Part shown: one piece after another, positions 1-64,000 of the stretch | Position numbering within the stretch: the stretch's first letter is position 1 | Layout of the letters: every line of letters starts with the position of its first letter | Origin: Candidatus Woesebacteria bacterium | GTDB lineage: Bacteria > Patescibacteriota > Microgenomatia > UBA8517 | Length of the DNA stretch: 64,000 bases | NCBI GenBank assembly: GCA_003484955.1 | Contig: DMZH01000002.1 | Span: 211,496-275,495 of the forward strand | Direction: 5' to 3' | The notes under the pieces: generated by a model | The model's database searches: none | What the model was told of the DNA's origin: nothing | The model's input: only the letters and a program-made list of their open reading frames with translations | Position numbers and translations under genes: made by a program

Positions 1-1860
1 GAGGAAAACTCAATCGATATGCATAAAGCCATTAAAGACTTAAGCGAAAAAGAAAAAGATATTTTATTAAACGGTACGGGAGATAAAAAATACCATGTTT
101 ACGGAACAAATAGATTTGGTAAAGAAACCTATATTTGGGAGGAATTTAGCGGGTTTATATATGAACTTGAAAGAAGATATGCAGAATCCGAAAGCGACTG
201 GGTAAAAGAGGAGATCAAAAAGTATATGAGAGAAAAGCTTTGTCCTGAATGCAACGGCTTAAGGCTAAAAAAAGAAGCGCTTTCCATAACAATCGGGGGC
301 CTGTCTATCGCTCAGGTAACCGAAATGTCTATCGTCAAAGCCCTCGAGTGGGTCACTTCATTAATATATATCAATGAAGTAAATGGTAGAGAAAAAGAAA
401 TCAGCAGGTTGATTATTAAAGAAACTCAAGGACGATTGAAGTTTTTACTTTCCGTAGGACTTGAATATCTGACTTTGAATCGCGTTGCGGGATCTCTTTC
501 TGGAGGTGAGGCTCAGAGAATCAGGCTTGCCAGTCAAATCGGATCGGGCTTAACGGGGGTGCTTTACGTTCTTGATGAACCGACAATTGGTCTTCACCCC
601 AGAGATGACCAGAAACTTATAGACACGCTCAAAAACCTCAGAGATTTGGGGAATACCGTAGTTGTCGTCGAGCATGACGCAACTATGATGAAGCAAAGCG
701 ACTGGATTGCCGATTTCGGCCCGGGTGCAGGCAAGCACGGCGGAGAGGTTATCGCCACAGGAACTCCCGAAGAAATTGAGAAAAGTGCAAAATCAATTAC
801 GGGTAAATATTTATCGGGCAAAAAGAAGGTTGAGTTACCGTCTCAGATTTCAAACCTGAAATTACAAAGTGAAGCCTCAAAACTAAAAATTTACGGTGCA
901 AATCAATACAATCTAAAAAATATTGATGTAGAATTTCCTTTGGGAAAACTTATTTCCATTACCGGAGTTTCAGGGTCGGGCAAGTCTACACTCCTGGTTG
1001 AAACACTGTTTCCGGCCCTTCAGAAAGAGTTGAATTCAAACTATCGTGGGGAGTCCGGCGGATATAAAAGAATTGAGGGATTGGAAAATATTGATAAGGC
1101 AATTTTAATTGATCAGAGCCCGATAGGCAGAACCCCCAGAAGTAATCCTGCCACATATACGGGACTTTTTGATCCAATCCGTGACGTTTTTACAGCCACT
1201 CATGACGCTAAAGCTGCAGGTTTTAAAAAAGGAAGGTTTTCTTTTAATGTCAGGGGCGGCAGATGTGAATCTTGTGAAGGCCAGGGGCAGATAAAGATTG
1301 AGATGCAATTTATGAGCGATATCTGGGTTACTTGCGATGTCTGCCACGGAAAACGCTACAATGCCCAAACTCTGGAGGTTGTATATCGGGGTAAAAATAT
1401 CGCAGAAATTTTAGATATGACTGTGGATGAAGCATTGGGGTTCTTCCACGCACACTCCCAAATTGAACAGAAACTTGAAACATTGTCGTTGGTCGGTCTT
1501 GGGTACATGGAGCTGGGACAGCCCGCAACAACCCTCTCAGGAGGAGAAGCGCAAAGGGTAAAGCTGGCAACGGAGCTTTCCAAAAGGGCAACTGGCAGAA
1601 CAGTTTACATCTTGGATGAACCGACCACAGGACTTCATTTTGCCGATGTTGAGAAATTAATGCGGGTGTTGAAACTACTTGTTCAAAAAGGTAATTCAGT
1701 TTTTGTAATAGAGCATAATTTGGATGTCATTAGAAACAGCGATTGGGTTATCGATTTGGGACCCGAGGGGGGAGATGCCGGAGGAAAAATTGTAACAACA
1801 GGAAAACCAAGCGATATAGCCAAAGTTAAGGCTTCATATACAGGAGAATATTTGAGATAA
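1..1860 (+). CDS. uvrA: Excinuclease ABC subunit A, C-terminal ~620 aa (5' end lies outside the window)
   Basis: The frame is open from nt 1. There is a CPECNGLRL zinc-finger region, two ABC signature motifs (LSGGEAQR x2) and Walker [10 protein letters not shown], typical of the second ATPase module of UvrA. Confidence 0.9.
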
Positions 1861-1879
1861 TTTCAGTTATACTAATTAC

Positions 1880-3778
1880 ATGAAGTTTTGGAAGTTTCTC
1901 GTTTTTCTTTTGCTTTCTGCTTTTTATTTTTTACCATCTTCCGTATCGGCGCAGGATGAATTTTTTGTTGATGCAAATGTAATCTACAGCGTTCAGGAAT
2001 CCGGAAAAACGCTAGTCACACACAATGTCACCTTGGAAAATAACTTTTCCAATTTATATGCCACCACCTATACGCTCGGCCTTGAAAACATTGACGCGAC
2101 CAATGTTAAAGCAGAAAGCGACAAAGGGGTGGTATTCCCCACTGAAATTTCAAAAGATGAAGATATAACTAATATAAAGGTAACTTTTCCTGATTCGAGC
2201 GTTGGAAAAGGAACCCAAAGACATTTTACTATTACCTATGAAAATTCCAGCTTTGCCGTAAGGACAGGTGAGGTCTGGGAAATTTCAATTCCAAGACTGG
2301 GAGATCAGACTAATTTCAGAAACTATCAATTAATACTCAAAATACCAAAAAGTTTTGGGCTTGAGGCCTATATTTCGCCAAAACCTGATTCAAGTGAGCT
2401 GGGAGAGTCGGGATATGTTTATTCTTTTGGACGAAATAGTTTGATACAAACAGGGGTCAGTGCCGGCTATGGACAATTTCAAATTTTTTCTTTTAACCTT
2501 TTGTACCATCTGGAAAACCCTCTTTCCAGACCCTCAAGTACTCAAATCGCACTTCCCCCCGATACCGCTTTTCAAAAGGTTTACATACAAAAAATTGATC
2601 CCAAACCGACAAATGTCAGCGTGGATTCGGATGGAAACTGGCTTGCAACATATGATCTTGACCCAAGACAAAGAATCGACATTGCAGTCTCCGGAGCCGT
2701 TCAAATTTTTGCAAGTTACAGATCTTTTCCAAAAGCAACAAATCAGGAACTTAATGACAGCTTAAAAGAAGATGAATACTGGCAGGTGAGTGATCCAAAA
2801 ATCCAAGAATTGGCCAGAGAGCTTAAAACACCCAAAGCCATATATGATTATGTTTCGCAAACCTTAAAATACGACTTCAGCCGTGTTCAGCCCAATGTAC
2901 AAAGGTTGGGTGCGGTAAAAGCATTACAAAATCCAACCCAGGCGATATGCATGGAGTTTACGGACCTTTTCATTGCCATTGCCAGGGCTGCAGGCATTCC
3001 CGCCCGTGAAGTAAACGGATTTGCCTATACGGAAAATCCCGAACTCCAACCACTTAGCTTAGTGGCGGATGTTTTGCACGCATGGCCGGAATATTACGAT
3101 AAAGAAAAGGGTATTTGGATTCCGGTTGATCCAACTTGGGGATCAACTACGGGAGGTGTTGACTTTTTCAACAAACTCGACCTCAGGCATTTTGCATTCG
3201 TAATACACGGAAAAAGTTCAACCCTGCCTTACCCTCCGGGATCATATAAACTCGGGCCAAATCCACAAAAAGATGTTTTTGTTTCTTTCGGTCAACTTCC
3301 TTCTGCCCGAATTAGCGTCCCGGCCGTTTCCATTAAACCCTACAGAGTTCTGCCGTTTTTCAGTTCGATCTATACGGTGACGGTATCAAACCCCGGACCG
3401 GTAGCTCTTTATTCGGTATACCCGACAATTTACTACGACTCTTCTGAAAAAACCAGAGATGTCATAGAGGTACTGCCTCCGTACTCGAATAAGCAAATTC
3501 AAATCACTCTTCCCCACAGTTTTCTCGGAAAAGATATGCCGAATGTAATCAAGGTACAAGTTAATTCCAGTCAGGCAGAAATAATGACAAACAAAAAGCA
3601 GATTGTCGTCGACAGCCTGCTGGTGGTCACCGCCTTTTTGATATTTATTACTGTTTTTATTCTTGTTAAGGTCAAAAAAATTAAAATATTTTCCATATTT
3701 GCTAAAATAGGAGCTTCTAGAAACAAAAACGATGCAAAATCTATTGACCAGACTCCCCAAAATAAGAATAACATCTAA
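1880..3778 (+). CDS. Secreted or membrane-anchored transglutaminase-like cysteine-protease-domain protein
   Basis: N-terminal signal peptide (MKFWKFLVFLLLSAFYFLPSSVSA). Central transglutaminase-core-like motif (ICMEFTDLFIAIARAAGIPAREVNGFAY) with a downstream His/Asp. C-terminal hydrophobic anchor (LLVVTAFLIFITVFILV). Confidence 0.55.
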   Translation: MKFWKFLVFLLLSAFYFLPSSVSAQDEFFVDANVIYSVQESGKTLVTHNVTLENNFSNLYATTYTLGLENIDATNVKAESDKGVVFPTEISKDEDITNIKVTFPDSSVGKGTQRHFTITYENSSFAVRTGEVWEISIPRLGDQTNFRNYQLILKIPKSFGLEAYISPKPDSSELGESGYVYSFGRNSLIQTGVSAGYGQFQIFSFNLLYHLENPLSRPSSTQIALPPDTAFQKVYIQKIDPKPTNVSVDSDGNWLATYDLDPRQRIDIAVSGAVQIFASYRSFPKATNQELNDSLKEDEYWQVSDPKIQELARELKTPKAIYDYVSQTLKYDFSRVQPNVQRLGAVKALQNPTQAICMEFTDLFIAIARAAGIPAREVNGFAYTENPELQPLSLVADVLHAWPEYYDKEKGIWIPVDPTWGSTTGGVDFFNKLDLRHFAFVIHGKSSTLPYPPGSYKLGPNPQKDVFVSFGQLPSARISVPAVSIKPYRVLPFFSSIYTVTVSNPGPVALYSVYPTIYYDSSEKTRDVIEVLPPYSNKQIQITLPHSFLGKDMPNVIKVQVNSSQAEIMTNKKQIVVDSLLVVTAFLIFITVFILVKVKKIKIFSIFAKIGASRNKNDAKSIDQTPQNKNNI

Positions 3779-5078
3779 GATTTATCTGGATCTTCCCGAA
3801 AGTCCCGGAGTTTATATATATTTCAAAAATAATTTACCGATTTATGTTGGAAAGGCTATTAACTTAAAAAGGCGGATCTCTTCATATTTTGCCTTTAACC
3901 TTGAACCAAAAACAAAAAGGCTGATGGATGACGCAGAATATATTTCTTATATCAAAGTTTCAAGTGAATTTGAAGCGCTTCTCCTGGAGGCAAAACTTAT
4001 TAAATTATATCTGCCTAAATACAATATTATTGCCAAGGATGACAAACACCCTTTGTATATCCAAATAACGGATGAAGAATATCCCCGTGTCATAACCGCC
4101 CGAAAATCAGATTTGAAAAATATCCCGGATCTTGCAACATACGGTCCTTTTCCGTCTTCGGGCAACGTTAAGGGGGTTTTAAAAATGCTAAGGCGTATTT
4201 TCCCGTACTCCGAACACAAAATCGGAAAAAGGGCATGCCTTTATTCACAAATAGGACTTTGTGATCCGTGTCCCAATAGGATAGAGGAAATAAAAAATGA
4301 GGTTTTAAAATTAAAGAATAAGAAACAGTACCACAAAAATATAAGAAATATTAGATCGCTTTTGAACGGAAATATTAACTCTCTCAAAAAAGATTTGGAG
4401 AAAGAAATGAAGAATTTTTCAGTCCACCAGAATTTTGAAGAGGCAGCGGCAGTGCGCAACAAAATACAAAAATTGGAATACATCACAAATTCCAAAACCC
4501 CAGTTGATCACTACATCGAAAATCCGAACTTATATGAAGATATCAGAAATAAAGAGTTAGCCGACTTTAAAAAGATCCTGGATTTACATGGGATGTTTGT
4601 GAATTCTTTAAAAAGGATTGAATGTTTTGATGTTGCCCACCTTTCCGGTTCAAATGCTACGGCTTCCATGGTTACCTTCATTGAAGGCACCGCCGAAAAA
4701 AGTTTGTATCGTCACTTCCGGATCATTCAAAAAAGGGGCAACGACGATTACGAATCGATGCTGGAGGTGTCAAGAAGACGAAAGAAACACCTGTCCGATT
4801 GGGGTAGGCCCGACTTAATAGTAGTTGACGGAGGAAAAGGGCAACTCTCGGTCTTTTTGAAAGAGTTTGAAAAAGACAAAATACCCGTTGTTGGTCTGGC
4901 AAAAAGATTTGAAACACTCATCATACCGATTAAAAATTCGGGAAAGGTCAACGTTAAAGAATATAGATTCCCGAAAGGCCCTACATTAAACCTGATGCAG
5001 AGGATCCGCGACGAAGCTCATCGATTTGCACAATTATATCATCACAGGCTTTTTTCCAGGTCATTATTTGAAAGCTAA
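3732..5078 (+). CDS. uvrC: Excinuclease ABC subunit C, short form lacking the C-terminal HhH domains
   Basis: GIY-YIG nuclease motif (GVYIYFKNNLPIYVGKAINLKRRISSYF). Endonuclease domain (FDVAHLSGSNATASMVTFIEG ... EAHRFAQ). Only 448 aa, and the start overlaps the upstream gene by 47 nt. Confidence 0.85.
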   Translation: MQNLLTRLPKIRITSKIYLDLPESPGVYIYFKNNLPIYVGKAINLKRRISSYFAFNLEPKTKRLMDDAEYISYIKVSSEFEALLLEAKLIKLYLPKYNIIAKDDKHPLYIQITDEEYPRVITARKSDLKNIPDLATYGPFPSSGNVKGVLKMLRRIFPYSEHKIGKRACLYSQIGLCDPCPNRIEEIKNEVLKLKNKKQYHKNIRNIRSLLNGNINSLKKDLEKEMKNFSVHQNFEEAAAVRNKIQKLEYITNSKTPVDHYIENPNLYEDIRNKELADFKKILDLHGMFVNSLKRIECFDVAHLSGSNATASMVTFIEGTAEKSLYRHFRIIQKRGNDDYESMLEVSRRRKKHLSDWGRPDLIVVDGGKGQLSVFLKEFEKDKIPVVGLAKRFETLIIPIKNSGKVNVKEYRFPKGPTLNLMQRIRDEAHRFAQLYHHRLFSRSLFES

Positions 5079-5102
5079 AACTACATATCATATACTTAAC
5101 TT

Positions 5103-5507
5103 ATGATACGACATGCTTTGAAACACTTTCTCATAAACGCCGTATCTTTATATCTTATTTCATTGGCGGTTTCGGGGATGGTGTTTGCTAACGGAACAAA
5201 CACGGTTCTTTTAACGGGAGTTGCTTTAACTTTGGCATCTCTTATTGTAAAACCCATCATTAACATTCTTCTTCTGCCTATAAACTTAATAACATTTGGT
5301 CTTTTTAGGTGGGTGGGGTACGCGATCACTCTCTATATTGTTACTTTGGTTGTACCCGGATTTAAAATTGTGGACTTTGCCTTTAAGGGTTTTTCCTCTT
5401 ATTGGATATCAATCCCGCAGATTTCTCTGGGCGGGGTAGTAGCCTTCATTGCGTTTTCATTTATTATTTCTATAATATCTTCGTTCATTGATTGGTTACT
5501 AAAATAA
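5103..5507 (+). CDS. DUF360 / phage-holin-4 (YvlD-like) family membrane protein
   Basis: Four predicted TM helices and a VPGFKI motif. It is paralogous to ORF 36535..36873 (VPGFRL / VPGFEI). Confidence 0.55.
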   Translation: MIRHALKHFLINAVSLYLISLAVSGMVFANGTNTVLLTGVALTLASLIVKPIINILLLPINLITFGLFRWVGYAITLYIVTLVVPGFKIVDFAFKGFSSYWISIPQISLGGVVAFIAFSFIISIISSFIDWLLK

Positions 5508-5534
5508 GAGTGGGGTGTTATAATTAGATCTGAA

Positions 5535-5747
5535 ATGAAGCAAGTTTTAACCATTGTACAGATAGTCGTATCGGTAGCATTGATTGGTTTGGTGTTAATT
5601 CAAGCCAGAGGAACCGGTTTTGGCAGGTCAAGTGGTATAGGAGGTGCCTCTTTTACAAGAAGGGGGTTGGAAAAACTGGTTTTCCGATTAACTTTTGTGG
5701 TTGTCTTTTTGTTTATTGCCGTATCTATCCTGCAGCTCGTTTTTTAA
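5535..5747 (+). CDS. secG: Preprotein translocase subunit SecG
   Basis: 70 aa with two TM segments flanking a Gly-rich loop (LIQARGTGFGRSSGIGGASF), as in SecG. Confidence 0.7.
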   Translation: MKQVLTIVQIVVSVALIGLVLIQARGTGFGRSSGIGGASFTRRGLEKLVFRLTFVVVFLFIAVSILQLVF

Positions 5748-5753
5748 TCATTA

Positions 5754-7079
5754 ATGTTAAATCTCCGCTATATTTTTAGGTTAATTGGAGCATTTTTCTC
5801 CAGATTCAAAATTTTAATTTTTCTGGGAATAGGCTTGGGTGTTGTTTTCTTCTTTTTATTAAATTTCTTACTTCCTGCCATTGGGTTAAATCAAACGGTA
5901 AGAATCGGGGAAACAGGCAGATATGTCGTGAGCAGTTTACCCGCCCCAATTTTAAGATTAATAGGTGACGGTTTGACAAAAATTGACTCTGACGGAAGCA
6001 TTATTCCGGACCTGGCATCTTCATGGGAAACAACAGACAAAGGAAAAACCTGGATATTTACATTAAAAGACAATATTTATTGGCAAGACGGGGAAAAACT
6101 GACAAGTAAAAATATTAATTATCAATTCTCCGACGTAACAATTGAGCAGCCGGATGACAAAACGATTATATTTAAACTCCAAAATGCCTATTCTGCTTTT
6201 CCTGCTGTGGTTTCGCGCCCGACTTTCAAATCCGGCCTTTTGGGAACAGGCGAGTGGAAAGTTTCCAAAATTTCACTGAATGGCTCCATTGTTGAGCAGA
6301 TAGATCTTGTTTCAAAAGATAAAGAAAAAATGGTTTATAAATTTTATCCCACCGAGGAACGTACCAAGACCGCTTTTGAGCTTGGACAGGTGGACAAACT
6401 TGAGGATTTGTTTAGCATTTCACCTTTTGATGCCTGGCCGAAAGTTAAAATAGAGAGCGTCACAGATACCAGCGAATTCGTGGCTGTGTTTTTCAACACA
6501 AAGGACAATACTTTGCAGGAAAAAAATCTGCGCCAGGCTTTGTCTTACGCAATAGATAAAACAAAACTCGGCGGAGTACGCGCTACAAGTCCCATTTCAA
6601 TGGATTCATGGGCCTATAACCCCCAGGTTAAACCATATGATTACGATCCGGATAAAGCCAAACAGATGATTGATGATTATAAAAAGACAAATAAACTTGA
6701 TGAGATTTCAATAAATTTATCAACTCCACCACTGCTTTTAAGTAAGGCCGAACTGATAGCAAACGATTGGCGGGCGGTGGGTTTAAACATAAACCTGCAG
6801 GTTATTACTACCGTACCTACTGATTTTCAGGCTTTTTTGGCAATTTTTGACATACCGGACGACCCTGACCAATATTCCATTTGGCATTCGACCCAAACAT
6901 CGGCCAACATTACGCAGTACCAAGATCCCAGAGTTGATAAACTTTTAGAGGACGGGAGAAGTCAAATTGACCTGGAATCACGAAGGAAAATTTATTTGGA
7001 TTTTCAAAGATTTTTGGTGGAGGATTCTCCGGCTGCGTTTCTATACTATCCGACAATTTATTCGATCTCCAGAAAATAG
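5754..7079 (+). CDS. Solute-binding protein family 5 (peptide/nickel SBP-like) with N-terminal membrane anchor
   Basis: Resemblance to SBP_bac_5 across the length (WQDGEKLTSKN..., AYNPQVKPYDYDPDKAKQ). No ABC permease or ATPase genes are adjacent, so it is an orphan SBP. Confidence 0.5.
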   Translation: MLNLRYIFRLIGAFFSRFKILIFLGIGLGVVFFFLLNFLLPAIGLNQTVRIGETGRYVVSSLPAPILRLIGDGLTKIDSDGSIIPDLASSWETTDKGKTWIFTLKDNIYWQDGEKLTSKNINYQFSDVTIEQPDDKTIIFKLQNAYSAFPAVVSRPTFKSGLLGTGEWKVSKISLNGSIVEQIDLVSKDKEKMVYKFYPTEERTKTAFELGQVDKLEDLFSISPFDAWPKVKIESVTDTSEFVAVFFNTKDNTLQEKNLRQALSYAIDKTKLGGVRATSPISMDSWAYNPQVKPYDYDPDKAKQMIDDYKKTNKLDEISINLSTPPLLLSKAELIANDWRAVGLNINLQVITTVPTDFQAFLAIFDIPDDPDQYSIWHSTQTSANITQYQDPRVDKLLEDGRSQIDLESRRKIYLDFQRFLVEDSPAAFLYYPTIYSISRK

Positions 7080-7817
7080 TTATATACCAAGCTCAGTCCG
7101 GATTAGATTTTTAAGCTGATTTGGATCTCCCGAAAGCGTAACTTTTTTACCGTTAATATAAAAAGTGGGGGTTTCACTTAATCTCACTGTGTTTCCGTCA
7201 TTCGTGTCTCTTTGCACAATATCCTTTACTTTTTGAGAACCCATGTCCGAAAGAAATTGATCCGTGTTCAACTCCAAATTCTTGGCATATTCAACAAAAA
7301 GACTTGTCGGGTCGGATGACTTTACCCAATCGTTTTGGGTCGCATATACTTTTTCCTGCATCTCCCAATATTTACCCTGAATTCCGGCTGCTTCTACCGC
7401 ATATGATGAAATGGAACCGTTTTTGTGTTGAGGCAGGGGATAGTTTCTGAAAACATAATTCACTTTCCCTGGAAATTCGGTTAAAACTTGTTTGACAAAA
7501 GGGGCGTAAACGGCACAAGCGGGACACTCGTAATCCCCGAATTCAACCAGAGTAACGGTAGCTGAAGAACTTGCGGCAAGATATGCTCCGTCGATAAAAC
7601 CCGACGTTTCATAAACACCTGTTGGAACCAGAATTGAGGAATTAACAGCAGCAGAATTTGTCTGTGGAGAACTTCCACCACCCATAAGAAATATTCCTCC
7701 CACAATAACGGCAAGGGTAGCCAGAGCTACTGTTATGAAGACTTTATTTCTTTGAAAAAACTCCTTCATTTTTGAGTAGAGTAAATTATAACAGGTGGCC
7801 CACCACTCGGCAATCAA
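7080..7817 (-). CDS. DsbA-like thiol:disulfide oxidoreductase with N-terminal TM anchor
   Basis: Thioredoxin-fold CxxC active site (EFGDYECPACAVYAP). N-terminal TM helix. Confidence 0.75.
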   Translation of the reverse strand: MIAEWWATCYNLLYSKMKEFFQRNKVFITVALATLAVIVGGIFLMGGGSSPQTNSAAVNSSILVPTGVYETSGFIDGAYLAASSSATVTLVEFGDYECPACAVYAPFVKQVLTEFPGKVNYVFRNYPLPQHKNGSISSYAVEAAGIQGKYWEMQEKVYATQNDWVKSSDPTSLFVEYAKNLELNTDQFLSDMGSQKVKDIVQRDTNDGNTVRLSETPTFYINGKKVTLSGDPNQLKNLIRTELGI

Positions 7818-7950
7818 CCCTGCCTCGTGGTAAAATATAGATGTTCTCCGTAAAATTAGACAGTAATACTGAAAGGGGGATCGGAGGAACGGTGTGGTTA
7901 GATCGCCTGTTCTTGCTGAATGATGCCCTTTGACATTATAATTAATCTAG

Positions 7951-8427
7951 ATGCCAAATGCACTTTGTGAAATTTGTGGTAGGAATTTTTATGCAAAACC
8001 TAGCCACCAAAAAATGGGGTGGGGTAAATATTGCTCAGCGTTTTGTAGAAGTAAGGCACAATGTAACGGTAAGGTTGTTGTTTGCTATATTTGTGGTAAA
8101 AAAACATACAGATCGCTTACCAGACAGAAGAACTCGGTTAGTGGAAAGTTTTTCTGTAGTAAATCATGTCAAACCAAGTGGAGAAATGGATATTTTATCG
8201 GGGAAAAACATCCAAATTGGATGGGTGGAATTAGTGTCTATAGAGAAATATTAAAAGGACTGGGAAAAGTTCCAGTTTGTGAACGATGCGGATTGACAGA
8301 TGAGAGAATTTTGAGCGTTCATCATTTGGATCACAACAGACGAAACAACAAAGAATCGAATTTAGTCTGGGTTTGTTATAATTGTCATTTCTTGATTCAC
8401 CACGATAAAAATACTGAAGAAAGTTAG
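7951..8427 (+). CDS. HNH endonuclease with Cys-rich (zinc-ribbon) N-terminus
   Basis: C-terminal HNH motif (CERCGL...HHLDHNRRNN...CYNCHFLIHH). The N-terminus carries five CxxC pairs. Confidence 0.7.
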   Translation: MPNALCEICGRNFYAKPSHQKMGWGKYCSAFCRSKAQCNGKVVVCYICGKKTYRSLTRQKNSVSGKFFCSKSCQTKWRNGYFIGEKHPNWMGGISVYREILKGLGKVPVCERCGLTDERILSVHHLDHNRRNNKESNLVWVCYNCHFLIHHDKNTEES

Positions 8428-8465
8428 GTGAGATTATTTTAGAGACATAGTTTTAAATTATACAT

Positions 8466-8542
8466 GGTGGTTGTAGCTCAGTTGGTTAGAGCGTCCCCCT
8501 GTGGAGGGGAAGGTCGGGAGTTCAAATCTCCTCAACCACCCA
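8466..8542 (+). tRNA. tRNA-His (anticodon GTG) with encoded G-1
   Basis: Hand-folded cloverleaf: G-1 plus acceptor GTGGTTG/CAACCAC, anticodon loop CTGTGGA, T-arm GGGAG/TTCAAAT/CTCCT, discriminator C. Confidence 0.85.
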
Positions 8543-10093
8543 AGAGGAGGTAGGGGTAGTAGATAATTGCCTAATTAGCTCGAAAGATTGGCTCAATTTA
8601 GTGGTTCTAAATTTGTTATTTTCAAAAATCACATTTTCGGGGTAAATAGAACCAGTAAGCAACTTCCTTTGATTCAAGGTTCCCTCTTTCCACGCCTTAT
8701 CTAGATTCCACAAGAAGTTATTCATAAATTTAGTAACGATTTTAATATCTATTTTTTGCAGGTGAGCTTCGTTATTGTTTGATTTAGCTACAATTATCCT
8801 ATCTTCGATTAAGTCCATCTGCTCTCTAAATATCTCGTCTGAATATACACCTGATAGATTCTTTGATACCAGTCTTTTCCTTACCGTATAGAGAGCTTCT
8901 AGGTCATCTTGAATTTTCTTTTGGTTACTTATAAGGTGTGAATATCTGCTTTCCCACTTCTCGGCCACCATTTCACTAAATAGTGGTGTAAAGTCTTTGC
9001 TTGGTTGAATTTCTCTCAGATATTCTAAAAATAGATTTTCAAAATAATCTTTCTGATAAGACTTACAGAAGTGTTTTCCAATACAATAATAATACGGGTA
9101 GTGTCCACCTCTGCCTCTAGAGAATGAGCCTGTCATTTTTAGTCCACAAATTCCACAAATAACATGTCCTCTCAACGGAAAGTTTTCATTTAATTTTGTG
9201 TATTTAATTCCCCCTGTAAACGATCTCTTATCGATAATCGCTTGCACCTTATAGAAGGTTTCTTCACTAATCATTGGCTGATGATTTCCGATCCTATCAA
9301 CATTAAATTTTTGACTTACTACATAGCCACAATAAAACTTATCTCGAAACAGTCTTTGAGCATGTTGGCTTCTAACGGGGTTTTTCCGATTTCCAATTTT
9401 TACAAGTATGCCTAACTTATTCATATAAGTTGCCATTGTTTCTAGAGAATATGCTCCTGTAGACATTTCATCCCACGACTTTTTAACAAGATCAAATTGT
9501 TCTGGGTCTGGCTCGATTATCTGTTTTTCGTTTCGTTCAATGTTAATATAACCCAAAGCTGCCTTACCATTAGCCCATCCCGATTCCAACCTTTTTCTCA
9601 TACCATCACGGCTTCTTAATCCTTTTGTGGCGTTATCCAATTTCGCACTGGCAGCCAGAAGTGTTTCAAGAAATTCTCCTGTAGGACTGTCCTCTGTGGG
9701 TTCGGTTACAGATATTATTCTTATGCCGTAATCAGCCAACCGTTTTTTGATAGCTAGATAGTCAAAGGTTTCCCTACTAATTCTGTCTATCTTGTATATA
9801 AACACAGCGGAAATTTCGTTTTTGTTTTTGCGGGAATCCTCAAGAAGTAGGATTAGCTCTGGCCTGTTGATATTTTTAGCACTTACACCTTCTTCTCTGT
9901 AGACTTTTTCTACCACATAACCTCTATGATCAGCTTCTTTTCTGCAATACTCCTCCTGATTATCAAGACTGTAGTTGGAAACCTGTTCTTCTGAGCTTAC
10001 TCGAATATAAATATAGGCTTTTTTAGTCACTTCCATATTATGTTTCTTTATCTCCTGCTTTGTCAAAGGTGTTTTGGTTATATTTAGTCTCAA
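8522..10093 (-). CDS. Large serine recombinase (resolvase catalytic domain + recombinase domain + zinc ribbon + coiled coil)
   Basis: N-terminal resolvase motif (YIYIRVSSEEQ, IDRISRETFD). Zn ribbon (CGICGLKMTG...YYYC). 523 aa. The 3' end (TGA at 8522-8524) overlaps the T-loop and 3' acceptor of tRNA-His by about 20 nt. Confidence 0.9.
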   Translation of the reverse strand: MRLNITKTPLTKQEIKKHNMEVTKKAYIYIRVSSEEQVSNYSLDNQEEYCRKEADHRGYVVEKVYREEGVSAKNINRPELILLLEDSRKNKNEISAVFIYKIDRISRETFDYLAIKKRLADYGIRIISVTEPTEDSPTGEFLETLLAASAKLDNATKGLRSRDGMRKRLESGWANGKAALGYINIERNEKQIIEPDPEQFDLVKKSWDEMSTGAYSLETMATYMNKLGILVKIGNRKNPVRSQHAQRLFRDKFYCGYVVSQKFNVDRIGNHQPMISEETFYKVQAIIDKRSFTGGIKYTKLNENFPLRGHVICGICGLKMTGSFSRGRGGHYPYYYCIGKHFCKSYQKDYFENLFLEYLREIQPSKDFTPLFSEMVAEKWESRYSHLISNQKKIQDDLEALYTVRKRLVSKNLSGVYSDEIFREQMDLIEDRIIVAKSNNNEAHLQKIDIKIVTKFMNNFLWNLDKAWKEGTLNQRKLLTGSIYPENVIFENNKFRTTKLSQSFELIRQLSTTPTSSWVVEEI

Positions 10094-10207
10094 ATAATTG
10101 AAAACCTACTTCGATAATTTGATTAAAGGATGTAATAATTTCTAATAGTCTCTGGTCGGACAACGAATCGGCACATTCACCTAAGATTTTCCTCGCTTTT
10201 TCTATGG

Positions 10208-19089: not shown

Positions 19090-19163
19090 TGGAGCGGGTA
19101 GGGGGAATCGAACCCCCGTCAAAAGCTTGGAAAGCTCCTATTCTACCATTGAACCATACCCGC
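19090..19163 (-). tRNA. tRNA-Gly (TCC), CCA encoded
   Basis: Hand-folded: acceptor GCGGGTA/TACCCGC, anticodon loop TTTCCAA, T-arm GGGGG/TTCGATT/CCCCC, then CCA. Confidence 0.85.
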
Positions 19164-19200
19164 GAGGACATCGATATTATATCAAATTTTTAATTTTATG

Positions 19201-19273
19201 TCGGAGTGCCCGGACTCGAACCGGGGACCTCCACGTCCCAAACGTGGCGCTCTACCATCTGAGCCACACTCCG
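19201..19273 (-). tRNA. tRNA-Pro (TGG)
   Basis: Acceptor CGGAGTG/CACTCCG, anticodon stem CCACG/CGTGG with loop TTTGGGA. Confidence 0.8.
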
Positions 19274-19277
19274 ATTG

Positions 19278-19361
19278 TGCCGAGGGCGGGACTCGGACCC
19301 GCATGAGTTATGCACTCGAGGGCTCTTAAGGCCCTTGCGTATACCATTTCGCCACCTCGGC
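19278..19361 (-). tRNA. tRNA-Leu (TAA), type II with long variable arm
   Basis: Acceptor GCCGAGG/CCTCGGC, anticodon loop CTTAAGA, variable arm about 15 nt. Confidence 0.85.
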
Positions 19362-19387
19362 TCGTGCATATTTTACCATGGAGAAAG

Positions 19388-20992
19388 TTATTTCGCAGCC
19401 GCGGCTTCTAAAAATTTAACAAAAAGCGGGTGGGGGGAAAGAGCTCGGCTTATATATTCAGGGTGGTACTGTGTTCCCACAAAAAATTTATGACCCTTCA
19501 GTTCAATCGCTTCAACCAAATTTCCGTCGGGAGATGTGCCTGAAATTACAAAGCCAGCTTTTTCAAACCGCTCACGATATTTATTATTAAACTCATATCT
19601 GTGCCTGTGCCTTTCGTTCAATACGAGATTTTTACGGTAAATTTTCTCCAATAAGGTGCCTTTTTTAATTTTTAAAGGCCAGGCACCAAGTCTTATGGTT
19701 CCGCCAAATCTTTTGCTTTTTATGAGTTCCTTTTGATAATCCATTGCGTGAATTACCGGATGCTTTGTACCATCTCCGGCCTCCTCCGTGTTAGCGTCCT
19801 TAAATCCAAGAACGTGTCTGGCAAATTCGATAGTTGCCATTTGCATCCCGAAACAAAGACCCAAATAAGGGATTCCCTTTTCTCTGGCATATTTGATAGC
19901 CCTGACTTTTCCTTCAATCCCACGTTTTCCCCAACCCTGAGGAACCAAGACTGCGTCCATCCCATCAAGGTTCATGTTAACGTCTTCCGAATCAATCCAG
20001 TTTAATTTAATACCGATTCCGGTTTTGGCAGAGGCGTGTTTTAATGCCTCAACAACGCTCACATAGCTATCCTGAAGAATATAATCGCCGCTTCTTTGAT
20101 ATTTGCCCACAATTCCTATTTGAACGGTTTTCTCCTTCTTTTTATCTACATTCTGAACCATCTCCTTCCACTTTTGTAAATCAGACTTGCCGATCTTTAG
20201 GCTCAACTTTTTCAAAATTTTCAGATCCAGTTTCTCTTTCTTAAGGAATAACGGCACTTTATAAACGGAATCCAAATCGGGATTACTGATAATATTTTCA
20301 ACCGGAAGTCCCGACGCGAGAGCAATTTTTTCCTTTCTTTTATCATCAACCGGCTTTTCGGCTCTGCCAACTACAAAGTCGGGCATTATGCCCAATGAAT
20401 TTAATGTGGAAATTGACTGTTGAAGAGGTTTACTTTTCAACTCTCCAATATTTCCCGGTGCGGGAAGGTAGCCTACATGTACAAGAACAACATCTTTCGG
20501 CGCCTGAAGTTTTAATCTGCGGTAAGCTTCAAAAAAAAGAAGCCCTTCATATTCACCAACTGTACCGCCAAGTTCAACTATAACAATATCGGCCTTACCC
20601 GCCTCACCGGCTTTACGCCATCTGTTTACGATCTCAGGCGGAATATGATGGTATGGCTCAACACATTTTCCTTCGTATTCTAATGCCCTCTCTTTATCTA
20701 AAACCCACTTGTAAACCTGGCCATTGGTCATGTAATTGGCTTTTGAAAGGCTAACACCCAGAAATCTTTCATAATGTCCGAGATCCTGGTCGGTTTCCAA
20801 TCCATCTTGAGTCACAAAGACTTCACCATGTTCCAGAGGGTTCATAGTTCCTGCATCGATATTTAGATACATATCGCACTTCATTATGGTAACCTTGTAG
20901 CCTCTTGATTGGAGAAGAAGACCGAGAGAGGCGGCGGTAATGCCTTTGCCAAGGCCTGAAAGGACTCCGCCGGAAACGAGAATATACTTCAC
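19388..20992 (-). CDS. pyrG: CTP synthase (GTG start)
   Basis: N-terminal KYILVSGGVLSGLGKGITAASLG. Glutamine amidotransferase C-terminal domain (GLCFGMQ). 534 aa. Confidence 0.95.
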   Translation of the reverse strand: MKYILVSGGVLSGLGKGITAASLGLLLQSRGYKVTIMKCDMYLNIDAGTMNPLEHGEVFVTQDGLETDQDLGHYERFLGVSLSKANYMTNGQVYKWVLDKERALEYEGKCVEPYHHIPPEIVNRWRKAGEAGKADIVIVELGGTVGEYEGLLFFEAYRRLKLQAPKDVVLVHVGYLPAPGNIGELKSKPLQQSISTLNSLGIMPDFVVGRAEKPVDDKRKEKIALASGLPVENIISNPDLDSVYKVPLFLKKEKLDLKILKKLSLKIGKSDLQKWKEMVQNVDKKKEKTVQIGIVGKYQRSGDYILQDSYVSVVEALKHASAKTGIGIKLNWIDSEDVNMNLDGMDAVLVPQGWGKRGIEGKVRAIKYAREKGIPYLGLCFGMQMATIEFARHVLGFKDANTEEAGDGTKHPVIHAMDYQKELIKSKRFGGTIRLGAWPLKIKKGTLLEKIYRKNLVLNERHRHRYEFNNKYRERFEKAGFVISGTSPDGNLVEAIELKGHKFFVGTQYHPEYISRALSPHPLFVKFLEAAAAK

Positions 20993-21149
20993 CTTGGAAC
21001 TACTTATACATAAAATGAGGAGGGAGTGTCAAGAACAAAAATGGTGCGCCTGGGAAGAATATGAAATTGTGAAATTTCATATATCTTACTTCGCTTTGTA
21101 ACTCAAATAAATTTTCGTTAGTCGCGAAGAGCGTTATCGAACTCCCTTG

Positions 21150-21223
21150 TGCGTCCAGCAAGAATCGAACTTGCAACCTTCCGTTCCGAAGACGGACGCT
21201 CTATCCAATTGAGCTATGGACGC
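21150..21223 (-). tRNA. tRNA-Arg (TCG)
   Basis: Acceptor GCGTCCA/TGGACGC, anticodon loop CTTCGGA. Confidence 0.85.
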
Positions 21224-21249
21224 ATGGTTCTGGTACAATTATACCTGAA

Positions 21250-22326
21250 ATGTTAACCATAGACGAACAAATTAAGGAAATACAGGAAGTTTTAAGAAAA
21301 ACTCCACATCACAAGGCCACAAACGGGTTTATTGGTGCAATGAGAGCCAAAATTGCAAGACTCAAGGATAGGGAAATTGAACAGTCGGGGAAACGCGGTG
21401 GAGGCGGCGGAGGATACCAGGTTAAAAAACAAGGTGATGCCACGGTTGTTATTGTGGGACCCCCTTCTGCAGGTAAATCAACTCTTATTAATCAGATGAC
21501 CAACGCCGAAAGCAAGGTCGCGCCGTATGCTTTCACTACCGTTACCGTAATCCCGGGCATGCTCAAATACAACGAAGCCTATATCCAAATACTTGATATT
21601 CCCGGGCTTATTGAGGGAGCAAAAGAAGGCAAAGGAAGAGGACGTGAGGTTTTATCAGTTGCAAGAGGGGCAGATCTTCTTTTAATAATGACCGATGTCA
21701 AAAGGGTTGATGCTTTTTCCGGAATGATGGATGAGCTCTTGGGTGCCGGAATTAGAATCAATGAAAATCCTCCAAAGGTTTTGATTGATAAAAAAACCAG
21801 TGGGGGGTTGGATATATTTTCCAATATTAAACAGAGTATAGATAAAGAAACTATAAAAGAAATTGCCCGTGAATACGGAATAAAAAATGGCACAATCACC
21901 CTTCAGGAAAAAATAACTCTTGAGCGCCTTTTTGATGCCTTTTCGGAAAATAGAGTTTATGTTCCTGCAATTTTTGTAATTAATAAAGTTGATGAAAAAC
22001 CTGATTACAAAGAAGTAATAGACGGCGAATATGTGGCAATAAGCGCCGACAGGGGTGAAGGAGTTTCAGAGCTGATACAGGAGATCTGGAAAGCGCTCAG
22101 GTTTATTACCGTTTACCTGGTAAAGCCCGAGGAGGATTTGGGTATGGGAAATCCAATTGTTATGAAAGAAGGGGAAACCTTGAAAGATGTTGCTCTAAAA
22201 ATTGGCCCCGATTTTACCGAAAGTAAAAAGCTTGTTAAAATTTGGGGAGGCGGCGCAAAATTTGCCGGACAGGAAGTTTCCTTTGATACAAAAGTAAAAG
22301 AAGGGATGCAGGTTAGATTTATATAA
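21250..22326 (+). CDS. DRG-family (archaeo-eukaryotic type) GTPase with C-terminal TGS domain
   Basis: N-terminal helix HHKATNGFIGAMRAKIARLK. G1 GPPSAGKST, G3 DIPGLIEGA, and KGRGREVLSVARGADLLLIM. 358 aa. Confidence 0.75.
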   Translation: MLTIDEQIKEIQEVLRKTPHHKATNGFIGAMRAKIARLKDREIEQSGKRGGGGGGYQVKKQGDATVVIVGPPSAGKSTLINQMTNAESKVAPYAFTTVTVIPGMLKYNEAYIQILDIPGLIEGAKEGKGRGREVLSVARGADLLLIMTDVKRVDAFSGMMDELLGAGIRINENPPKVLIDKKTSGGLDIFSNIKQSIDKETIKEIAREYGIKNGTITLQEKITLERLFDAFSENRVYVPAIFVINKVDEKPDYKEVIDGEYVAISADRGEGVSELIQEIWKALRFITVYLVKPEEDLGMGNPIVMKEGETLKDVALKIGPDFTESKKLVKIWGGGAKFAGQEVSFDTKVKEGMQVRFI

Positions 22327-22327
22327 T

Positions 22328-23170
22328 ATGGAATTTTTCGAATTAATTGATAGCGGTGATGGTGGGCGCCTTGAGCGTTATGGAGAATACTTACTTGACA
22401 GACCTGACCCCCAAATTATTTGGAAAAAATCACTTTCGCTTCCTGAATGGGAAAAGTGCGATGCCTATTTTAAAAGAATTAGTGAGGACAAAGGCGAGTG
22501 GGTCATCAAAACTAAAATCCCCGAAAGTTGGGGACTTGAATACAACGGGGTTAAGTTTTTAGCAAAGCTTTCTCCTTTTAAGCACACCGGAGTTTTTCCT
22601 GAACAAGCTCCTCAGTGGGACTACATCTATAAAAAAATAAAGGATGAGAGTAGAGACGTAAACGTGTTGAATATATTTGCGTACACCGGAATTGCTTCAC
22701 TTTTTGCTGCCAAGGCCGGAGCTAAAGTAACTCATGTTGATTCCAGTAAGCCCGCAATAACCTGGGCCAATGAAAATAGAGCCTTAAATGGGATGAGTGA
22801 TTCACCTATCAGATGGATTATCGACGACGCTATCAAATTTACAAGTCGGGAGATTAAAAGGGGAGCTAAATATGATGCAATCATCATGGATCCGCCGGCT
22901 TATGGACACGGGCCCGCCGGTGAGGTTTGGGATTTTAATAAAGATTTCCCGACACTCCTGTCAAACTGCAAACAAATTTTATCATACAGTCCGCTTTTTG
23001 TTCTGGCAAACGCCTATGCCATCTCATCCTCATCAATCACACTGGCAAACACTCTCAATGACTATTTTGGAAGTCTTGGAGGACAAATTGAAAATGGGGA
23101 ACTAACTTTAAAAGAAAAATCCGCGGGCAGACTTCTTTCCACCGGAATTTGGGCAAGGTGGAGTAAATAG
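22328..23170 (+). CDS. Class I SAM-dependent methyltransferase, RlmI/RlmK-like without PUA domain
   Basis: Motif I (VLNIFAYTGIASLFAA) and motif IV (IIMDPPAYGHG). Confidence 0.6.
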   Translation: MEFFELIDSGDGGRLERYGEYLLDRPDPQIIWKKSLSLPEWEKCDAYFKRISEDKGEWVIKTKIPESWGLEYNGVKFLAKLSPFKHTGVFPEQAPQWDYIYKKIKDESRDVNVLNIFAYTGIASLFAAKAGAKVTHVDSSKPAITWANENRALNGMSDSPIRWIIDDAIKFTSREIKRGAKYDAIIMDPPAYGHGPAGEVWDFNKDFPTLLSNCKQILSYSPLFVLANAYAISSSSITLANTLNDYFGSLGGQIENGELTLKEKSAGRLLSTGIWARWSK

Positions 23171-23310
23171 TTGTGAGTGAGCCACAGTTACGTCGTTTCG
23201 AACCAAATTATATCTCAGTTAATAGATATTGTGAAAGATTGGCAAAGAATGTTTAACCCAAACTACAGCTACAACTTAAAAATAGTCTCATATGATATAC
23301 TATCGGCAAT

Positions 23311-24804
23311 ATGAAAATTTGGGGAGACCAAAAAGATCTGGATCTGCTTTTGGTAAACGCTCCACTCTCGGATTATTCGAAGCCACATCCCGAATATACT
23401 GTTTTTCAACCACCAATTGGGTTATCCACACTTGCATCTTATCTTGGAAGAAGGGGCTTTAAAGTAGCTGTTTGGGATGACGATACCGATAAGGTCTCGC
23501 CGCAAGGTATAGTGGAGGGTATTCTGGGTATCAAACCAAGGTGGGTCGGTTTTAACACCTTTACTTCTGGTTTTGAAATACTAGACGACATTCTGGAAAG
23601 GATCAACCATGTCTCTCCTGAGACAAAGGTAATGTTGGGTGGTATTCATGCAACAGTTGCAGGTGAAGACTTTTTGAATACAGATCGACCTAATCAAATA
23701 ATTGTTAGAAGTGATGGTGAATTAAAAGTGGAAGCCCTTCTTAATAGAAATAATCTTGCTGATATCCCCGGAATTAGCTATATTTTTGGGAATGAAGTCA
23801 GGATTAACAAAGAAAACGATCAATGGCTGGTACAAGAGATTGACAATCCGCTTTTTTCTCTAGACAGAAGATTCGTTCCATATGATCCCACACTTGGAAA
23901 TTTATCGCCTGATGGTAAAAGAAGGGCGTTTATTGCCTCATCACGGGGGTGTCCTTATGAATGTACATATTGTTCTTCATCAAGACTAGCAAGAGAAAAT
24001 ACCGCTGTAAGATTCAGATCTCCCCAGAGCGTTGTTAATGAAGTAAAAGAAATAATTTCAACTGGAGTTCTAGACATTAAATTTAATGATGAGTTGGTTT
24101 GGGCGTCCGAAGGAAGAATTAAGCAAATTTTGGGTGGAGTGCTTCAAATGGGATTTGGAAGGGAAATGGGTTTACAAATTAGGGGTAATGGTAGAGCGAA
24201 CATTATCGCAAATTGTAGCGATGAAACAATTAGCTTGATGGCCGATGCGGGTGTGAGAAGAGTTGGTTTTGGAGTTGAACAAGGTACAAAAGAAGGCATG
24301 AGCAAATTAAAAAAACACCTAACCCCAGAGGAGGTAATAAATGCAACATCGAGACTAGCCGAAAAGGGTATACCTGCTCTTGCTAATTTTATGTTTAATA
24401 TTCCAGGCGAGGATGAAAGAGAAGAAAAGGCAACAGTAGCACTAGCCAAGGAATTAATTTATATTGGAAGAAAATATGATGTTCCTATCGAAATTGACGG
24501 GTATCCATACCGTCCATATCCGGGAACAGAAATGTATGAAAATTTGATTAGAGTGGGTTACAAAAAAGAAGACCTGACAAAAGTTGTGCAAACTGAAGGT
24601 GTGACTGGGGGTGGGAGTCATCTCCAAGTGGAACCTTACGTTCACTTGTCTGCCGTCAGTCTGGAAAGGGAGAGAGAACATAGATATATGTTCGATAGTT
24701 TAACTGAGATGTCAAATGAAGAATTACACAAATTAGACAATAAGTATAACGTCAGTATCTGTTTAGAAAGAAATAGGACACTCGGGGCCGAGAGAGGTGA
24801 ATAG
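23311..24804 (+). CDS. B12-binding radical SAM protein
   Basis: N-terminal cobalamin-binding-like domain and a CxxxCxxC cluster (SSRGCPYECTYCSSS). 497 aa. Confidence 0.8.
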   Translation: MKIWGDQKDLDLLLVNAPLSDYSKPHPEYTVFQPPIGLSTLASYLGRRGFKVAVWDDDTDKVSPQGIVEGILGIKPRWVGFNTFTSGFEILDDILERINHVSPETKVMLGGIHATVAGEDFLNTDRPNQIIVRSDGELKVEALLNRNNLADIPGISYIFGNEVRINKENDQWLVQEIDNPLFSLDRRFVPYDPTLGNLSPDGKRRAFIASSRGCPYECTYCSSSRLARENTAVRFRSPQSVVNEVKEIISTGVLDIKFNDELVWASEGRIKQILGGVLQMGFGREMGLQIRGNGRANIIANCSDETISLMADAGVRRVGFGVEQGTKEGMSKLKKHLTPEEVINATSRLAEKGIPALANFMFNIPGEDEREEKATVALAKELIYIGRKYDVPIEIDGYPYRPYPGTEMYENLIRVGYKKEDLTKVVQTEGVTGGGSHLQVEPYVHLSAVSLEREREHRYMFDSLTEMSNEELHKLDNKYNVSICLERNRTLGAERGE

Positions 24805-24811
24805 TATTTAT

Positions 24812-25345
24812 TTACTTGTAGTATTCACTATTTAGAAACGGAACAAGAGCAAAAATGATTGCTTGAGAGAAAACTCCAGCTCTTTTAACTTTACCCTTTG
24901 TCAATAATCCAACTGTACCTTCCTTTTCTCCACTATCTTCTCTTTTGAATACTAAAGCGTCGGCCTGTCCTTGTTCCATGCCACCCTTAATTAGCTCAGC
25001 TATTTTTTGCGGAAGTCTAAACTCAATAGTCTTTGAGAGTCCTAATTTATCATTTTGATCAACTATAGCAACCCAACCAAATGACCACAGGCCGTCATCT
25101 CTAAATTCGACACCTGATTCAAGTCCGACGCCATAACTCGCACCAGAATAAGTACTCAAAGCGTTTTTTGCCCTATTTATAGCACCATTTTTAGTGTCGG
25201 TATTTGTTTTTGGTTGTGAGTCGACACCAGAAGAAATATCCACACCAACAACTTCAGCGTCAGGATAAAAATCCTTGACTACGGAACCAACAGCATCAAT
25301 CTTTATTTTGTTTTTAGTTCCTACAGCAAAAGTTGGTGTTTTCAT
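24812..25345 (-). CDS. YjjX-like non-canonical purine NTP phosphatase (inosine/xanthosine triphosphatase family)
   Basis: Collinear with E. coli YjjX by recalled alignment (AVGTKNKIKIDAV..., conserved acidic residues, C-terminal VPFLN). Confidence 0.55.
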   Translation of the reverse strand: MKTPTFAVGTKNKIKIDAVGSVVKDFYPDAEVVGVDISSGVDSQPKTNTDTKNGAINRAKNALSTYSGASYGVGLESGVEFRDDGLWSFGWVAIVDQNDKLGLSKTIEFRLPQKIAELIKGGMEQGQADALVFKREDSGEKEGTVGLLTKGKVKRAGVFSQAIIFALVPFLNSEYYK

Positions 25346-25347
25346 TT

Positions 25348-26307
25348 TTAGTGAGTATTGTTTTTCAGTGTACTAGAAACCAGTCTCAATTGAAAGTATT
25401 TTACAATCCCAGCGAAATTACCCAATATGCTTGCAAAAGAAACATTTGGTGGAAGTGGATATGAACCAGTAAAACTTCTCATAAACCGTAATGTGTTTTG
25501 ACCTATTCTATAAAAGATCTGGAAGAAACTTCTTATATCACCAAATTCAAAAAGAAACTTGAGATGGATAGCTGTATCACTAATGCCATAGGAAAACATT
25601 TTATTTTTTAAAGAGGAAAACGTTTTTGGATGTTCATGAGCGTTAACAGCTGTTGGATCATAAATGGCAGTAAATCCATTTCTGAGTACTTTATACGTAA
25701 TATCCAAATCTCCCCCTGCGCCATCGACAAAAGCCCCGGGCCCAAATCTCTCATCGTGAAACCCAATTTTTTCAAGTACTTTTCTGGGCATTACATGATT
25801 AGAACCTGCTGTACAAAGATTAACTGGAACACCTCTAAGTCTGAATTTATTAAAGAAGTCTTTTCCTAAAATAAGTTTTCGATCGCCTTTATTTAGAGCA
25901 CCCTTTTTCTCCCAACGAGTTTGAACATCTGATTCTATATTGAACAATTTAACTTTACCGGAAACATAGCCAACCTTATCAGATGTGAAATTTGACTTTA
26001 AAGTTTTAAGCCAGTCTGGACTCAAAATGATATTGTCCTGGTCAACAAAGGCAACGTATTTGGAAGATGTATTTTTTAGGGCATAATTTAATGCTGCCAT
26101 TTTTCCTACTCCATCTGTTCTCAGGTATGTAACAGGATATTCCGAACAGAGTTTTTTAACATCAGAAGTTGAACACCCGTCGTCTACAACAACAACTCCG
26201 TAGTCTTTATTGTCAAAATACTTGTTAGTTTCCAATGAATCCAACAGCCTTTTAATAATATGCGTGTTTTCAAGTTTAACTGGAACAAAAATCAAAGTAT
26301 CATTCAT
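25348..26307 (-). CDS. Family 2 glycosyltransferase
   Basis: GT-A motifs (VVVVDDGCSTSD, then DQD). Confidence 0.7.
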   Translation of the reverse strand: MNDTLIFVPVKLENTHIIKRLLDSLETNKYFDNKDYGVVVVDDGCSTSDVKKLCSEYPVTYLRTDGVGKMAALNYALKNTSSKYVAFVDQDNIILSPDWLKTLKSNFTSDKVGYVSGKVKLFNIESDVQTRWEKKGALNKGDRKLILGKDFFNKFRLRGVPVNLCTAGSNHVMPRKVLEKIGFHDERFGPGAFVDGAGGDLDITYKVLRNGFTAIYDPTAVNAHEHPKTFSSLKNKMFSYGISDTAIHLKFLFEFGDIRSFFQIFYRIGQNTLRFMRSFTGSYPLPPNVSFASILGNFAGIVKYFQLRLVSSTLKNNTH

Positions 26308-26312
26308 ATAAA

Positions 26313-26900
26313 TTACCTTTCTTCGTGCAATTTATCCAGAAATATCTTTAATTGTTCTTGTAGATAAACCAGCGGTTTTGTTCCATCTAATCGAACTAAT
26401 GGAACATCCGCTTCTATGGTGCTTAAGTATTGTTCATATTGAAACAACATTTTATCAGTGTGAGTCATCCATAAATTGCGTTCGTCGAATGGCCTCCCGT
26501 TTATTTTAGCCCTTTCTCTTGAAATTTCCGGTGGTACGTCGATAAAAATGTAATAGTCTGGTTTAAAAATTGTTTTCCCTATATTTTTTTCCACCCACCC
26601 CTTTACTTTAAAGCCTGAACCATCTTGCCTGATCTCTTCCATTGTTGTATAAAAAACCAGAGTTGATAAGTAACCTCTATCCATGAGTATGGTTCCAGAA
26701 CAATCCTTCGTTTTCGCAAATTTTATTTCATCGTTCTGCATGAAATATTCTGGTATGGGATTTTGTAGATCGCGTGGAACAGATCTCACTACACAGACAC
26801 AATTATTATTCGAGGCTGTTGAATCAACAAGAGACGTCTTTCCACTACAAGAAAGGCCTTCAAATATGACTAATTTTTGACGGTGGTTTTCTACACCCAT
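26313..26900 (-). CDS. Thymidylate-kinase-like P-loop nucleoside/nucleotide kinase
   Basis: Walker A IFEGLSCSGKTS and a DRGYLST motif (compare TMK DRYxxS). Confidence 0.55.
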   Translation of the reverse strand: MGVENHRQKLVIFEGLSCSGKTSLVDSTASNNNCVCVVRSVPRDLQNPIPEYFMQNDEIKFAKTKDCSGTILMDRGYLSTLVFYTTMEEIRQDGSGFKVKGWVEKNIGKTIFKPDYYIFIDVPPEISRERAKINGRPFDERNLWMTHTDKMLFQYEQYLSTIEADVPLVRLDGTKPLVYLQEQLKIFLDKLHEER

Positions 26901-27011
26901 TTTATAAAAACTATGGGTATTTTAGCATAAGTGGGTAAAAACTCAATATTTTTAATTTTCTCAAAAAACATACAATTTTGGTATATATTTGGTATATAAT
27001 TTCAGACTGAG

Positions 27012-27521
27012 ATGGAATTTTTAAAAATATTTTCCTCAACGGAACGGGCAATAAAGGCTCAACTTTCAGATCTAGATAAAAAACTTGCTGAGAACTCTAG
27101 AGAATTGGGAAAGCTGGGTCATGATGGCGACATGATCGATGATCCGTTTATGTTTCAGTTGCACGAGGAACGTAATCAGCTATTAAAACAAAAGGGTGAG
27201 CTTGGAAGCAGTCTTTCTTGTGGTGTTGTTACTAGTGAAACCCTAAATAGACAGGATACAGTTTCGCTTGGACATAGAGTCAAAGTTGATGTAACTTATC
27301 CAAATAACGAAACTGAGATTATCGATATTACTCTTGGCTCAAAGTTCGATCAGAAATACCATAACAAAGATGAGGATGAACAAATAGTTTCGAACGATAG
27401 TCCTTTGGGAAAAGCCTTATTCGGCAAAAAGATCGGGGACGAAGCTGAATACGAGGGTGGGGATGGTAAAAAGGGCAAGATAAAAGTTTTAGGAATATTA
27501 ACATCTCGATTTACAAAATAG
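27012..27521 (+). CDS. greA: Transcription elongation factor GreA-like
   Basis: N-terminal coiled coil and a C-terminal FKBP-like motif (VSNDSPLGKALFGKKIGDEAEYE). Confidence 0.7.
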   Translation: MEFLKIFSSTERAIKAQLSDLDKKLAENSRELGKLGHDGDMIDDPFMFQLHEERNQLLKQKGELGSSLSCGVVTSETLNRQDTVSLGHRVKVDVTYPNNETEIIDITLGSKFDQKYHNKDEDEQIVSNDSPLGKALFGKKIGDEAEYEGGDGKKGKIKVLGILTSRFTK

Positions 27522-27629
27522 ATTATTATTTCAATCACCCTTTATTTTTACTAATCTAAGAGTCCGAATCCACTTGGGGTGCTGCCATTTTTAACAAGAT
27601 CTTGAAATTAAACTTCCTCAAAAATCGTG

Positions 27630-27701
27630 TGAGCCCAGATGGATTCGAACCATCGACCTTTTCCTTAAGAGGGAATTGCTCTACCGCTGAGCTATGGGCC
27701 C
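27630..27701 (-). tRNA. tRNA-Lys (CTT)
   Basis: Acceptor GGGCCCA/TGGGCTC (one G-U pair), anticodon loop CTCTTAA. Confidence 0.8.
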
Positions 27702-29083
27702 TTAATAACACTTCGGAGATATCCGCCTATTCTAGCAAAAAATGATTGTATTTGCATTTTATCGGCTTTAACAATCAAACCTTCTATTGTAAAGCTATTG
27801 GTAATCCTTTTATTGTCCTTGTTTGCAAGGTAAACCGACTTAATCAAAATCCCTCTATTTTGCTCGGTAGAAGCTCTAAAAATCATCAAGCCGGTCCTTG
27901 TTGGTTCAATATCGAAAAGCAAATTGTTCTTGAAGATTAAACTACCATCATCACTTACCACTTTTGTGTTATTTGCACCCCAAATGGATTGACCTGTATT
28001 TTTAGCCAACACCATCCCCACAAAATCTGATTCCTTAAGAAGAATTGGCTGTGCCAAGGCTCCAAGAATTTGACCGCTTTCAATTTGGGTCGGATCCCCT
28101 GCAATCTTTGGAATATTTTTATAAATTTCGAAATATGGATAAAACAATCCGTCACTTTTTTTCCACGAGAACTCTGAAAATGGGGGGTTGGGATAATTTA
28201 ATATAAAGGGAGTCACCGCAACAATACGCTTATCGTTCCAGATATTTTTAAAGGCGTAATCATACATTCCGCCAATTTTCTCAGAATCAACTTTTTCATT
28301 TGACCACCCGGTTTCGGTAATAAAAATCGGTAAATCTTTATAAATTCCAAGCGATCTTAGATAGTTTAACTCCCAATTGAAGGTATTGACGGTTCCACGT
28401 CCTGTGTCGGTGACCTGCCCGGAAAAATCCGGGTTGGGATATGAGTGAGACGTCCATCCATCAAGATGGTCAAAAAGATTCGGTTCGGAATTCATCATCC
28501 TATCAATGAATACAGCTTCATCCATAGTATCTTTCGTATTTTTAGCAGAAGCATCAAATCCCGCCGGCAATACAAAAAAGTCTCCTGAAGCCTGATGTAG
28601 TTTTTCGGCAAAATTCAATAAATAAGTTGAGTAAGAAGCGGGATCAATTTTTCCACCCCATTCTTTGGAATGATTTGGTTCATTACCGATAATTACATAT
28701 CTGTTTTGGACAACCCAATTAAGTGAATTTAAAAAGGCGATCCAGTTGTTTATTTCTGCATCATTTGGAATTTGCCAGTTGTCACCATCCACTTTTGTTG
28801 CAATTCTAACAATGGGAATTAAATGAAGCCTTCTCATCTGATCGAATGTCTGTTGCCATCGATCATGATTACGCTCAGCCTCGGTTATAACAAAAGTTAC
28901 ATAACCCCAGTCTCCTTCGGTAGAATTAACTAACAAAGATGCATCTTTAAGTTCGTTTTCATTATTAATATGGATACCAAATTTATTGTTAGGAACAGCC
29001 GTAGGGTTTTTTTCAGCTAAAACCCAGGAATGTGTGCTAAAAAATATAATAGAGGATAAAATAATTGCAAAAAACTTTTTCAT
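27692..29083 (-). CDS. Secreted glycoside hydrolase, clan GH-A-like (GH5-type motifs)
   Basis: Signal peptide. Acid/base motif IGNEPN and nucleophile motif ITETGW in the order expected for clan GH-A (TIM barrel). Confidence 0.55.
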   Translation of the reverse strand: MKKFFAIILSSIIFFSTHSWVLAEKNPTAVPNNKFGIHINNENELKDASLLVNSTEGDWGYVTFVITEAERNHDRWQQTFDQMRRLHLIPIVRIATKVDGDNWQIPNDAEINNWIAFLNSLNWVVQNRYVIIGNEPNHSKEWGGKIDPASYSTYLLNFAEKLHQASGDFFVLPAGFDASAKNTKDTMDEAVFIDRMMNSEPNLFDHLDGWTSHSYPNPDFSGQVTDTGRGTVNTFNWELNYLRSLGIYKDLPIFITETGWSNEKVDSEKIGGMYDYAFKNIWNDKRIVAVTPFILNYPNPPFSEFSWKKSDGLFYPYFEIYKNIPKIAGDPTQIESGQILGALAQPILLKESDFVGMVLAKNTGQSIWGANNTKVVSDDGSLIFKNNLLFDIEPTRTGLMIFRASTEQNRGILIKSVYLANKDNKRITNSFTIEGLIVKADKMQIQSFFARIGGYLRSVIKGP

Positions 29084-29140
29084 AGATTACATTGTAACAA
29101 TTATTTGACAAACTCTGAAACTATAATAGAATAGAGTCCC

Positions 29141-29458
29141 ATGGCAAAAGAAGCAACCAAGTCCCCACACAAAAAAGAATTTTACATAAAATGCGCCGAA
29201 CTTTTTAAGATCATGTCGAATCCCAAAAGACTTGAAATTCTAAATATAATCAAGGACAGGGAGGTAACAGTAAATGAAATTTCAAAAATTCTGGGAACCA
29301 GAAAATCGAACACCTCTCAACACCTTGCGTATTTGAGATACACGGGAATCGTGACTGCTAAAAGAAATGGCAAAAATATTTTTTACAAATTGGTGGATCC
29401 AAAAATTATTGACTCGTGTAAGATTCTCAGTGAAATCAAAATCAACAAATACCTCTAA
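29141..29458 (+). CDS. ArsR/SmtB-family HTH transcriptional regulator
   Basis: Winged-HTH signature (LEILNIIKDREVTVNEISKILGTRKSNTSQHLAYLRYTGIV). Confidence 0.75.
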   Translation: MAKEATKSPHKKEFYIKCAELFKIMSNPKRLEILNIIKDREVTVNEISKILGTRKSNTSQHLAYLRYTGIVTAKRNGKNIFYKLVDPKIIDSCKILSEIKINKYL

Positions 29459-29468
29459 AACTCCAAAG

Positions 29469-29540
29469 TGCCCTTAGAAAGAATCGAACTTTCATTTCAC
29501 CCTTAGAAGGGGCGCGCTCTATCCGTTGAGCTATAAGGGC
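29469..29540 (-). tRNA. tRNA-Arg (TCT)
   Basis: Acceptor GCCCTTA/TAAGGGC, anticodon loop CTTCTAA. Confidence 0.8.
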
Positions 29541-29541
29541 T

Positions 29542-29616
29542 TGGAGCGGCGGACGAGAATTGGACTCGCTACTTTCTCCTTGGCAAGGAGACGTTCTACC
29601 GATGAACTACCGCCGC
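29542..29616 (-). tRNA. tRNA-Gly (GCC), CCA encoded
   Basis: Acceptor GCGGCGG/CCGCCGC, anticodon loop TTGCCAA, 3' TCCA. Confidence 0.85.
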
Positions 29617-29930
29617 AAGTATTTTCTACAGGCTTAATTCTACAACAAACGGGTTTAAAACTCTAGCTGGAACAACTTACTTTCTTCCGGATACAATGAT
29701 GCAGTGTTAATGGAAATTCTTTTTTAAAGAAGAGCTTTTAGAAGTGCCTCACGAATATTTTTGCCGGCAAACCAGCTTTTAAGGAAAACTATCGCATGTT
29801 TATTTTTGTTCAACTCCTGAAGATAATACTTGTCCACATGTCCGCCTTTTTTAAACAAGATGTTCGCAAGTTCTTTTATTGAAAATTTGGTATAGATAGT
29901 TTAATTATACCATCTTCGTAGAACTATATG

Positions 29931-30003
29931 TGCTGAGACCAGGAGTCGAACCTGGATAGCTTGTTCTTCAGACAAGTGCCTTGACCACCTTGGCTATCTC
30001 AGC
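29931..30003 (-). tRNA. tRNA-Phe (GAA)
   Basis: Acceptor GCTGAGA/TCTCAGC, anticodon loop CTGAAGA (G at position 37), T-arm CCAGG/TTCGACT/CCTGG. Confidence 0.8.
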
Positions 30004-30075
30004 ATGAACAAAGTGAGTGCGGAGAAAACGTTCTGCACGAAGTGCGGGTTGTTATCTCGGCACACTCTACTTCAG

Positions 30076-30149
30076 TGGTCGCTGAGGGATTCGAACCCCC
30101 GACCTTCTCGATGTAAACGAGACGCTCTAACCAACTGAGCCAAGCGACC
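30076..30149 (-). tRNA. tRNA-Val (TAC)
   Basis: Acceptor GGTCGCT/AGCGACC, anticodon loop TTTACAT. Confidence 0.85.
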
Positions 30150-30154
30150 TTGTG

Positions 30155-30235
30155 TGCACTCGGAGAGACTCGAACTCTCACGCCTTTCGGCATAGCTCCT
30201 TAGGCTACCGCGTATACCAATTCCGCCACGAGTGC
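30155..30235 (-). tRNA. tRNA-Leu with apparent anticodon AAG (A34), type II
   Basis: Acceptor GCACTCG/CGAGTGC, anticodon stem GTAGC/GCTAT with loop CTAAGGA, long variable arm, discriminator A. Confidence 0.7.
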
Positions 30236-30250
30236 TTGCCAACTCCCGAG

Positions 30251-30334
30251 TGCCAAGGGCGGGACTTGAACCCGCACGCTCTTTCGAGCACACGCTCCTG
30301 AAGCGTGCCTGTCTACCAATTTCAGCACCTCGGC
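30251..30334 (-). tRNA. tRNA-Leu (CAG), type II
   Basis: Acceptor GCCGAGG/CCTTGGC (one G-U pair), anticodon stem CACGC/GCGTG with loop TTCAGGA, long variable arm. Confidence 0.85.
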
Positions 30335-30387
30335 AAACTTAGCTCGCCAATTATACCAGGATTCAAGATCGCTTAGCAATTCATTGT

Positions 30388-31122
30388 GTGCGTGAATTGA
30401 ACGCTGGTATATCGTTTTTCTTGAAACGTCGTATCAAGATCTCCACAAACTTGACAGATTGTCTACACTTGTGGCATCCTGATTTGGTGGAAAGGTCTAT
30501 ATTAAATAGGGAAGAGAGCTTCGGATTCTGGAAAAATATCATTTTTGTAGCCGTATTTTTTGTCATCACGCCTGTTACGATTGGAGTCAGCCTATTCTCA
30601 CTTTTTTCGTTAAAGAAAAATGAGGTTGTTGAGAAAAAATTTAACACCACAAATTTAATCGTTTCACCCAAATCCGGAGTTAGTGTCTACGCGTCACTTC
30701 CCGGAAACGTTCCTACTGTTTCGTCCTCAATTGAGTACGCCGATGCCAGACCCCAAATTATCAAAAATTATCTTGAATCATACAATTCTCCACTTACTCC
30801 CTACGCAAATCTGATCGTAGAAACAGCCGACGAATATTCCATAGATTTCCGTTTAATAACAGCCATATCCCAACAAGAAAGCAATCTCTGTAAAATCATT
30901 CCACCCGGATCTTACAACTGTTGGGGTTGGGGAATAACCAGTGTGGGTTCGTTGGGTTTTGACTCGTTTGCCGACGGAATAGAAACTGTTTCAAAAGGTC
31001 TCCGCCAAAACTATTTGAACAAAGGTTATTCAACAGTTGATGAAATTATGTCCAAATATACACCCCAAAGTAATGGCTCCTGGGCGTATGGCGTAAATTC
31101 TTTCATGGACCAAATGGAGTAA
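30388..31122 (+). CDS. Membrane-anchored SLT-domain (lytic transglycosylase-like) protein
   Basis: N-terminal TM helices. C-terminal domain with ITAISQQESN (catalytic Glu-Ser) and YNCWGWGI. Paralogous to 31304..31840. Confidence 0.55.
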   Translation: MRELNAGISFFLKRRIKISTNLTDCLHLWHPDLVERSILNREESFGFWKNIIFVAVFFVITPVTIGVSLFSLFSLKKNEVVEKKFNTTNLIVSPKSGVSVYASLPGNVPTVSSSIEYADARPQIIKNYLESYNSPLTPYANLIVETADEYSIDFRLITAISQQESNLCKIIPPGSYNCWGWGITSVGSLGFDSFADGIETVSKGLRQNYLNKGYSTVDEIMSKYTPQSNGSWAYGVNSFMDQME

Positions 31123-31180
31123 CTTTACAATCCTGCGTTCGTAGAATGAGGATTAACTATATTCATATATATCCCCAAAC

Positions 31181-31209
31181 TTGACAATCCTATAATCTCA
31201 TGCTATAGT
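31181..31209 (+). promoter_or_regulatory. Near-consensus sigma70-type promoter (TTGACA-N17-TATAGT)
   Basis: -35 TTGACA at 31181-31186, 17-nt spacer, -10 TATAGT at 31204-31209. Confidence 0.45.
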
Positions 31210-31215
31210 ATTCCT

Positions 31216-31300
31216 ACATTCCGAGGCTTAGGCATGGAAACATGACTTCGGCGTTGGGATTATATTTGGGGGGTACCGTAAGGTATCCCCCTTCTTTTTT
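31216..31300 (+). ncRNA. Candidate small RNA or terminated leader (promoter plus about 85-nt transcript plus intrinsic terminator)
   Basis: A 10-bp GC-rich hairpin (GGGGGGTACC GTAA GGTATCCCCC, 31268-31291) is followed by TTCTTTTTT. It lies about 55 nt downstream of the promoter and only 4 nt before the next ATG. Confidence 0.35.
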
Positions 31301-31303
31301 ACT

Positions 31304-31840
31304 ATGCCGTTAATCATGAGAAAAATAACTACAATCTTGGTAGCCTTAATCGTACTGATCCTTTCAAGTGCGAGGAGAACCTATGCTCAAACCGTTTCAG
31401 TTCAGTCTGCAATACTCAATAGCGGAACCGACGATACCGGTTTTGATTATCGTGTAGAAAACTTAAGAAAATTTTTGATAAAGTACAACTCTCCTTTAGT
31501 TGATTATGCCGATGAATTTGTAGCCTATGCTGATGAAAATGACATCGATTATAGACTCGTTCCCGCAATTACCGGTGTTGAATCAACATTTGGAAAACGT
31601 ATTCCGAAAGACTCCTACAACGCCTATGGTTGGGCCAATGGAAATTATAAATTTAGCTCATGGGAGGACTCTATCGGGCATGTTTCCGAAACCTTGAAAA
31701 GAGCCTATATTGACCGTGGTGTTGTCTCAATTTACCAAATCGCAAAAGTTTATGCGCCCCCTTCAAACACGTGGGGTAGAAATGTTACGTTCTTCGTGTC
31801 AAAAATAGACACACTACCACTCGATTTTGATATAATCTAA
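31304..31840 (+). CDS. Secreted SLT-domain (lytic transglycosylase-like) protein, paralog of 30388..31122
   Basis: Signal peptide and AITGVESTFG / YNAYGWANG motifs aligned with the paralog. Confidence 0.55.
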   Translation: MPLIMRKITTILVALIVLILSSARRTYAQTVSVQSAILNSGTDDTGFDYRVENLRKFLIKYNSPLVDYADEFVAYADENDIDYRLVPAITGVESTFGKRIPKDSYNAYGWANGNYKFSSWEDSIGHVSETLKRAYIDRGVVSIYQIAKVYAPPSNTWGRNVTFFVSKIDTLPLDFDII

Positions 31841-31847
31841 CCGATGA

Positions 31848-31931
31848 GCCGGGGTGGTGAAACGGTATACACGCTAGGTTTAGGACCTAGTGCCCCTTAA
31901 AGGCGTGCAGGTTCAATTCCTGTCCCCGGCA
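31848..31931 (+). tRNA. tRNA-Leu (TAG), type II
   Basis: Acceptor GCCGGGG/CCCCGGC, anticodon stem CTAGG/CCTAG with loop TTTAGGA, long variable arm. Confidence 0.85.
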
Positions 31932-31961
31932 CATAAATAATTAATTGTGCTAATATAAGCT

Positions 31962-32090
31962 ATGGAGATTGACAAGCTTCATATTCAAAAAAACCGCCGA
32001 TCCTCCGCAAAAAACATATTCTTTATGATAATTCCCATCATGGTCTTTTTAGCCACTTTTGCCATACTTATCAGGATTTTAAAACAATGA
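31962..32090 (+). CDS. Candidate 42-aa small membrane peptide, stop overlapping the DUF192 start (ATGA)
   Basis: The ORF (MEIDKLHIQKNRRSSAKNIFFMIIPIMVFLATFAILIRILKQ) has one TM helix. Its TGA shares nucleotides with the ATG of the next gene. Confidence 0.3.
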   Translation: MEIDKLHIQKNRRSSAKNIFFMIIPIMVFLATFAILIRILKQ

Positions 32091-32581
32091 AGAAGCTTTT
32101 TATTCCTTTTATAGCTGCAGCCGTTTTTATTGTAGCCGTCGGAATTCTACTGCAAAAGACCTCTGTTTTGAACCCGACTCAGCCGAAAGAATCTTCCCAG
32201 GCAGTGCCTGCCGTCACTATTAACGGAAATATTATTCTGGTTGAGGTTGCCAAAAATTCTCAGGAAAGAGCAAAGGGTCTTTCGGGCAGGGCTTCGCTTG
32301 ACGCCGGTTCGGGCATGCTTTTTATTTTTGAGGGGAAGAGTGAAACTACAACTTTTTGGATGAAAGGAATGTCTATCCCCTTAGATATAATCTGGATTCA
32401 AGACGCCAAAATTATAAGAATTGATAAAAATGTTCCTATTCCAGCTCCCGAAACACCCGACAATAAGCTTAAAACCTATTCTGCCGGAGTTGCTGTTGAC
32501 TACGTCTTGGAGGTAAATGCCGGTTTTTCCGACTCCAATTCAATCAAAATAGGGGACAGTGTTAGTATTTCGGGAATCTAA
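32087..32581 (+). CDS. DUF192-domain secreted or membrane protein
   Basis: N-terminal TM/signal. Core motif (MLFIFEGKSETTTFWMKGMSIPLDIIWI) as in DUF192/COG1430. Confidence 0.6.
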   Translation: MKKLFIPFIAAAVFIVAVGILLQKTSVLNPTQPKESSQAVPAVTINGNIILVEVAKNSQERAKGLSGRASLDAGSGMLFIFEGKSETTTFWMKGMSIPLDIIWIQDAKIIRIDKNVPIPAPETPDNKLKTYSAGVAVDYVLEVNAGFSDSNSIKIGDSVSISGI

Positions 32582-32590
32582 AGCCGGACG

Positions 32591-33616
32591 GTGCACATTA
32601 TGAAGAAAACAATCCTTTATATTTTGATCCCGATTGTTTTTATTTTGATTGGATGGTTTGCCAATACTGCATACCATCTACCCAAAGATTCGAATCCGAT
32701 TGCTCAGATAAAACCTACTCCACTCCTGAAATACACTATCGAAAATTTATCCAACACGGATTTTAAGGCGTCGAGAATTGAAATAGGCGAGATCCTTTCG
32801 GAATCCGACAAATTCACCTCGTATAAATACAGCATGAAATTCAATCTTGGTTTTTCAGAAAATGTTAAAAGTGTATCCGGAATGATAAATATTCCCAAAG
32901 GTAACGGGCCATTTCCCGTAATAGTAATGTTCCGGGGATTTGTTGATCAAAAAATATATACGACAGGTATCGGAACTAAGCCTTCAGCAAAAGTTTTTGC
33001 AGAAAACGGTTTCATAACTGTAGCACCTGATTTTTTGGGTTATGCAGATAGCGATAAGGAAGCCTCGGATATTTTTGAATCACGCTTCCAAACATATATT
33101 ACAGCGGCAGTTACATTAAAATCCGTATCAGACCCAGCCTTCACCCAGACTACGGCAGGCAAGTGGGACGGGAAAAATATTTTTATTTGGGGACACAGTA
33201 ATGGCGGCCAAATCGCACTAACCACACTTGAAATCATGGGGACCAATTATCCTACGGTTCTTTGGGCTCCTGTAGGTCGTCCCTTTCCGGCATCAATCCT
33301 TTATTATATAGACGAGGCAGACGACGGAGGAAAGCTTATTATCGGAAAACTCTCCGAATTTAACGAGACCTATGATACAGAAAAATACTCCCTAACAAAT
33401 TACCTGGACAAAATTAAGGCCCCAATTCAAATAAACCAGGGAACGAGAGATATGGCTGTGCCATATTGGTGGAGTGATCAACTTGTAGCAAAGCTTAAAA
33501 AAGATGCCATCGACATAACTTATAAAAAATATCCCGGGGCAGACCACAATTTGGTACCATCCTGGAATACTGCGGTAGAAAATTCATTACTTTTCTTTAA
33601 CTCACACAAAGAGTAA
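32591..33616 (+). CDS. Alpha/beta hydrolase (dienelactone hydrolase / S9 peptidase-like)
   Basis: N-terminal anchor, nucleophile elbow GHSNGG, and candidate acid/His downstream (GADHN). Confidence 0.6.
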   Translation: MHIMKKTILYILIPIVFILIGWFANTAYHLPKDSNPIAQIKPTPLLKYTIENLSNTDFKASRIEIGEILSESDKFTSYKYSMKFNLGFSENVKSVSGMINIPKGNGPFPVIVMFRGFVDQKIYTTGIGTKPSAKVFAENGFITVAPDFLGYADSDKEASDIFESRFQTYITAAVTLKSVSDPAFTQTTAGKWDGKNIFIWGHSNGGQIALTTLEIMGTNYPTVLWAPVGRPFPASILYYIDEADDGGKLIIGKLSEFNETYDTEKYSLTNYLDKIKAPIQINQGTRDMAVPYWWSDQLVAKLKKDAIDITYKKYPGADHNLVPSWNTAVENSLLFFNSHKE

Positions 33617-33628
33617 AATCCGAACATT

Positions 33629-34108
33629 ATGACTCTCGAACGGGGTGGATTCTATACTAAAAATGACAGATACAGGGACGCTAGGCTTAATGCCATGCTT
33701 GACGCGTATTCGGCCGGCAGAACAAGCACTCAGGAGCTGGAAAATGCAGCGGGAATAGCCATGCGTAAAATCGCCGCCAAAACCGGATTCGATTCGGAAA
33801 AAAGATTCACAAAATTCGCTCTACACTCGGAGCAAATAAAATCCGTAACGAAATCATCCATAAATGACGATGCCTACAAAGGTATCGACAACTGGGTTTC
33901 ATTTAACGAAAGATTAAACATGCCGACATTACCGGTACAAATAAAAAGTTCCGACGGTGGGGTTAGGGAATTCAGAAAAACAAAACAGTACAAAAACCTG
34001 AATGAGATGGTGATTGTAATCAATTGCGGGCCGAGAGTTACCAAAAAGAAATTTTGTAAACAACTCTACTCGGAGACAGGAAGGATCCGAAAAATACTCA
34101 ACAAATAA
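33629..34108 (+). CDS. Hypothetical protein (159 aa)
   Basis: ORF with coding-like composition and no recognizable motif. Confidence 0.45.
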   Translation: MTLERGGFYTKNDRYRDARLNAMLDAYSAGRTSTQELENAAGIAMRKIAAKTGFDSEKRFTKFALHSEQIKSVTKSSINDDAYKGIDNWVSFNERLNMPTLPVQIKSSDGGVREFRKTKQYKNLNEMVIVINCGPRVTKKKFCKQLYSETGRIRKILNK

Positions 34109-34181
34109 AGATAGTCGACTCTTTCAAAATCCGCTAGTAAAAGCTTTTTTATACTACTATCTTTGAAACTTTAGGCTCAGC

Positions 34182-34442
34182 TTACTGCCTTGGTTCCATG
34201 GGTCTGGCAACGTTGACATTAAGCTTACGGCCTTTAAGGTCGTATTGATTAAATTTCTCAACGGCTGTTTGTGCTTCTGCATCACTTCCCATGGTTACGA
34301 ATCCGAAACCACGGCTTCTACCAGTCATTCTGTCTGTTATAACAGCAGCATCGACGACTGAACCTGCACCTGCAAAAAGAGCTTTAAGATCTTCAACGGT
34401 CACTTCCCACGCTAAATTACCAACAAATAATTTGGATTGCAT
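34182..34442 (-). CDS. RRM-type RNA-binding protein
   Basis: RNP-2 (LFVGNL) and RNP-1 (RGFGFVTM) motifs. 86 aa. Confidence 0.8.
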
Positions 34443-34559
34443 TTAATTTTAAATTTTCACCTCCCTTTAAAGAAGTCTGAACAAAGGCGGAGCTTGATAC
34501 TATCGAAGCCTCACTGTCCCTTGAAAACTCTGTGTATAGTATATAATAATTGTTGCAAT

Positions 34560-34760
34560 ATGGCAAATAATGACACAAAAAAACAAAACCTGCCTGCCAG
34601 TAGGGAGGTTCCAAAAATACCCACGCTGAATTTCGGCTATAAAAAACCGTCAATGTTTTTTGGAAATAAAGGTTTTGTTCCCAAAGGAAACACTAAAGTG
34701 AAGATTAATCAGGCTACTTTCCACACCCAGCACAAGGGCGGACCCTCGGGGGGAAAATAG
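34560..34760 (+). CDS. Candidate small basic protein (about 66 aa)
   Basis: An internal ATG in ORF 34437..34760 is preceded by a TATAAT-like element. Lys-rich sequence. Weak evidence. Confidence 0.2.
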   Translation: MANNDTKKQNLPASREVPKIPTLNFGYKKPSMFFGNKGFVPKGNTKVKINQATFHTQHKGGPSGGK

Positions 34761-34806
34761 GCTTTCCCTAATTTACAATTTTCAATTTACAATCTACAAT
34801 TGCAGC

Positions 34807-35709
34807 ATGTCAGATCAAAGATCCCCTTCAGGGGACAAAGTTTCATCTGTTGTTGCCAGAGAAAGCAATGGAAACATTCAAATTACTTTTACCATCCCTT
34901 ATTCGGAAATTAAGGCCACAAAAGAGGAGGTAATTAAAGAGTTTGCAAAAGATACCGAAATTCCCGGATTCAGAAAAGGCATGGCGCCTCTCCCTAAAGT
35001 TGCCGCCAAAATTCCGGAAAGCACCCTCATTGAGCATTCATTAAGCCATATTTTACCTAAAGCACTTGCCGATGCCGTTACCGACAACAAACTTCAAATT
35101 GCAATTTATCCCAAGTTTGAACTTATAAGCGCTAAGGAAGATGAACCTTGGCAAATCAGAGGAACTACTTGTGAACTCCCGCAAATCGAACTTGGAGATT
35201 ACAAAAAAGTTGTCACAGGAGCATCACGTGCATCAAGTCTTTGGACACCCGACAAAGGAAAGCCGGAAGAGAAAAAGGAGCCTTCCCACGAACAAAAAGA
35301 ACAGATCGTTATCAAAGCTCTGCTTGATAGCGTTAAAGTAGACGTCCCGCAAATTTTGATTGAAGAGGAAGCCGATAGCCGCCTATCGAATCTTTTATCC
35401 CGTCTTGAAAAACTTGGTCTGGCTCTTGAAAACTATCTTTCATCAATAGGCAAAAAGGCGGAGGACTTAAGGGCGGACTATGCCAAACAGGCAAAAGAGG
35501 CCATTACCCTCGACCTGACTTTAACTAAAATTTCCGAGGCGGAAAATCTTAAAATCGATCAAAAAGAGGTTGATGCGGCTTTTAATATGTCTCAAATCGA
35601 CAAGAAAAAGGGGGAAAGTAATCCCGAGGAAACCGAAAACAGAAAAAGACTTTTGGAATCAATTTTGAGGCGTCGTGCTGCACTGGATTTATTGATTAAC
35701 TTGAGTTAA
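34807..35709 (+). CDS. tig: Trigger factor, short form lacking the central PPIase domain
   Basis: N-terminal ribosome-binding domain with a GFRKG signature (EIPGFRKGMAPL). The C-terminal arm domain is present. 300 aa versus about 430 normally. Confidence 0.7.
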   Translation: MSDQRSPSGDKVSSVVARESNGNIQITFTIPYSEIKATKEEVIKEFAKDTEIPGFRKGMAPLPKVAAKIPESTLIEHSLSHILPKALADAVTDNKLQIAIYPKFELISAKEDEPWQIRGTTCELPQIELGDYKKVVTGASRASSLWTPDKGKPEEKKEPSHEQKEQIVIKALLDSVKVDVPQILIEEEADSRLSNLLSRLEKLGLALENYLSSIGKKAEDLRADYAKQAKEAITLDLTLTKISEAENLKIDQKEVDAAFNMSQIDKKKGESNPEETENRKRLLESILRRRAALDLLINLS

Positions 35710-35721
35710 ACTCGTGTCCCA

Positions 35722-36351
35722 ATGGCAGATCAAAAAAAGAAAAGCCAAACGATAATTACACGCCAAAATGTTCTTGAATCCTTAAAGGACCTGGGCAGCG
35801 GTACTTCAGTCCAGACGAAAGACTTTCTGAAAAATACTTCTGAAGATTTTTTTCGTGAACTTTTAGGTTTATCGGGACAGGGTGTCAAAAAATCCGGCGA
35901 GCTTTCCGCAGGCGAAACTCTTCAAGTTAGCGATGTTATAAGCGGGAAGGAAGAAGAGAACAAAAAAATCAGATCTCAAATCAACCACGAAAGACAGCTT
36001 TCCGGCGAAGAAAAAAGAATCTCTCAAGAAAAAACCTCTGAACTTAAAATTGAACTCCAAGCTATCATGCAGGAAATTCAAAAAGTGGCGGAGAGTACGG
36101 AAAACCTGGCTGAAGCAACAGAGGCCAGTATGATTTCCGCTCCCGTCGAACCCGGAATCTATCACGTTCACTTTTTTGAAAGCATATTAGAGTTTTTGCG
36201 GTCATTTAGAAAAAGAATTGATTTAGCGGCTACCTGGCTCCATAGTTCCAATAAACGCGCAGAGAAGAAAAATTATTGGTCAATGTATAAAAAGAAGGGG
36301 AGTAGTTTCCTTCTATCACCGGATCACTATCTTTCAAGATCGGCGGGATAA
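35722..36351 (+). CDS. Hypothetical coiled-coil protein
   Basis: Charged, heptad-rich ORF. Confidence 0.45.
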   Translation: MADQKKKSQTIITRQNVLESLKDLGSGTSVQTKDFLKNTSEDFFRELLGLSGQGVKKSGELSAGETLQVSDVISGKEEENKKIRSQINHERQLSGEEKRISQEKTSELKIELQAIMQEIQKVAESTENLAEATEASMISAPVEPGIYHVHFFESILEFLRSFRKRIDLAATWLHSSNKRAEKKNYWSMYKKKGSSFLLSPDHYLSRSAG

Positions 36352-36410
36352 TTTTATAACTTGGTTTCCAATTTAGGCTTGTTTGAGTTATAATTTGTGT
36401 TATTCAACAG

Positions 36411-36484
36411 GGACTCGTAGCTCAGTTGGTTAGAGCGTTTCATTGACATTGAAAAGGTCCCCCGTTCGAGCCGGGGCGAGTCCA
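36411..36484 (+). tRNA. tRNA-Val (GAC)
   Basis: Acceptor GGACTCG/CGAGTCC, anticodon stem TTTCA/TGAAA with loop TTGACAT. Confidence 0.85.
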
Positions 36485-36534
36485 CAAAATAGAAAAATCT
36501 TGACTTTTGTCCTTAAAAAACTGATACTTAAACT

Positions 36535-36873
36535 GTGAGATTAATAATCAGACTTGCTATTAACGTTGCTGCACTTTTCATTGTTGAGTATTTAGTTCCC
36601 GGATTCCGCTTAGCAGATCTAACCACAGCCATCGTAGCTGCGATTGTCATTGGTATTGTAAACACTCTGATCCGCCCGATTTTGCAGCTAATTGCTCTTC
36701 CTATTTCAATATTAACTTTCGGAATAGCGGCATTTCTTATTAACGTTTTTCTGCTTTGGTTAAGTTCAAGGTTGGTTCCCGGTTTCGAGATTGCCAACTT
36801 CTGGACAGCAATAGTTGCCTCGGTTGTTCTTTCACTGGTCTCCTGGTTTCTGAATAGGCTTGCTACAGACTAA
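36535..36873 (+). CDS. DUF360 / phage-holin-4 (YvlD-like) family membrane protein, second paralog
   Basis: Four TM helices with VPGFRL and VPGFEI motifs. Similar to 5103..5507. Confidence 0.55.
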   Translation: MRLIIRLAINVAALFIVEYLVPGFRLADLTTAIVAAIVIGIVNTLIRPILQLIALPISILTFGIAAFLINVFLLWLSSRLVPGFEIANFWTAIVASVVLSLVSWFLNRLATD

Positions 36874-36880
36874 GGGTATT

Positions 36881-37162
36881 TTAATTTAAATTGTCTTTTC
36901 CCGTTTGAATCTTGCCGTCCGTCATTGCCAAAAGCTTGCCCAACTCATTTACTAGTTTTTTGGCGTGCTCTCTGCTCATCCCAACTCTACTTACAATCCT
37001 GACTTGGTTGGTAGACCCGACTCTTTGTGCTATATCCAAAACCACACCGTCAGAGTTTGTTGTCATCAAAACATTATCCGTATAAAGAATCGGTGTTGAA
37101 TCCAAATTAAGGTTAACCTGCTGAGCATTTTTTTGATTTTTTTCTTTTTGGTCGTCCATCAA
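36881..37162 (-). CDS. Hypothetical small protein (93 aa)
   Basis: ORF convergent with the upstream gene. Hydrophilic. Confidence 0.45.
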   Translation of the reverse strand: MMDDQKEKNQKNAQQVNLNLDSTPILYTDNVLMTTNSDGVVLDIAQRVGSTNQVRIVSRVGMSREHAKKLVNELGKLLAMTDGKIQTGKDNLN

Positions 37163-37467
37163 TGTTCACCCTCTTTCCATTTGTTATACCCTGAAAATTA
37201 AATCTTGACCATAGGCTATTAAGTTTGTCCAACTATCCTTTAAGCGTTTTTTAAGTTTAATGCTTTATAGTGGTTATTAGTTAGAAAGGAGGGCACATCA
37301 AAAAATGTGGCACACTTTAAAAGAAAGTGTAAGCCAACGAAACTTATGAAATAATATCTTTTTTGACTATTTGCTAGCCCAAATTCGATCTCAATTAATT
37401 TATATCGATTGAAATTTTGGCAAGCATAAATAAGTACAAACAGAATTATTCAAGTTTCAAAGTTGGG

Positions 37468-37500
37468 GCAACTCCCGCAGTCTTGCGGGGGTTGCTTTTT
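37468..37500 (+). terminator. Strong intrinsic terminator on the plus strand (12-bp stem, GTCT loop, TTTTT)
   Basis: GCAACTCCCGCA GTCT TGCGGGGGTTGC followed by TTTTTAATT. No annotated plus-strand gene lies upstream within 590 nt. Confidence 0.6.
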
Positions 37501-37502
37501 AA

Positions 37503-38300
37503 TTACTTCACAAAAATCCAGAAAAGGATCGCGAGGACAATTCTATAAATTCCAAAACCGATAAAGCTGTGCTTTTTGACAAAATTAATGAGGAACTTAA
37601 CCGCCAACATTGCAAAAATAAAGGAAAGTACGGAGCCCGCAAAGAGAGTCAAAAATCCTGTTTGGGAAATAAATTCTCTGGATTTATAAACATCAAGCGC
37701 AGTCGCCGCAATCATTGTAGGAACTGCCAAAAGAAAAGAGAACTCGGTTGCCATCGGTCTGTTAAGTCCTGTTGCAAGCCCGCCAATAATGGTCGCCGCA
37801 GCGCGGGAAACTCCGGGAATAACGGAAAGACACTGAAAAACACCAATGAGAAAAGCTTTTTTATATGTAATCCTTTCGTAATCAATCTCGTTGCTTCTTA
37901 CGCTTCCGTTCCTCTTTTTCAAAAACAACTCAATTCCAATCAGGGCAATACCTCCCCAAAAAAGTGCATCCAACGTGACTGTCGAGCTACCCAAAAGAAC
38001 ATCTTTAATCAAAGGGTAGAGAGTAAAGCCAACCACGGCTGTAGGAATAAAAGCAACAATCAGCTTTTTGAGCAGGCTTAGGCTATTTAAAAATTTCTTC
38101 ATATAAAGAACGACAACGGCCAGAATGGCTCCAAGTTGAATCACAATTTCAAATGTTTTGACAAAATTAGTCTCAGAAATTCCCAACAACTTTGAAGCAA
38201 GGATCAAATGTCCGGTTGAAGAAATTGGTAAAAATTCAGTTAAACCCTCGATCAAAGAAAGGATAAAAACATGCAAAACGCTCATATACCAAGTATACAT
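37503..38300 (-). CDS. uppP: Undecaprenyl-diphosphatase
   Basis: Signature FLPISSTGHL plus the membrane topology and length (265 aa) of BacA/UppP. Confidence 0.9.
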   Translation of the reverse strand: MYTWYMSVLHVFILSLIEGLTEFLPISSTGHLILASKLLGISETNFVKTFEIVIQLGAILAVVVLYMKKFLNSLSLLKKLIVAFIPTAVVGFTLYPLIKDVLLGSSTVTLDALFWGGIALIGIELFLKKRNGSVRSNEIDYERITYKKAFLIGVFQCLSVIPGVSRAAATIIGGLATGLNRPMATEFSFLLAVPTMIAATALDVYKSREFISQTGFLTLFAGSVLSFIFAMLAVKFLINFVKKHSFIGFGIYRIVLAILFWIFVK

Positions 38301-38344
38301 AATTAAATTTAGCCATTAAAGATGATATAATTGGCTCTCTACGA

Positions 38345-38415
38345 GGGCCCGTAGTATATCGGTAGCACGCGCCCATGGCATGGGTGAAAAGCGGGTTCAA
38401 TTCCCGCCGGGTCCA
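38345..38415 (+). tRNA. tRNA-Ala (GGC) with G3:U70
   Basis: Acceptor GGGCCCG/CGGGTCC giving a G3-U70 wobble, anticodon stem CGCCC/GGGTG with loop ATGGCAT, short D-loop. Confidence 0.7.
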
Positions 38416-38510
38416 CAAAGATTAGAGGTTAGCTAAATTAGGTTCTTAGGAGTATAATACATTATAGGCTTCTAACTCCGTATAGGCGGAGTTTAATTTG
38501 CCCGAAAATC

Positions 38511-40322
38511 ATGGAAATCAGAAATGTTGCTATTATTGCTCACGTCGATCACGGTAAAACCACCCTGGTCGATGCACTTTTGCGTCAATCTCATACCGAG
38601 ATGAAAAAGGAGATTGCCGAACAAGACACAATTCTTGATTCAAATGAACTTGAAAGAGAGCGTGGAATCACAATATTTAGTAAAAATGCTTCGGTCGAAT
38701 ATAAAGGCGTAAAAATTAATATAATTGATACTCCCGGTCATGCCGACTTCGGCGGAGAAGTTGAACGTGTTCTTTCTATGGCTGACGGTGCCTTACTTTT
38801 GGTTGACGCCAAAGAGGGTCCCATGCCTCAAACCAGGTTCGTTCTTAGAGAAGCGCTTAAACTCGGTCTAAAGATTATTGTTGTCGTAAATAAAATTGAT
38901 AAAAAGGGAACCCGTCCCGAATATGTTCAGGGTAAAACGTTCGATCTTTTTGTGGAACTTGGCGCCAATGAAGAAACGGCACTTTTCCCGACAGTTTACG
39001 CCTCAGGACGTGATGGTGTTGCAGGCCTTGAACCTGATCTGTCAAAAATGACCGGCATTGAGCCCATTTTTGATGCAATCTTAAAATATATTCCCGAACC
39101 CAATGCTCACCCCGGGGAACCTCTTCAGATGCTTGTCAGCAATATCGGTTACGACAATTATAAAGGGCGCATTGCCATCGGAAAAATCCATTCAGGAAGC
39201 ATTAAAAACGGACAAGATATTGCTCACATAGATAGAGACGGGGTAATTGCTAAGTTTAAAATTACCTCTCTTTCCACATTTAAAGGCTTGGGGAAAGTTG
39301 AGGAAGCGGAAGCTTTGGCAGGAGACCTTGTGGCCGTTACAGGAATATCTGATATTAATATCGGGGAAACCATTGCAGATCCCATAACCCCGGTTGCTTT
39401 ACCGCTTCTTGATATTGAACAGCCTACGGTAAAAATGATTTTTATGGTTAACAACTCTCCCTTTGGAGGTAAAGAAGGAGAATTCAAAACTTCAAGCCAA
39501 ATTAGAGCCAGACTTTATAAAGAATTGGAAACCGATGTGGCACTCAAGGTCGAGGATAACAACGACGGGACTTGGACCGTATCCGGCCGCGGTGAGCTTC
39601 ATCTGGCAATTTTGATTGAACGCATCAGGCGCGAGGGTTATGAATTCCAGGTCAGCAGACCCCACGTTATTAATCACACTGAAAACGGTAAAACCCTGAC
39701 TCCTTATGAGAAAGTCTATATTGAAGTTCCTGAGGAATATTCGGGAATAGTTATCCAAAAAATGGGCCAAAGACACGCCAAAATGGATAACATGGAGACA
39801 ACCGAAGGTATTACTTACCTTGAATTCACAGTTGCTACAAAGGAATTGATCGGATTCAGAAGTGAATTTATCACCGACACCAAAGGCCTTGGAATCATTA
39901 ATGCTGCTTTTTACGAATTTTTACCGGATGACGGATTTTCCAGAGAGCGCGAGCGTGGAAGTTTAGTTGCTTACGAATCAGGAGAAACAAGGCTTTACGG
40001 AATGACTCAAGTTCAGGACCAGGGAGAATTCTTTGTTGGTCCGGCTGAAAAAATTTATAAAGGCCAGGTTATCGGCCAGTGCAGTAGATCCGGGGACCTT
40101 AGGGTTAACGCCTGCAAGGAAAAGAAACTCAGCAATATGAGGAGCAAGGGGGACGGTTCAATGGAACATTTTAACGTACCCCACAGAATGGGTCTTGAGG
40201 AAGCGCTTGAGTACATTGACGACACCGAGCTCGTCGAAGTTACTCCCAAATCAGTAAGAATTAGAAAAATAATCTTAGATGAGATTGAGGCCAGAAAGGC
40301 GGCCAAACTTGCCAAGCATTGA
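38511..40322 (+). CDS. typA: Translational GTPase TypA/BipA
   Basis: G-domain AHVDHGKTTL, DTPGHADF, NKID. 603 aa, with the BipA-specific C-terminal domain. Confidence 0.95.
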   Translation: MEIRNVAIIAHVDHGKTTLVDALLRQSHTEMKKEIAEQDTILDSNELERERGITIFSKNASVEYKGVKINIIDTPGHADFGGEVERVLSMADGALLLVDAKEGPMPQTRFVLREALKLGLKIIVVVNKIDKKGTRPEYVQGKTFDLFVELGANEETALFPTVYASGRDGVAGLEPDLSKMTGIEPIFDAILKYIPEPNAHPGEPLQMLVSNIGYDNYKGRIAIGKIHSGSIKNGQDIAHIDRDGVIAKFKITSLSTFKGLGKVEEAEALAGDLVAVTGISDINIGETIADPITPVALPLLDIEQPTVKMIFMVNNSPFGGKEGEFKTSSQIRARLYKELETDVALKVEDNNDGTWTVSGRGELHLAILIERIRREGYEFQVSRPHVINHTENGKTLTPYEKVYIEVPEEYSGIVIQKMGQRHAKMDNMETTEGITYLEFTVATKELIGFRSEFITDTKGLGIINAAFYEFLPDDGFSRERERGSLVAYESGETRLYGMTQVQDQGEFFVGPAEKIYKGQVIGQCSRSGDLRVNACKEKKLSNMRSKGDGSMEHFNVPHRMGLEEALEYIDDTELVEVTPKSVRIRKIILDEIEARKAAKLAKH

Positions 40323-40482
40323 CTTTAGCTTGTTTAGTAGTTAAATTAGTGTAATAGAAGGTTAATTAATACGCTATTATCCTGATTCACCAACAGGGGA
40401 GTATGAGATGACCAAAACGAGAAGTAATTGAAGTGGAACCACGACTCTTCACGAATCGTCTTCAAGGAGGTATTATTAAATT

Positions 40483-42216
40483 ATGGAGTTGGAACATTTG
40501 AGACATTCCTGTTCACATCTAATGGCAGCGGCCATCGGGCAATTGTGGCCCAAGGCAAAACCCACTTTAGGCCCGGCAATTGAAAATGGATTTTATTACG
40601 ATTTTGACTTCGGAGAAGCTAAAATTGCAGAATCTGACTTTGAGAAAATCGAGGAAAAAATGCATGAAATTGTTAAGGGTTGGAGGGAATTTGAAAAGAT
40701 TGAGATAACCAAGGAACAGGCTTTGAAAGATTTTAAGGGTAATGAGTACAAAGAAGAACTAATTAACGATCTTGCTGATGGGCAAATTACATACTACAAA
40801 TCGGGGAGTTTTTCCGATCTTTGCAAGGGCGGGCATGTTGAAAACCCTTCTGAAGATTTGAAATTTTTCAAACTTCTTTCCGTGGCCGGTGCCTACTGGA
40901 GAGGGAACGAGAAAAATAAAATGTTAACCCGTATTTACGGTACTATTTTCCCTACGCAAAAAGAGTTGGATGATTTTATTGCAATGAAAGAAGAGGCTAA
41001 AAAAAGAGATCACAGAAAACTTGGGAAGGAAATGGATCTATTTACTTTTTCCGAATTGGTCGGATCCGGTCTTCCCCTTTATACACCGAAGGGAGCTCTT
41101 ATGAGACGCCTTGTTAATGAGTATGTTGAGTCTGTACAATCATTGCAAGGATACTCACAAGTTTGGACTCCTCAAATTGCAAAGGCTGATCTTTTTAAAA
41201 CTTCGGGGCACTATGACAAATATAAGGATTCTATGTTTAGAGTCTTTTCAAATTATTCGGATGAAGAGTTTTATCTTAAGCCTATGAACTGTCCTCAGCA
41301 CACACAAATCTATGCTTCAAAACCAAGAAGCTACAAGGATTTGCCAATAAGACTAACCGACTTTGCCATGTTATATCGAGACGAAAAACCCGGGGAGCTT
41401 TCGGGTCTTGCAAGAGTAAGGGCATTTTCTCAGGACGACTGCCATATTTTCTGCAGGGAAGACCAGGTTGATGAAGAAGTTGACAGAGCACTTGCAATGA
41501 CTAAGGAGATTATGAAAACTTTTGGTCTTTCTTATAAATACAGGCTTTCAACCAGGGACCAGGAACACCCCGAAAAGTATATAGGAGATCCCAAAATTTG
41601 GGATAAAACTGAAAAGTGGGCAGAGGAAATTATGAAACGCAATAATATTGAATATTTTGACGGTCCAGGAGAAGCGGCTTTTTATGCTCCAAAGATGGAT
41701 TTGATTGCTAAGGATTCACTGGGACGGGAATGGCAACTTTCAACGGTTCAAATTGATTACTTCTTGCCAGAGAGATTTAATTTAACTTACATTGATTCTG
41801 ACGGAAAAGAAAAACGACCAGTTATGATTCATAGAGCGATAGTTGGTTCTCCTGAAAGATTTTTAATGGTTCTTATTGAACACTTTGGAGGAAATTTTCC
41901 AACTTGGTTGACACCTGTTCAAGCCAAAGTTTTGCCAATTACCGAAAATCATTTGGAATACGCAAATAAAGTCGCTGAGAAGCTGAAAAAGGCCGGAATT
42001 AGGGCGGAAATTGATGATAGAAATGAAAGACTTCAGGCGAAAATCCGCGATGCTCAGTTATCAAAAGTTTCTTACATGTTCATTGTTGGCGACCGCGAAG
42101 CTGAAGCTGGCAAGATTGCCGTAAGAAAAAGAAACGGGGAAGATTTGGGATCAAAGGATTTGGAAGAATTCATTAAAGCCTTGAGAAAAGAAATCGACGA
42201 AAAGATTGTTAATTAA
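40483..42216 (+). CDS. thrS: Threonyl-tRNA synthetase lacking the N-terminal TGS/N1 domain
   Basis: Class II aaRS motifs (FRDE...GLARVRAFSQDDCHIF), editing-domain HxxxH and an anticodon-binding domain. 577 aa. Confidence 0.9.
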   Translation: MELEHLRHSCSHLMAAAIGQLWPKAKPTLGPAIENGFYYDFDFGEAKIAESDFEKIEEKMHEIVKGWREFEKIEITKEQALKDFKGNEYKEELINDLADGQITYYKSGSFSDLCKGGHVENPSEDLKFFKLLSVAGAYWRGNEKNKMLTRIYGTIFPTQKELDDFIAMKEEAKKRDHRKLGKEMDLFTFSELVGSGLPLYTPKGALMRRLVNEYVESVQSLQGYSQVWTPQIAKADLFKTSGHYDKYKDSMFRVFSNYSDEEFYLKPMNCPQHTQIYASKPRSYKDLPIRLTDFAMLYRDEKPGELSGLARVRAFSQDDCHIFCREDQVDEEVDRALAMTKEIMKTFGLSYKYRLSTRDQEHPEKYIGDPKIWDKTEKWAEEIMKRNNIEYFDGPGEAAFYAPKMDLIAKDSLGREWQLSTVQIDYFLPERFNLTYIDSDGKEKRPVMIHRAIVGSPERFLMVLIEHFGGNFPTWLTPVQAKVLPITENHLEYANKVAEKLKKAGIRAEIDDRNERLQAKIRDAQLSKVSYMFIVGDREAEAGKIAVRKRNGEDLGSKDLEEFIKALRKEIDEKIVN

Positions 42217-42277
42217 TTCATCCACATTCACTATTGATTAAAACTCATATTTTAGGTACAATTCATACGTAACAAAG

Positions 42278-42856
42278 TTGGGAAAACAGAACCTTTTTTG
42301 GCGAACAGATTATCAGATTAGAGCTCCCTCTCTCAGGGTTATTGATTCCGAAGGAAAACTAATTGGAGTTTTGACAAAAGATGAGGCAGTGAGGAAAGCT
42401 AAAGAGGCCAACCTGACACTTGTTGAGATAGCGCCAAATGCCACACCGCCCGTAGGCAAGATAGTAGACTTTGGAAAGTTCAGGTACGCGGAAGAGAAAA
42501 AGGCAAGGGCTCAAGCTAAAAAGGTTAAGGGTGGGGAAGTTAAAGAAATACGTTTCAGTCCGTTTATAGCCGAAAATGACTTTAATGTAAGAATCGGAAG
42601 GATAAAAGAATTTTTTGCGGATAAAAATAAAGTCAGGGTAGTGGTTGTTTTCAAAGGACCGCAAATGAGGGTCAAGCATACGGGTTATGACCTTATAGGA
42701 AAGATTAAAAGTGTATTTGGTGATACAATTATCACCGACATGGAACCAAAGTTCCTGGGGAAATATTTAGTAACAGTAATTTCTCCGGTAACAAATAAAG
42801 GCCTAGCCGCCAAAAACAATGCCAAAAAGGAAGATCAGAAAATCGATAACAAATAG
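42278..42856 (+). CDS. infC: Translation initiation factor IF-3
   Basis: [21 protein letters not shown] and conserved C-terminal domain motifs. The true start may be a non-AUG codon downstream. Confidence 0.85.
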
Positions 42857-43046
42857 ATTTAAGGTTACTAAGACCGGAAAAGTGATGCGTCGCCAAGGTT
42901 TTAGACGACACCTTAAAAGTAGCAAGAGCAGCAAACAACTCAGAAATCTTAAAAGAGTTGTTGAGCTGAAGGGTTTTTACGCCAAAAAGGTTCGAAAAGC
43001 AGTTGGAAAGAAAGTCAGAGGAAAATCAAAAAAGACAATTAATTAA
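42819..43046 (+). CDS. rpmI: Ribosomal protein bL35
   Basis: [27 protein letters not shown]. Overlaps the infC end. Confidence 0.85.
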
Positions 43047-43078
43047 ATAAACCAAGCTTGAAATTTATAAAATAAATT

Positions 43079-43435
43079 ATGAGAGTTAAATCAGTTTCCG
43101 CCATAAGACACAGAAAAATGTTAGCCCGAGCAAAGGGCTATAAGCAGGCAAGAGGCAGTAGAATTCAAACTGCCAAAGAGGCCTTGGTTCATGCCGGATC
43201 TTACGCCTATCATGGAAGAAAGCTTAAGAAAAGAAACCTTAGAACCCTCTGGATCACCAGAATCAGCGCGGGAGTCAAAGCGCAGGGAATTTCTTATAGC
43301 AAATTTGTCGCAGGTCTCAAAAAAGAAAAGATTGAAATTGACAGAAAAATTTTAAGCGATATTGCTTCAAAGGACGCAGAAACATTCAAAAAAATAGTCA
43401 AAGAAGCCGGTTTTAGCTTTACCCCCGAAAAATAA
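43079..43435 (+). CDS. rplT: Ribosomal protein bL20
   Basis: MRVKSVSAIRHRKMLARAKGY...RNLRTLWITRISAG. Confidence 0.9.
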   Translation: MRVKSVSAIRHRKMLARAKGYKQARGSRIQTAKEALVHAGSYAYHGRKLKKRNLRTLWITRISAGVKAQGISYSKFVAGLKKEKIEIDRKILSDIASKDAETFKKIVKEAGFSFTPEK

Positions 43436-43459
43436 CGGAGGTATTGCTGTATTTTAGGT

Positions 43460-43482
43460 AAACCTCCGAAAGGAGGTTTTTT
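43460..43482 (+). terminator. Intrinsic terminator after rplT (AAACCTCC GAAA GGAGGTTT + TTTTTG), 18 nt before pheS
   Basis: 8-bp stem with a GNRA loop and a T-run. pheS starts at 43500. Confidence 0.6.
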
Positions 43483-43499
43483 GTTGTAGAATTAAATCT

Positions 43500-44534
43500 A
43501 TGCAGGAAGAATTAATTAATTTAAGAAACGAGGCAATCGCACAGATTTCCTCTGTCGAAAACACCATCGATCTCGAGGAAATAAGAGTGGCCTATCTGGG
43601 ACGGAGTGGAAAGTTCACACTTCTTGTTAAAAAAATTAAGGATACACCTTCCGAAAAAAGAAAAGAGTTCGGCATTACTCTTAATGAAAGTAAAAATACA
43701 CTGGAAAGGCTCATATCTGATAAAAAACAGGAGATGATCAAAAGCATTTCGGAAAAGCGTGATTGGTTTGATTTAACCATGCCGGGTTCAAAACTCGATC
43801 TCGGACATCTTCACCCTTTGACTAAAGTACTCAAAGAAGTAAAGCAAATATTCAACTTCCTGGGTTATCAGATTGCAGACGGGCCGGAAATCGAATCGGA
43901 TTATTTCAACTTTGAAGCTTTAAATATCCCCAAGGATCATCCCTCCCGCGACACCCAGATGACTTTTTATGTAGACACCAAGGGAACCGATCTCAAACCT
44001 TCAGAAACAATTTTAAGGACTCAAACGTCGGCAATGCAGGGTAGGGTAATGGAAAAAATGAAGCCTCCGTTTAGGGTTTTGGCCCCCGGCAGAAATTTCA
44101 GATATGAACAGGTCGATGCTTCTCATGGATTTGAGTTCTGGCAAGTTGAGGGTTTTGTTGTCGATAAAAATATTCATCTGACGGATCTTTTCGGAACTAT
44201 CAACTATGTTTTAAGGGAACTTTTTGGGAAAGAAATAAAAACCCGTTTTGCCACAACCAATTTTCCCTTTGTTGAACCTGGAGTTGACACCTATATGCAG
44301 TGTACTATTTGCAAAGGAAAGGGTTGTTCTTTTTGCAAAAATACCGGTTGGAGTGAAATAATGCCGGCAGGGATGATTCACCCAAATGTTCTTAAAAATG
44401 CCGGTATTGATGCCGCAAAATGGAACGGGTTTGCTTTCGCGATAGGGCTTTCCAGAATTGTAAACCTGCGATATCAAATAAAAGATCTAAGGACTTTAAC
44501 GACTCCGGATATGCGAATCCTGAGCCAGTTCTAG
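43500..44534 (+). CDS. pheS: Phenylalanyl-tRNA synthetase alpha subunit
   Basis: FNFEALNIPKDHPSRDTQ and class II motifs. Confidence 0.9.
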   Translation: MQEELINLRNEAIAQISSVENTIDLEEIRVAYLGRSGKFTLLVKKIKDTPSEKRKEFGITLNESKNTLERLISDKKQEMIKSISEKRDWFDLTMPGSKLDLGHLHPLTKVLKEVKQIFNFLGYQIADGPEIESDYFNFEALNIPKDHPSRDTQMTFYVDTKGTDLKPSETILRTQTSAMQGRVMEKMKPPFRVLAPGRNFRYEQVDASHGFEFWQVEGFVVDKNIHLTDLFGTINYVLRELFGKEIKTRFATTNFPFVEPGVDTYMQCTICKGKGCSFCKNTGWSEIMPAGMIHPNVLKNAGIDAAKWNGFAFAIGLSRIVNLRYQIKDLRTLTTPDMRILSQF

Positions 44535-44543
44535 GTTTTAAAT

Positions 44544-46514
44544 ATGTTAATTCCACTTTCCTGGCTTAAAGAATATGTAGAAATAAAACTGCCGTTGAAG
44601 GATCTTATGTGGAAAATGACCGAAGCGGGTCTGACCTGCGAAGTAACCAAAAAAGTTGGTGATGAGGTGGTATTGGATGTTGAAGTCACTGCCAATCGGC
44701 CAGACTGGATGAGTATACTCGGGGTTGCCAGGGAAGTGGCTGCTATACAGGGAATTAAAATTAAAGAACCTAAAATTAAAGAGATTCCCGCAGCAACGGC
44801 TAACTTCCCGATTGATTTGATTCCTAATTTTGATTTATTTGAACGCTGGAGTGCTATTGTAATAAAGGATGTAACAATCAAGCCTTCACCAAAATGGCTC
44901 CAGGAAAGAATTACTTCGATGGGTCATTCTCCTATCAATAACATCATCGATATCACCAACTACGTTATGTACGAGTTGGGTATTCCAATGCACGCTTTCG
45001 ATTATGACGAAATAAGTGGACAAATTATGACACTCGAAAAGGCCAGTGGGGGGGAGAATTTTACTTCTGTTGACGGAGAGAGCTACAAACTCCCGGAGGG
45101 AGCAATGATAATTAAAGATGCCGAAAGAATAATCGATTTAGCCGGAATCAAAGGCGGACAAAATTCGGGAATTAAGAATTCAACCAAAAATGTTCTTTTG
45201 CATGTAACTATCGATAATCCTGTTCTTGTCAGAAGAGCTTCTATCTCAATGGGTCTTAGGAGTGATGCTTCCGCAATTTATGAAAGGGGCCCGGACAAAG
45301 GCGGCACTGTTAATAGTCTAAAAAGAGCCGCGGGTCTGATTCTTGAACTTGCCGGTGGGGAGATTGCCTCAAAGGTTATTGATTTCAAGAAAGAAAACTT
45401 TGAACCAAAAACTATTAATTTAACATTCGGTAAACTTAAAAGAATACTGGGAATTGAAATTCCGGAAAGTGAAATTATCAGAATTCTGTCATCCCTTAGT
45501 CTATACCCTGAAAAAATTAAAGACGGAATTACCTGTACCGTTCCAACTTACCGGGGAGATATAAAAATCGAGGAAGATCTGACGGAAGAAGTTGCCAGAC
45601 TTTACGGATACAATAAATTCCCGACAACTCTTCCGGTCGGTCAAGTCGCAGAAGAAAAAATTCCGTACTTTTTTGATGATAGTCTGATACTTAAAATTAA
45701 AGACATCCTGGTTTCTTGCGGTTACTCGGAAGCAAAAAACTTATCACTCGTTTCAAAAGCTTTGGTTGATAAGTTTGAGACCGATCCTAAGGATTATTTC
45801 AAACTCATTAATCCCGTAAGTTTAGAATACGAGTATTTGAGGGTCTCGCTTATTCCCAGTTTAGTCGCCAATATTAAGTTAAATCCCGTAGACGTTTTAA
45901 AGCTTTTTGAGATAGACAAAGTTTATTTAAAGACGTTAAAAGGAGCAAACGAAAAATACAGAGTTGCAGGTATTTCTACAGGGAAAGATTTCCGGGATTT
46001 CAAAACTGTCATAGACATAATTCTTTCGAAATTAAATATCGAGAACTGTTCCATTGAATTTGAAGTTGATAAAAAGTATTTACATCAATCCGTTGCAGGA
46101 GTAATTAAAAGCGGTTCTCACATCATCGGCGAATTTGGAGAAATAAGTCCTGTGGTTCTATCTGCAATGGAAATTTCCGGTAAAGTTTATTGCTTTGAGA
46201 TGGATATGGAAACTCTGGAAAAACTTTCCTATACAAAACTGTTTTCATCGATTCCGCTGAATCCTCCACAAATAGAAGATATTACACTGGTTCTTCCTCC
46301 AAAAACGAGAGTTGGGGAAGTAATGAAAGCGATTAAAAATTCAGAATTAAAGATTACAAATTTAGAACTGAGAGATATTTATAAAGATTCCTATACTTTT
46401 AGGGTTTGGTATCAGGACAATAGTAAGAATTTAACTGACGCTGATGTCAAAAGTATAAGAGACAGGATTCTGACTTTATTAAAATCCAAGTTTGGAATCA
46501 GTCTTAAGGACTAG
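44544..46514 (+). CDS. pheT: Phenylalanyl-tRNA synthetase beta subunit (short, 656 aa)
   Basis: B3/B4 and B5 domain similarity. Gene position immediately after pheS. Confidence 0.85.
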   Translation: MLIPLSWLKEYVEIKLPLKDLMWKMTEAGLTCEVTKKVGDEVVLDVEVTANRPDWMSILGVAREVAAIQGIKIKEPKIKEIPAATANFPIDLIPNFDLFERWSAIVIKDVTIKPSPKWLQERITSMGHSPINNIIDITNYVMYELGIPMHAFDYDEISGQIMTLEKASGGENFTSVDGESYKLPEGAMIIKDAERIIDLAGIKGGQNSGIKNSTKNVLLHVTIDNPVLVRRASISMGLRSDASAIYERGPDKGGTVNSLKRAAGLILELAGGEIASKVIDFKKENFEPKTINLTFGKLKRILGIEIPESEIIRILSSLSLYPEKIKDGITCTVPTYRGDIKIEEDLTEEVARLYGYNKFPTTLPVGQVAEEKIPYFFDDSLILKIKDILVSCGYSEAKNLSLVSKALVDKFETDPKDYFKLINPVSLEYEYLRVSLIPSLVANIKLNPVDVLKLFEIDKVYLKTLKGANEKYRVAGISTGKDFRDFKTVIDIILSKLNIENCSIEFEVDKKYLHQSVAGVIKSGSHIIGEFGEISPVVLSAMEISGKVYCFEMDMETLEKLSYTKLFSSIPLNPPQIEDITLVLPPKTRVGEVMKAIKNSELKITNLELRDIYKDSYTFRVWYQDNSKNLTDADVKSIRDRILTLLKSKFGISLKD

Positions 46515-49077
46515 GTGAAGGTGTCGGGCCGGCTTCCCATGATTGTCCAACTCCAATTGTTATAACCCTATTCGATTGGTGATTGGCGGCATCCATTGCA
46601 ATAGCTTCAATCGTATAAATGCCATTAGAAGGAAAATTTACTTTACAAGAATAGTTGTTTGCTCCGTTGTTAAAGGTGCAAATTTTATTGCCGTTTAATT
46701 TTAAATCAACCTGAGTAATGGCCGAACTGGAATTGGCAGTAAAAGTGACATTCATCTCGCCCGTGGAAAGATTGGAATCGTGATCATGGGGATTGGTATA
46801 CTCAACACTCAGAGGATTACCTGTTCCACAATAATCAGTCGGGGGGTGATATTTCAGATCACTTTGGGTATTTAACCAATTAAGGATTCCTTCCTGCCAT
46901 CGATTTGTTCCACCCGTTCCGGCTGTAGGATCTTCCTCTTTAAATTGGTAATATTCCTTAGAATCAAAATTCCCGCCGGCTACGTCGCTTGGAGTAGCCA
47001 GCTTTCCATCGCTTTTACAAACCTTTAAAAATACGTGAATCGGATCCGCTAGAGTTGGTTCAGTACCTTTTATAAAATATTCTGGGCGAGCCGGAAAATT
47101 ATCGTGTGCACCATAACCGGATACTCTATCGACAGAAACCTGAGATATATCAGAAGGAGGTTGAAAAGTAACAGCCGATTTTCCCTTTAAGGCCTGAACA
47201 ATTATGTTGTGCCAAATTGGGGATGCGCCGGAAACTCCCGAGGCAACATTCAACATCGAAGTGTTGTCATTGTTTCCCACCCAAACCCCAACCATGGCGT
47301 TTTCGTTTCCGCCTATTGTCCAGTTGTCCTTTTTATCATTTGTGGTTCCTGTTTTAGCCATCACGTTGGCAATATTTAAATAAGAGTTGACTCCAAAGGT
47401 GTCTTTTCTGGCATCATTGTCGGCAAGTATGTTATTAATTAAAAAGGCTTGTCCCTCTGTCAAAACCTGTTTGCCTTTTTGAGGAGTGTTATTTTCTAAA
47501 ACTTTTCCTTTTATATCGGTGACTTTAAGAATTGCCACCGGATCTACCCTGTAGCCTTTATTCACAAACGCGGAATAGGCAGATGTCATGTCAATAAGTC
47601 TCACCTCGCCTCCACCCAAAGTTAATGAAAGACCAACTCTTTTTAGAGTATCTGCCGTCGGAGGAAGGGTGGTAAGACCCAAATCCGTTGCAGTTTGTAG
47701 AACATTTTTAATCCCAACCATGGCAAGCATTTTAACAGCAGGAACATTTCTGGAGTTTGCCAGAGCGTAGCGGACCTGAATCGGCCCAACATATTTGCCG
47801 TCATAATTTACAGGTTTATAATCCGGTTGTCCTACTCCACCCGGAAAAGTTGTAGGAACATCCATCAAAAGAGTGGCGGGGCTATAACCCTGCTTAAATG
47901 CGGTAACATAGGTAAAAGGCTTGAATGAACTTCCGGGTTGACGAAGAGATGTGGTAACGTTTACCTGTCCGTCATAGTCGTCTGCAAAGAAATTTTTTGA
48001 TCCAACCATGCTCAAAATTTCTCCTGTATTGGGGTTAAGAACAACTGCCGCACCGTTTGTAATATGCTGCTTTTCTACTTTCGCAATTTCATCTGTAACA
48101 ATTTGCTGGGCTTTATCCTGAAGTTCGAGATCCAATGTCGTCGTCACCGTTAAACCTCCTTGTTCAACAGCCGCTTGGCCATAGGTATCCTCCAGAATCT
48201 TTTGAACATATTGAACAAAATGCGGTGCGTTAAGGCTTGTTCCCTTGGATTGGAACTGAAAACTCGAGAGCTCTGCACCGGCAGCCACTTCCTGATCTTT
48301 GGTTATATAACCATCTTCCTTCATCCTCCTTAAAACATCTTTTGTACGCTCTACATAAGCCGTTGGCGTCGAAGAGTAGGGTGAATAGGCTGACGGTGCT
48401 TGCGGCATTCCGGCAAGGATTGCGCTCTCGATAAGATTCAGGTCTACAACATCTTTCCCGAAATAAGTCTGGGCGGCAGCGCCAACTCCCCAAGAAGTTC
48501 CTCCATAGGGAGCCTCATTTAGATACATTTGAAGTATCTGATCTTTTGAGTATTTTTTCTCAATCTGAATTGCCAAAACAAACTCTTTAATTTTCCTGAC
48601 AACGGTTCTATCGTTTGTCAAAAGCACATTTTTAACAAGCTGTTGGGTGAGAGTAGAACCTCCAGCGGCCCTGCCTTTTGTGAAAATACGCAAGAAACCC
48701 CGTAAAATTCCAATTGAATCAAAACCCTGGTGTTTATAAAAATTTTTATCCTCAATCGAAATGGTTGCCTGTCTCAAATATAAGGGGATATCTGGAAGTT
48801 CCACTGGGGTTCTATTTTGATTAGCATAAACATCATAAAGGAGACTGCCGTTCCGATCCAAAATTTTGGTAGAAAAGCCCTGTGTTCTCACAATTTTGTC
48901 AGGGGAGGGGAGATTAAAGGCCAGAACAGGGAGAATAAATAAAAGAAAGATAAAAAAGCCGACAGCCCCAAAGAAAGCTATTTTTGTCCATTTAACCAAC
49001 TGCCTGCTTCTGCTTAGTGACTGGCCATACTTTCTCCTATCTCTCCATGTTGAATGTCTAGCCCTATCCCTCCACAT
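46504..49077 (-). CDS. Bifunctional penicillin-binding protein 1A (GT51 transglycosylase + transpeptidase) with Ig-like C-terminal extension
   Basis: GT51 motifs (ISIEDKNFYKHQGFD, RKIKE), transpeptidase SxxK (PGSSFKPF), SxN and KTG(T). N-terminal TM helix. Confidence 0.85.
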   Translation of the reverse strand: MWRDRARHSTWRDRRKYGQSLSRSRQLVKWTKIAFFGAVGFFIFLLFILPVLAFNLPSPDKIVRTQGFSTKILDRNGSLLYDVYANQNRTPVELPDIPLYLRQATISIEDKNFYKHQGFDSIGILRGFLRIFTKGRAAGGSTLTQQLVKNVLLTNDRTVVRKIKEFVLAIQIEKKYSKDQILQMYLNEAPYGGTSWGVGAAAQTYFGKDVVDLNLIESAILAGMPQAPSAYSPYSSTPTAYVERTKDVLRRMKEDGYITKDQEVAAGAELSSFQFQSKGTSLNAPHFVQYVQKILEDTYGQAAVEQGGLTVTTTLDLELQDKAQQIVTDEIAKVEKQHITNGAAVVLNPNTGEILSMVGSKNFFADDYDGQVNVTTSLRQPGSSFKPFTYVTAFKQGYSPATLLMDVPTTFPGGVGQPDYKPVNYDGKYVGPIQVRYALANSRNVPAVKMLAMVGIKNVLQTATDLGLTTLPPTADTLKRVGLSLTLGGGEVRLIDMTSAYSAFVNKGYRVDPVAILKVTDIKGKVLENNTPQKGKQVLTEGQAFLINNILADNDARKDTFGVNSYLNIANVMAKTGTTNDKKDNWTIGGNENAMVGVWVGNNDNTSMLNVASGVSGASPIWHNIIVQALKGKSAVTFQPPSDISQVSVDRVSGYGAHDNFPARPEYFIKGTEPTLADPIHVFLKVCKSDGKLATPSDVAGGNFDSKEYYQFKEEDPTAGTGGTNRWQEGILNWLNTQSDLKYHPPTDYCGTGNPLSVEYTNPHDHDSNLSTGEMNVTFTANSSSAITQVDLKLNGNKICTFNNGANNYSCKVNFPSNGIYTIEAIAMDAANHQSNRVITIGVGQSWEAGPTPSPSP

Positions 49078-49153
49078 AGTACCTATTCTAGCAAATTATT
49101 CATAAGTTAACTAACTATTCAAAAAACCTCTTAAAAGACTTAGAATTGTATAT

Positions 49154-50305
49154 ATGGACAAAATTGAAGAAGTACTAACAAGAGGGGTTCAACAGGTTTT
49201 ACCTGATAAAAAGGGATTAATGGAACTTATGGCCAAAAGAAAAATTAAGCTCTATCAGGGGTTTGATCCTTCCGCTCCGTCACTTCATCTCGGAAATTTT
49301 GTAGGACTTATGAAACTTCGACAATTTCAGAAACTCGGACACGAAGTAGTATTCCTTGTGGGAGACTTTACCGGAATGATAGGGGATCCTACAGATAAAC
49401 TCGCTACCAGGAAGAAATTAACCCGCGAGCAAGTTCTGGAAAATGCAAAGGCCTGGTACAAACAAGCCGGGAAAGTTTTGGATTTTGATGGAGCCAATCC
49501 TGCCAAAATCCTTTTTAATTCCGAATGGAGCGACAAAATTACTTTCAAGGATCTAATTGAAATCGCATCAAATGTAACCGTTCAACAAACGATCGAGCGC
49601 GATATGTTTCAGGAAAGGTTGAAAAGCAACACCCCAATTTATCTTCACGAGTTCCTGTATCCGGTAGCTCAAGGTTATGATTGTGTGGTAATGGACGTTG
49701 ACCTTGAAATAGGTGGAAACGATCAGCTTTTCAACATGATGATGGGGAGAACCTTGATGAAAGCTATCAAAAATAAAGAAAAATATGTACTTACGACAAA
49801 GCTTTTGGTCGATAAAGAGGGTAAAAAGGTCGGCAAAACAACCGGAAATGCGCTTTTTCTGGATTCAACTCCTGAAAACTTTTACGCAGGAGTGATGTCA
49901 TTTCCGGATGAAGTACTTTTTTTGAGTTTCGAACTTCTTACAGAAATATCACTTGATGGATTATCTGAAAAAATTAAAAAGAACCCGATGGAAGAAAAAA
50001 AACATCTGGCTTTTGAAATCGTTAAATTTCTTTGGGGTGAAAGTACCGCAAATACGGCTCAAAAAACATTTGAGAAAACATTTCAGGAAAAGGCACCAAC
50101 TTTTAACATCAAGGTCGCGTCCGGTGACTCTTTGGCGATAACTATTGCACCTTTTACTTCACTTGGTAGTATTAGTGAGGCTAAGCGTCTAATTAAGCAA
50201 AATGCAGTTGATATTAACGGAAAGACAGTTTCCGATTCATCTTATCAAGTGAAATCCGGAGACGAAATAAAGGTCGGTAGCAGAACATTCCTAAAGGCAA
50301 AGTAA
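49154..50305 (+). CDS. tyrS: Tyrosyl-tRNA synthetase
   Basis: YQGFDPSAPSLHLGN (HIGH-type), KFGKT-type motif and a C-terminal S4 domain. Confidence 0.9.
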   Translation: MDKIEEVLTRGVQQVLPDKKGLMELMAKRKIKLYQGFDPSAPSLHLGNFVGLMKLRQFQKLGHEVVFLVGDFTGMIGDPTDKLATRKKLTREQVLENAKAWYKQAGKVLDFDGANPAKILFNSEWSDKITFKDLIEIASNVTVQQTIERDMFQERLKSNTPIYLHEFLYPVAQGYDCVVMDVDLEIGGNDQLFNMMMGRTLMKAIKNKEKYVLTTKLLVDKEGKKVGKTTGNALFLDSTPENFYAGVMSFPDEVLFLSFELLTEISLDGLSEKIKKNPMEEKKHLAFEIVKFLWGESTANTAQKTFEKTFQEKAPTFNIKVASGDSLAITIAPFTSLGSISEAKRLIKQNAVDINGKTVSDSSYQVKSGDEIKVGSRTFLKAK

Positions 50306-50322
50306 CCTTAAAGCAAAATAAT

Positions 50323-50427
50323 ATGATTTCCAAAAAGGGTAAAAAAATATTTGTAATAATAACAATCATCTCGGGCATTGCTCTCCTTTTGGGGGGAGTA
50401 TTGCCGTATATCCTTTACGCCCGTTAA
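50323..50427 (+). CDS. Candidate 34-aa hydrophobic peptide between tyrS and recG
   Basis: MISKKGKKIFVIITIISGIALLLGGVLPYILYAR with a single TM helix. Weak evidence. Confidence 0.25.
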   Translation: MISKKGKKIFVIITIISGIALLLGGVLPYILYAR

Positions 50428-50432
50428 TCTAA

Positions 50433-52454
50433 ATGGATTTAACTTCTCCAGTTACAGAGCTGCCAAAAATAGGGCCAATTTTTGAAAAGAAATTTGAAAA
50501 ATTGGGGATAGTTACACTTGAAAATCTTTTTTACCACGTCCCGACAAGATATTTGGACTATTCACTCATTACTACGATTTCAAAACTTCACCCCGACGAA
50601 ACAGCCACAATACATGCCAAAATAGTTTCTTTAAAAAACATTTATTCCAAAAGAGGACTCAAAATGCAGATCGGATCTGTTGAAGATTCAACAGGGAAAA
50701 TTACAGTGCTTTGGTTTAACCAACCCTTTCTTGTCAAAACGCTTTATCCCGGGCGTCTTGTATCACTCTCAGGCAAGATTGGATTTTTTGGAAGAAAACT
50801 TTGTCTGACATCCCCTGATTATGAACTTATGGTAGAGGAGGATGACCCCACAACCCACACCGGCCGTATTGTGCCTATTTATCCCGAAACGGCTGGACTT
50901 TCCTCAAAATGGATTAGAAGAAAAATTAAAGAAGCGTATGTTAACTCCGCCATCACAGAATTTTTACCCCAAAATATTTTAGATAAATTTAAACTAATAG
51001 ACTTCAAAAAAGCTATTAAATTTGTTCACTTTCCGGAAAGTTTTGAAGAAGCAGAGACAGGGCGCAGGAGACTGGCTTTTAATGAACTTTTGAGTCTTGA
51101 GCTTAGAAGTCAAATAAGAAAACTTAATTGGAAGAAAAACAAAGTTGCCAATAAAATCACCATTGACCGGAAACTGATTGAGTCATTTATTAAAAGTATT
51201 TCATTTGATTTAACAAATTCTCAAAAGAAAGTTATTGGTGAGATTCTGGAAAATCTTAAGAGTGAAATCCCCATGAACAGACTTCTCGAAGGAGACGTCG
51301 GAAGCGGGAAAACGGTTGTTGCGGCTGTTGCTGCCTTTGCTGCTTTCACAAACGGATATCAAACAGTAATTATGGCACCTACACAGATACTTGCCTCCCA
51401 GCACTACAAAACATTTAAGGCCCTTTTCTCTAAATTCTCTGTCAGAATATCGCTAATTACCTCAGACATAAAAAGGAGAGATCTCGGCAGAAATGACATT
51501 TTTATCGGAACCCATTCTTTAATAAACGGAAAGATTGGCTTTGACACCATGAGTGGAACATCCAAAGTTGGCCTGGTTGTAATTGACGAACAGCACAGGT
51601 TTGGCGTTGAGCAAAGAAAACACTTAATTAAAAAGTCGGGGACACCCCACGTCCTAACAATGACGGCAACTCCAATTCCAAGAACTGTGGCACTGGCCGC
51701 CTATGGAGACATGGATTTGTCAGTTCTGACCGACATGCCACCCGGCAGACTCAAAGTTACCACCTGGGTCATACCGGAACAAAAAAGAAATGGGGCTTAT
51801 GATTGGATCAGGTCTCAAGTCTCAGACCTCAAGTCCCAGGCCTTTATTGTTTGTCCTCTAATTGAAGACTCCGATGCTGAAACTTTGGCCGACGTAAAAT
51901 CGGTAACTTCTGAATTTATTAATCTGCAATCCATATTCTCTAATCTTAGGCTTGGTCTTCTACATGGAAGATTGAAGCCTTCTGAAAAGGATAAAGTGCT
52001 GGAAGATTTTAAAAAGGGCAGGATAGATATTTTAGTGACTACTCCAGTAGTTGAGGTCGGAATCGATATTCCAAATGCTTCTGTTATGGTTATTGAGGCT
52101 GCCGAACGCTTCGGCTTGGCTCAGCTTCACCAGCTCAGAGGTAGGGTGGGTAGGGGAAGATCGAAGTCATACTGCTTACTTTTCAGTAATTTTCACTCCG
52201 GAAGGGCTTACACGCGGTTAAAAGCGATGGAAAAGACCCACTCCGGATTTGAACTGTCCGAGCTCGATTTAAAACTAAGAGGACCAGGAGAGATATTCGG
52301 GACGGCTCAAAGCGGTTTTCCTGAGCTTAAAATTGCCGGCTGGAACAATTATGAACTGATAAAAGATGCTAAAAATGCGGCCGAGGAGATTATAGAGGAT
52401 CCTGTTAAATTCAAAGTTTTTAAGTCTAAAATAAAAGAAGATATATCTAATTGA
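50433..52454 (+). CDS. recG: ATP-dependent DNA helicase RecG
   Basis: Wedge domain and helicase motifs (GDVGSGKT, VIDEQHRFGV, TATPIPRT, QLRGRVGRG). Confidence 0.9.
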   Translation: MDLTSPVTELPKIGPIFEKKFEKLGIVTLENLFYHVPTRYLDYSLITTISKLHPDETATIHAKIVSLKNIYSKRGLKMQIGSVEDSTGKITVLWFNQPFLVKTLYPGRLVSLSGKIGFFGRKLCLTSPDYELMVEEDDPTTHTGRIVPIYPETAGLSSKWIRRKIKEAYVNSAITEFLPQNILDKFKLIDFKKAIKFVHFPESFEEAETGRRRLAFNELLSLELRSQIRKLNWKKNKVANKITIDRKLIESFIKSISFDLTNSQKKVIGEILENLKSEIPMNRLLEGDVGSGKTVVAAVAAFAAFTNGYQTVIMAPTQILASQHYKTFKALFSKFSVRISLITSDIKRRDLGRNDIFIGTHSLINGKIGFDTMSGTSKVGLVVIDEQHRFGVEQRKHLIKKSGTPHVLTMTATPIPRTVALAAYGDMDLSVLTDMPPGRLKVTTWVIPEQKRNGAYDWIRSQVSDLKSQAFIVCPLIEDSDAETLADVKSVTSEFINLQSIFSNLRLGLLHGRLKPSEKDKVLEDFKKGRIDILVTTPVVEVGIDIPNASVMVIEAAERFGLAQLHQLRGRVGRGRSKSYCLLFSNFHSGRAYTRLKAMEKTHSGFELSELDLKLRGPGEIFGTAQSGFPELKIAGWNNYELIKDAKNAAEEIIEDPVKFKVFKSKIKEDISN

Positions 52455-52488
52455 GAAATTACTATTTATCATCTATAATTGAGCGTCT

Positions 52489-52665
52489 ATGACACCGTTA
52501 CCTAAAAGAAAACACACAAGATCCCGTTCAAACATCAGAAGAGGGGGTCAGCCAAAGATATCTCTGGGAAACCTGGTTAAATGCTCGAATTGCGGCAAGC
52601 TTAAGGAATCCCATCGTGCATGTCCTTACTGTGGACTCTATGGAGCAGATAAAAAAGCTAAATAA
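52489..52665 (+). CDS. rpmF: Ribosomal protein bL32 (58 aa, absent from the ORF track because it is under 60 aa)
   Basis: [19 protein letters not shown]... with a C4 zinc ribbon (CSNCG...CPYCG). Confidence 0.75.
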
Positions 52666-52667
52666 AA

Positions 52668-53033
52668 ATGAAGACCGCAACTGACCCCAGACACCTTCGA
52701 AGGCGGGAGGCAATCAAAATTCTTTTTGCAGAGACCTATACCACCCAACCAAATCCTCCGGAACTAGTTCAAAAGATTCTCAAACAGAAAAACAAAATAA
52801 ACAAACTTATCAATCGTGCAGCACCTCAATGGCCTGTTGATAAACTCAATAAAATCGATCTCGCCGTTCTTTGGCTGGCAATTTATGAACTTGAGAATGA
52901 AGACACACCCCCGAAGGTTATTATTGATGAGGCCGTAGAGTTGTCAAAGGAATTTGGCAGTGAATCATCCTCTTCATTTATTAACGGTGTACTCGGTACA
53001 ATATACAAAGAGGAATCTTCCAAAAATGAATAG
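52668..53033 (+). CDS. nusB: Transcription antitermination factor NusB
   Basis: [10 protein letters not shown] and [12 protein letters not shown] motifs. Confidence 0.75.
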
Positions 53034-53268
53034 GGAATACAACGACATTAAAGAGTCTGTTAAAAACGCGCTTGCGGATTTCCTCGGTATCGAACCGGAG
53101 GACGTTGAAGACGATTTTTCATTAACTGAGGATCTTCATATGAAACCCACGGATTTAACCGATTTTATTGAGATATTAGTAAAAATGAACTTTGATACCG
53201 CGAGTCTTGATTTTAGTGAGATCGAAACATTTTCCGAACTTATCGACGCACTTACAGTTCATCAATGA
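53026..53268 (+). CDS. Acyl-carrier-protein-like protein with Thr in place of the phosphopantetheine Ser
   Basis: ACP fold signature (helix II region [17 protein letters not shown]), but the DSL motif is replaced by PTDL. The start was moved to the internal ATG at 53026, which overlaps the nusB stop. Confidence 0.5.
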
Positions 53269-53936
53269 AAAAAATAGATTTACTTAGGAACACTTTTACA
53301 AACAAAGATTTGTTTGACCAGGCTTTAACCCACAGATCCTGGGTAAATGAGCACAAAGGAGTCAGGGAATCCAATGAAAGGATGGAGTTTTTGGGTGATG
53401 CAATACTTGAATATGTTGTATCAAAAGAAATTTATGATAATTTCCCCGATAAAGAAGAGGGATATCTCACGGCATTAAGAGCCAATCTTGTAAATACTCA
53501 TGCTCTGGCCGAAATTGCCAATAGACTTAAACTTGGACATGCACTTTTCCTCTCAAAAGGTGAGGAAGATGGCGGAGGAAGGAAAAATTCATCCCTTCTT
53601 GCTGACACCATTGAGGCAGTGATAGGAGCTATCTTTTTTGATCGGGGAATAGGAGCCGCCGAAGAATTCATACAGGAAAATATTTTGATTGATACTAAAG
53701 AAAAAGCGAGCAAACCGCTTAAAGATTTCAAGAGCAGACTCCAGGAAACGGTTCAGGCAAAGGGATTTTCGGCTCCTAAATACCATGTCGTCGAAGAATC
53801 AGGACCGGATCACAATAAAAAGTTTATCATCGAAGTTTTGGTCAACGGCGTGTCCTGGGGAAAGGGAGAGGGAAAAAGTAAAAGCAGTGCCGAGCAGGAA
53901 GCCGCTAGACAGGTACTCACAAAAAAGGTACAATAA
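53265..53936 (+). CDS. rnc: Ribonuclease III
   Basis: ERMEFLGDA catalytic signature and a C-terminal dsRBD. Confidence 0.9.
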   Translation: MKKIDLLRNTFTNKDLFDQALTHRSWVNEHKGVRESNERMEFLGDAILEYVVSKEIYDNFPDKEEGYLTALRANLVNTHALAEIANRLKLGHALFLSKGEEDGGGRKNSSLLADTIEAVIGAIFFDRGIGAAEEFIQENILIDTKEKASKPLKDFKSRLQETVQAKGFSAPKYHVVEESGPDHNKKFIIEVLVNGVSWGKGEGKSKSSAEQEAARQVLTKKVQ

Positions 53937-53943
53937 GCCCCAT

Positions 53944-54162
53944 ATGGTTACTATTCGTCTTTCAAGATTTGGTAGGAAAAAGGCTCCTTTTTACAGGGTT
54001 GTTGTGGTTGATGATAGAAAGAAAACCACAGGTGGAGTAATAGATTATATCGGAACATGGAATCCGATTAAAAAACTTAAGACAATCGATACCGAAAAGC
54101 TTGCCGAGTGGACAGGTAAGGGTGCCCAAATAAGCCAGACAGTTAAGAAGCTTTTGGAATAG
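53944..54162 (+). CDS. rpsP: Ribosomal protein bS16
   Basis: MVTIRLSRFGRKKAPFYRVVV. The track ORF 53689..54162 is an upstream over-extension in the same frame. Confidence 0.85.
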   Translation: MVTIRLSRFGRKKAPFYRVVVVDDRKKTTGGVIDYIGTWNPIKKLKTIDTEKLAEWTGKGAQISQTVKKLLE

Positions 54163-54170
54163 ATAATTTC

Positions 54171-54395
54171 ATGAAAGAACTATTAGAGTATTTACTAAAA
54201 GGAGTTCTCGGTGAAGAGAAGTTCGAGATAATCGAAGAACAGGACGGAAGCAGGGTCTCCTACACAATAAAATCCGCACCGGAAAATATGGGTCTTATCA
54301 TCGGTAAAGGCGGACGCATGATTAAATCCCTCAGAAACGTATTAAAGGTACGGGCTACGTTGGAAAAAACTGCAGTCACATTGAACGTAGAATAA
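54171..54395 (+). CDS. KH-domain RNA-binding protein (YlqC-like)
   Basis: GxxG loop (IIGKGGRMIKSLR). Located after rpsP as in many bacteria. Confidence 0.75.
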   Translation: MKELLEYLLKGVLGEEKFEIIEEQDGSRVSYTIKSAPENMGLIIGKGGRMIKSLRNVLKVRATLEKTAVTLNVE

Positions 54396-54406
54396 TTTCT
54401 TCCTAC

Positions 54407-55075
54407 TTATTGACCAAAAGGATTTGGATTGAGGGCGCTTCCGGTTGCAGTAACAGTCTCACCAAAAGAAGGAAAAGTTAAGTTACCTATCTGCGTTAGC
54501 AAATCTTTTTCAGAAACAGTTAAGTCTGTAACGGATTGTGTTACGGTAGGGATGGTTGAAGGAAATTCCGCCCAATAAGTTCTTGTTGAAATATTTGCAA
54601 TATTTACTCCTTTATCCTCGCTCAACTGCATTTTATCAACCAAAGTGATCGGAGCAATACTGTCTATACTTTTTATGAAGGAAATTATTTGTTCCCTGGG
54701 ACCGGTGACATTAAACGAGGTGGTTACGGACGAAAGACTTGAAGAATCACCGCCTGCTATGGAAGCCCTTATGTCACCCAAGACCAATAAATTATTACTG
54801 GCCAAAAGTTTTAATTGAGATATTATTTGCAACGATGGATTAGACTTTGGAAGAGCAAATGTGACCGAATCTGCGCCGGATACTGTCGTCTGAGATAACG
54901 ACTTGAGAATTTTAAGTTTTTCCGACAACGTGGATTGGGTCTTTTTGGCATCATTAATTTTTGCCCGTAAATCCGTAACTTGAGATATACCAAATTTACC
55001 CACAATAACAAAGAGTATTATTACTATTACAAGCGGAGCCGTCGATTTTAATATTTCTTTATCGTTTTCCGACAT
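54407..55075 (-). CDS. pilO: Type IV pilus assembly protein PilO-like
   Basis: N-terminal TM, coiled coil and position after the PilN-like gene. Confidence 0.55.
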   Translation of the reverse strand: MSENDKEILKSTAPLVIVIILFVIVGKFGISQVTDLRAKINDAKKTQSTLSEKLKILKSLSQTTVSGADSVTFALPKSNPSLQIISQLKLLASNNLLVLGDIRASIAGGDSSSLSSVTTSFNVTGPREQIISFIKSIDSIAPITLVDKMQLSEDKGVNIANISTRTYWAEFPSTIPTVTQSVTDLTVSEKDLLTQIGNLTFPSFGETVTATGSALNPNPFGQ

Positions 55076-55077
55076 AA

Positions 55078-55617
55078 TTATTTATTGGTCAAACTTACCG
55101 CAATTGAGTAACCGTTATTCGCGCTATATGTGAAAGAGGGAAGGTTTATCGTATTAAACAGCTTGGTGCTTTTAATATTTTGAATAAAACTGGTTAGATC
55201 CTCGTTGGATCTAATAATCAGGGAGATGTCCATTTTGGACGAAGTAATATTTGCCTCATTCATGGTCGATGCGGAAGAAACATTTGCAAAAAGTGAATCA
55301 ACATTTGTTATGCTTTTCGAAGCATTTGGGGTAGATTTAATAGATGCTATTTTGGCAAGTCTGTCTTTGAGCAAAATTAATTGTTGTTCGCTTGTTTCTT
55401 GAGCCTTAACTTGGGTCTTAAGCTGGTCAACACTGACTTGAGTGTTTGTAAGTGTCGTTTTATTAATAATAAAAAGAGCAACAATTCCTAAACAAAAAAC
55501 AACAAAAGCGACCACCAAAATAACTCCGAGTGCTTTGGCTGTTTTAAGAACTTTACCGAGACCTTTACTGACTTGAAGGTTTTGCGGCAAAAGGTTTAGG
55601 TTAAGATTTTCCGGCAT
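55078..55617 (-). CDS. pilN: Type IV pilus assembly protein PilN-like
   Basis: Single TM plus coiled coil. Immediately downstream of pilM. Confidence 0.6.
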   Translation of the reverse strand: MPENLNLNLLPQNLQVSKGLGKVLKTAKALGVILVVAFVVFCLGIVALFIINKTTLTNTQVSVDQLKTQVKAQETSEQQLILLKDRLAKIASIKSTPNASKSITNVDSLFANVSSASTMNEANITSSKMDISLIIRSNEDLTSFIQNIKSTKLFNTINLPSFTYSANNGYSIAVSLTNK

Positions 55618-55620
55618 ATT

Positions 55621-56670
55621 TTATTCACGCATTGCAAGCCCAACCGCAACGCCATAAAGGGGGGCAAACGATGCCAGTTTTTGAACAGATCCGGGATCGA
55701 TTTGAATATGCATAAAAGGGTTGCCGACCAGAACTTCCATACCAACCGTTTTCGACAGCGCAGAAATCATATCGGGCATGCCACTGGATCCACCTGACAT
55801 AACAAGGGTTGTAGGCATTTCACCTTTTTCATCTGTTAAGTAGTAATTAACGGCTTTTTTAATTTCATCCACAACCAAACGGACCACCGGATCAAGTGCG
55901 TTTTTAATTTTCCCTTCAAGTTGGCTGGGAGACAATCCGTAAGCTTTTTTATACTCTTCTGCCTGCTGAGGGGTTATTTGAAGATTCTGGGAAACCGCAC
56001 GGGTAAAAGCATCACCTGCAACAGGTAAAGATCTGGAGAAAGAGAGAAGCCCGTGGTTTACAATTGCGATATTCGTAGATGAACCCCCAAGATCAACCAG
56101 AAGCACTGTTTTATCAATCGGGGAAAGCGCTCTGGAAAGGGCTATCAGTTCCGTTTCCACAGCAACAGGCATAAGACCGGCCATGTGGACAACCTTGACA
56201 TACTTCTCAACGATTATCCTGGGAGCGGCAACCAAAAGCACTATTACACCGCCGTCGGGACCCGCCGTGTCACTCCTTTTCAGGATAGCGTGTTGAATAA
56301 TTGCCTCGCTTACAGGAATTGGTATATATTGCTCAGCCTCCCACTTGATAGCTGAGGCTATCTCGCTATCGGTTAGTGATGGAAATTTTATTGTCCGTGT
56401 AAACACAAGCGGCTCGGGCACCGAGACTACAACTTCTTTTGATGAAATCTTCGCCTCAACACATAATTTTTTGATTACCTGGGCAATTGATGCCATTTCC
56501 TTTTCTTCCGACATCTTATCCACAGTAGTTCCTGAATAACCGACAACTCCCGAGGCAACTAAAGAAAATGAAGCTCCGTTTTTTTCTAATTCAACAACTT
56601 TTATGGTTTTGCTCCCTATGTTAATTCCAATCATGTGGCAGTTTAGACACAACCAGTCTACACAATTCAT
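55621..56670 (-). CDS. pilM: Type IV pilus assembly ATPase-fold protein PilM
   Basis: Actin-like fold motifs (IGINIGSKTIKVVEL ... DLGGSSTNIAIV). Confidence 0.8.
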   Translation of the reverse strand: MNCVDWLCLNCHMIGINIGSKTIKVVELEKNGASFSLVASGVVGYSGTTVDKMSEEKEMASIAQVIKKLCVEAKISSKEVVVSVPEPLVFTRTIKFPSLTDSEIASAIKWEAEQYIPIPVSEAIIQHAILKRSDTAGPDGGVIVLLVAAPRIIVEKYVKVVHMAGLMPVAVETELIALSRALSPIDKTVLLVDLGGSSTNIAIVNHGLLSFSRSLPVAGDAFTRAVSQNLQITPQQAEEYKKAYGLSPSQLEGKIKNALDPVVRLVVDEIKKAVNYYLTDEKGEMPTTLVMSGGSSGMPDMISALSKTVGMEVLVGNPFMHIQIDPGSVQKLASFAPLYGVAVGLAMRE

Positions 56671-56715
56671 TTAACAATAAATGATACCTTGCGTCAAGGT
56701 TAATCAAGAAGATTA

Positions 56716-57639
56716 TTATTTAACGAGACCGTAAGGACTAAATACGGAGAGTCCGCTGAAAGGAAACTCAGCCCAGCTCTGAAAAACGTTTACCCTGCGG
56801 TTACTTTCACTGCCGGTAACTCCGGAGCTTCCCGTGGAAACAATCTCCAGCCCTTGAGAGGGTAGAGTGGTGTTTCCCGCAAAAGCTACACTGGTCCCGA
56901 CTATATGGCTGGCGTCTGTGTTATATAGCATTCTAACCTTGGCAAAAAGAAGTCCATTCGCCACAGTATATGAACCGGCGGGAATTCCAAGCCCCGACAT
57001 TGTAATTGTTTTTTGAAATGCATAAGTGACTCCGCCAATTTGGCAGGTACCCACCGGATCGGGCATTGCAAAAGAGTTTGATGCTCTTCTTGCGTCGTTG
57101 GGATCATATACCGCCCTGGCAAGTTTTGTATTGGCAAGAGATCCGACAGGATTTTCATAATAGACGCTTACCTCGATTGCGGGAGTTGTCGCTGTACTTT
57201 TAGATGTTCCCTCATTTCCCCAGCAAATTTTGAGCGTATTCCCCGTAAAGCACGGGTAGCCGGCCCCACAAAATATATTTCCCAGGGTGTTATGAGAAAC
57301 AAACCAGTTTGTCATTGAATTGCCCGACAGGAGCTTCGACGGGTAGTTAAACGTGGTTTGGCCCTCAGAATAGTCTGAAACATCAACCGAGTATGAAGCA
57401 TTCCCAATTGAGACATCGCTATAACTGCTCCCCGTAATTAGCGCTCTTTCTATCCCGGCCTCGGCAGCCGAAAAAGCACGAACCGAATCCGCCTGCTCGG
57501 TTGAAATGGAAATATCGGTTATTGAACGGGATAGAATAAAAAGAACTATTGTCAAAACAACGGAAAGAGACAGAAGCACCAAAACCAACGCCTGTCCGGA
57601 TTCATAGAAAAAGGTTTGTCTAAAACTGCTTCTTTGCAT
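56716..57639 (-). CDS. PilX-like pilus-associated protein (hydrophobic N-terminus without canonical prepilin cleavage motif)
   Basis: ESGQALVLVLLSLSVVLTIVLFIL at the N-terminus, 307 aa, located between the minor pilins and pilM. Confidence 0.5.
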   Translation of the reverse strand: MQRSSFRQTFFYESGQALVLVLLSLSVVLTIVLFILSRSITDISISTEQADSVRAFSAAEAGIERALITGSSYSDVSIGNASYSVDVSDYSEGQTTFNYPSKLLSGNSMTNWFVSHNTLGNIFCGAGYPCFTGNTLKICWGNEGTSKSTATTPAIEVSVYYENPVGSLANTKLARAVYDPNDARRASNSFAMPDPVGTCQIGGVTYAFQKTITMSGLGIPAGSYTVANGLLFAKVRMLYNTDASHIVGTSVAFAGNTTLPSQGLEIVSTGSSGVTGSESNRRVNVFQSWAEFPFSGLSVFSPYGLVK

Positions 57640-57690
57640 TACATCTCAGTTTAACAATTGGGCATTATAATTGCAATTTTAAATAAGCGT

Positions 57691-58221
57691 TTAATAGTTC
57701 CTCAAATAAATTTGGGATTTCGCGCTGACGACCGAGCTCTCGACACCTACGCCGGAAGCGTCCTGTACCGTAAGGTCAATGGTTATGGATGGGGGATTTG
57801 ACAAATCCGCATGGGCGCAGGTAAATGAACAGCTGACAATTTTTATTGAATCCGAGGTAAGTCTTACGGAGGTAGGTATTGCGGATCCTGAGGCAATATA
57901 AGAACCGGCGGCGCCAGTATTCACACAGAAAAAGGATGTAGAGGTCTTATTCTGGTCCAGGTAGGTAATCTTTTTTGTGTCGGAGTTTGTACAATCAGAA
58001 ATCATGTTTGCGCCTCTAATGTTTCTTTCAATAACAGCAAGTGAATAATTAAGATTTTCCCTGACCTTCATCAAAGACTCGGATTTTTTGGCACCGCGCA
58101 AGGTTAGCATCAGAGAGCTGGAGACAATTACTCCCAAGATGGCAAAAATTGTAACAACAACCAATATTTCAATCAGACTCAAGCCCCCGGTAAGCCTTTC
58201 CCTGTGAAAGTTTTTTTTCAT
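57691..58221 (-). CDS. Prepilin-type minor pilin
   Basis: Class III signal (GG|LSLIEILVV) with Glu at +5. Confidence 0.7.
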   Translation of the reverse strand: MKKNFHRERLTGGLSLIEILVVVTIFAILGVIVSSSLMLTLRGAKKSESLMKVRENLNYSLAVIERNIRGANMISDCTNSDTKKITYLDQNKTSTSFFCVNTGAAGSYIASGSAIPTSVRLTSDSIKIVSCSFTCAHADLSNPPSITIDLTVQDASGVGVESSVVSAKSQIYLRNY

Positions 58222-58228
58222 ATCTAAA

Positions 58229-58678
58229 TTATTTTATTGATAAATTTGTTGAACCTAATGACTCATGTATTCCTTTTGAGTCAGTCCAGGTGATGGTTAC
58301 ATCAACCTGCACAAGATTTGGCGAAGTTGTTTGAAAATCAACCTGGCGTGTAAATTTTGTCCCTGTTACATAATCGCTGGCCCCACAAGCTCTGGGAAGC
58401 GTCCAGGTAAGCTCCTTAAAACACCATACTCCGGTTGCCGTATGCGCAATAAACACATTAAGGTCGCCGTCTCTCTCCTGTCTTAGCCATTCATTGGTTT
58501 GCACTATATAATTTGATGCCAAAGTGCTGTCTCGGGAAAAGGATGAGTTCTGAATTGAATTTGTAGTCAACGAAACTATGCCTGTAATTACCAATGCGGT
58601 TATGGCAATTGCCACAACGACCTCAAAAAGTGATTGTCCCTTTTGTAATTCATTATTAACTCTTAATTTAAAATTCAT
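58229..58678 (-). CDS. Prepilin-type minor pilin
   Basis: KG|QSLFEVVVAIAI with Glu at +5. Confidence 0.65.
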   Translation of the reverse strand: MNFKLRVNNELQKGQSLFEVVVAIAITALVITGIVSLTTNSIQNSSFSRDSTLASNYIVQTNEWLRQERDGDLNVFIAHTATGVWCFKELTWTLPRACGASDYVTGTKFTRQVDFQTTSPNLVQVDVTITWTDSKGIHESLGSTNLSIK

Positions 58679-59184
58679 TTTATGTCTCCTCCAGAACCAA
58701 TCGATATTACTTGTGTTTGACCGGTAAAACCTTGGGTAAGAGTAATCGAAGCGCCACCCGCAGGAATATTTGTTCCCATTCCCAATACTTTGAAAAGGAT
58801 TGGGTTTGGAGACGGAGTAGAAATTGTAATATTCGGGGGCATATTAACATCATTGGTTGTAATACTTCCGCCCGAACAGAAAGCCTGAACTTGATATCTG
58901 GTGGTAGAAACAACTCTAAAGTAGTAACCGGACAAAGTCTGCGTACCGCCACAAGCGGCACCTGTCGGTTTGGTTCCGGATAGGGCATTTTGCTGAGCTA
59001 CCCTTAAGTCTCCATTAACTAGTTTCACGGCCCCTGCCAAAGCCTGACGCCTGGAAAAGTCTCTGTATCCCACGAAGCCGGCACCAAAAAGAATCCCGAT
59101 AACCGTTAAAACAACCAGAATCTCAATGAGCGTGTAGCCACGCTCTGTACGATTAAAATCTTTCATGAGCGTGTAGCCTTTCAT
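58675..59184 (-). CDS. Prepilin-type pilin
   Basis: RG|YTLIEILVVLTVIGIL. The start overlaps the upstream stop (ATGA). Confidence 0.75.
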   Translation of the reverse strand: MKGYTLMKDFNRTERGYTLIEILVVLTVIGILFGAGFVGYRDFSRRQALAGAVKLVNGDLRVAQQNALSGTKPTGAACGGTQTLSGYYFRVVSTTRYQVQAFCSGGSITTNDVNMPPNITISTPSPNPILFKVLGMGTNIPAGGASITLTQGFTGQTQVISIGSGGDIK

Positions 59185-59630
59185 GGATTTGTTACCCTGT
59201 AATTACATGTCGACCCTCCGCAATTAGAAGTGGCACCACAGGTAATGGTCGTTCCGCCCTGTTCAAGAGAAGCACAAAGCTGGTAAGTTGAGCCGTCAGC
59301 CGAATAATATAAATAACTTCGACTTGTCGAGGTGGGGTCTAGGGGAACCTGGGAAATATAGGTATTTGTATTCCCGCATGTGGCTATTGTTCCTACTAAA
59401 TTGGATAATGTTCCTGCGGTGGCTTTAACCAAATATTTACCTTGATTGCAATCGGCCTTATACATTTCAAGTCCGCTTCTTATTTGTTCCAAATCGGATT
59501 TTCTCCTTCCATCACGGGATGCCTCCCTTGCTCCCTGCATGCCAAAAACCGAAAGGGCAATGAGAATTCCCAGTATGGAGATCACAACTAAAAGTTCAAC
59601 TAATGTAAAGCCTTGTTTTGTAATTTTCAT
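59181..59630 (-). CDS. Prepilin-type pilin
   Basis: KQG|FTLVELLVVISILGIL. Cys-rich C-terminus. Confidence 0.8.
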   Translation of the reverse strand: MKITKQGFTLVELLVVISILGILIALSVFGMQGAREASRDGRRKSDLEQIRSGLEMYKADCNQGKYLVKATAGTLSNLVGTIATCGNTNTYISQVPLDPTSTSRSYLYYSADGSTYQLCASLEQGGTTITCGATSNCGGSTCNYRVTNP

Positions 59631-59631
59631 T

Positions 59632-60126
59632 TTATTGTGTTAATCCCGCCGGACACCCTCCGGTACTGAATACTGTGGAGGAGCTTATCTTTCCGGACTG
59701 ACCAGTAGAACAGACAACCCAATAGGTGTTGCTTATGTTTTCAAGTTTTGCCCATAAAACATACCGTGTAGCCTTTGCTGCAAAGTCGTTTGTGGTCCCG
59801 TCCGTTTGATATTTGTAGGGAGGTGGGTCACCATCCGTTGCGTCATACTTCGGATCATTCGGACAAGTACCGCTAATTACCAAAGCGTTACACAAACCGG
59901 TCATTGTAGCGGATCCCGAGAACCAGGCTGGATATAAACCGTTATTTTTATTTGCAAATGCCTCAATTGAATTTTGATATTGCTTAAGGTCCGATTTCCT
60001 TTGAGTATCTCTGGCTTGTTTTTGGGTAGATGTAAAAGAAACTGTTGCAAGTGCTGCCAAAATACCAATGATGGATACAACAACCAAAAGCTCAATTAAT
60101 GTAAATCCCCGTTTTATAATTTTCAT
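59632..60126 (-). CDS. Prepilin-type pilin
   Basis: KRG|FTLIELLVVVSIIGIL. Confidence 0.8.
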   Translation of the reverse strand: MKIIKRGFTLIELLVVVSIIGILAALATVSFTSTQKQARDTQRKSDLKQYQNSIEAFANKNNGLYPAWFSGSATMTGLCNALVISGTCPNDPKYDATDGDPPPYKYQTDGTTNDFAAKATRYVLWAKLENISNTYWVVCSTGQSGKISSSTVFSTGGCPAGLTQ

Positions 60127-60127
60127 A

Positions 60128-60568
60128 TTATGGTTTTACCGAATATCGACAGCCTGAGTCACCGGAACAGGCAATTATGTTTCCGCTGGCATCCTTATCG
60201 CATTTGGCGTCGCTTTTATTTTCAAGGCAGGCAGTTAGTGTAAAAGTGTCATTAGCGGCATCCGGAGCGTAAGTATAGGCCTGGCCGGGAAGAGGATCAT
60301 TGGGAACTTTGCTCATATAAACATTACTGGATGTTGACCATTCCGCACCCCAGGGAATGGATGTGGAAAGGGGCGGATAAGATCCGCTGTCATTGTAATA
60401 AAGCCTAAGAGCTGTTTGAAGATTTTTAAAATCAGCTTTTCTTACCGCGTCCCGGGAACGGCTTCTGGCAGCGTTCAGGTTTGCGGTCACAAGAGTAGCT
60501 AAAATTCCGATTATCGAAACTACCACAAGAAGCTCGATTAAGGTAAAACCTTTTTTATTGGCAGTCAT
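60128..60568 (-). CDS. Prepilin-type pilin (start trimmed to the internal ATG at 60568)
   Basis: MTANKKG|FTLIELLVVVSIIGIL. The 71-codon extension in the track lacks pilin character. Confidence 0.75.
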   Translation of the reverse strand: MTANKKGFTLIELLVVVSIIGILATLVTANLNAARSRSRDAVRKADFKNLQTALRLYYNDSGSYPPLSTSIPWGAEWSTSSNVYMSKVPNDPLPGQAYTYAPDAANDTFTLTACLENKSDAKCDKDASGNIIACSGDSGCRYSVKP

Positions 60569-60605
60569 ATTCTTAATTAATAATACAATAAATTTATACC
60601 GGACA

Positions 60606-61151
60606 CTAATTTGCAGTCGCAGTCGTATTGGGACTCGTAATCGAAAAGTTACAGCCCACAGTACCCCCGCAGGCGACACCCGCGGGTAAATCGGTATGCG
60701 TACTGCAATTGTTCCCGATGCAAGCACTTGTATCCTGTGAATTTTCAAGCCCGGCATAAAGTTGAAACCCCTGATTCGCACCCCCCCCGACAGTCACGGT
60801 ACGATAATAGTATTTATAGTTTGATGCAGGGTCTTTTGGTACCGTCTTTAAGTAAATTGTTTTTCCATCGGTAAACTGTCCTATACCCCAGGAACACACG
60901 GTACTTGTTGTAGACGGACAACCCGCCACCTGGCCATTCGAAGAGGTGGGATAGATGCCGTAATCGTTATAGTATATTTCAAGGGCATTAGAGATTTGTT
61001 TCAGGTCAGATTTCCTTTGGGCGTCGCGGCCTCTCATTTGGGCACTGCTGAACACAACCAGGCCAATTGTTGAAAGGATACCTAAAATCGCGATAACAAC
61101 CAGAAGCTCGACAAGAGTAAAACCCGACTTTGAATTTTGTTTCATGGGCAA
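60606..61151 (-). CDS. Prepilin-type pilin
   Basis: KSG|FTLVELLVVIAILGIL. Cys-rich C-terminus. Confidence 0.8.
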   Translation of the reverse strand: MPMKQNSKSGFTLVELLVVIAILGILSTIGLVVFSSAQMRGRDAQRKSDLKQISNALEIYYNDYGIYPTSSNGQVAGCPSTTSTVCSWGIGQFTDGKTIYLKTVPKDPASNYKYYYRTVTVGGGANQGFQLYAGLENSQDTSACIGNNCSTHTDLPAGVACGGTVGCNFSITSPNTTATAN

Positions 61152-61170
61152 GTATCTAATATTTATAATA

Positions 61171-61755
61171 CTACTTTTTCAAAAGCGCTGCTTCTTCCTC
61201 ACACTGTTTTAATGTCTTAGGAATATCGCATCCATAAGAACGTCCGACATTACAAACACTACTGCCGCAGTAAAGATTTTTAGCAATGATTTTTACATCA
61301 ACCTCCGGTTCAGATTTCCCCTCCATTGCCGCAAACACCTGAAATCGGGCTCCGTCACTCAAATACAGATAGGAGACTCCTTTTTGCCAGTACGGCTCAC
61401 GGGGGAGAACTGTCATATACACTTTACCGTTTATCAAATTAACAAATGCATCTTTTCCCCAGTCACAGGGAATTGGATCAAACACCCATTGCCCTTTTTT
61501 ATCTTTATATGGCTTATCTCCGGGTTTTAAACAATCCATAATTCTGCCGTCGGGGGAGGACGGGGGAAAAATGCCTAGCTCTGCATAATATTCGTCCAAT
61601 GAATGTTCAAGTGACCCTAAATCATCACGTCTGACCTGATCCCGGGCACGCCGCAAACTGGCAATAAAATTAGGAATAGACACAATTACAAGGATACTAA
61701 AGATAACAATCAATGAGATCCTCTCTGATTTGGAGAAAATTTTTAATTTAGACAT
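61171..61755 (-). CDS. Divergent pilin-like protein lacking the canonical G/FxxxE cleavage motif
   Basis: Hydrophobic N-terminus (ISLIVIFSILVIVSIPNFIASL) followed by the pilin-conserved ARDQVRRDDLGSLEHSLDEYY block. There is no Gly at -1 and no Glu at +5. Confidence 0.55.
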   Translation of the reverse strand: MSKLKIFSKSERISLIVIFSILVIVSIPNFIASLRRARDQVRRDDLGSLEHSLDEYYAELGIFPPSSPDGRIMDCLKPGDKPYKDKKGQWVFDPIPCDWGKDAFVNLINGKVYMTVLPREPYWQKGVSYLYLSDGARFQVFAAMEGKSEPEVDVKIIAKNLYCGSSVCNVGRSYGCDIPKTLKQCEEEAALLKK

Positions 61756-61762
61756 TGGCTAA

Positions 61763-62362
61763 TTATAAAAAGCTACAACTGTAAATAGGCTGACCGCAAC
61801 TGCCGTTACAATTTGGTAAATCCCAGGTATAACTTGAGCAGGTATTAGGTCTGTCAAGATTTGTACAAATACCCTCTATACACCCATAAAGATTACTTCC
61901 TTCATTGGGAAAGTTGGGTGCGTTGTCCGAGGACATATAAAAATTATATGTGTCACCCGGTCCAACACCCGGAATAGCAGACGCATCTTTGGTGTATTGC
62001 AAGGTGGTATAAACACGGAACCAAACCGGGCAAGGCGTCCCGTCGTTTTCGTAGAAATAGGCATTGCCCGTCACAGGATCACAGGGTACGTCGGTTAGGT
62101 AGGGGTGGATCGGAATACCGGCATCTGTACCGCATGCATTCATAAGCGCAGCATCAGGATAACAATTGTGATCTTTTTCGTATTCTTCAACGGCAATTTT
62201 AATTGAATTCAAGTCGGCTTTACGTTTTGAATCATTACCCTTGTGAAGCTGTGGAGAAAAAGACATAACTGCAGCCAGAACCAAAATGGCAATAATGGAA
62301 AATATAACCATTACCTCAGTCAAGGTGAAACCGAGGTATATTTTTTTGTTCCCGAGTGTCAT
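61763..62362 (-). CDS. Prepilin-type pilin
   Basis: LG|FTLTEVMVIFSIIAIL. Confidence 0.75.
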   Translation of the reverse strand: MTLGNKKIYLGFTLTEVMVIFSIIAILVLAAVMSFSPQLHKGNDSKRKADLNSIKIAVEEYEKDHNCYPDAALMNACGTDAGIPIHPYLTDVPCDPVTGNAYFYENDGTPCPVWFRVYTTLQYTKDASAIPGVGPGDTYNFYMSSDNAPNFPNEGSNLYGCIEGICTNLDRPNTCSSYTWDLPNCNGSCGQPIYSCSFL

Positions 62363-63111
62363 ATTAAGCCCAAAAAATGTGTTATTTTATTACCAAAAAC
62401 TACCGCCAGTCCGAGTCCGATGATAAGAAAAGGTCCAAAAGCAATTTTGCTTTTCATTTTCGCCCGACCCAGTAGAATCAGTATGCTGCCTGCGATTGCC
62501 CCTGTCAAGAAAGCTAAAAGAAACCAAATCGGAAGCAATTTTAAATCAATCAGAATTCCTCCAAGCACCGCGAATTTTACATCCCCAAGTCCCATACCTT
62601 TACCTTTAGTTATCAAATGTAGCAACATTAGAAGAGACGCGGCAAAAAAACCTGAAAAGATAATAGAAAATAATGAATTAGGAATAAAGAATAATGAATA
62701 AAACAGAGCGACAAAAACGCCAATAAAAACAAGAGGGTCGGGGATAATTTGATTTTCCAAGTCGATAATAAAAATCGATAAAAACAAGAGAAATAAAATT
62801 AATAAATATATTGTTTTAATATAATCGGGGAGTACCGTAAGGCCTATTACTAAAAACCCGCAAGCCGCAGAAAGTTCAATAATGGGGTAGCGCAATGAAA
62901 TTCCGGTTTTACAATTACGACATTTACCGCCAAGTCCAAGGTAAGAAAAAAGGGGAATGTTGTCGTACCAGGCAATTTGTGATTTACAGTGAGGACAGAT
63001 ACTCCTTCCCTTTACAAAAGACATTCCGCGGGGCACTCTCCAGGTAAGAGCGGAGATAAACGAGCCAAAAACCAATCCCAAAGTTAAGAGAAAAATAGAC
63101 TCAAGAAGCAT
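62359..63111 (-). CDS. pilD: Prepilin peptidase (A24 family) PilD
   Basis: N-terminal CxxC...CxxC zinc motif (CPHCKSQ...CRNCKT), conserved Asp motifs (GMGLGDVKF), polytopic membrane protein. Confidence 0.85.
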   Translation of the reverse strand: MLLESIFLLTLGLVFGSFISALTWRVPRGMSFVKGRSICPHCKSQIAWYDNIPLFSYLGLGGKCRNCKTGISLRYPIIELSAACGFLVIGLTVLPDYIKTIYLLILFLLFLSIFIIDLENQIIPDPLVFIGVFVALFYSLFFIPNSLFSIIFSGFFAASLLMLLHLITKGKGMGLGDVKFAVLGGILIDLKLLPIWFLLAFLTGAIAGSILILLGRAKMKSKIAFGPFLIIGLGLAVVFGNKITHFLGLI

Positions 63112-63114
63112 TTC

Positions 63115-63741
63115 TTATTCCGGTACACACTCTGCACAGGTTGGCATGTTACTACCAGTCACTGTCCAGCCGGCTGAAGTGGGAGTACTGCAAGCAGTCG
63201 TGTATGTAGGTAATCCTGCCGTTAAGCCCGCAGTCAAATCAACCACTTTGCCATTAGTATGGGCCGTTTGTCTGGCTGAATTAGATTTGGGAACCCAGCA
63301 GGCAAAAACACTTGACGAGGCTCCTGCACCTTTACCAACAAATAAGCTACCGGCGGATGTTGTTGCTTTAATAAACGAACGGCTTAAAAACGCAACTTGC
63401 AGTTCATTCGCATCTATAAGAGTTCCCCCTGTAGTACATCCCGTAGCAGAACAAAGACCAACTAAAGCATCTTTGGCGGTTATAAAAGGAAATGCCGTGT
63501 CAGCGCTTGGATAGTTCGTGGGGTCAGTCACTGACCATGGATAATTGTTATGACCTGTGTAATACCTTTGAAGAGCAGAAACAACCTGGCTTGCATCGGC
63601 TTTCATTCCGGAATCACTTGCTCTGTTGGCTTGCTCAATGGGGTTTATTGCTGCAATAACTATCGTGGCAATTATTCCAAGAAGTGCAATAACTATAAGA
63701 AGTTCTACCAATGTGAAACCTCGAGCAGTTTTTTGTTTCAT
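63115..63741 (-). CDS. Prepilin-type pilin (first pilin after pilC, possibly the major pilin)
   Basis: ARG|FTLVELLIVIALLGIIATIV. 208 aa. Confidence 0.8.
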   Translation of the reverse strand: MKQKTARGFTLVELLIVIALLGIIATIVIAAINPIEQANRASDSGMKADASQVVSALQRYYTGHNNYPWSVTDPTNYPSADTAFPFITAKDALVGLCSATGCTTGGTLIDANELQVAFLSRSFIKATTSAGSLFVGKGAGASSSVFACWVPKSNSARQTAHTNGKVVDLTAGLTAGLPTYTTACSTPTSAGWTVTGSNMPTCAECVPE

Positions 63742-63809
63742 ATTATCGCTATACCGTACTTAATTATTATTATCGGTTCCAAAAACCTTGTCAATAGGCA
63801 GTTCCGGGA

Positions 63810-64000
63810 TTAAAAACTGCTTGTCAAATTGTAAATCGGAAGTATCACGGCAATTACCAAAAATCCGACACCAAGACCTAAGACAACCATAACTATTGGC
63901 TCGATGGCGGCGGTTAGGCCTTTAACTTTCTCGTCGCTTTCAACTTCAAAAATACGGCTAATTTTGGTCAAAACCTCATCCATTTTTCCTGTTTCCTCAC
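63810..64000 (-). CDS. pilC: Type IV pilus platform protein PilC, C-terminal fragment (gene continues beyond the window)
   Basis: The translation of the reverse strand ends ...GLTAAIEPIVMVVLGLGVGFLVIAVILPIYNLTSSF*, matching the C-terminus of the T2SS-F/PilC domain. Confidence 0.7.
   Translation of the reverse strand, partial: EETGKMDEVLTKISRIFEVESDEKVKGLTAAIEPIVMVVLGLGVGFLVIAVILPIYNLTSSF

Follow-up and report, generated by a model that had tools for sequence, protein, structure and literature searches.

The window, meaning the whole 64,000-nucleotide stretch that was analysed, belongs to Candidatus Woesebacteria (CPR, Microgenomates), a groundwater organism. A 750,195-bp contig recovered from sediment of the Rifle aquifer, like several assemblies from groundwater, encodes proteins identical to those of the window, and these identical proteins carry Candidatus Woesebacteria names (ACD_13; GW2011_GWC2_40_30 and its relatives). 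The window has a GC content of ~40% and harbors housekeeping genes throughout, including those for UvrA, PyrG, TypA, ThrRS, PheST, PBP1A and RecG; with these genes and no phage match, a phage origin was rejected. ARAGORN identified 15 tRNA genes, among them Leu-TAA, Leu-CAG, Leu-TAG, Arg-TCG and Arg-TCT (Table 1), and agreed with the preliminary description that the window encodes these three leucine isoacceptors and no Leu-GAG. The gene studied here, tRNA-Leu(AAG), is the second member of a co-oriented tRNA cluster. A predicted sigma-70-like promoter (TTGCTA, an 18-nt spacer and (TG)TATAAT, an extended -10 element, with 10 of 12 consensus matches) ends 16 nt upstream of the first tRNA and probably drives the cluster. 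On the other side of the promoter lies a divergently transcribed protein gene conserved in Woesebacteria, referred to below as the anchor gene. Its product has no Pfam match, has an N-terminal hydrophobic segment followed by the invariant motifs YNCWGWG and SNGSWAxGV, and is always encoded divergently from the tRNA cluster. The U34 isoacceptor of the leucine CUN four-fold box, tRNA-Leu(UAG), sits 1.6 kb from tRNA-Leu(AAG); it could cover CUA and CUG, and with an unmodified U34 the whole CUN box.

Table 1. Positions of the features discussed (numbering of the window)
Feature	Position	Strand	Remarks
tRNA-His	8467-8541	+	
Large serine recombinase ORF	8522-10093	-	523 aa
tRNA-Leu(TAA)	19277-19361	-	ARAGORN; reads UUA/UUG
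tRNA-Arg(TCG)	21149-21223	-	ARAGORN, Rfam; only CGN-reading Arg tRNA seen; kept in relatives
Remainder of tRNA cluster	29468-30003	-	order kept in relatives
tRNA-Arg(TCT)	29468-29540	-	in cluster remainder
tRNA-Gly(GCC)	29542-29616	-	in cluster remainder
tRNA-Phe(GAA)	29930-30003	-	in cluster remainder
tRNA-Val(TAC)	30075-30149	-	4 nt downstream of Leu(AAG); one side of the slot
tRNA-Leu(AAG)	30154-30235	-	ARAGORN; Rfam RF00005 match 30155-30235 (-)
tRNA-Leu(CAG)	30250-30334	-	ARAGORN, Rfam; first gene of cluster, directly upstream of Leu(AAG); bounds the slot on that side
Sigma-70-like promoter (predicted)	30350-30379	-	
Anchor gene	30388-31122	+	211-244 aa; 1082 homologues
tRNA-Leu(TAG)	31848-31932	+	ARAGORN; near the slot in nearly all relatives
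Trigger factor	34807-35709	+	300 aa
ThrRS	40483-42216	+	577 aa
PheT	44544-46514	+	656 aa

The tRNA-Leu(AAG) gene was called on the minus strand, the preliminary description having given none, and it matched Rfam RF00005 over the full model length (1-71); the bit score was 53.2 (gathering score 29), and the E-value over the whole window was 1.3e-8. Structural alignment to the covariance model gave the anticodon stem GUAGC/GCUAU and the 7-nt loop C32-U33-A34-A35-G36-G37-A38, in which A34, A35 and G36 correspond to positions 30201, 30200 and 30199 (CTT on the plus strand); the loop thus has an NAG anticodon, U33 and a purine at position 37. The fold, register and G37 that had been proposed by hand were therefore upheld by both programs, and a different anticodon register, which had been named as one result that would overturn the proposal, is excluded since two structure-aware predictors place AAG at positions 34-36. 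The variable arm is 12 nt long (GCCGAAAGGCGU), the discriminator base is A73 and CCA is not encoded. As A73 is the main identity element for LeuRS in bacteria, established with the E. coli enzyme, the gene encodes a type-II tRNA of the leucine type on the basis of its 12-nt variable arm and its discriminator. An artefact could take the form of a misread or misassembled base 34, a tRNA copy in decay or an incorrect register, and all that speaks for it is that A34 is rare in GtRNAdb-type surveys; given that ARAGORN and Rfam agree, that the identical sequence, A34 included, was recovered in four assemblies made independently from different samples (L001-L004), which excludes sequencing or assembly error, and that A34 is kept in many species with covarying stems, this explanation is refuted and retains practically no weight.

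To place the gene among its relatives we used the anchor gene for synteny, as it is independent of the tRNA sequence, and a scan of its alignment against metagenomes retrieved 80 loci. At these loci the slot between tRNA-Val(TAC) and tRNA-Leu(CAG) was occupied by Leu(AAG) in 23 cases and by Leu(GAG) in 25, and never by both. Three further contig look-ups in divergent relatives revealed the same neighbourhood and three more cases of Leu(GAG). Relatives keep the order Leu-CAG / Leu-(A|G)AG / Val-TAC, and the same cluster with Leu(AAG) was present in a second species (765-kb contigs) and in the complete 1.08-Mb Woesebacteria genome CP066686.1; the genomes with A34 include, besides the latter, ERZ936476 k127_325966 (750 kb, the organism of the window), Ga0265292_1000010 (765 kb) and Ga0208957_1000001 (826 kb), and those with G34 include Ga0172379_10000004 (593 kb), ERZ27249449 k141_927413 (604 kb) and CAZRJH010000001.1. 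The slot tRNAs comprise 17 distinct A34 and 21 distinct G34 sequences. Only 4 of 82 nt, namely positions 20, 32, 34 and 43, separate the window tRNA from L157, the G34 orthologue closest to it, and because of this close identity it represents the G34-to-A allele of the one tRNA-Leu gene with which Woesebacteria read CUY codons. Derivation by mutation from Leu(TAG) or Leu(CAG) was rejected, as those tRNAs have different acceptor stems.

The gene might instead be a redundant copy, the actual work being done by an ordinary tRNA-Leu(GAG) at another place in the genome, a situation that the preliminary description had named as one that would refute it. In favor of this, the inspected sequence amounts to ~84 kb of the genome and the tRNA genes of the organism are scattered. 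Within the window and its flanks (~8 kb to the left and ~10 kb to the right), which together give these ~84 kb from a genome no smaller than 750 kb, no Leu(GAG), no tadA and, beside the Arg(TCG) gene, no Arg(NCG) was found. Several observations argue against redundancy: Leu(AAG) fills the exact slot of the Leu(GAG) of relatives with no locus holding both, the window tRNA retains 78 of 82 nt of its GAG orthologue, Leu(GAG) is missing in every known AAG lineage, and the 17 distinct A34 sequences show perfect stems and compensatory changes that would not be expected of a dispensable gene. We consider a redundant copy improbable.

A34 was found on at least three tRNA backbones, distinguished by the acceptor sequences GCACYCG, GCGCGGG and GCGGnnn, each of which also occurs with G34, and a neighbour-joining tree of the anchor protein implied at least 12 changes between the A34 and G34 states, a rough number as the tree is noisy and rests on one short protein. 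On the strength of the shared backbones and the changes along the tree, A34 and G34 have interchanged repeatedly among close relatives.

The backbones of the slot tRNAs themselves differ widely among close relatives (L142, L143, L163 and L164 compared with window positions 30154-30334), and the acceptor GCCGAGG of some G34 slot tRNAs is also that of the window Leu(CAG) and Leu(TAA). These observations hint that, besides the point switches at position 34, tRNA genes were replaced or anticodons shifted between leucine isoacceptors.

We next consider the constraints on the A34 forms, for which pair statistics were taken from a structure-based parse of the tRNAs, as the MAFFT alignment had misplaced a gap in the anticodon stem. 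In the 17 A34 sequences all 289 of 289 cells of the acceptor, anticodon and T stems held standard pairs, compensatory double changes occurred at 12 of the 17 stem positions, and A73 was present in the window tRNA and all 38 orthologues. The full pairing, the compensatory changes and the invariant A73 together argue that the A34 forms are under strong purifying selection for a working tRNA. The anticodon loop was found to differ between the alleles. A38 was present in 17 of 17 A34 forms against 12 of 21 G34 forms (Fisher p=0.002), and C32 occurred only with A34 (8/17 against 0/21; p=0.0005), both tests ignoring kinship among the sequences. As the GCGG-type backbones carry U38 in their G34 forms and A38 in their A34 forms, the change at position 38 has probably recurred. 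A recognition requirement of a deaminase would explain the A38/C32 pattern, and tuning of the 32-38 pair to a weaker A34:U codon pair would also explain it. The loop was also compared with YUAMGRA, the consensus for a relaxed TadA; the window loop CUAAGGA fits it exactly, as do 16 of the 17 distinct A34 orthologues. The exception, the tRNA-Leu(AAG) of L146 (Ga0187849_1001238), has C33 (loop CCAAGGA) where U33 is near-universal, and otherwise differs from the window tRNA by 3 nt; its C33 may reflect either an error in sequencing or a genuine peculiarity.

The distribution of the two alleles was then set against base composition in 19 A34 and 21 G34 species-loci. Mean GC was 0.378 at the A34 loci and 0.414 at the G34 loci (p=0.0004), codons ending in C were fewer with A34, and when the three backbone classes were taken separately A34 again went with lower GC in every one (p=0.006, 0.036 and 0.022). 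In the window CUU is the most frequent leucine codon (32%), and CUC accounts for 9%. After correction for the background C3/U3 ratio, no extra depletion of CUC was detected in the A34 species (log-odds -0.66 with A34 and -0.81 with G34; p=0.24). Since A34 tracks lower GC and CUC is not further depleted, the anticodon follows base composition, with CUC decoded without visible loss. Codon usage was set aside as a means of telling inosine from unmodified adenosine at position 34, as the CUC result suits both I34 and four-way reading by Leu(UAG).

Replacement of Leu(GAG) by Leu(AAG) is a known kind of change in bacteria, and its CPR host is new as far as the searched literature shows; our search found no report linking Leu(AAG) to Patescibacteria. 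All Streptococcus, Lactobacillus and Lactococcus encode tRNA-Leu(AAG) and lack Leu(GAG) (bioRxiv 10.64898/2026.05.15.725136; PMC13249217). Inosine at position 34 has been demonstrated on the Leu(AAG) of O. oeni, S. pyogenes and S. mutans, all of which are fully I34 (PMC13249217; PMC11472039). The S. pyogenes TadA edits Leu(AAG) and the E. coli TadA does not, the relaxed consensus being the YUAMGRA motif given above (PMC11472039). In surveys based on GtRNAdb almost all Leu(AAG) genes fall in Bacilli (PMC13249217). The preliminary description had taken A34 tRNA-Leu to be confined to a few bacteria such as Oenococcus, a statement now outdated by its fixation in the three genera above and by its occurrence in at least five further lineages in our scan of a genome collection. 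The scan used the D-arm followed by CTNAGGA, with N at position 34, a permissive pattern since the D-arm is widespread, and it returned at least 120 loci. Among the 121 pattern matches listed, which did not include the genome of the window, 94 had T at position 34, 20 had A, 6 had C and one had G, and ARAGORN assigned all 20 of the listed A34 matches to tRNA-Leu(aag). Among the matches listed, those with A34 came from Prochlorococcus (L022, L034, L038, L113), Verrucomicrobia (Verrucomicrobiaceae/Akkermansia; L043, L053, L057, L069, L081, L102, L123, L133), Ignavibacteria-like genomes (L074, L087), Rickettsiales-like or proteobacterial MAGs (L078, L085, L106), a Mycoplasmataceae MAG (L046) and Clostridiales MAGs (L026, L099). 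Leu(AAG) is therefore spread more widely than the surveys suggest, being found in at least five lineages outside Bacilli. The Leu(AAG) of Prochlorococcus, Verrucomicrobia, Ignavibacteria and the other MAGs share with the window tRNA the D-arm (GGCGGAAUUGGUAUACGCG) and the loop CUAAGGA and are 68-80% identical to it, but come from unrelated phyla and differ from it in the acceptor and anticodon stems; presumably they represent independent G34-to-A events in hosts with standard TadA and Arg(ACG). The 57 CPR loci among the matches listed held six Leu(GAG) and no Leu(AAG), and the D-arm of these CPR Leu(GAG) genes was exactly that of the window tRNA.

The closest parallel is provided by the Lactobacillales (including Oenococcus and Leuconostoc). 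As at the sampled Woesebacteria loci, A34 there replaces Leu(GAG) without ever co-occurring with it, the loop fits YUAMGRA with G37, Leu(UAG) is present, and the hosts have AT-rich genomes that make heavy use of CUU. In the Lactobacillales, however, A34 is fixed across whole families, whereas in Woesebacteria, an unrelated CPR lineage, it toggles with G34 through at least three switches. The Lactobacillales also possess Arg(ACG), a TadA of relaxed specificity and demonstrated I34, while in Woesebacteria only Arg(TCG) was seen and no TadA was present in the sequence covered. A second parallel is with tRNAs whose A34 is left unmodified, namely Thr(AGU) of Mycoplasma and Thr(AGU) and Ser(AGA) of O. 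oeni (PMC11066159). These resemble the Woesebacteria gene in serving a four-fold box, in the small or reduced genome of the host and in the presence of a U34 isoacceptor, and in them A34 is tolerated as mispairing within the box keeps the amino acid. They are Thr and Ser tRNAs, whereas the window gene is a leucine tRNA whose unmodified A34 is our inference. We know of no documented case of an unmodified bacterial Leu(AAG).

As the modification state of A34 depends on whether the lineage has an inosine system at all, we looked at its arginine tRNAs and deaminases. CPR appear to lack tRNA-Arg(ACG) and to rely on Arg(GCG) together with Arg(UCG) and Arg(CCG) (Shulgina and Eddy, PMC8629427), and other lineages with Arg(GCG) have lost inosine. 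Bacteria without A34 tRNAs have been reported to be without TadA, and the expansion of inosine substrates is proposed to begin with unmodified A34 tRNAs (PMC8072771). The inosine-free bacteria (Thermotogae, Spirochaetes, epsilon-proteobacteria, some Mollicutes and CPR), which use Arg(GCG) and Arg(UCG), are like the window in having Arg(UCG), with no Arg(ACG) seen; they are described as being without any A34 tRNA, whereas Woesebacteria has one for leucine. In the ~84 kb of the organism and at all the loci of its relatives only Arg(TCG) and Arg(TCT) were seen. Arg(ACG), Arg(GCG) and Arg(CCG) were absent from the sampled Woesebacteria regions, and Arg(TCG) was conserved (also in L135, L171, L172, L177, L182, L209 and L219). 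This Arg(TCG)-only pattern is consistent with the inosine-free decoding of CGN codons reported for CPR. A six-frame regular-expression search of the window for the CDA-fold motif [HC]AE...PCxxC gave no match, and neither this motif nor a tblastn match to the E. coli TadA turned up in the window, its flanks and ~490 kb of Woesebacteria loci. Overall, no CDA-fold deaminase was found in the window, the flanks and ~1.5 Mb of collected loci, of which the share of the organism itself is ~84 kb of at least 750 kb. A protein search with the E. coli TadA returned enterobacterial TadAs for all of its best 120 matches, and our literature search found no survey of TadA or tRNA modification in CPR/Patescibacteria.

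Two explanations of how the tRNA works carry most of the weight. We lean towards the first, to which we give about an even chance, namely that Woesebacteria have no A34-to-inosine system and that Leu(AAG) works with unmodified A34, the G34/A34 flips following GC content and the CUU:CUC ratio. The lineage probably has no such system, since CPR are reported to be without Arg(ACG) and organisms without A34 tRNAs to be without TadA. Unmodified A34 would read the dominant codon CUU by Watson-Crick pairing, while CUC, about 7-9% of leucine codons, would be served by weak A:C pairing, by four-way wobble of tRNA-Leu(UAG), or by both; an unmodified AAG anticodon with G37 is known to read CUU and CUC in a ratio of ~87:13 (PMC11066159). 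The slot would then hold an auxiliary booster of CUY decoding, with G34 performing best on CUC and A34 best on CUU, and the booster would flip as mutational drift in GC shifts the ratio of the two codons. Unmodified A34 is favored because frequent toggling between G and A is simpler if no dedicated enzyme is needed each time. Against it stand the full I34 of every tested bacterial Leu(AAG), the exact YUAMGRA loop, the invariant A38, the restriction of C32 to A34 forms and the undiminished use of CUC in A34 species, which fits I34 at least as well. The presumed lack of tadA and Arg(ACG) in this particular organism leans, moreover, on one general sentence about CPR (PMC8629427) and on the ~84 kb read of at least 750 kb.

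The second explanation, which we regard as a serious possibility though a less probable one, is that a TadA-family enzyme encoded elsewhere in the genome deaminates A34, so that tRNA-Leu(IAG) reads CUU and CUC about equally and CUA in addition. Its corollary is that Leu(AAG) would be the only tRNA substrate of the deaminase or that Woesebacteria exceptionally retain Arg(ACG). The same observations that count against unmodified A34 speak for it, and the invariant A38 and enriched C32 make the loop resemble CUACGAA of Arg(ACG); a survey of GtRNAdb found a TadA homologue in 88% of the bacteria that have non-ACG A34 tRNAs. Deamination is opposed by the failure to find a deaminase in the window, the flanks and the collected loci, by the reported lack of Arg(ACG) in CPR and of TadA in inosine-free lineages, and by the sighting of Arg(TCG) alone for CGN. 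Further, an E. coli-type TadA fails on Leu(AAG), so that a pre-adapted enzyme would be needed for at least three independent switches, and such an enzyme would have to persist across Woesebacteria, including G34 species in which it has no tRNA substrate. The earlier proposal that an A34 tRNA-Leu implies inosine formation and an expanded specificity of TadA is unproven here and possibly wrong.

The near-absence of A at the wobble position in bacteria and archaea is a long-standing question. Current surveys lean on GtRNAdb, in which CPR are hardly sampled, and confine non-Arg A34 essentially to Bacilli, always with TadA. What is unusual in Woesebacteria is the recurrent switching between G34 and A34 at one orthologous locus, its coupling to GC content and a background reported to be without an inosine system. 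The dozens of matched natural pairs of G34 and A34 genomes can be used to address the need for A34 deamination, the cost of A34 for CUC decoding and the tracking of codon usage by the anticodon. In the absence of TadA, this tRNA would become the first conserved Leu(AAG) with an unmodified A34; if TadA is present, it would be maintained for a non-Arg substrate, and a TadA-like enzyme kept solely for tRNA-Leu would be equally unexpected. Should the unmodified reading be true, the locus would constitute a natural replicated experiment in which unmodified A34 is tolerated, even favored, in a four-fold box, and it would display the proposed first step of inosine expansion, in which A34 tRNAs precede the action of the deaminase, in a lineage without TadA. 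Either outcome informs models of the expansion of eukaryotic-style inosine decoding.

Elsewhere in the window, the 3' end of tRNA-His is overlapped by 20 nt by the ORF of a large serine recombinase, which has Resolvase, Recombinase and Zn_ribbon Pfam matches (in L012). The recombinase lies at the edge of a low-GC stretch (~8.5-17 kb; positions 8467-17000) with a GC of 0.33-0.37 against ~0.41 in the flanks, and this setting points to a possible integrated mobile element. Downstream, no att-like repeat matching 12 nt or more of tRNA-His was found, and an insertion polymorphism between assemblies was rejected, as the DNA is identical and the gene is merely uncalled in some records. Among the translation-related proteins, ThrRS begins at the tRNA_SAD domain, PheT matches its family model only from position ~158 and the trigger factor is likewise short (lengths in Table 1), which fits the general shortening of proteins described for CPR.

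Follow-up and report, generated by a model that had tools for sequence, protein, structure and literature searches.

A conserved promoter-hairpin-terminator unit upstream of tRNA-Leu(UAG) in Microgenomates, a candidate small-RNA gene

Introduction

Bacteria of the Candidate Phyla Radiation (CPR) are uncultivated, with genomes of about 1 Mb and few regulators, and to our knowledge almost nothing is known of RNA-based regulation in them. In the stretch of 64,000 nucleotides analyzed here (the window), which belongs to a Woesebacteria genome (Microgenomates, CPR) of Rifle-aquifer type, an initial annotation pointed to a compact module in which a near-consensus promoter is followed some 55 nt downstream by a G+C-rich hairpin and a U-tract, ending just before the ATG of a gene described as the second of two SLT paralogs. 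Such a tight promoter-terminator pair raises the question of what is being made: a small RNA of about 85 nt that ends at the terminator, or the mRNA of the downstream gene, with the terminator acting as a conditional attenuator. Here, we describe the parts of the module, its conservation, its folding, and its neighborhood, and we weigh the explanations that these results leave.

Results

The promoter of the unit, P1 (Table 1), has the sequence of a sigma-70 promoter, with near-consensus hexamers (11 of 12 matches to the consensus), a spacer of 17 nt within the 17 ± 1 range, and an extended -10 TG; the TTGACA-N17-TATAGT of the initial annotation is confirmed at 31181-31209. It is the sole site in the 64-kb window that matches this pattern with at most one mismatch, and since 0.35 such sites are expected by chance, the promoter alone is weak evidence and not decisive. 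It is also the sole case in the window of TTGAC[AT] combined with an extended -10 on the + strand. Most tRNA genes and clusters in the window carry an extended -10 TGnTAnAAT a few nucleotides upstream and no recognizable -35, pointing to such promoters as the norm in this organism; the near-consensus P1 is exceptional for this genome. The region between 8467 and 38416 is dense and holds 15 tRNA genes, especially on the minus strand at 29468-30334.

The 5' end of the RNA, as judged from the distance to the -10, would be an A 7 nt after this element, and its 3' end would lie in the U-tract. Overlooked initially was a 43-nt hairpin, HP1, that fills the gap of 55 nt between promoter and terminator hairpin, so that the predicted transcript consists of two hairpins and not of one. 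HP1 has a 7-bp basal stem (AUUCCGA/UUGGGAU) with G-U pairs, a G-G mismatch, then G-C and C-G pairs, and above these a variable internal loop and an apex with a GAAA loop. The second hairpin, HP2, reads GGGGGGUACC-GUAA-GGUAUCCCCC, with 10 pairs, 7 of them G-C, and is directly followed by the U-tract UUCUUUUUU; this 10-bp hairpin with its GUAA loop and U-tract (31268-31300) had been described as such, and a G+C-rich hairpin before a U-tract is the build of an intrinsic terminator. Folding of the transcript 31216-31300 gave -40.3 kcal/mol versus -21.7 ± 3.2 kcal/mol for shuffled sequences (z = -5.8; none of 200 shuffles equal).

Table 1. Features of the locus, in coordinates of the window
Feature	Position	Strand	Remark
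Upstream paralog ORF	30388-31122		36% identical to the hydrolase over the catalytic domain
P1, -35 hexamer	31181..31186	+	TTGACA; kept in relatives
Spacer element	31189..31196	+	CCTATAAT; consensus C-Y-Y-R-T-A-R-T; between -35 and -10
P1, extended -10	31201..31209	+	TG-C-TATAGT; TG 31201-31202, TATAGT 31204-31209
Predicted ~85-nt RNA	31216..31300	+	fold and covariance model scores in the text
HP1	31218..31260	+	43-nt hairpin, highly paired in relatives
Linker	31261..31267	+	UAUAUUU; A/U-rich, single-stranded; almost always 5-8 nt long and U-rich in other members
HP2	31268..31291	+	intrinsic terminator hairpin, GUAA loop, 10-bp G+C-rich stem
Terminator U-tract	31292..31300	+	directly 3' of HP2
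Hydrolase ORF	31304..31840	+	secreted, GH73-like peptidoglycan hydrolase; start probably 31316
P2	31828..31836	+	extended -10 promoter of tRNA-Leu; inside last hydrolase codons, 11 nt before the tRNA
tRNA-Leu(UAG)	31848..31932	+	constant downstream partner of the RNA unit

A homolog search with the downstream protein as the query and one genome per species yielded 47 loci, and the same promoter and HP1 are present upstream of the hydrolase gene in 46 of them. The exception, L047, is the most divergent hydrolase locus: there (L047:2740-3000), an HP1-like variant hairpin (AAUUCUUGAGG…CUUCCGGAAUU) stands behind a TTGACT promoter, no terminator precedes the gene, and tRNA-Leu is 2.3 kb away. Across the genome loci, the HP1 basal stem is paired in 99.5% of cases and 5 of its 9 pairs show compensatory changes, as in UUCCGA/UUGGGA, UUCUGA/UCAGAA, and UCCUGA/UUAGGA; because many of the HP1 pairs are G-U, the RNA strand is fixed as the + strand. 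HP2 has 24 nt (10 bp and a tetraloop) in most members, behind a linker of 5 to 8 nt, and its sequence is free to vary, with 98% pairing and compensatory changes in all 9 modelled pairs. Both hairpins were recovered by RNAalifold, which found compensatory changes in 13 of 18 pairs. When 76 distinct sequences were taken together, pairing reached 98.9% of cells, and double changes were seen at 14 of 18 pairs; none of 500 shuffles did as well, and slid controls are 41 to 51% paired. The covariation analysis with homologous intergenic regions that the initial annotation had proposed as a check thus came out positive, and the hairpin, whose absence from related genomes was to count against the proposal, is conserved across Microgenomates.

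A covariance model built from 37 sequences scored 89.9 bits (E = 3.5e-18) at the unit in the window, against 16.7 bits for the next best site, and over 648 kb of related DNA it found the unit once in each locus; no additional copy was detected with it elsewhere in the window or in these 648 kb. The invariant nucleotides cluster at the base of HP1, as GAGGC ... GCGU with the G-G mismatch; in the internal loop and at the apex, neither sequence nor length is kept. The U-tract is present in ~80 to 90% of the members, and the first 8 nt behind HP2 contain ~6 U on average, whether or not the locus has the hydrolase gene.

An unbiased metagenome scan, with a pattern restricted to the -10 box and the base of HP1, returned at least 120 loci; ~118 of the 120 matches listed carry the unit, and L064 is a clear chance match. 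As the pattern excluded the -35, conservation of this element is independent of it: among the matches listed, a -35 TTGAC[AT] at 16- to 18-nt spacing occurs in 100 of 101 distinct promoter regions, and the extended -10 TG is kept in 95 of 101. The spacer element between the two boxes, which is also present in all genome loci, has its fixed positions conserved in the same 101 listed regions (C in 100, T in 90, A in 94, and T in 89). In more than 100 loci, this box is a second copy of CTATAR, placed 13 nt ahead of the -10; it is a candidate operator or an alternative or second -10-like box. P1 is the best-conserved part of the region. Altogether, at the level of sequence comparison, the promoter-hairpin module is conserved far beyond chance, and the RNA unit is ancestral in Microgenomates, a class-level clade of the CPR.

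A distant form of HP1, type B, was found in 10 loci of Gottesmanbacteria, Shapirobacteria, and relatives (L028, L030, L036, L038-L042, L045, and L046). In type B, a G-U pair replaces the G-G mismatch, making HP1 a continuous helix, and an invariant 3' arm, ACUUUAGGAU, leads into seven or eight U and then into AUG, GUG, or UUG. The arm carries AGGA, and in L028 and L038 the AUG is the hydrolase start, with AGGA as a sequestered Shine-Dalgarno sequence; in five loci the start codon opens a mini-ORF of two codons (MG, MV, MA, or LD, then stop). The type B arrangement looks cis-regulatory, and an HP1 that abuts U7 and an AUG counts against reading the unit as an autonomous small-RNA gene.

The second possibility raised initially, a conditional terminator or attenuator, predicts an alternative antiterminator pairing in the folded transcript. 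When 75 sequences were folded up to the emergence of the terminator 3' arm, HP1 was intact in all 75 and the terminator 5' arm was essentially free, engaged in only trivial local pairs, and forbidding the terminator cost a mean of 17 kcal/mol. Neither an antiterminator nor any mutually exclusive pairing was found in these 75 sequences, HP1 and HP2 always coexisting, which speaks against the conditional terminator as it had been proposed. We also looked for weaker terminators where the hydrolase would need read-through and saw none, HP2 being equally strong with and without the hydrolase gene (-18.4 versus -17.4 kcal/mol; 5.8 versus 6.1 U). A U-run in the linker is rarer in hydrolase loci (4/46 versus 14/39; Fisher p = 0.003, a statistic that ignores phylogeny).

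Exactly one terminator is present in 73 of 82 loci and two in only 1 of 82, and tandem terminators as a sign of processive antitermination were rejected. In ten loci (L017, L024, L027, L043, L050, L085, L106, L110, L124, and L147), HP2 has no U-tract, and a further hairpin with flanking A- and U-tracts, resembling a bidirectional terminator, comes after it. L106 has three hairpins in series, and HP2 is retained even where another hairpin terminates.

The hydrolase gene, to which the initial annotation had tied the module, turned out to be a secondary partner, the most constant one being tRNA-Leu(UAG). This tRNA gene lies downstream on the same strand in 47 of 47 genome loci and in the window, and in every locus with enough sequence, including ~100 of the metagenome loci listed. 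Among the metagenome matches listed, ~52 loci have the order module, hydrolase homolog, tRNA-Leu(UAG), and ~48 have no hydrolase gene, with tRNA-Leu(UAG) 55 to 120 nt after HP1; an ORF before the tRNA's own promoter is absent in about 45% of the unbiased matches listed. In these "direct" loci, a -10 element, often TGnTAnAAT, stands between terminator and tRNA-Leu(UAG), and both the element and the tRNA are within 20 to 80 nt of the terminator. A -10-like element precedes tRNA-Leu in 35 of 39 direct loci and in 32 of 46 loci with the gene. In the window, this promoter, P2 (TGATATAAT), lies within the last hydrolase codons (…DFDII and stop; 31828-31840), and the same overlap occurs in close relatives (…TTTGATATAATCTAA). 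In L119, L138, and L121, a GC-rich insert appears to follow the 5' part of tRNA-Leu, with a complete tRNA-Leu(UAG) predicted beyond it; the insert could be an intron, an insertion, or a partial tRNA duplication.

On the other side of the unit, a class I SAM methyltransferase gene is the upstream neighbor in 111 loci, though it is not adjacent in the window; in most lineages, this gene for a 250-aa protein (e.g., L011:2106-2864) ends 40 to 100 nt upstream of the module. Its best NCBIfam similarity, weak and far below the cutoff, is to CmoM, an enzyme that modifies U34 of tRNAs, and a possibly CmoM-like neighbor beside a U34 tRNA-Leu is suggestive. A DUF192 gene follows tRNA-Leu on the 3' side in ~72% of the loci, and the whole neighborhood is syntenic, so that the linkage between unit and tRNA-Leu may be partly inherited gene order. 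The near-invariant place upstream of tRNA-Leu(UAG) may nevertheless reflect a role in cis.

The end of the module just before ATG 31304 was correctly placed, with three nucleotides between the U-tract and this codon; the start conserved among homologs, however, is probably ATG 31316 (MRKI...), which would widen the gap to 15 nt. The protein has a signal peptide and no Pfam match above threshold, with weak matches to Glucosaminidase (PF01832, E = 0.017) and to the NCBIfam "peptidoglycan hydrolase" (3.6e-4), and the Pfam SLT domain was not matched even at E <= 10. A profile of 27 homologs matched the phage cell wall hydrolase 8yxk (1.5e-9) and LytB-type endo-beta-N-acetylglucosaminidases, and because of these profile matches we assign the hydrolase as a GH73-like, lysozyme-fold enzyme that is not a Pfam SLT member. 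The "second SLT paralog" of the initial annotation is a paralog of the preceding ORF (36%), but a glucosaminidase-like and not a Pfam SLT protein. The two paralogs differ in targeting, the upstream one having an N-terminal membrane anchor and the downstream one a cleavable signal peptide; in loci without the downstream paralog, the upstream one is usually still present. In the genome loci, nothing conserved that could be a hidden promoter was found between HP2 and the hydrolase start, a gap of 4 to 25 nt. In the lineage of the window, the ORF starts 4 to 15 nt past the U-tract, a gap too small for a promoter and devoid of any conserved sign of one. In more than 50 lineages the hydrolase gene thus stands close to a terminator of full strength, and it probably has no promoter of its own and would be transcribed by read-through from P1. 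A database look-up for transcript-derived contigs coding for the hydrolase returned only metagenomic DNA from Rifle aquifer sediment.

A scan of the window and 30 diverse loci against Rfam 15, at gathering and at permissive E-value thresholds, returned only tRNAs and subthreshold noise. SRP/4.5S RNA was rejected for want of an RF00169 match, and the apex and loops of HP1 vary freely where that RNA requires a GNRA tetraloop and a conserved symmetric loop (AGCA side). A PyrR site had been considered because of a resemblance, UCCNGAGG, to the PyrR binding site; RF00515 gave no match at E <= 10 and no pyr genes are nearby. Small ribozymes and leader families had no Rfam match. A K-turn or tetraloop receptor in the internal loop of HP1 was dismissed on inspection, the loop sequence not being conserved between subgroups. 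A T-box was rejected for the lack of an Rfam match, for a candidate "codon" that varies, and for a negative tRNA duplex test, the predicted energy of pairing between the small RNA and tRNA-Leu(UAG) being no better than that of shuffles (mean z = +0.3). Mimicry of the anticodon loop, or specifier pairing, holds only for type B and part of the type A members; the window has CCG, and the putative specifier positions covary with the opposite arm of HP1 and not with the invariant anticodon. Of 37 type A members, 10 lack the leader-peptide uORF that a UUG in the linker at +6/7 would open through the terminator, and neither its frame nor its length is conserved; it is in frame with the gene in about one-third of type A members, as expected by chance. 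The layout of an Hfq-type small RNA is present, with its own promoter and terminator, a U-rich linker, and a poly-U tail; it is the HP1 stem that holds the conserved bases, and of the linker only the composition is conserved.

Discussion

We propose a model in which the module is an autonomous small-RNA gene with an unconditional terminator and the hydrolase is expressed by leakage through HP2, a reading to which we give about an even chance of being correct. P1 would start transcription at about 31216, and the nascent RNA would fold at once into a 5'-terminal HP1 with its sequence-conserved basal stem. After the 7-nt U/A linker, transcription would stop at HP2 and the U-tract, leaving as the main product a stable two-hairpin RNA of about 85 nt with a protective hairpin flush with its 5' end. 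The ancestral order would be SAM-methyltransferase gene, unit, and tRNA-Leu(UAG) with its own extended -10 promoter; in the lineage of the window, the gene for the secreted GH73-like hydrolase would have come to stand between the terminator and the tRNA promoter. Hydrolase expression would then depend on the minority of P1 transcripts that pass HP2, which would act as a fixed attenuator keeping a potentially lytic enzyme low.

The persistence of the intact unit before nothing but a separately promoted tRNA, together with the lack of a switch, argues that selection acts on the ~85-nt RNA itself. Hence, the 85-nt small RNA that had been predicted from the tight promoter-terminator pair gains from the comparative data, as a unit conserved with covariation that persists where no protein gene follows. 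We infer that the base of HP1 (G-U / A-U / G-G / G-C / C-G) would be a protein-recognition site, with a trans-acting or protein-sequestering function, because a conserved helix base interrupted by G-G (or G-U) suits such a site better than a base-pairing seed. Several observations weigh against the small-RNA gene: conservation lies in a helix, where base-pairing small RNAs typically have a single-stranded seed; retention of a promoter-less hydrolase gene behind a full-strength terminator in dozens of lineages could equally mean regulated read-through; and the near-invariant position of tRNA-Leu(UAG) also counts against it, but the whole neighborhood is syntenic.

Among known systems, the closest in layout are the stand-alone small-RNA genes of enterobacteria (Hfq- or ProQ-class), which likewise run from promoter to terminator over 80 to 90 nt, with a 5' hairpin, an A/U-rich linker, and a poly-U tail, as single intergenic copies. 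The unit differs from them in that its conserved sequence is in the base of a helix instead of a single-stranded seed, in its occurrence in the Microgenomates lineage of the CPR, in the protein gene apparently dependent on terminator read-through, and in the absence of an Rfam match. The Bacillaceae-1 motif, an orphan structured RNA near rRNA operons, also has two hairpins and a fixed place beside stable-RNA genes; its sequence and structure are different from those of our unit, which has its own consensus promoter and terminator, the Rfam scan being the only comparison made.

Read-through of HP2 might instead be controlled by a factor, either a protein on HP1 or HP1 itself acting on RNA polymerase in the manner of nut or put sites, which would make the unit an attenuator or antitermination leader: read-through would turn on the hydrolase and add to tRNA-Leu(UAG) transcription, and the 85-nt RNA would be the "off" product. 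We regard this as rather unlikely, though it accounts well for a hydrolase gene that more than 50 lineages keep, without promoter, only 4 to 25 nt past a terminator of full strength, for the position of HP1 at the extreme 5' end with a sequence-conserved base and G-G mismatch, and for a unit that is always co-oriented with and upstream of the hydrolase gene and/or tRNA-Leu(UAG). The promoter-spacer element could serve as a loading or operator site, two or three serial hairpins stand before the gene in L106, L017, L027, and L043, and type B, with HP1 abutting the start codon, is compatible with such control. Promoter-proximal antitermination substrates such as the lambda PR'-tR' "6S" transcript with Q, N/nut boxB, and the HK022 put RNA share with the unit a strong promoter, a spacer element, a structured 5' nascent RNA, and a terminator before the genes. 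Unlike these, however, the unit is chromosomal, vertically inherited, and beside a tRNA gene, usually has one terminator, and includes members with no downstream ORF, and nothing resembling Q, N, or put, whether factor or sequence, was identified. As HP1 and HP2 have no alternative pairing, control would have to be mediated by a factor, and none was identified; moreover, the tRNA of the direct class has its own promoter and does not need read-through, multiple terminators are exceptional (two in 1/82 loci), and no antitermination family of Rfam was matched. A bolder version is more doubtful: CPR bacteria would have a new, factor-dependent system of antitermination or attenuation in which HP1 is what a protein, or RNA polymerase itself, recognizes, possibly after loading via the spacer element, and the choice would be whether the region's strongest promoter yields just the 85-nt RNA or also the hydrolase and the single tRNA-Leu(UAG). 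If true, HP1-dependent antitermination would tie cell wall remodelling and decoding capacity, in a minimal genome, to a single signal. The same neighborhood might also be a passive architecture, in which P1 is simply the promoter of a hydrolase and tRNA-Leu operon, HP1 a 5' stabilizer of the kind that 5'-terminal hairpins provide to bacterial mRNAs, HP2 the terminator or insulator of the upstream methyltransferase or paralog gene, and the short RNA functionless. HP2 is indeed the first terminator downstream of the upstream gene and the whole neighborhood is syntenic, but a stabilizer would not require an invariant GAGGC...GCGU base across a class-level clade, and in the direct class P1 would serve nothing, being followed by a terminator and a separately promoted tRNA, and yet it is best conserved; we consider this account improbable.

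Two further explanations would have the RNA sense a small ligand or a tRNA. The initial annotation had set riboswitches aside because the module is too short for known classes, an argument that does not hold, since several riboswitch classes have aptamers under 60 nt. The order of promoter, conserved structure, terminator, and promoter-less ORF is that of terminating riboswitches and attenuators, the nucleotides around the G-G mismatch are invariant, and cell wall hydrolase genes are known riboswitch targets (ydaO / c-di-AMP), so that HP1 could be imagined as a small metabolite or ion aptamer with HP2 as its expression platform for the hydrolase. We nevertheless find it very unlikely: the defining switch is absent, with no mutually exclusive structure and with aptamer candidate and terminator separated by a linker and both always formed; HP1 is free to change in its internal loop and apex; type B has a G-U pair for the mismatch and a continuous helix; and about half of the members among the matches listed precede no regulated ORF, again with no Rfam match. 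Leader-peptide or T-box-like attenuation that senses tRNA-Leu(UAG) would explain the strict linkage to this tRNA, a UUG or AUG 6 to 8 nt after HP1 in many members, and the type B 3' arm UUUAGGA, which equals the anticodon loop of tRNA-Leu(UAG), the 5' arm being its complement. It can hardly be credited, given the uORF missing from 10 of 37 type A members, its unconserved frame and length with an in-frame share at chance, a specifier that varies (CCG in the window) and covaries within HP1, the small RNA-tRNA duplex no better than shuffles, and the failure of any T-box or leader family to reach threshold; for type A, it is largely refuted.

The RNA family is new, being absent from Rfam and, as far as CPR, Microgenomates, or tRNA-Leu-linked RNAs are concerned, with no relevant description found in the searchable literature, whereas its kind, a promoter-to-terminator small-RNA unit or terminator leader, is well known. 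What sets it apart is its class-level conservation in the CPR, its exceptional promoter, its fixed place before tRNA-Leu(UAG), and the hydrolase gene kept behind the terminator. This last arrangement turns into a testable question, i.e., whether read-through is passive or regulated. P1 and HP2 offer a ready-made strong promoter-terminator pair for CPR bacteria, and if the product is a housekeeping or regulatory small RNA, it would provide a handle on gene control in the CPR.

Follow-up and report, generated by a model that had tools for sequence, protein, structure and literature searches.

A conserved pilin-like protein without a prepilin cleavage site in a type IV pilus operon of Woesebacteria

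Positions 54407-64000 of the stretch of Candidatus Woesebacteria DNA analysed here (64,000 nucleotides, hereafter the window) are filled by closely packed genes, all on the minus strand, which belong to a conserved type IV pilus operon of the monoderm type and make up its distal part (Woesebacteria, Microgenomates, CPR; Table 1). The original prediction of a large operon for type IV pili in a CPR bacterium was borne out by Pfam matches and by the gene order, which runs PilC, a candidate major pilin, PilD, six GspG-like pilins, a GspH/I/J-like set, a PilX-like protein and PilM/N/O. The machinery is type IVa-like, with PilC, PilD and PilM (recognised by Pfam) and PilN and PilO (recognised by position, a weak T2SSM_b match and the NLLP motif) encoded beside the pilins; a Pfam search of the PilN-like sequence gave no match. 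PilD has its two CxxC pairs (Cys 39, 42, 64 and 67). In relatives a complete PilB-PilT-PilC set lies upstream of the corresponding region, and here the PilB/PilT ATPases lie beyond the window end. The candidate major pilin gene has its own promoter-like site, the best match of the region and a consensus match only, promoter-like sites being overall not above the level of shuffled sequence in this region. Such an operon is, as such, ordinary for CPR bacteria; the link of their pili to episymbiosis or DNA uptake comes from work on Saccharibacteria (PMC11623550), and would extend to this operon by analogy.

Table 1. Features of the pilus operon in the window (a slash marks the cleavage site of class III signals).
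Feature	Position	Strand	Evidence and remarks
PilO-like	54407..55075	-	weak Pfam T2SSM_b match (E 0.004); position
PilN-like	55078..55617	-	N-terminal LNLLP motif, one TM; position after PilM; same-position orthologues
PilM	55621..56670	-	Pfam PilM_2 (E 3.5e-46); start probably M13 at 56634
PilX-like tip pilin candidate	56716..57639	-	SG/QALVLV, without Glu5; beta-sandwich head
GspJ/PilW-like minor pilin	57691..58221	-	GG/LSLIE; TIGR01711 gspJ weak; Pfam N_methyl; position fits GspH-I-J order
GspI/PilV-like minor pilin	58229..58678	-	KG/QSLFE; TIGR01707 gspI (E 1.9e-5)
GspH/FimU-like minor pilin	58675..59184	-	...RG/YTLIE, duplicated leader; best NCBIfam match TIGR01708 gspH
Two perfect 14-nt direct repeats (GGCTACACGCTCAT), 39 nt apart	59126..59178	-	encode MKG-YTLM-KDFNRTER-G/YTLIE
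Pilin 7, GspG-like	59181..59630	-	MKITKQG/FTLVE; profile matches
Pilin 6	59632..60126	-	MKIIKRG/FTLIE; profile matches
Pilin 5, GspG-like	60128..60568	-	MTANKKG/FTLIE; profile matches, start check
Pilin 4, GspG-like	60606..61151	-	SG/FTLVE; start probably ATG at 61145
Non-canonical K3-type pilin-like protein	61171..61755	-	MSKLKI-FSKSE; TM I13-L34, GspG-like head, 6 Cys
Pilin 2, GspG-like	61763..62362	-	LG/FTLTE, 10 Cys; Pfam T2SSG, N_methyl
PilD, bifunctional prepilin peptidase / N-methyltransferase	62359..63111	-	Pfam A24_N_bact (E 2.8e-29), Peptidase_A24 (E 9.6e-13)
Pilin 1, candidate major pilin	63115..63741	-	MKQKTARG/FTLVE, 6 Cys; Pfam N_methyl, TIGR02532
Promoter-like site TTGACA-17-AATAAT	63766..63794	-	11/12 consensus matches; in 68-nt gap 5' of first pilin
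PilC platform protein, C-terminal end	63810..64000	-	Pfam T2SSF (E 1.7e-10); gene cut by window end

Besides the PilX-like gene, the operon holds ten pilin or pilin-like genes, nine of them with canonical class III signals, as had been predicted: six read G/FTLxE and one each G/YTLIE, G/QSLFE and G/LSLIE. Nine pilin-like genes, rather than the eight first counted, lie 3' of pilD. All nine canonical pilins match PF07963 (seven above the cut-off), and a scan of all frames found no class III motif elsewhere in the window. The number of cysteines is even in every pilin of the operon; the DsbA-like gene described as nearby is not adjacent, lying on the minus strand at 7080-7817, 47 kb from the operon. 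Conservation among orthologues is low for pilin 1 (mean 49%); of the other pilins, pilin 2 and the GspI-like gene alone show lower values. For pilin 5, a longer GTG-initiated reading frame overlaps pilin 4 and was rejected as the real start. The last four genes of the pilin series are consecutive and correspond to the core minor pilin set GspH-I-J-K (FimU-PilV-W-X), the last of them without Glu5. The duplicated leader of the GspH/FimU-like protein is accompanied by a predicted hairpin (GAGCGUG/CACGCUC) that overlaps the second repeat copy. The 33-nt leader insert was considered as a widespread mobile element, and a metagenome scan with a 26-base-specific pattern gave two more copies only, both in the same two gene contexts already known; the insert is therefore rare.

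The K3-type gene had been described as lacking both Gly at -1 and Glu at +5. The first half of this description holds, the -1 residue being Ile. The second does not: a MAFFT alignment placed KLKI/FSKSE opposite xxxG/FTLVE, so that Phe+1 and Glu+5 are both retained, Glu+5 being the sole invariant column over all ten pilins of the operon. An in-frame TAG two codons 5' of the ATG makes an upstream start supplying a leader impossible, and Gly-Phe at the cleavage position is absent from the maximal reading frames of 19 orthologues. The protein has no hydrophilic leader ending in Gly or Ala, as class III signals do, and neither of the N-terminal methylation models, PF07963 and TIGR02532, matches it. 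Polar residues (SKS) occupy +2 to +4 and Arg occupies +6, the hydrophobic stretch beginning at +7. The predicted conservation of the post-TM pilin block was confirmed, RRARDQVRRDD being common with the paralogs, and the relationship extends beyond the TM helix: with this helix removed, BLASTP against pilin 4, the nearest paralog, gave an E value of 1e-10 over 125 aa. The predicted structure is a lollipop with a GspG-like pilin fold (pLDDT 92), in which residues 9-60 form a single continuous helix in the AF2 model. With 26.3 bits against a cut-off of 88.85 for the GspG equivalog TIGR01710 and no match in a PF08334 search, the protein is, by these profiles, a relative of GspG and not an equivalog.

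The same N-terminus recurs throughout its family. Among 119 homologues, Phe is present at +1 in all, Lys or Arg at +3 in 118 and Glu at +5 in 117, with Gly at -1 in none and Ala in one. A set of 109 divergent homologues follows the same pattern (Phe+1 and Glu+5 in 107 each, Lys/Arg+3 in 105, with three Gly and three Ala at -1). Thr/Ser+2, Pro+22 and the full pilin fold are also retained, and the pre-sequence before +1 counts 3 aa in most members and 6 aa in the window protein. A signal peptidase I site is another possible reading of the conserved Pro+22 and the invariant Ser33. Orthologues are syntenic in loci of 19 GTDB species, where they follow pilD either immediately or with pilin 2 in between, and relatives on four more distant contigs show the same synteny. 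Their mean conservation (56% identity) is similar to that of the minor pilins, indicating that the gene is not decaying, and its conservation across the family ruled out a pseudogene. Judged from these alignments, Phe+1, Thr/Ser+2 and Glu+5 are under strong purifying selection, which suggests that the class III signal has been specifically remodelled, not decayed. Some deep-branching relatives keep a cleavable Gly-1 and others begin exactly at +1, without any leader (Met(+1)-Thr-Lys-x-Glu; on the DNA, in-frame stops and no alternative starts), and the family as a whole forms a graded series from cleavable G/FTKxE to Gly-less forms. These deep members would fit a PilD-independent, polymerisable subunit as well as an anchor. 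All named records belong to Woesebacteria, Microgenomates or "Patescibacteria group". Neither Pfam nor NCBIfam has a model for the family, whose members are annotated as "hypothetical" or "PulG", so motif-based pilin finders miss it. No description of it was found in literature on leaderless, uncleavable or atypical pilins and on Woesebacteria pilins, within a coverage that took in a minority of subscription journals. On the evidence of its sequences, the Gly-less family is an undescribed pilin variant and a lineage-wide orthologous group.

In type IV filaments the leader of every subunit is removed after Gly or Ala by a dedicated peptidase, and the N-terminus created in this way pairs with Glu5 of the adjacent subunit. 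Leaders are said to end "invariably" in Gly or Ala, the N-terminal amine that pairs with Glu5 belongs to the subunit above, and assembly proceeds from tip to base, the tip subunit lacking Glu5 (PMC10191384). Pilins left unprocessed build up in the membrane and cannot be assembled (PMC13170266). With the cut site lost and the other key N-terminal residues kept, we infer that the K3-type protein is probably never processed by PilD, on the assumption that the specificity of the Woesebacteria enzyme is as in other phyla. In the remodelling that we envisage, Gly/Ala at -1 would have given way to any residue, the pre-sequence would have been shortened and Lys/Arg fixed at +3, with Phe+1, Thr/Ser+2 and Glu+5 kept. 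The basic N-terminus together with Lys+3 would set an N-in topology and the protein, uncut by PilD, would stay as a bitopic membrane protein with its disulfide-bonded pilin head outside the cell. Thr/Ser2 and Glu5 could still allow recruitment by the PilN/PilO platform, and docking under the N-terminal amine of a processed pilin would still be possible; in PulG, T2A and E5A lose binding to PulM, according to a preprint (bioRxiv 10.1101/2022.09.21.508927, citing Nivaskumar 2016 and Santos-Moreno 2017). As there would be no free N-terminus at +1 for a further subunit, the most plausible place for such a protein would be the membrane-proximal end of the fibre, in a basal position that mirrors the Glu5-less subunit at the tip. 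We thus propose that the K3-type protein is a pilin-like subunit unprocessed by PilD and most plausibly a membrane-proximal anchor or terminator of the fibre, a reading to which we give roughly half of our confidence. The unprocessed, membrane-retained protein of the original prediction remains the leading reading; the gene is a real pilin paralog whose product very probably escapes the prepilin peptidase.

The same data could also be explained by a genuine fibre subunit independent of PilD, in which Lys/Arg+3 or a very short N-terminus takes over two roles, that of the leader in setting the topology and that of the N-terminal amine in pairing with Glu5, the protein being extracted from the membrane and polymerised unprocessed. 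The truly leaderless members, the graded loss of the cleavable Gly and the complete fold with Phe1, Thr/Ser2, Glu5 and Pro22 retained all speak for this possibility, which we nevertheless consider rather improbable, as six extra residues with two Lys, together with Lys+3 and Arg+6, would need to pass through the membrane and come to lie within the hydrophobic core of the fibre, and leader removal is essential for assembly in P. aeruginosa (PMC13170266). An unlikely reading is that the protein acts outside the fibre, as a partner of PilD or the platform or as a pseudo-substrate that cannot be cut, for instance a regulator or scaffold of prepilin processing. The gene does follow pilD directly in distant relatives, and with one pilin in between in the clade of the window, and Phe+1, which flanks the scissile bond, is kept along with Glu+5; yet adjacency inside a tight operon is weak evidence, and an interaction at the cytoplasmic face would not need a conserved, disulfide-bonded extracellular head of about 130 aa. 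Slightly less likely still would be an ordinary Sec signal peptide, with cleavage after Ser33 by signal peptidase I and release of a soluble pilin-head protein outside the membrane. In favour of this, a basic n-region is followed by a hydrophobic segment some 20 aa long, with Pro at -6 and the small, invariant Ser33 before a Leu. Sec signal peptides, however, have no specific conserved residues, and here Phe+1, Lys+3 and Glu+5 hardly vary over more than 200 sequences; moreover, two Arg right after the putative site disfavour export, the continuous AF2 helix spans the site, as in pilins, and the same region is uncut in the canonical paralogs.

The original prediction had further suggested that similarity between the 5' ends of the pilin genes could allow gene conversion within an expanded repertoire, and this would make the array a variable one, shuffled or homogenised, with the odd gene as a decaying copy. 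A similarity at the nucleotide level does exist, all pilin genes sharing a GFTLIELL-coding motif and the best 5' pair reaching 78% identity over 78 nt, but it is weak: over the first 90 nt of the mature region paralogs are 33-61% identical, and the longest exact run common to any two is 12 nt. Identity of the 5' ends is the same for paralogs of one genome (0.511) as for different paralogs of different genomes (0.506), with 0.685 for orthologues, so gene conversion is unsupported. Each of the ten paralogs is matched one-to-one by an orthologue in 19 species, with the gene order preserved, and the odd gene is conserved like its neighbours. We therefore regard a converting, variable array as extremely improbable; the pilin repertoire is, as its orthologues indicate, a fixed and ancient set of specialised subunits.

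Returning to the anchor or terminator proposed above, we tentatively suggest a wider picture, possible although not probable, in which Woesebacteria would encode a natural class of pilins independent of the prepilin peptidase. In this class Lys/Arg+3 would replace the removable leader as topology signal, permitting loss of Gly-1 or of the whole leader with Glu5 kept, and members of the type found in the window would act as a dedicated cap at the base, stopping polymerisation and holding the fibre in the membrane; they would be the missing counterpart of the tip cap without Glu5, and the bacterial equivalent of archaeal ArlF/ArlG. The family is a conserved natural exception that splits the two rules of type IV filaments, the cleavage site (in some relatives the whole leader) being gone and Phe1, Thr/Ser2 and Glu5 kept. 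It thus offers a handle on the separate roles of Glu5 and the leader, on fibre termination or anchoring in single-membrane bacteria without secretin and on pilus building in uncultivated CPR bacteria.

Compared with GspG/PulG/EpsG of type II secretion systems and with the GspG-like minor pilins of CPR bacteria, the family differs by having no Gly/Ala at -1 and a Lys/Arg at +3 inside the normally hydrophobic FTLI segment. The K3-type protein further departs from GspG/PulG/EpsG in having no N_methyl or TIGR02532 match, a larger head with conserved Cys pairs and, as host, a monoderm CPR bacterium instead of a T2SS organism. The uncleaved prepilins of pilD-mutant Pseudomonas aeruginosa are a mutant state of normal pilins, whereas here the uncleavable state is encoded and conserved across a lineage. 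In Saccharibacteria (TM7x), T4P-1 and T4P-2 comprise a small major pilin, several minor pilins resembling T2SS pseudopilins and a large PilX whose lectin-like head is a beta-jelly-roll, and a term search of that paper returned no mention of a Gly-less or leaderless member (PMC11623550). The modelled head of the PilX-like protein of the window is likewise a beta-sandwich; the Woesebacteria operon differs in that its ten pilin-like genes stand in one locus and in a fixed order. ArlF/FlaF and ArlG/FlaG of the archaellum are similar in the logic only, as operon-encoded, monotopic proteins that resemble filament subunits, have no class III signal and sit at the base of the machine, where FlaF binds the S-layer and thereby anchors the archaellum (PMC4425475). 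ArlF/FlaF is, however, archaeal, with an archaellin-like beta-sandwich head and no described remnant of the conserved Phe1/Glu5, and we do not claim homology. The Glu5-less tip subunits of the GspK and PilX/PilK class, represented in this operon by the PilX-like candidate, share with the K3-type protein the loss of one element of the class III N-terminus, which fits a terminal position in the fibre (PMC10191384); these subunits keep the cleavage site and lose Glu5, whereas the K3-type family keeps Glu5 and loses the cleavage site.

The pilus genes form a single closely packed minus-strand string running from 64000 to 54407, in which neighbours mostly overlap or lie less than 10 nt apart and the biggest intergenic gaps measure 40-70 nt. 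Nine pilin-like genes follow pilD, rather than the eight originally counted, and the last three pilins have GspH, GspI and GspJ, in this order, as their top NCBIfam matches. Canonical class III signals are found in nine genes (G↓FTLxE in six; G↓YTLIE, G↓QSLFE and G↓LSLIE in one each; the arrow marks the PilD cleavage site), and a six-frame motif scan of the window returned these nine and none in the remaining 54 kb, a clustering far above chance. The gene after the GspJ-like pilin carries G↓QALVLV, without Glu5, and its homologues are named PilX in their source records. The top sigma-70-like match of the region, TTGACA-17-AATAAT, lies directly upstream of pilin 1, in the one gap of any size ahead of the pilin genes; it would fit pilin 1 being a major pilin that is expressed separately and at a high level. 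Among the start codons of 54407-63741, a clear Shine-Dalgarno-like sequence (GGAGGAG, 7 nt upstream) precedes solely the GspI-like gene, the others having AT-rich leaders. As annotated, the PilM ORF begins with 12 extra residues rich in Cys, MNCVDWLCLNCH; its true start is probably Met13 at 56634.

Features of the pilus locus and of related contigs (window positions unless a locus is named; L001-L010, loci of related species; L026 and L027, more distant contigs)
Feature	Position	Strand	Mean identity to window	Remark
PilC, C-terminal end		minus		gene 1; window end falls inside pilC
Promoter-like site	63766-63794	minus		
Pilin 1	63115-63741	minus	49%	gene 2
PilD		minus		gene 3
Pilin 2	61763-62362	minus	45%	
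Non-canonical gene	61171-61755	minus	56%	
Pilin 4	60606-61151	minus	about 59% (GspG-like pilins 4-7)	pilins 5-7 downstream
GspH-like gene	58675-59184	minus		
Duplicated leader module	59126-59178	minus		in GspH-like gene
GspI-like gene		minus		
GspJ-like gene		minus		
PilX-like gene	56716-57639	minus		307 aa
PilM	55621-56670	minus	77%	
Two bitopic proteins		minus		at PilN and PilO positions
DsbA-like gene	7080-7817	minus		
33-nt leader insert	L001:11681-11713			pilin 6
33-nt leader insert	L005:12703			GspH-like
33-nt leader insert	L009:9148			GspH-like
33-nt leader insert	L010:12566			GspH-like
Leaderless gene	L026:2112-2648			Met at +1
Leaderless gene	L027:3001-3492			Met at +1

Scanning GTDB with each species represented by a single genome yielded 19 related loci, titled Woesebacteria, Microgenomates or "Patescibacteria group", with several titled "uncultured Gammaproteobacteria". 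The title "uncultured Gammaproteobacteria bacterium", borne by the GTDB representative MAGs of L001, L003, L004, L008, L012 and L016, all with a Woesebacteria-type operon, is almost certainly a placeholder or a mislabel. Wherever a locus is long enough to tell, the best match of each window gene keeps the same position and order; pilB and pilT lie upstream of pilC in the relatives, and their downstream flank (KH protein, S16, RNase III, NusB, RecG) is that of the window. The operon is thus conserved, with no variable pilin repertoire. Similarity among pilin 5' ends had been proposed to allow gene conversion between paralogs; this was not borne out. When the mature regions were compared over their first 90 nt in all pairs, mean identity was 0.511 for different paralogs of one genome versus 0.506 for those of different genomes and 0.685 for orthologues, and the longest exact run common to any two window paralogs was 12 nt, so that the similarity is that of the shared peptide motif and these comparisons give no sign of gene conversion. 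As a CPR type IV pilus locus it is conserved and ordinary; the link of CPR pili to episymbiosis and DNA uptake comes from work on Saccharibacteria (PMC11623550).

The exception within it is the pilin-like gene at 61171-61755, whose protein begins MSKLKIFSKSERISLIVIFSILVIVSIPNFIASLRRARDQVRRDD. An upstream start supplying a standard leader is ruled out by an in-frame TAG two codons 5' of the ATG, which makes a longer form impossible. The original prediction that both Gly-1 and Glu+5 are missing holds for Gly-1 but not for Glu+5: when the ten pilins are aligned with MAFFT, Phe7 falls in the Phe+1 column and Glu11 in the Glu+5 column, the sole invariant one. Searches of the protein gave no Pfam family match, no TIGR02532 match and a weak match to the GspG model. 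It is a pilin-fold protein without the cleavage site that defines type IV pilins, and it very probably works in the same pilus machine.

This gene is representative of a family whose N-terminus has been remodelled. At least 157 homologues, 190-200 aa long, came from a protein search, and a profile run against 1.8 billion cluster representatives gave 89 clusters at E < 1e-30. Among 119 homologues anchored on the RDQxRRD block, position +1 is Phe in all 119, +3 is Lys/Arg in 118 and +5 is Glu in 117; Gly at -1 occurs in none and Ala in one, this residue being otherwise Pro (42), Ile (17), Lys (17), Leu (14) or others. Gly and Ala are clearly avoided at -1. The pre-sequence is just three residues long (MKPFSKSE...) in 69/119. 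A search seeded with divergent members returned a similar picture (Phe+1 and Glu+5 each 107/109, Lys/Arg+3 105/109, Gly-1 3/109, three-residue pre-sequence 92/109). Where members carry an organism name, it is always Woesebacteria, Microgenomates or "Patescibacteria group"; their annotation is "hypothetical" or "PulG". In distant contigs the homologue lies directly after pilD in an operon that is overall alike. No Pfam or NCBIfam model covers this Gly-less or leaderless Lys+3 family, and the literature searched, which most subscription journals lay outside, holds no description of it.

A neighbour-joining tree built from the head domains alone, with canonical pilins as root, groups all Lys+3/Glu+5 proteins into one clade, whose early branches are enriched in proteins keeping Gly-1 (e.g. 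G↓FTKPE, G↓MTRNE) and likewise in members starting exactly at +1 (e.g. MTKTE). Among the latter, two genes directly after pilD (MTKTE...) have an in-frame stop four codons before the ATG in one and, in L027, 15 codons upstream, with a GGAGA box preceding the ATG and no other start codon in the interval; the DNA shows that they are genuinely leaderless. This single tree, indicative only, would make Lys/Arg+3 with Glu+5 the common denominator of the family.

Leaders of the canonical pilins vary as well. Ala replaces Gly at -1 in 24/168 canonical pilins of the relatives (L001-L019), often together with a leader insertion, and even in L001, the closest relative at about 93% identity, three leaders are unlike those of the window, which indicates fast leader turnover. 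Within the leader of 12/168 canonical pilin genes from 20 genomes the module "start codon - leader - GFTL" is duplicated in tandem and in frame, namely in the window and at pilin 5' ends of L001, L004, L005, L006, L008, L009, L010, L011 and L014. Most units measure 39 nt, with 2-3 copies present, and in upstream copies Ile-Glu-Leu is replaced by Met-Lys-Gln-like residues; in the GspH-like gene of the window, a 14-nt direct repeat is perfect and has a spacing of 39 nt (MKG-YTLM-KDFNRTER-G↓YTLIE). Hairpins are predicted in which the insert pairs with the FTL/YTL codons (z -2 to -3). A 33-nt insert (ATAAGAACCATTCGRAAGAAC/TyTTGTCAGTGTG, peptide IRTIRKNxVSV) is near-identical in nucleotides across different paralogs and species, with protein flanks just about 50-60% identical; a metagenome scan found just two further copies, both in the same two gene contexts. 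The 33-nt insert may have arisen by transfer or template switching, or may be a selected RNA element.

Each of the eleven pilin-like proteins has an even number of Cys (2-10), and four Cys of the non-canonical protein are invariant across its family, consistent with disulfides; the DsbA invoked as nearby lies 47 kb away. It is a membrane-anchored, DsbA-like thioredoxin-fold protein with a CPAC motif (Pfam Thioredoxin_4, E 2e-25; DSBA, E 2e-9) and likely oxidises the Cys-paired heads of the pilins.

The last residue of a prepilin leader is "invariably" Gly or Ala, Glu5 makes a salt bridge to the N-terminal amine of the subunit lying over it, and the fibre grows from tip to base, the tip subunit being without Glu5 (PMC10191384). 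PulG carrying T2A or E5A no longer binds PulM, the platform protein (bioRxiv 10.1101/2022.09.21.508927), and in P. aeruginosa assembly requires leader removal, unprocessed pilins remaining in the membrane (PMC13170266). The non-canonical protein would be inserted N-in, with Lys3, Lys5, Lys9 and Arg12 on the cytoplasmic side, would escape cutting by PilD, and would be held in the membrane by I13-L34 with its Cys-paired head outside. That Phe1, Ser/Thr2 and Glu5 have been kept argues for continued contact with the platform and with the N-terminus of a processed pilin, and the missing free amine at +1 and the extra charges make a role as membrane-proximal anchor or terminator the most economical reading. 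The main alternative, a subunit independent of PilD yet able to polymerise, is plausible and gains from the leaderless relatives; smaller ones are a pseudo-substrate of PilD or of the platform, and a substrate of signal peptidase I.

As a membrane-proximal anchor or terminator, the protein would mirror the PilX-like tip subunit of this operon, which has no Glu5. Its logic would also parallel that of archaeal FlaF, which resembles an archaellin, has no class III signal and fixes the archaellum to the S-layer (PMC4425475).
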